Assembly (NCBI GenBank): GCA_048882385.1
Contig: JBHLRQ010000020.1
Coordinates: forward strand, 1-16,284
Length of the DNA stretch: 16,284 bases
Reading direction: 5' to 3'
DNA from: Candidatus Thorarchaeota archaeon
GTDB lineage: Archaea; Asgardarchaeota; Thorarchaeia; Thorarchaeales; Thorarchaeaceae
Positions 1 through 16,284 of the stretch are shown in pieces; positions within the stretch are counted from its first letter, which is position 1; each line of letters begins with the position of its first letter. The notes below the pieces were generated by a model that did not search any database, was not told the origin of the DNA, and saw only the letters and a list, made by a program, of their open reading frames with translations. The translations under genes and the position numbers were made by a program.

Positions 1-363
1 TGCTAGATTAGACACATCCTTGACCACTAGAGAGTCAACTATTTCTTCAACAAAGATGTCCTCAGGTGTTACTTCTTTCTTGGGAGGTTTCTCATCTATG
101 ACTGGAAAGTACCTCTTTCGGATATTCTCGTCAAGTGTGTCTTTTTGAAAGCTTGGATTCTTATCACGCTTTAATTGATGCGCTCTCTTTGTCCTTTCTA
201 TTGTCCTCTGCTTTTCCTTCCTCAGCATCATCTTAATGTATTCATTATCATCCATCTCATTTACAGACTTTCCAATAGGTTCAGTTTCAGGACTGAGGAA
301 GTCATCAAGTAGTTGTAACACTGAAAAATCGTTAATGGTCTTCTGTTTCTTTCCATTCCTCAT
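1..363 (-). CDS. Hypothetical protein, partial (runs off the window edge); highly charged N-terminus
   Basis: Not in the ORF track. ATG at 363 (minus) reads open for 121 codons to base 1: MRNGKKQKTINDFSVLQLLDDFLSPETEPIG...PEDIFVEEIVDSLVVKDVSNLA. No family recognised. Confidence 0.65.
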   Translation of the reverse strand, partial: MRNGKKQKTINDFSVLQLLDDFLSPETEPIGKSVNEMDDNEYIKMMLRKEKQRTIERTKRAHQLKRDKNPSFQKDTLDENIRKRYFPVIDEKPPKKEVTPEDIFVEEIVDSLVVKDVSNLA

Positions 364-463
364 AGTCTAGTACAATCCGTCACGAACTTCCGGGAGTTAC
401 AAAATAAAATACCTTTGAAACAGGAAACAAAAACTCTTACGCGTCAACCGATGTTTCCAGGTG

Positions 464-507
464 AGAAAATGGTAGGCCCGGTGGTAGTAAACAAAGCAGT
501 CACTTTT
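464..507 (-). repeat. Degenerate inverted copy of the tRNA-Ile intron, 3' end and trailer
   Basis: Minus strand reads AAAAGTGACTGC-TTTG-TTTACT-ACCA-CCGGGCCTACCATT-TTCT, colinear with tRNA blocks GTGACTGC (644-651), TTTACT (655-660), CCGGGCCCACCATT (671-684) and TTCT (687-690). Confidence 0.55.
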
Positions 508-531
508 TCCCAGATTCTAAATAGCATCCAA

Positions 532-548
532 GCAAAAACGTTTTTATC
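532..548 (+). promoter_or_regulatory. BRE/TATA promoter of the tRNA gene; contains the perfect palindrome AAAAACGTTTTT (534-545)
   Basis: A-rich BRE-like CAAAAACG followed by TTTTTATC, about 30 nt upstream of tRNA G1 (576), which is typical archaeal spacing. Confidence 0.6.
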
Positions 549-575
549 CACACCACTTAGCAACTGAATACACAT

Positions 576-682
576 GGGCCCGTGGCATAGCCTGGTTATT
601 GCGCCGCTCTGATAAGGCGGATGTCGCGAGTTCAAAAGTTGAGGTGACTGCACCTTTACTGAAAGTCTCGCCGGGCCCACCA
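576..682 (+). tRNA. tRNA-Ile(GAT) with a non-canonical 29-nt intron at position 59/60 (637-665); CCA encoded
   Basis: Acceptor stem GGGCCCG (576-582)/CGGGCCC (672-678), A73, CCA (680-682). D-loop AGCCTGGTTA. Anticodon stem CCGCT/GGCGG with loop CT-GAT-AA (GAT 611-613). T stem GCGAG/CTCGC. Removing 637-665 restores T-loop TTCAAAT. Confidence 0.96.
637..665 (+). other. tRNA intron flanked by a strict bulge-helix-bulge motif
   Basis: Central 4-bp helix TTCA (631-634)/TGAA (660-663); 3-nt bulges AAA (635-637) and AGT (664-666); inner hairpin GT-T-GAGGTG-ACTG-CACCTT-T-AC. Cutting after the 2nd nucleotide of each bulge gives exactly this intron. Confidence 0.93.
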
Positions 683-739
683 TTGCTTCTTGAAACCCAA
701 GTGTAAGTGTTTATTACTCTCCAAGTTTGGGCCACAAGC

Positions 740-1288
740 ATGAAGGTCCTGATTACTTACTTCACCCAAACTGGAAATACCCAAATGATTGCTGAAGTCA
801 TACATGAGGTGTTTTCCGCGAGCTCTGAAACAGATCTTGCGACAGTTCGCAAAGTAAATCTCGAATCCCTTGGTGAGTATGATTTACTGATTGTGGGGGC
901 TCCCTGTCATGATAGCGATCTTGCTCTTCCGGTCAAGGGATTTCTTGAACGACTCCCAGACTCACCAAAATTCAAACTAGCTGGATTCTTCACTCATGCT
1001 ACCTATACTCCTGACAAAGACGTTAGAGGAAGAGAGCTCTACAATCAATGGGCTGGAAGGTGTCATCCAACATTCGAGAAAACAAGTGAAAGTAAGAATA
1101 TAGAGTTCCTAGGTTGTTTTAATTGTCAAGGAAAAGCCAGTCCACCAATTGAGGCCTTCATTAGACAACAAATAGTCACTGATGATGAAGAATGGGAAAA
1201 ATATGCACCAGAACTTCGTAAACATCCAGACTCAACAGATCTTGAGAATGCAAAGAAATTTGCCCAAGACATACGAGGCAAACTTTGA
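740..1288 (+). CDS. Flavodoxin-like FMN-binding protein
   Basis: MKVLITYFTQTGNTQMIAEVI phosphate-binding loop, YDLLIVGAP, and C-terminal HPDSTDLENAKKFA. ATG 740 preferred over GTG 707. Confidence 0.88.
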   Translation: MKVLITYFTQTGNTQMIAEVIHEVFSASSETDLATVRKVNLESLGEYDLLIVGAPCHDSDLALPVKGFLERLPDSPKFKLAGFFTHATYTPDKDVRGRELYNQWAGRCHPTFEKTSESKNIEFLGCFNCQGKASPPIEAFIRQQIVTDDEEWEKYAPELRKHPDSTDLENAKKFAQDIRGKL

Positions 1289-1398
1289 TAATAACTCTGG
1301 AGTGCAAGGTTCACCAATCCCTCCTTATTCTCTTCAGCTTACGAAAAAACTCATCAATGTACTTGAGAAATTACTACAAGGAGAACATAGAGTTGGGC

Positions 1399-1821
1399 GT
1401 GACTGTTTTCAAATTTGAGTTTCCTGGTAGTCCCAAGCAGTTCATTGAAAGAGTCAGAGAATGGATGACATTGACAAAAGAAGGAAGCCGTTACCAGATT
1501 AAAGATCTTGAAGAAGACACCTTTCTGAAAATTCAGAGAGGTAAGGGAATCGTGACTGCTCCGATAGTCTTTGAGTTCAAGGTGGGAGCTATTTTGGGTC
1601 TTAGTACAGAGATAATAGCGGTGGGTTATATCAAAGTATTTAGCATACCGAGGTTGAAACAAGACCTCAGACCTGATGCGAACCTAGGTCTTCTCCCACG
1701 AAGGAATGGCTGGAAAGATATGCTGAGGTTAATAGAATATTCCGGCATTGCCTTCTATGATTATGGATTCTATCCAAGTCTTGAATTCGCCCAAAGGTTG
1801 GAAACTCATAGAGGATTCTGA
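1399..1821 (+). CDS. Hypothetical protein
   Basis: Long ORF (track 1285-1821). The globular-looking part begins at VTVFKFEF (GTG 1399); the start is uncertain. Confidence 0.65.
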   Translation: MTVFKFEFPGSPKQFIERVREWMTLTKEGSRYQIKDLEEDTFLKIQRGKGIVTAPIVFEFKVGAILGLSTEIIAVGYIKVFSIPRLKQDLRPDANLGLLPRRNGWKDMLRLIEYSGIAFYDYGFYPSLEFAQRLETHRGF

Positions 1822-1934
1822 TTTTAGGTTTTCAACTCATAGTTATGCTAGAAAGGGCGTATTGTATCACTATATCCATAGCTGATTCTAGGACCTTAAA
1901 TCAGAACAAAACAACTCAGACATGGGTCTTGCGA

Positions 1935-2186
1935 ATGAGTCTTGTGCTTCTCCAATCACCACTCACTAACTTTGCCCAATTGATTGGGGCATATCTTGCA
2001 GAGATATGGGACTTTCTGATATTCATCGGCCAGATCTCTGGAGTCATTGTCGTGCTTGTAGGTGCAATACTATGGTTCACTGATGTGAATACAAATAGAG
2101 GGAAAGGACTTGTTGCCAGTGGAATTTTACTCTCAATCGTCATCGAGTACTTTGTCTTGTTTCCTCCAGGATTCGTACTCACATAA
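1935..2186 (+). CDS. Small two-TM membrane protein, TrbC/VirB2 pilin-like pattern
   Basis: 83 aa from ATG 1935: amphipathic helix, TM1 (IGQISGVIVVLVGAILWF), basic loop NRGK, TM2 (LVASGILLSIVIEYF). Confidence 0.65.
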   Translation: MSLVLLQSPLTNFAQLIGAYLAEIWDFLIFIGQISGVIVVLVGAILWFTDVNTNRGKGLVASGILLSIVIEYFVLFPPGFVLT

Positions 2187-2187
2187 T

Positions 2188-2379
2188 CTACCTGTCATTT
2201 AGGATAGTTCGAATCTCCTTTCTCAAGATATCAATTCTATCTGGTGCATTGCAGATTCCAAATTGGTCGTGATAATCCCGATATTCATCAGTGTCAAGAA
2301 TTTGAAGAACTGATTCGATTGCCTGAAGCTGTTCCTTTGTAAAGTGTCGTACAAGAGAGCTCAGTGAAGTGTCTGCCAT
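2188..2379 (-). CDS. Small helical hypothetical protein (63 aa)
   Basis: ATG start, amphipathic helical composition, fills an otherwise empty gap; its stop abuts the convergent gene's stop (1-bp gap). Confidence 0.65.
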   Translation of the reverse strand: MADTSLSSLVRHFTKEQLQAIESVLQILDTDEYRDYHDQFGICNAPDRIDILRKEIRTILNDR

Positions 2380-2459
2380 AACACTCAGTCTGATGATTTG
2401 GATTTAACTTCACCAATGTTCTAGGTGCTTATTAGACAAAGTCAGAACTCACATATGTT

Positions 2460-2525
2460 GGGCGCCACGGTCCCCACACGGTATGCGTGTCTGTCGTTCC
2501 CCGCTTTCCCGGCGGTGTGGCGCCT
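2460..2525. ncRNA. Candidate structured non-coding RNA (three-way junction), family unknown
   Basis: 47/66 G+C in an AT-richer intergenic region. Closing stem GGCGCCAC (2461-2468)/GTGGCGCC (2517-2524); hairpins ACACG-GTATG-CGTGT (2476-2490) and CCGC-TTTCCCG-GCGG (2501-2515). Confidence 0.6.
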
Positions 2526-2597
2526 CACTCTTTCTAGTTCGCGCAGATAATCACGCTTTAATGCATGAACAATTCAGATTCACTCCGAGGCGATCTT

Positions 2598-3419
2598 TTG
2601 ACATACAACGAGATTCCTATTGTGAAGAGCATAGAAGAAATTGATGTACAAATGGCTCGTGAACGTCTTGAAGGACTCATTGAAGAACCTCATGTTCTTG
2701 GTGTAATGATATGGGGTAGTAGAGCCACAGGATTTGGTGCGTCAACCACTGACTGGGATGCATTGATCTACGTTACAGAAGAGTACTATGATAGTCTTGA
2801 AATAAAGGATACAATCTGGCTCGAGTTTGATGAATCTGTAGAACCACGGAAGCTAGTGATAGACTTCTCACCAATTGCTGACTCTTGGTTCAGGCAACAG
2901 ATTGATTCACCTCTAGACATTGATCATTCTCCATATGCTGAGGGAGTTGTGATTTATGATCCCTCAGGCAAGTTAGAAGAGTGGAGGAAAAAACTGGCCA
3001 GATATCCCGAAGAGGAGCATTTGGAACGTCTGAAGAACAAGTTTGCCTTGGCTGCTGGCTCCTTTGGAGCTGGACGAATTGACAACGACAGAGGCTTCAC
3101 ACATGATTCTAAGCTAAATTTGTATCGCTCAATTGTTGCATCTGTCAACCTATGGTTTACAATCAAGAAATCTTGGACTCCACCACTAAAATGGTGGACT
3201 CCACATGCAAAGAAAATGGGAATGACCGAAGAAACCTACAAACTCTTCTGTGAAGCACTAGAAAATCCCACAGTTGAAACTGTTGGAGCAGTTGTTATGC
3301 GCCTCAAAGAGATGATCATTGAGGATGGATATGAGTTCCCAAATGACTTCATTACCGCATTTCTCGAAACCATTCATATTGACGGTCGGCCTGGACAGAT
3401 CCGTCATAGCTATATGTGA
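2598..3419 (+). CDS. Pol-beta superfamily nucleotidyltransferase with a helical C-terminal domain (KNTase/DUF4037-like architecture)
   Basis: hG[GS]...DxD motif: VMIWGSRATGFGASTTDWDALIYV; third Asp in LVIDF; VIYDPSG linker then a helical region. TTG 2598 follows SD-like GAGGCGA (track start is 2565). Confidence 0.8.
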   Translation: MTYNEIPIVKSIEEIDVQMARERLEGLIEEPHVLGVMIWGSRATGFGASTTDWDALIYVTEEYYDSLEIKDTIWLEFDESVEPRKLVIDFSPIADSWFRQQIDSPLDIDHSPYAEGVVIYDPSGKLEEWRKKLARYPEEEHLERLKNKFALAAGSFGAGRIDNDRGFTHDSKLNLYRSIVASVNLWFTIKKSWTPPLKWWTPHAKKMGMTEETYKLFCEALENPTVETVGAVVMRLKEMIIEDGYEFPNDFITAFLETIHIDGRPGQIRHSYM

Positions 3420-3420
3420 T

Positions 3421-4629
3421 TTAGTGCTTGATTACAGTCTTACCCTTTAGAATCACTCTCTCAATCGATAGAGGATCCTTTAGAAGAGAAATATTGTCAA
3501 GTGGATTTTTTCCGGAAGCTAGTATCAGTAGATCTGCAGATTTCCCAGGCTCGATAGTCCCAATCTCGGATTCGATTTTGAGTGATTTTGCTGCATTGCT
3601 TGTTCCTGCAATAATAGCATCACTCTCAGACATCCCACCAACTTTTACCAAAAGCTCCATTTCTTGCATTGATGAAGGTCCGAAAGGTGTGTAGGGCATT
3701 CCTGAGTCAGAACCCACAACCATTTCAACACCTGTCTTGACTGCGTTCTTTACTCCTTGTTCGATAAGTGGATAGATTTCCTTCTCTTTTCGCACCATAT
3801 AATCAGGCAAATCCCCGTCATCATGATGAAGCTGTGACTCATAATAGGTCACAATTGTTGGCATGTAAATAGTCCCATGCTTCTTCATTAGTTCAAGATT
3901 CTCTTTGTTTAATGGGTGCCCGTGAACTAGAACATCCACACCCGCGAGGATTGTATTCTTGATTCCGATGTCGCCATAAGCATGGGCATGTACCATCTTT
4001 CCGACCTTGTGAGTTTCTTCAACTGCCGCCTGTAATTCATCCAGATTGAATTGTGGGCTCATGCTCTCAGTCTTGGCAGCTGATATTGCTCCGGTGGATG
4101 CAAGTTTGATGAAGTGAATACCTCTAGCAATCTCCTGTCTAACTGCTCGCCTAACATCATCCGGGCCATTTGCTTCACTGTAGCCAGACATCGGATCCCT
4201 TCCACCGGAAATTGATATCATTCTGCCACACAAAAGTAGTCTTGGACCATTGATGATACCCTTCTCGATTGCTTCTCTCACAGCAAAGGAAAGGTTACCC
4301 CTAGAGGCTGCGTCCCCAGCAGTTGTGATCCCATTATTGAGAAGACGCTCGCAAACCACACCTCCTCTGATTGAGAGAAATTCATCTGAAAGTTTTCTCA
4401 CCTCATCAGGATCTGCTGCAATTCCATCATATCCTACATGAACATGTGGATCGATGATGCCTGGCATAACGACCCTATCAGAATAATCAAGGATTTCTGT
4501 TTCTGAATCCACTTCAATATTGGAATCCACATCAGAAATGGTCTGGTCCTTGAATAGAATAGATATGTCATTCAAGACCTTTCCATTACCTACAATCAAT
4601 GTGCCTGTTTTCAGAAGGATATTAGCCAT
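3421..4629 (-). CDS. Metal-dependent amidohydrolase (Xaa-Pro dipeptidase-like subgroup)
   Basis: MPGIIDPHVH (HxH), IKLASTG (carbamylated Lys position), HAHAYG, VHGH, GSDSG, GTIEPGKSADL. Confidence 0.9.
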   Translation of the reverse strand: MANILLKTGTLIVGNGKVLNDISILFKDQTISDVDSNIEVDSETEILDYSDRVVMPGIIDPHVHVGYDGIAADPDEVRKLSDEFLSIRGGVVCERLLNNGITTAGDAASRGNLSFAVREAIEKGIINGPRLLLCGRMISISGGRDPMSGYSEANGPDDVRRAVRQEIARGIHFIKLASTGAISAAKTESMSPQFNLDELQAAVEETHKVGKMVHAHAYGDIGIKNTILAGVDVLVHGHPLNKENLELMKKHGTIYMPTIVTYYESQLHHDDGDLPDYMVRKEKEIYPLIEQGVKNAVKTGVEMVVGSDSGMPYTPFGPSSMQEMELLVKVGGMSESDAIIAGTSNAAKSLKIESEIGTIEPGKSADLLILASGKNPLDNISLLKDPLSIERVILKGKTVIKH

Positions 4630-4660
4630 ACTTCAACACACTCAACACTACAGTCAGTCG

Positions 4661-4685
4661 AACCCACCTTTGAGTTTAGTGGGTT
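4661..4685. other. Intergenic hairpin between the CoA-transferase-GNAT and amidohydrolase genes
   Basis: AACCCAC (4661-4667)/GTGGGTT (4679-4685), 11-nt loop, about 10 nt past the stop of the upstream minus-strand gene. Confidence 0.4.
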
Positions 4686-4694
4686 ATTTGCCTA

Positions 4695-6581
4695 TTACAA
4701 TTTGAGTCTGAACAAGTATTCTTCGTCTTGTATCGAGAGTTTACTCTCGACCACCTTTCCAGTCTTGTGGATGAACCGAATCATTGGCTGATTCTGAGGA
4801 TGTACAAAGGCTATGAATGCATCAACACCCTTGCTCTTTGCAATTCTCATGAGGTGGTTGAATAGAAACGTTCCTATTCCCAGACCCTGATACTCATCTT
4901 GGACGAGGAGTGCGAATTCAGCCTCGTTTGTGCTTCTGTTCAACAGATACCTTCCAGCACCGATTATTCGCTCAGTTTCACCTTCCACGTCTGACTTTAT
5001 GACAGCGACAACACTGATGTCACTGGACTGGTCCACGTTGTAGAAATCTTGGAGTGTCTGTCTACGTAGTGACTTAAGGGGCGTCAGGAATCTGAAGTAA
5101 ATACTCTCTTCACTGAGATCGTAGAAAAGCTCCTTAATTCTGTCAGAGTCGTCAGGTCTAATCAATCTGAATTGGACATCGATTGGTCCTTCCGAAGTCT
5201 TGAAGGTTTCTTGCACTTCATACTCTGAGGCAAAATAGGTGCCCTGCACAAGAAATGGGACCTGGTCTTCAAACACATAATGCATTTTCTTCGCAGCTTC
5301 TAGCAACTCATTCCGAAACTTTGGATGAGCCACAGCAATCAAGGAGAGTACTCTTTCTCTAATGGTCTTCCCATGAAGTGTTGCAAGACCGTACTCTGTG
5401 ATAACTACATCCACATCTCCGCGTGTTGTCACTACGCCGGCACCTTCACTTAAGCGCGGAACTATTCTTGAAACCGTGCCATTCATTGCTGTTGAGAGCA
5501 TACAGATGATTGCCTTTCCACCCCGTGACCGCTTGGCACCACGGATAAAATCGACTTGGCCTCCGATACCGCTGTAAAATCTATGCCCAATCGAATCTGC
5601 ACACACCTGTCCTGTAAGATCAACCTCTAAAGCTGAGTTGATAGCTATCATCTTGTTGTTTTGTCCGATAACATAAGGGTCATTGACATAGGCAGTATCA
5701 TAAAAATGGAACATTGGGTTGTCATTGATGTAATCATAAAGCTTCTCAGAACCCATTGCGAAGCTGGCTATCACCTTTCCACGATGAAGTGTCTTCTTTT
5801 TGTTAGTCACAACTCCTTTCTCAATCAATGGGATGAGACTGTCACTGAACATCTCTGTATGGATTCCCAGGTCCCGTACACCTGAGTCCAGTAGGTTATT
5901 ACAGACTGACTGTGGCAAAGCTCCAATTCCAAGCTCAAGCGTCGAATCATTCTCTACCAATCTTGCCACATAACTTCCAATCTGATCTATTGTTTCATTA
6001 ATTTCATCAGCTTGAAACTCTCTCAAAGGCTCATTATGTGGAACAAGGTAGTCTATCTCACGAACGTCGATAAAGGAGTCACCATGGGTAATTGGCATCC
6101 TGTCATTGACTTGTGCAATGACTAAATCCGCACTTTCAGCAGCTGATTTCGTGATATCGACTGAAATACCCAGTGAACTGTACCCATTGCGGTCTGGAGG
6201 ACTAATCTGTATGAGCGCAACATCAAGGGGCATTCTTCTTAGTCTGAATAGCTCGGGGATGTCTGACAGCATTATCGGTGTATAATCTGCACGACCCTCA
6301 GATACCGCCTCACGGATGTTTGAACTAACAAAGAATGTGTTATGCCGAAACTGATTTTGAAATTTCTGATCTGCAGACGGAGTGTCACCCAACGTGAGAA
6401 GGTGCACTATTTCATTGTCAGCCATATGGTCTGCATGTTTTGCAAGTTCCTGCACTAGATGGTACGGAACTCCACAACCAGTTCCCAGAAAGATTCTAGC
6501 TCCCCTTTTAATCATCTTAATGGCTTTTGAAGAGTTTACAACTTTGCTTTTGTACTTCTGAACCCAATCCGTCTGGCTCAT
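4695..6581 (-). CDS. Acetyl-CoA hydrolase/family-I CoA-transferase (4-hydroxybutyrate CoA-transferase-like) fused to a C-terminal Pat-like GNAT acetyltransferase
   Basis: LELGIGALP, LGIHTEM (catalytic Glu position, E243), NSALEVDLTGQ, SGIGGQVDF, TEYG, AHPKFR; then FRLIRPDD...LSEESIYFRF...AEFALLVQDEYQGLGIGT (GNAT motif A). SD GGGGTGA upstream. Confidence 0.92.
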   Translation of the reverse strand: MSQTDWVQKYKSKVVNSSKAIKMIKRGARIFLGTGCGVPYHLVQELAKHADHMADNEIVHLLTLGDTPSADQKFQNQFRHNTFFVSSNIREAVSEGRADYTPIMLSDIPELFRLRRMPLDVALIQISPPDRNGYSSLGISVDITKSAAESADLVIAQVNDRMPITHGDSFIDVREIDYLVPHNEPLREFQADEINETIDQIGSYVARLVENDSTLELGIGALPQSVCNNLLDSGVRDLGIHTEMFSDSLIPLIEKGVVTNKKKTLHRGKVIASFAMGSEKLYDYINDNPMFHFYDTAYVNDPYVIGQNNKMIAINSALEVDLTGQVCADSIGHRFYSGIGGQVDFIRGAKRSRGGKAIICMLSTAMNGTVSRIVPRLSEGAGVVTTRGDVDVVITEYGLATLHGKTIRERVLSLIAVAHPKFRNELLEAAKKMHYVFEDQVPFLVQGTYFASEYEVQETFKTSEGPIDVQFRLIRPDDSDRIKELFYDLSEESIYFRFLTPLKSLRRQTLQDFYNVDQSSDISVVAVIKSDVEGETERIIGAGRYLLNRSTNEAEFALLVQDEYQGLGIGTFLFNHLMRIAKSKGVDAFIAFVHPQNQPMIRFIHKTGKVVESKLSIQDEEYLFRLKL

Positions 6582-6599
6582 TGCAGATCACCCCACAGC

Positions 6600-6627
6600 A
6601 ATGCAGCTTTCGAAAGTCAGCTGTATT
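6600..6627. promoter_or_regulatory. Inverted repeat in the divergent promoter region (candidate operator)
   Basis: AATGCAGCT/AGCTGTATT arms (one G-T mismatch) overlapping the palindrome CTTTCGAAAG (6607-6616) and a minus-strand TAAATA. Confidence 0.35.
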
Positions 6628-6734
6628 TAGGCATTTGTAATTGTCCCCCTATTTGTGTTTATGACGGAAGGCTTTTAGTGGGGTTCTTTCCGCCAGCGGC
6701 TCAATACCTGACAATATGACAGGTGAATTTCATA

Positions 6735-8009
6735 ATGTTGTCTGATGAGAAAATTGGTAATAGGAACCTTGTCATTCTCGGTGCGCTCATTGTGCAGTTG
6801 TGTCTGGGTTCAATATACGCTTGGTCCTTCTTTCAGACTGCCCTGAGAGGAGGTGCATACAGTTGGCCCTCACTTCTGACGCAACTCCCATTTGCAGCAG
6901 GACTGGCATCGTTCGCTCTGTTCATGATATTTGCTGGAAGATGGCAAGATCGCGTTGGTCCAAAAAAGGTCGCCACTGTGGGTGGTATCCTTCTAGGAGT
7001 AGGTTATATTCTCGCATTCTTCGTTGATGCTGTTGCAGGATCTGATGCTGTTCTAGGTACAGTCTATCTGATTATCACCTACGGCATAATTGGTGGTGCT
7101 GGTATCGGATTTGCCTATGTATGCCCAATTGCTGCTCTAGTGAAGTGGTTCCCTGACAAGAAAGGCGCAATCACTGGTATTGCGGTAGCTGGTTTTGGTG
7201 CTGGAGCTCTCGTGTTTGGCTATGTGGAACAGTTCTTACTTACCTTGTTTGATGTTCCAGTCGTGGCATCAATTGGTATGCCAATGCTGGTCCTAGGTAT
7301 TGTCTATCTTGTTCTCGTGGTTCTCGGTTCACAGCTTCTTACCAACCCTCCAGAGGGTTGGCTCCCAGAAGGCTACACACCACCACCAACAACAGCTGAT
7401 GGTGCTGGAACCGGAATGATGCCGGGTGAGATGATTAGGACTTCAGCATTCTGGTTATTGTGGCTCATGTTTGTGTTTGCAGCTACTGCAGGTCTTATGA
7501 CCTTGGGTAACGTGACATCTGCAGCAGGGGCCATCGATCTTCTGATGACAGCTGCAGATGCAGTTGTGATAGTTGGCGTAATGAGTTTGTTAAATGCCGC
7601 TGGACGTATTGTCTGGGGTGCAACCTCTGACAGGCTAGGTAGAGAGAATACAATGATTTTGATGTTCCTTGTTCTCGCTCTTGGAATGTTCACATTCGCT
7701 TGGATGTCAACAATCTCAATCAGCTGGATCGCAGTGATGGGTATTGCATCACTAATCGGTTTCTGCTTTGGTGGAAACTTTGCTCTGTTCCCATCTGCCA
7801 CAGCGGACTTCTTTGGAAGTAAGAATGTTGGCAAGAACTACGGTGTGATGTTCACCGCATATGGAATAGCAGGAATAACAGGTGCTTTTGTGGCTGGGCC
7901 AATTGTCGATGCTACTGGGTCTTACTTCATGGCATTTGTTGTGACTGGTATTCTAGCAATCATCGCAGTTCTTTTCACGTTTGTACTGAAATCCAAACGT
8001 AGTTCTTAA
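6735..8009 (+). CDS. MFS transporter, oxalate:formate antiporter (OFA)/monocarboxylate family
   Basis: About 12 TM segments; LCLGSIYAWS, GRWQDRVGPK, KWFPDKKGAITG, NAAGRIVWGATSDRLGRE, FGSKNVGKNYG. ATG 6735 follows SD AGGTGA. Confidence 0.9.
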   Translation: MLSDEKIGNRNLVILGALIVQLCLGSIYAWSFFQTALRGGAYSWPSLLTQLPFAAGLASFALFMIFAGRWQDRVGPKKVATVGGILLGVGYILAFFVDAVAGSDAVLGTVYLIITYGIIGGAGIGFAYVCPIAALVKWFPDKKGAITGIAVAGFGAGALVFGYVEQFLLTLFDVPVVASIGMPMLVLGIVYLVLVVLGSQLLTNPPEGWLPEGYTPPPTTADGAGTGMMPGEMIRTSAFWLLWLMFVFAATAGLMTLGNVTSAAGAIDLLMTAADAVVIVGVMSLLNAAGRIVWGATSDRLGRENTMILMFLVLALGMFTFAWMSTISISWIAVMGIASLIGFCFGGNFALFPSATADFFGSKNVGKNYGVMFTAYGIAGITGAFVAGPIVDATGSYFMAFVVTGILAIIAVLFTFVLKSKRSS

Positions 8010-8019
8010 ATGAATGAAA

Positions 8020-8064
8020 AAAGAGGTCCAGGATTGATTCCTTGACCTCTTTCCTCTCTATTTT
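8020..8064 (+). terminator. Hairpin plus pyrimidine tract after the MFS gene
   Basis: AAAGAGGTC-C-AGGA-TTGAT-TCCT-T-GACCTCTTT followed by CCTCTCTATTTT. Confidence 0.6.
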
Positions 8065-8198
8065 CCATGAAATCTTTGTATTTGCAAACTTCTTCGACAA
8101 TGAGTTGACTTTCAATAAAAATACGTGATATTAGATAAGCTTCATATAGTCTAGATTTTGCTCGTCGGCCATCGAATTGACGGTATTAGGTGACGTAC

Positions 8199-10190
8199 TT
8201 GTCAGAAGAAAAGAAGATTACAGTTTATAGCCAGGAAGAAAGGCGTTTCGATCCCCCAAAGAGTTTCGTCGACAAGGCATATGTAAAGAGCCAAGATGAG
8301 CGAATGAAGATTTGGAAAGAGTCAGTCGAAAATCCTGATGAATTCTGGCTCAAAGCAGCCAAGGAACTTTGTTACTGGAAGAAAGAGCCAACCAAGGGTT
8401 TTGAATGGGAAGATATCGAGAATATTCGATTCACCTGGTTCAAAGACGGTGTAACCAACATGGCGTACAACTGTCTTGACAAAAATATTGAGGCAGGCAA
8501 AGGTGACCAGATTGCGCTAATCTGGCAGGGTGAGCCCCTTGAAGAGTCAAAGACCTACACATACAGTGAACTTCTCAGTGAGGTCAACAAAGCAGCCAAT
8601 GTCCTGAAGAACCTGGGTGTCAAAAAGGGCGACCGAATTACAATGTACCTCCCCATGATTCCGGAGCTTGCAATCATCATGCTTGCTTGTGTTAGGATTG
8701 GTGCAGTTCACAGCATTGTCTTTGGTGGATTCAGCTCAGATTCTGTCAAAGACAGAATTCTCGACTGTGAGGGTAAAATACTGGTTACAGCAGATGGTTA
8801 CTACCGCGCAGGTAAAACAATTCCGCAGAAGGTAGGTGCAGACAAAGCTGTCGAAGATCTCGATTTAGTCGAGAAGGTTCTCGTTGTTAAGAGAGTTGGA
8901 ATTGACGTTCCCTGGACCGAGGGAAGAGATGTCTGGTACCACGAGGAATACGAGAAAGTCGACGACAAGTGCGACCCTGAGTGGATTGATGCAGAAGATC
9001 CACTTTTCATTCTCTACACATCTGGTTCAACTGGGAAGCCAAAGGGAGTCCTCCACACAACTGGTGGATACATGACCTACACAACTCATACTTTCAAGCA
9101 TATCTTTGATTGGCATGAGGGTGATGTCTACTGGTGTACAGCTGATATCGGTTGGATTACAGGTCACTCCTACATCGTATATGGACCTCTCTCAGCTGGG
9201 GCAACCTCATTGATGTTTGAGTCCGTGCCTACATATCCTGACAATGATAGATTTTGGCTTGAAGTGGAGAGGTGGAAAGTCAACCAGTTCTACACAGCTC
9301 CAACTGCTATCCGGGCTTTGATGCGATTTGGTAATGATCCCGTATTGAAGCATGATCTATCATCCTTAAACCTGCTTGGAACAGTTGGTGAGCCAATCAA
9401 TCCTGAGGCTTGGATATGGTACCACGAGATGATTGGAAAGAAGAACTGTCCAATTGTTGATACTTACTGGCAGACTGAAACCGGTGGTGTCATAGTCACT
9501 CCACTACCTGGAGCTACTCCAACTATCCCCGGGAGTGCAACCTTTCCGTACTTTGGTGTTGACCCCGTCATCGTTGCTGAAGATGGCGTAACAGTTGGTG
9601 CAAACGAGGGTGGATATTTGTGCATGAAGAAGCCATGGCCTGGTCTCATGAGGACTGTCTATGGTGATCACAAGCGGTTCATCGACACATACTGGGTCCA
9701 GTTCAAGAATCCTGAAAACGGAGATCCGATGTACTACACTGGTGACGGGTCTCGATTCAACGATGATGGTTACATCTTCGTGATGGGCCGACTTGACGAT
9801 GTTCTCAAGGTGTCCGGTCACAGACTAGGTACTGCTGAAATTGAGTCATCACTTGTCAAGCATCCTGCAGTGGCTGAGTGTGCAGTTGTAGGATTTCCTC
9901 ACGAGATTAAGGGTGAGAGTATCTACGTATTTGTCACTCTGAAGATGGGTATAGAGAAGACTGATGCACTCAAGCTTGAGCTCAGAAACCACGTCCGCGC
10001 TGACGTCGGTCCAATCGCCACTCCTGAGAAGATTCAGTGGGCTGATGCACTTCCGAAGACTCGCTCAGGTAAGATCATGAGGCGAATTCTCAAGAAGATT
10101 GCAGCAGGTCAGATTGACGACCTCGGTGACACTACAACCTTGGCTGACCCAACAGTCGTTGAAACTCTAGTCAGGGAACGAATAGAATAA
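8199..10190 (+). CDS. acs: Acetyl-CoA synthetase (AMP-forming), acetate--CoA ligase
   Basis: YTSGSTGKPKG, WCTADIGWITGHSY, VGEPINPEAW, DTYWQTETGG, GRLDDV...SGHRLGTAEIES, LPKTRSGKIMRR. TTG 8199 follows SD AGGTGA (track start is 8190). Confidence 0.97.
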   Translation: MSEEKKITVYSQEERRFDPPKSFVDKAYVKSQDERMKIWKESVENPDEFWLKAAKELCYWKKEPTKGFEWEDIENIRFTWFKDGVTNMAYNCLDKNIEAGKGDQIALIWQGEPLEESKTYTYSELLSEVNKAANVLKNLGVKKGDRITMYLPMIPELAIIMLACVRIGAVHSIVFGGFSSDSVKDRILDCEGKILVTADGYYRAGKTIPQKVGADKAVEDLDLVEKVLVVKRVGIDVPWTEGRDVWYHEEYEKVDDKCDPEWIDAEDPLFILYTSGSTGKPKGVLHTTGGYMTYTTHTFKHIFDWHEGDVYWCTADIGWITGHSYIVYGPLSAGATSLMFESVPTYPDNDRFWLEVERWKVNQFYTAPTAIRALMRFGNDPVLKHDLSSLNLLGTVGEPINPEAWIWYHEMIGKKNCPIVDTYWQTETGGVIVTPLPGATPTIPGSATFPYFGVDPVIVAEDGVTVGANEGGYLCMKKPWPGLMRTVYGDHKRFIDTYWVQFKNPENGDPMYYTGDGSRFNDDGYIFVMGRLDDVLKVSGHRLGTAEIESSLVKHPAVAECAVVGFPHEIKGESIYVFVTLKMGIEKTDALKLELRNHVRADVGPIATPEKIQWADALPKTRSGKIMRRILKKIAAGQIDDLGDTTTLADPTVVETLVRERIE

Positions 10191-10201
10191 TTAAAACTCA
10201 A

Positions 10202-10236
10202 GAGAGAGGTCAATAAACCTCTCTCCTTCTGTTTTT
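10202..10236 (+). terminator. Hairpin plus T tract after acs
   Basis: GAGAGAGGT-CAATAA-ACCTCTCTC followed by CTTCTGTTTTT. Confidence 0.65.
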
Positions 10237-10260
10237 ATACATACCAGTATGTTTGTAGTT

Positions 10261-10536
10261 CTATCTTTCCTTAGGAGCCACCCAAGTGTCACGATAGATC
10301 CAAACTTCTGATATCGAACCCCTTTTTCCGATATTAGGGGGTAGTCGACCCCTAAGAGTATGTTTGTATTTAGTGAGATTTATCGGACAACTCGTCACGT
10401 TTCCGAATGAAAGACTGACTCCGCCTTTGTAAAGTCCCGGTTTCAGCTGATAGAATTCCATTACATACTTAGGCACATAGAATCCAAGATGCTTCTTATC
10501 ATACTCGGAAACTCTTGAAATGAAACGTATTGGCAT
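10261..10536 (-). CDS. Small basic protein, possibly a tandem AbrB/SpoVT-like swapped-hairpin DNA-binding fold
   Basis: Strong SD GGAGGT upstream. FYVPKYVMEFYQLKPG resembles the AbrB IPxxhRxxLxhxPG pattern; the second half is GRLPPNIGKRGSISEVWI. Confidence 0.6.
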   Translation of the reverse strand: MPIRFISRVSEYDKKHLGFYVPKYVMEFYQLKPGLYKGGVSLSFGNVTSCPINLTKYKHTLRGRLPPNIGKRGSISEVWIYRDTWVAPKER

Positions 10537-10829
10537 GTCATCAACCTCCCAGTAGGAATCGCTACGCAGTTACAACCTTTTGATATCTGGTTTGTGGTGT
10601 GGCTTTGTATTGAATGGTCATTATTCATAGGATGTCTATTTGGTCATGTACAAGTTACCTTTTCATTATTTACTAAATCAGAGGATTTGTCCCATGGATT
10701 ATTGTACAATCTACTAGTCATAATGAGTGTGAAATAGAGAAAGACAATTCTGTGGCAGTCATATCAAACAAACAGCTTGTTGAATAGACATATTAACAAT
10801 AGTGAATAATAATTGAGAGAGGAATAAAT

Positions 10830-11531
10830 GTGGAAGAAATACAAAAATTCACTGGATTTCCTAAGGAAACTCTGAGGTTCTATTCAGAGCTGAAGGAGAA
10901 CAACTTCAGGGACTGGTTCAATGATAGAAAAGAACACTATGAGGAGTATGTCCTAAAGCCGGCCCAATCCTTTGTGGTGGCATTTGGAGAGAAGCTAAAG
11001 ACCATTTCTGACAGCTTTACATATGACACTCGCACAAACGGTAGAGGATCTATATTACGGATCTATCGAGATGTTCGTTTCAGCAAGGATAAGACACCAT
11101 ACAATACTCGACTTCGGTTCAGGTTTGGAGAGGGTACACCTGAGAAGGGGCTATACCCCGGATACTTCTTTGGTATGGACGAAACAGGTGGTAGACTTCT
11201 TGGTGGAATCTACAAGTTTGCTAAACCTACACTTGATCGATATCGAAAAGCCATACTAGATGATAGCTCTGGAAAAATGTTGGCTAAGATTCTTGACGAA
11301 ATCAAGAACCAAAAGGGATTCGAGATTGGCGGAGAGCATTTCAAACGGGTTCCAAGAGGTTTTGATGATGATCATCCACGGGCCAATCTTCTCAGGCACG
11401 ACGCACTCTATGTCAGTTCTCCACAGATTCCTGTCAGTGTTCTCAAGAAACCGGATTTGGTCAATGTCTGTTATGAATATGCACTCAAAATTGCCCCGGT
11501 TCATAACTGGTTGAATCATTTGTCTCGTTAG
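10830..11531 (+). CDS. DUF2461 family protein
   Basis: FTGFPKETLRFYSELKENNFRDWF, RIYRDVRFSKDKTPY, KRVPRGFDDDHPRANLLRH. Confidence 0.9.
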   Translation: MEEIQKFTGFPKETLRFYSELKENNFRDWFNDRKEHYEEYVLKPAQSFVVAFGEKLKTISDSFTYDTRTNGRGSILRIYRDVRFSKDKTPYNTRLRFRFGEGTPEKGLYPGYFFGMDETGGRLLGGIYKFAKPTLDRYRKAILDDSSGKMLAKILDEIKNQKGFEIGGEHFKRVPRGFDDDHPRANLLRHDALYVSSPQIPVSVLKKPDLVNVCYEYALKIAPVHNWLNHLSR

Positions 11532-11603
11532 GTCAAAACTCAAGTTCTATAGCGAACTGCCATAGGATAATCTACAAAAACGGACCATAATGAAAAACGA
11601 TGA

Positions 11604-11870
11604 GTGAGAATAATGCTCCAGGAAAGTACAATCCGAAAGAAAATCATCGGTTCAGTGGTTGCTAGCAGCGTCTTCATAATCTGGATTCTTGTTGATTTCT
11701 ATATTTTCCCTGTCTTTGGACTGACGTCCTATGTACTCTACGAAGTACTCGCATATGGGTCTTGGACAATAATCACACTCGTCTGCTTTGCAATCCTGTC
11801 TTGGGCGGGATGTTTCTCTTTACGTCGCCATACTGAAGAATCAGGCAGTATTGATGACATCGCTGGGTAA
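11604..11870 (+). CDS. Small two-TM hypothetical membrane protein
   Basis: Two hydrophobic segments preceded by RKK; 30-bp convergent overlap with the next gene. Confidence 0.55.
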   Translation: MRIMLQESTIRKKIIGSVVASSVFIIWILVDFYIFPVFGLTSYVLYEVLAYGSWTIITLVCFAILSWAGCFSLRRHTEESGSIDDIAG

Positions 11871-12608
11871 TGTATTCTCATTTTGTATGCCAACAGAATC
11901 TCCCTGACGCTCAAGAATGCGTATTATTTGGAGTCCTATCGTGACAACCACGATTGAAGCCAGTACGACTTTTATTGGTGTGATAATCCCTGCTACTAGC
12001 CATATACCGTATAGAATTTCAGGAGTCAATCCTAGTATCCAATGCAATTGACCAGGTAGAAGCACAAACACCCTAAACAGAATATCAGTTTCAAGAGCTA
12101 TCACTGTGGTGAATACCAGTAAGATGATCTTCTTCCGTTCTGTAATGTCATGCATCCAACCTCGAGTAGTGAGGAAGGTGTAAATCAACACAATTCCATA
12201 TCCGACCAGAATGTCCCAGATTCCCCAGAGAGGGAGTCCCCACGTAACAGGATACATGAAATATCCAAGAAGCATGACTGTATAGATTGCTAAGACTTGT
12301 TTCCACTTGCCTTGGTACACAAAACCTGCCATAGCCGCACCCATTGACAAACCAAGCATGAACAACAGCTCAGTAGGTTCGCGGTAGTAGATAGTGTGTC
12401 CTATTAGACTACCAATTCCTACAGAATAGGCCCCAAGTGATGGGCCTAGTATGATTCCAACTATAGGGCTTAATAGAAATGCCCAACTGTACCAAACACC
12501 TGATGTAAAGCCAAATGCAGGAATGCTATCTAATACAGCAGTCATTGCTGTAAAAACAGCCACAAAAGCTACCATCCTACTTGGATTCGAATCTATTGAG
12601 ATTACCAT
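11841..12608 (-). CDS. Multi-TM membrane protein, ECF transporter S-component-like
   Basis: VAFVAVFTAMTAVL (AxxxA in TM1), SPIVGIILGPSLGAYSVGIGSLIG, AAMAGF. ATG 12608 preferred over track start 12692. Confidence 0.65.
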   Translation of the reverse strand: MVISIDSNPSRMVAFVAVFTAMTAVLDSIPAFGFTSGVWYSWAFLLSPIVGIILGPSLGAYSVGIGSLIGHTIYYREPTELLFMLGLSMGAAMAGFVYQGKWKQVLAIYTVMLLGYFMYPVTWGLPLWGIWDILVGYGIVLIYTFLTTRGWMHDITERKKIILLVFTTVIALETDILFRVFVLLPGQLHWILGLTPEILYGIWLVAGIITPIKVVLASIVVVTIGLQIIRILERQGDSVGIQNENTLPSDVINTA

Positions 12609-12723
12609 GGCTTCCGCGCGGCACACAAGGGCAGGATTTAAACTCTCTTGAACATCAGAGGAGTTCCTATATATCGCGGAGCTATATGGCAAGGCTGTGT
12701 AAACTTAGGAGTTTGAGATCATT

Positions 12724-13668
12724 ATGGGTAAAGCACGATTCGTGTTTCCGTTCATCTTTGCTGCTGCAGGAATTGCTTTCGGCCTATATGTCATGTATAG
12801 GGTAACCTCCTTTGCACCATCATTCGAGTTCATCCCGTGGATTGAGGGGTCACTCTTCACTGACATCTTGATAATTCTTGGAATAGCAATTCCAGTGATA
12901 GCCATTGAATATTTCGTCATTGCATTCCCACTTGCAGCTCTCTTTCTCTTGGGAAGTCGTCTAGTCAAGTCTGCAACTTACAATTTTTCTATCATGGACA
13001 TAGGAACTGAGTTTGGCGGCTACAGAATGATTCGTAGAAGTGTTGCCCCTGCCCTCTTCAGCTTGAGTACATCTGGACTCATAATAGGTCTTCTCGAGGG
13101 TATACTTGCTGAACCTTTGACAACTGCACCTCCAGGAACGGGTTTTTGGGTCGGATTGAGTCTCACACTGATGGGTGCACTCGTCATAATGCCCATTGCT
13201 CTTGCACTTTTCATCCCAACCTGGATCTTGAACGATGCTGGTATTGTGACTCATCTAAAGGAAGGTCAACTGGATGTTCGACAATGCCCTGACACAGAAG
13301 GAATCGGTCGTTGGTACAGCAGTATGCTTAGTGGTTATTCGTTGTTTGCGTATCCAATTGCAATGATTAGTGCACACTTTGTACAACCATTCATCATCGA
13401 AGGTCTTCTACCAGAGCAACATCCCGAGTTACTTCTCGTAAGCTTTCTCTGGACTCTTGGAATTCCTCTGGTGGTCGTAGCCTTCATACTCCCTGTTGTT
13501 TTCCTGAATGAAGCTGCGCAGAGAAGATCAGTAGGATTCATTCAGCGCTTCGCACGCGGATTGGCTGCTAAAGAGGTCGAGAAACCAGTCATCTCAAGAA
13601 AGGGAGCGAAGAAGAAGACTGAGGACAAACCACCAGAACAACCAGCTGGAGAATCACTGGACTACTGA
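12724..13668 (+). CDS. Hypothetical multi-TM membrane protein
   Basis: 314-aa ORF with about 6 hydrophobic segments and a charged low-complexity tail; no family recognised. Confidence 0.75.
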   Translation: MGKARFVFPFIFAAAGIAFGLYVMYRVTSFAPSFEFIPWIEGSLFTDILIILGIAIPVIAIEYFVIAFPLAALFLLGSRLVKSATYNFSIMDIGTEFGGYRMIRRSVAPALFSLSTSGLIIGLLEGILAEPLTTAPPGTGFWVGLSLTLMGALVIMPIALALFIPTWILNDAGIVTHLKEGQLDVRQCPDTEGIGRWYSSMLSGYSLFAYPIAMISAHFVQPFIIEGLLPEQHPELLLVSFLWTLGIPLVVVAFILPVVFLNEAAQRRSVGFIQRFARGLAAKEVEKPVISRKGAKKKTEDKPPEQPAGESLDY

Positions 13669-13684
13669 GATCCTGTACTTGTCA

Positions 13685-14758
13685 TTATCTCCTACGGAGC
13701 AGAATCAATAGGACAATCACTATTCCTACGCCGCCGATCACAGCTCCTAACACGGCGAGTTGTATGGGATCAATTCCTGACCCTTCCGGAATTGTTAGTT
13801 GTTCAACCACAAGGAGGTTGGTAGCATCACTAAAAGTATCCTCGTTCATGAAAATATCCCATACCGTGATATCTACTGTATAGTTTCCAAGTCCGAGGTC
13901 TGTGATGGTGCCTTCATAGAATCCTACTGATGTTTCATTTAATGCAATTAAGCATTCATAGGGTTGAGATAATCTTTCACCTGTTGTAGCATTGAGTGCA
14001 AAGACCTTCGTCACTACTCTGTAAATGCCTGAAACGTCACTGACCTGCACTGTAAGATTGACATTTGTTCCAAGAATGCTTGGTTTGGGATTAACTACTG
14101 CATTCAGAAGTTTTGGACCATCAGACTCGTAGAGTCCCAGAGTTGCTGCTATTGCCTCACACATTTCTTCTCGATAGAACCTGCTTCTGACACCTGTCAC
14201 AAGGTTGCCATCTATTACTGGAGGTACCAACTCATTGAAAGTTGCTCCAGCAGCAATGTACTCTGCTTCATAGTCAGCATTTCCAGTAATGTTCCTACCA
14301 TTTATCACATCAGCTGCAGCTAGAACTCGGACTGCACGACACCATGCACTAACAATTATACCTTCACTCATCGCAGAGCTAATCAAATCCAGTGCACTCT
14401 GATTTGTGCGAAGTATCTCATGAGATTCACCAGGCATGATAGAAATCGCATCATATACTGTGATGTCCGTAATATCTGTCAGCATAATGTCTACTGAGTG
14501 TTCTTCATATCCTAGATATGAACAGGAAATCAAGGTCTGATTTAGACCTGTAGTTGTGATGCTCCACCCGTATCTCTCAAATATATCCATAATATATGGG
14601 ACATTACCACCATAGTCATGGTCCATGAGAAGAAGAATATTGATGGACTCCTGAAACTCTATTGTCATCTCAGTACTACCTTGGACACTTCCAAAAATCA
14701 CTATGAATTCAACAATACTGATCATAATTACCTGTTTTACGAAACGCCTTGGCATCAA
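13685..14758 (-). CDS. DJ-1/PfpI domain protein with signal peptide, Ig-like beta domain and C-terminal TM anchor
   Basis: N-terminal RR plus hydrophobic stretch; YDAISIMPG, VSAWCRAVRVLAAADVINGRNITG, VIDGNLVTG; beta-rich VNLTVQVSDVSGI...GNYTVDITVWD; terminal TM followed by RRR. Confidence 0.82.
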   Translation of the reverse strand: MMPRRFVKQVIMISIVEFIVIFGSVQGSTEMTIEFQESINILLLMDHDYGGNVPYIMDIFERYGWSITTTGLNQTLISCSYLGYEEHSVDIMLTDITDITVYDAISIMPGESHEILRTNQSALDLISSAMSEGIIVSAWCRAVRVLAAADVINGRNITGNADYEAEYIAAGATFNELVPPVIDGNLVTGVRSRFYREEMCEAIAATLGLYESDGPKLLNAVVNPKPSILGTNVNLTVQVSDVSGIYRVVTKVFALNATTGERLSQPYECLIALNETSVGFYEGTITDLGLGNYTVDITVWDIFMNEDTFSDATNLLVVEQLTIPEGSGIDPIQLAVLGAVIGGVGIVIVLLILLRRR

Positions 14759-14831
14759 TGCGCCACCGAGCGCAGTCTAATATGAGAAATAGCCTAATAA
14801 TGTGTCATTGGCGCAAGAATTTAGGCAAAGA

Positions 14832-15731
14832 CTATTCCACTAACCCAAGTTTTGTCATGGCACGAAGACAACCAAGCGTCATTTTACCTGCCCACTCTTT
14901 CTCAGCAATAGGCCAGACATCCTCATATTGACCCCATTTCCAGGTGGGCCACCAACCCCCATCATCTGCCTGATTCTCTATCTCTTGACGCATCAGATCA
15001 TACACATTATCTTGATAGGACATCAATATTGATTCTGAATCAGGTGCCAACCAAAAGATGCGTATCTCTCCCATGTCATCCTGAGTGTAAGGTATATCCT
15101 TCTCAAAAGTCCGATGAATCATCTTTGAAACCATTGTCTGGATTTGGTTGGGAAAATCCCTATATGCACGCTCCCAACACATGACTTTGTAGAGTCCATT
15201 GATATAATTCGTGTTCTTGATGTTTGTTAACAGACGTTTCTCCACGCTTGATATGAGCTCGTCTGGGACCAATGACTTGTATCTGTAGACGTATCCAGCT
15301 AGCTCAGCATTGGGATTTGCCCAACTCTCTTCTGTAGGAGGTTTTACCTCCTCTAGGTTCCACCACCGCGCATGAGGTTCATCATTTACATCAAGGAAGG
15401 TGTATGGCCAATAACCGTGATCTTGGTCGTAGGTTGATATTAGATATTGAATTGCCTCTGAAACAATATCCTCATCAGCTGAGGCATCGATATTCTTACA
15501 GTACTGTAGACCCACTGAGGTCACAATCGGTGAAGAGGCTTGAAGTCTGATGTCTGACTCCAACCCCTGACCATATCCCCCATCTGAGTTTTGATATTTC
15601 CTCAATTCCTCCACCACTGCCTCTCGTGTACCGTCCTCAAACAAATATTCGAATAGGCTTCGATCAAGCGGTCGAGCATTCTTGAAGATGAATTCACGAG
15701 CACGAGCAAATGCATCCTTCGAGAGTTTCAA
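14832..15731 (-). CDS. Prenyltransferase/squalene-oxidase-repeat (alpha/alpha barrel) protein
   Basis: QW-type motifs YQNSDGGYGQGLESD and QADDGGWWPTW. TTG 15731 follows SD GAGGTG (track start is 15740). Confidence 0.75.
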   Translation of the reverse strand: MKLSKDAFARAREFIFKNARPLDRSLFEYLFEDGTREAVVEELRKYQNSDGGYGQGLESDIRLQASSPIVTSVGLQYCKNIDASADEDIVSEAIQYLISTYDQDHGYWPYTFLDVNDEPHARWWNLEEVKPPTEESWANPNAELAGYVYRYKSLVPDELISSVEKRLLTNIKNTNYINGLYKVMCWERAYRDFPNQIQTMVSKMIHRTFEKDIPYTQDDMGEIRIFWLAPDSESILMSYQDNVYDLMRQEIENQADDGGWWPTWKWGQYEDVWPIAEKEWAGKMTLGCLRAMTKLGLVE

Positions 15732-15829
15732 CTGTAACACCTCATTCAGTTTCCTTGTTGATTGTCTGATATGTATTTACCCAAACACTCCATGGAAACA
15801 CTCATATTATTATAACTATAGTTAATGTT

Positions 15830-16282
15830 ATGTCCGAAGACAAACTCATAGATGTGGAGATCAAGCAGACAACTCTGGTACGTGCTAGGCCTGAGGATGT
15901 CTATGACGCAATTGCAACAGCTGATGGAATCAATGCTTGGTTCACTCACAATACTGAGATCGATGCGAAACCTGGTGGTTCTATAGTCCTTCGATGGAAA
16001 GACTGGGGTCCTGACAAGTACACAACAGATGCTCCAGGTACGGTCCTAGAAGCCAACCGAGGTGAGCGTTTCGTATTTCAGTGGAGACCTGACAAGCCTG
16101 ACTATGCCACAACGATTGAAATGGATTTCGAACCAGTTGAAGAAGGCACGGTGGTCCGACTACGTGAGCATGGTTATCATGATACTCCTTCCGGCAGAGC
16201 AGCTATGCTCGAGTGTGCTGCAGGATGGGGTGAGGCATTGACTCTATTGAAATACTATGTAGAGCACAACATTACATACTAG
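15830..16282 (+). CDS. SRPBCC / AHSA1-like (START superfamily) ligand-binding protein
   Basis: ARPEDVYDAIATADGINAWF, DAKPGG, ERFVFQW, GTVVRLREHG, GWGEALTLLKYYVE. Confidence 0.9.
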   Translation: MSEDKLIDVEIKQTTLVRARPEDVYDAIATADGINAWFTHNTEIDAKPGGSIVLRWKDWGPDKYTTDAPGTVLEANRGERFVFQWRPDKPDYATTIEMDFEPVEEGTVVRLREHGYHDTPSGRAAMLECAAGWGEALTLLKYYVEHNITY

Positions 16283-16284
16283 AA

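Follow-up and report, generated by a model that had tools for sequence, protein, structure and literature searches.

A CoA-transferase fused to a Pat-type GNAT, encoded divergently from acs in a Thorarchaeota archaeon: a candidate acetylation switch for acetyl-CoA synthetase

In the window (the whole stretch of 16,284 nucleotides that was analysed, from a Candidatus Thorarchaeota archaeon), a single gene encodes a family I CoA-transferase joined to a Pat-type GNAT. It stands back to back with genes for a carrier and for Acs, an acetyl-CoA synthetase of the AMP-forming kind. We consider it fairly probable that this fusion is a Pat-type lysine acetyltransferase at the acetate/acetyl-CoA node, one that switches Acs off by acetylating its Lys628, and, as part of the same proposal, that the CoA-transferase domain stands in for the inactive ADP-forming acyl-CoA synthetase domain of E. 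coli PatZ. Fusions of CoA-transferase and GNAT are widespread yet unstudied; literature searches found no paper on them.

The locus and its parts

Every sequence feature described in a prior sequence-only reading of this DNA was found where that reading had placed it (Table 1).

Table 1. Features of the locus, with window coordinates
Feature	Position	Strand	Basis
Fusion gene, 628 aa: family I CoA-transferase (3-430) + Pat-type GNAT (471-608)	4695-6581	-	ORF, translation, Pfam, NCBIfam
GNAT domain, Pat type	4758..5171	-	Pfam, NF058543, solved relatives
Glu555 codon, counterpart of catalytic Glu (PatZ E809, slPatA E123)	4917..4919	-	Alignment, coordinates
LSEESIYFRF, residues 489-498, corresponding to the PatZ gating motif; contains Arg497 (PatZ R754)	5088..5117	-	Alignment to 9IT0
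CoA-transferase part, AcetylCoA_hydro N + C domains	5292..6575	-	Pfam, solved relatives
Glu243 codon, predicted CoA-thioester nucleophile, in GIHTEM	5853..5855	-	Alignment
Divergent intergenic region, fusion to carrier	6582..6722	.	Sequence
MFS monocarboxylate carrier, SfMCT-like (oxalate/formate antiporter family)	6723..8009	+	NCBIfam
acs, AMP-forming acetyl-CoA synthetase	8190..10190	+	TIGR02188, 949 bits vs cut-off 725
Lys628 codon in PKTRSGK (motif from residue 622)	10071..10073	+	Coordinates

Pfam recognizes both halves of the transferase (AcetylCoA_hydro at residues 3-184, E 1.2e-35; AcetylCoA_hyd_C at 277-430, E 1.3e-67). The top solved relative of this part is TtCoAT of Thermus (9VAG, E 7.1e-134), followed by the 4-hydroxybutyrate CoA-transferases 3EH7, 2OAS, 3D3U and 3GK7; the butyryl-CoA:acetate CoA-transferase model TIGR03948 is not passed (294 bits, cut-off 675). 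The GIHTEM motif had been said to hold the catalytic glutamate, and Glu243 is indeed present there. It aligns with Glu249 of RipA (chain 3qli, numbering offset 15), which PMC3180442, in its available part, gives as the catalytic residue of family I CoA-transferases. All of the CoA-transferase motifs examined are retained, and the domain looks, from its residues, catalytically competent.

The C-terminal part, placed earlier at about 5180-4695, matches Acetyltransf_1 and Acetyltransf_3 (E 1e-10 and 3e-06) and the mycobacterial Pat model NF058543 (E 5.8e-18). All nine of its top solved relatives are lysine acetyltransferases of the Pat type: slPatA (4NXY/4U5Y), PatZ (9ISQ/9IT0), Sulfolobus Pat (3F8K) and mycobacterial Pat (4OLL/4ORF/4ONU/4AVA). 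The Pat-like signature RxIRPxD...LSxES that had been reported occurs as RLIRPDD from residue 472 and LSEES from 489. The second of these opens the counterpart of the PatZ gating motif, which spans V746-T763 in PatZ, where the replacement R754A leads to loss of activity (PMC12184503, in its available part). These comparisons support a Pat-type GNAT whose catalytic residues are in place. Of the 150 cluster representatives closest to the GNAT part, 29 are at least 400 residues long; 24 of these are CoA-transferase-GNAT proteins and four have true Pat architectures (ACD-like domains followed by GNAT). Two fusions, and nothing else in this genome, match it at E <= 0.001. An AlphaFold2 model of the whole fusion, built with 101 sequences, has a pTM of 0.89 and a mean pLDDT of 91.9.

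On the other strand, a carrier of the OFA type had been proposed. A carrier is there, and it passes the NCBIfam SfMCT model NF049980 (386 bits, cut-off 320), but its match to the oxalate/formate antiporter subfamily model, at 228, stays under the cut-off of 375. The divergent region, taken earlier to be a promoter region of about 150 bp, measures 141 bp. Across 15 aligned orthologous regions two blocks are conserved, one at TATATAGGC..TTTCCAAGTGG and the other at GACGGAAGGCTTTTAGT; these are putative back-to-back archaeal TATA/BRE promoters. Past acs lies a terminator-like hairpin (10202-10225).

Acs itself keeps the PKTRSGK motif, with the lysine codon exactly where it had been read. This Lys628, the counterpart of Acs K609, the residue that Pat acetylates, does not vary among the Acs aligned (30 of 30).

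Neighbours of the fusion across genomes

Conserved linkage of the fusion to acyl-CoA synthetases was the test that the sequence-only reading had set itself, and the surveys came out in its favour. Within this archaeon's own family, 21 of 23 loci, from 13 genera, have Acs next to the orthologous fusion and divergent from it, with the carrier between fusion and acs in 19 of the 21; a contig end cuts off one further locus. In other Asgard families, Acs adjoins the more distant fusions in 11 of 28 loci, divergently as well as convergently, and neither Acs nor ACD is adjacent in 13. The survey of other phyla has Acs no more than 8 kb from the fusion at 8 of 61 loci, one of the eight belonging to a Thorarchaeota MAG.

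Unfused CoA-transferases, taken as control, have Acs within 8 kb in 0 of 15 cases; this control is small, and the difference is not significant (Fisher 0.16). With about 1% expected from position, the 8 of 61 give a binomial tail of 1.5e-7, a figure that overstates the case, since related genomes are not independent. Arrangements that contain Acs vary by lineage (MFS< ACS< divergent from ACD> FUS>; ACS> MFS> ACD> FUS>; ACD> FUS> HDAC> ... ACS<), and the carrier adjoins acs in four bacterial-MAG loci (L031, L044, L049, L054).

Here, the earlier interpretation needs amendment. The Acs linkage, the deacetylases, the Pat-type GNAT and the fold described below support it in part, but beyond this archaeal family Acs is not the gene most often found next to the fusion. 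That gene is the one for the ADP-forming acetyl-CoA synthetase (ACD), present at 27 of 61 loci; these neighbouring ACDs retain the catalytic His in 28 of 29, and ACD is beside none of the 15 unfused CoA-transferases. Among 201 Asgard genomes, 28 with an Acs over the cut-off lack the fusion, and 18 that carry it lack a full Acs. The present genome has five ACD alpha-type genes, and no acetate kinase was found in it. It also has a paralogue of the fusion (on contig C119) that lies behind CODH/ACS genes and adjoins no Acs; the family must therefore serve more than Acs.

Such variety of neighbours (ACD, Acs, CODH/ACS or none) would suit a general, Pat-like writer that acetylates ACD, parts of CODH/ACS and other acyl-CoA synthetases, Acs being one target of many and no special switch being involved. 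The target Lys is retained in this genome's second Acs-like gene (on C40) as well, and PatZ is reported with around 1,000 substrates in the available part of PMC12184503. We nevertheless regard this view as very unlikely. Divergent pairing with acs across the 13 genera, and its recurrence in other phyla, speak for a privileged relation, and a broad writer overlaps with the switch proposed here rather than excluding it.

Residues lost, residues kept and the deacetylases

In 101 fusions, the column of Glu243 holds E 82 times, Q nine times, H four times, C and P twice each, and A and I once each. The transferase nucleophile is thus replaced in 19 of the 101, which requires at least five changes on the tree. 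Acs-adjacent fusions of the Asgard family f9 have His at this position in 9 of 9, and triple fusions that add an HDAC have Asp in 99 of 108. All 101 retain R472, D478, R497 and N597 of the GNAT, and at position 555 they have either E (94) or D (seven). On these alignments, the nucleophile of the CoA-transferase is dispensable, and the GNAT is not.

Deacetylases accompany the family. HDAC-family (HDAC/AcuC-type) genes occur near 14 of 61 fused loci, directly adjacent in six, and near none of the 15 unfused (Fisher 0.033). The CoA-transferase-GNAT-HDAC triple fusion recurs, at least 120 protein clusters being listed, and several sources term its HDAC part AcuC-like. A sirtuin or HDAC-family deacylase, which the earlier reading had advised looking for, is present in this genome: there are two sirtuin genes and six of the HDAC family. 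Within the window no deacetylase gene adjoins the fusion; the candidate eraser, an HDAC at G000:C20:22416-23294, is on the same contig beyond the window, about 16 kb from the locus, and at another locus (L132) its orthologue (587 bits) is directly upstream of the fusion.

One might of course see in carrier, Acs and CoA-transferase only a route for activating short-chain acids, the GNAT acylating, for example, a small molecule. Acs would then make acetyl-CoA, and the transferase would hand the CoA to another acid. The window's copy does retain Glu243 and its other motifs, TtCoAT uses acetyl-CoA as donor to several short acids, the paralogue comes after genes that form acetyl-CoA, and the ACD> FUS> pairs agree with a route in which ACD and a CoA-transferase together would draw ATP from short acyl-CoAs of any kind. 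However, unfused CoA-transferases of the same family lack such neighbours (Acs, ACD and HDAC at 0 of 15 each), and in the nine Acs-adjacent f9 fusions, all without the nucleophile, a ping-pong mechanism is impossible. The solved relatives of the GNAT acetylate proteins rather than small molecules, and it is protein deacetylases whose genes and domains accompany the family. The purely metabolic reading is unlikely, though with every motif examined intact, the window's copy could conceivably have a mainly metabolic role.

Known systems and the proposed switch

Folded together, the GNAT (residues 440-628) and the C-terminal part of Acs (530-666) gave a median score of 0.69 over three runs, against 0.00 for the best of three controls; among solved complexes 116 of 157 attain that mark, and among mismatched pairs 2 of 215. 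The runs agreed in at least 94% of contacts, with partner pLDDT of at least 83. In the predicted fold, Lys628 lies in the GNAT active site, contacting residues 497-499, 557 and 592, and Glu555 contacts Acs 624-626. Because the slPatA-Acs complex 4U5Y has already been solved, this result speaks for likeness and not for binding, and it may be a memory of that structure.

The likeness extends to Pat types I and II (E. coli PatZ 9IT0/9ISQ, Salmonella Pat, Streptomyces lividans PatA 4NXY/4U5Y). Their C-terminal GNAT is of the same clade (E 5.6e-17 to 3.3e-14), shares the catalytic Glu, the gating-motif Arg and the Q..G.G acetyl-CoA loop, is joined to a large, enzyme-like domain that binds CoA esters, and is linked to Acs and a deacetylase. 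The partner domain of PatZ lacks its catalytic His (PMC12184503, available part), as many CoA-transferase-GNAT fusions lack their Glu; unlike it, the partner in the window's copy looks catalytically intact. That partner is also a family I CoA-transferase, of an unrelated Pfam family, and not an ADP-forming acyl-CoA synthetase. No CoA-transferase partner figures among Pat types I to V in the available parts of PMC12184503 and a 2021 review. Type III Pat (mycobacterial cAMP-Pat 4AVA/4OLL, ACT-GNAT, NADP-GNAT) likewise places a Pat-type GNAT after a ligand-binding sensor, but those sensors are small and non-enzymatic, whereas here the partner is a 430-residue enzyme domain.

Bacillus subtilis, with its AcuA-AcuC-AcsA system, encodes both the writer, a GNAT, and the eraser, of the HDAC type, divergently from acs (PMC13121692, PMC11255334 and PMC11910552, in their available parts). 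The window resembles it in the divergence of acs from the writer, and the family resembles it in the HDAC genes, AcuC-like by some accounts, that adjoin or join the fusions. AcuA differs in being a GNAT-only protein of another clade, absent among the solved relatives of the fusion's GNAT at E <= 0.001, and the window differs in having its candidate eraser at a distance.

The closest characterised CoA-transferase, TtCoAT of Thermus thermophilus (TT_C1083), points to another possible target, being the main substrate of a Thermus GNAT. By the available text of its preprint (bioRxiv 10.1101/2025.10.31.685773), this short-chain acyl-CoA:acetate CoA-transferase is the most strongly acetylated protein of the cell, acetylated mainly at Lys5 by TT_C1711 and deacetylated by a metal-dependent enzyme (TT_C0104). 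That text describes no fusion ("fused" is absent, "fusion" occurs once), and TtCoAT is, unlike the protein studied here, the substrate of a separate GNAT.

By analogy, the fused GNAT might acetylate the CoA-transferase domain, in its own subunit or an adjoining one, on lysines; the fusion would then couple a writer to its substrate, with Acs merely a metabolic neighbour, and the matching N-terminal stretch does offer Lys9, Lys11 and Lys13. Such self-regulation seems quite unlikely. Lys5 itself corresponds to Ser12 and is, in the available text of the same preprint, a poorly conserved site; the Thermus mark acts through an alanine-dehydrogenase-like partner, which was seen beside unfused CoA-transferases only (four loci). 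Self-regulation would also leave the linkage to Acs and ACD unexplained, and gives no account of the nucleophile's loss while the GNAT stays.

As an Acs switch, the preferred reading, the locus would work as follows. The carrier would import a monocarboxylate for activation by Acs. Given an ample supply of acetyl-CoA or some other short acyl-CoA, the GNAT would acetylate the catalytic Lys628 of the neighbouring Acs, and acetate activation would stop; an HDAC/AcuC-type deacetylase, for which the gene about 16 kb away is the best candidate, would remove the mark. The CoA-transferase domain would bind acyl-CoA and probably provide oligomerisation and allosteric control. In the window's copy it may sense the acyl-CoA, generate it or merely serve as a scaffold and, because it looks catalytically competent, it may also swap CoA between acetyl-CoA and other short acids. 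Shutting off Acs would spare ATP for the cell, and would avert a futile cycle with the cell's own ADP-forming acetyl-CoA synthetases.

The fusion protein and its locus

The window (C20:1-16284) belongs to a genome bin of 3.70 Mb that is 95.3% complete, and the sources of the nearest proteins are labelled Thorarchaeota, Promethearchaeota and Sifarchaeia. The features that the sequence-only reading had claimed for this locus, from domains and catalytic residues to Lys628 of acetyl-CoA synthetase (AMP-forming; Acs) and the coordinates, were borne out in every detail.

Features of the fusion-acs locus in the window
Feature	Position	Strand	Basis
Fusion protein, 628 aa	4695-6581	-	ORF and translation
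Gap between fusion and carrier genes, 141 bp	6582-6722		Sequence
MFS carrier	6723-8009	+	ORF
acs	8190-10190	+	ORF
Amidohydrolase	3421-4629	-	ORF and Pfam

The fusion joins two parts. In Pfam, these are AcetylCoA_hydro (PF02550, residues 3-184) with AcetylCoA_hyd_C (PF13336, 277-430), followed by a GNAT (Acetyltransf_1/_3, 471-608). AlphaFold2, given an alignment of 101 rows, folds the whole protein with a mean pLDDT of 91.9 and a pTM of 0.89.

The two-domain fold (PF02550 plus PF13336) and a catalytic glutamate, Glu243, point to a family I CoA-transferase. The best solved relative of this part is 9VAG (E 7.1e-134), followed by 4-hydroxybutyrate CoA-transferases. In a fragment-search alignment, the GIG loop of the fusion corresponds to G-V227-G of Yersinia RipA, and Glu243 corresponds to RipA Glu249, because the G-V-G and H-T-E-V motifs of the aligned RipA chain sit 15 residues above the numbering of the paper, which presents Glu249 as the catalytic glutamate of the family I enzymes (PMC3180442). 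As to substrate, the part scores under every NCBIfam equivalog cut-off; the best is TIGR03948, butyryl-CoA:acetate CoA-transferase, with 294 bits against 675. Pfam finds in the fusion none of CoA_binding, Succ_CoA_lig and ATP-grasp_5, which make up the ADP-forming acyl-CoA synthetase-like regulatory domain of type I/II Pat (PatZ, SePat, SlPatA).

The GNAT, by its fold, its catalytic residues and its nearest solved relatives, is predicted to be of the Pat type. Every one of its nine best solved relatives is a lysine acetyltransferase of the Pat type, with phosphinothricin acetyltransferases trailing at E 3.4e-05 and weaker, and its match to the model of mycobacterial Pat has E 5.8e-18. The acetyl-CoA loop (Q/R-x-x-G-x-G/A) is present as QGLGIG at 565-570; among 101 aligned fusions, column 568 is Gly in 97, and column 570 is Gly in 79 or Ala in 15. 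Aligned by position with PatZ (9IT0), Arg497 corresponds to R754 and Glu555 to E809, while LSEESIYFRF falls within the gating motif V746-T763; Glu555 also corresponds to the catalytic E123 of slPatA. Alanine mutants of PatZ R754 and E809 are described as losing much activity (PMC12184503).

Acs itself scores 949 bits against TIGR02188 (cut-off 725). Its Lys628 (codon 10071-10073) lies within PKTRSGK, which fits P-x-x-x-x-G-K, and does not vary among 30 aligned Acs sequences. The carrier between the two genes scores as an MFS monocarboxylate transporter of the SfMCT type, with 386 bits against the 320 required by NF049980.

Several smaller features surround these genes. In an alignment of 15 orthologous fusion/carrier intergenic regions, two blocks are kept across genera, approximately TATATAGGC..TTTCCAAGTGG and GACGGAAGGCTTTTAGT; they resemble archaeal TATA/BRE promoters set back to back, perhaps together with a regulator site. 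The amidohydrolase, on the fusion's strand and 65 bp downstream of it, is Xaa-Pro-dipeptidase-like (240 bits, under a cut-off of 500). It stands directly 3' of the fusion in three of 23 orthologous loci (L101, L104 and L106), and several genes off in L117. Right after the acs stop, at 10200-10227, a hairpin of 9-12 bp with a T-run behind it is readable on both strands and is terminator-like by a bacterial rule only. A hairpin picked by eye at about 8020-8055, between the carrier gene and acs, is absent from the terminator scan results. A second copy of the acs 3' end was sought in the window by tblastn with the C-terminal 146 residues of Acs, which matched only acs itself.

Distribution of the architecture

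In a search with the whole protein, the 120 best matches have 77-100% identity, and 119 of these carry both the CoA-transferase and the GNAT families, the exception being a 558-aa piece. When the GNAT part alone was the query, 9,291 of 1.84 billion cluster representatives matched at E <= 0.001. Among the best 150 of these, 29 proteins have at least 400 aa: 24 are CoA-transferase-GNAT fusions (one with an added HDAC domain), four are classical Pat proteins (ACD-like domains plus GNAT), and one joins a GNAT to a peptidase domain. Twelve of the shorter matches were scanned, giving seven truncated fusions, one CBS-GNAT and four with the GNAT only.

Among 201 Asgard genomes sampled, 93 have the fusion. 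These fall in the organism's own family (41/43) and in families f9 (35/40), f22 (9/10), f24 (3/3), f16 (3/5) and f18 (1/1), with none in the remaining Asgard families sampled. A scan across phyla, with one genome per species and a query alignment of seven closer sequences, returned 79 loci, of which 61 are fused, 15 unfused and three cut by contig ends. Their MAG labels include Planctomycetota, Verrucomicrobiota, Desulfobacterota, Elusimicrobia, Thermoplasmata and Bathyarchaeia.

A larger form also exists. A search with the GNAT-HDAC junction found 127 clusters at E <= 1e-10, and in all 120 listed a CoA-transferase C domain occurs together with an HDAC domain. The contigs that encode the listed proteins reach 2.16 Mb, and for several of the proteins a source gives the name AcuC-like. 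The CoA-transferase-GNAT-HDAC triple fusion is recurrent.

Gene neighbourhoods

In the window's own genome, two fusions are the sole matches to the GNAT (E <= 0.001) and the sole AcetylCoA_hyd_C genes. The second, on contig C119 (3289-5175, minus strand), is 69% identical overall and 71% in the GNAT, and comes immediately after a CODH/ACS cluster's cdhC-, cdhD-, cdhD- and cooC-like genes. A second Acs-like gene, on contig C40, is not near a fusion. The genome has five alpha-type genes for ADP-forming acyl-CoA synthetase (ACD), and acetate kinase found no match in it. The sequence-only reading had proposed looking for a deacylase, and the genome has two genes for sirtuins and six of the HDAC family.

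The sequence-only reading had tied the fusion to acs, and a survey of neighbourhoods supports this link. Sixty Asgard loci were mapped. Twenty-three, from 13 genera, hold orthologues of the copy in the window (76-92% identity); of these, 21 have a divergent acs, and in 19 the carrier stands between the two genes. Of the other two loci, one ends at the fusion. The second, L132, in another genus of the same family, has instead an HDAC gene directly upstream, in the fusion's own orientation; this gene is orthologous (587 bits) to an HDAC-family gene (C20:22416-23294, minus strand) that lies beyond the window on the same contig, about 16 kb from the window's fusion. In locus L114, the fusion-adjacent acs reads as two ORFs (366 and 418 aa), maybe by a frameshift or an assembly error.

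Nine further loci hold the second paralogue (69-73% identity), directly after cdhC-cdhD-cdhD-cooC-like genes in seven. A small unrelated GNAT of 189 aa follows the paralogue in this genome and in two of the nine related loci. The remaining 28 loci are fusions of other families (41-47% identity), where Acs is adjacent in 11, ACD with a DRTGG/P-loop protein in four, and neither in 13. By genome, 75 of the 201 have both the fusion and an Acs over the cut-off, 18 the fusion only (several of these with an Acs cut at contig ends), 28 Acs only, and 80 neither. Acs therefore does not everywhere require the fusion.

Beyond the Asgard set, neighbours were surveyed over 8 kb on each side of the fused and unfused loci, using queries from the window's own genome.

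Neighbours of fused and unfused loci in the cross-phylum survey
Neighbour	Fused	Unfused
True Acs (704-1,299 bits)	8/61 (one a Thorarchaeota MAG)	0/15
Other AMP-binding enzyme	1/61	0/15
HDAC family	14/61 (6 directly adjacent)	0/15
SfMCT-like carrier	5/61 (always beside Acs)	0/15
ACD of about 700 aa	27/61, plus 2 cut loci	0/15

With the unfused loci as control, one-sided Fisher tests yield 0.0006 for ACD, 0.033 for HDAC and 0.16 for Acs, so that the control alone leaves the Acs excess unestablished. Against a positional expectation of about 1%, the Acs count has a tail probability of 1.5e-7, a value computed over genomes that, being related, do not count as independent. To check the control group, its neighbours were read too: the unfused CoA-transferases have an alanine-dehydrogenase-like neighbour at four loci, which matches the partner described for Thermus TtCoAT (bioRxiv 10.1101/2025.10.31.685773).

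The commonest neighbour, by unbiased clustering of all ORFs, is ACD, mostly directly upstream on the same strand. One might suppose that such an ACD is the dead regulatory subunit of a Pat split between two genes; this is rejected, since 28 of the 29 ACD neighbours keep the catalytic His. Whole modules occur (arrowheads give gene direction, FUS being the fusion): HDAC< MFS< ACS< ACD> FUS> at L049, MFS< ACS< ACD> FUS> at L054, ACS> MFS> ACD> FUS> at L044, and ACD> FUS> HDAC> ... ACS< at L023 and L033. No sirtuin (SIR2) gene lies near the fusion in any of the 79 surveyed loci, though the window's genome has two; an HDAC-type eraser is thus preferred. In a Desulfobacterales-labelled clade, five fusions with Gln at the nucleophile position (L060, L065, L081, L083 and L093) have the gene of an Smr-domain protein just upstream, not acetate enzymes.

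A candidate switch at the acetate node

In bacteria, the textbook example of protein acetylation is acetyl-CoA synthetase, which is controlled through reversible acetylation of lysine. The best-supported reading of the locus, for which the evidence is comparative and modelled and which we hold to be moderately probable, is that the GNAT of the fusion would acetylate Lys628 of Acs, turning acetate activation off. The family as a whole fits best the description of a writer of the Pat type for the acetate/acetyl-CoA node, its partner domain being a CoA-transferase.

The evidence here that the fusion may acetylate the catalytic lysine is a predicted pair fold. GNAT residues 440-628 with Acs residues 530-666 score 0.69 (median of three runs), where the best of three controls scores 0.00. 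Of 157 solved complexes, 116 attain the mark applied, as do two of 215 mismatched pairs; these counts are rough here since custom alignments were used. At least 94% of contacts agree between runs, with partner pLDDT of at least 83; Lys628 contacts 497-499, 557 and 592, and Glu555 contacts 624-626. A similar complex, the slPatA GNAT with Salmonella Acs, is already solved (4U5Y; PMC12184503), so the score may reflect memory of it; such a pass denotes likeness and is not proof of binding.

The two parts of the fusion differ in constraint. Across the 101 aligned fusions, GNAT residues R472, D478, R497 and N597 are invariant and the catalytic column 555 is Glu in 94 and Asp in seven. The transferase nucleophile column 243, in turn, is Glu in 82, Gln in nine, His in four, Cys in two, Pro in two, Ala in one and Ile in one, with at least five state changes on a FastTree tree from which the nucleophile columns had been left out. 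Among 108 triple fusions with at least 950 aa, this column is Asp in 99, Glu in seven, Gly in one and Ala in one. All nine Acs-adjacent f9 fusions (L140, L142, L144, L147, L149 and L151-L154) read GMHSH(Y/F)(I/V)T with GNAT residues intact, whereas the Acs-adjacent fusions of f1 and f16 keep Glu. The same nine have, besides His for the nucleophile, an altered second glycine motif.

Thus, in several lineages, the transferase domain cannot use the glutamyl-CoA mechanism, though it is kept beside an intact writer. These domains parallel the dead ACD-like domain of PatZ, whose catalytic His is replaced by Leu245 (PMC12184503). In the window's copy Glu243 is kept, so a catalytic role is possible.

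It is unlikely, in our estimate, that the domain plays an active part in the switch and is not a passive sensor. Such a part could take two forms. As a ratio sensor, its share of covalent glutamyl-CoA would follow the ratio of acyl-CoA to free acid and gate the GNAT, and Acs would be switched by this ratio and not by acetyl-CoA alone. As a donor maker, it would form the acyl-CoA of the imported acid beside the GNAT, and Acs would be marked with that acid's acyl group. Under this reading, the lineages with Gln, His or Asp would hold a sensor frozen in a binding-only form.

The literature searched gave no description of a CoA-transferase-GNAT fusion, nor any text pairing "GNAT domain" with "CoA transferase domain". 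The 2025 PatZ paper, in the sections available, lists GNAT types I, II, III (cAMP, ACT, NADP) and IV, adds type V in its Discussion, and does not use the wording "CoA transferase" (PMC12184503); a 2021 review by Lammers, in its accessible part, lists types I-V. A Thermus preprint concerns the acetylation of an unfused CoA-transferase; its available text has "fused" nowhere and "fusion" once (bioRxiv 10.1101/2025.10.31.685773).

The fusion would add a widespread type of writer, found in 93 of the 201 Asgard genomes sampled and in MAGs whose labels span many bacterial and archaeal phyla. Work on how acetylation writers sense metabolism is continuing. Here, the enzyme that would act as sensor belongs to the metabolic node itself, and in some relatives writer and eraser are on one chain. 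ACD turns acetyl-CoA into acetate with a gain of ATP; Acs turns acetate into acetyl-CoA, costing the conversion of ATP to AMP. A cell with both can waste ATP, and from this established enzymology we infer a motive in avoiding the futile cycle. As a concrete candidate open to testing, the fusion may be what lets Asgard archaea, and many anaerobes, keep ATP-yielding acetate formation from opposing ATP-costly acetate activation.
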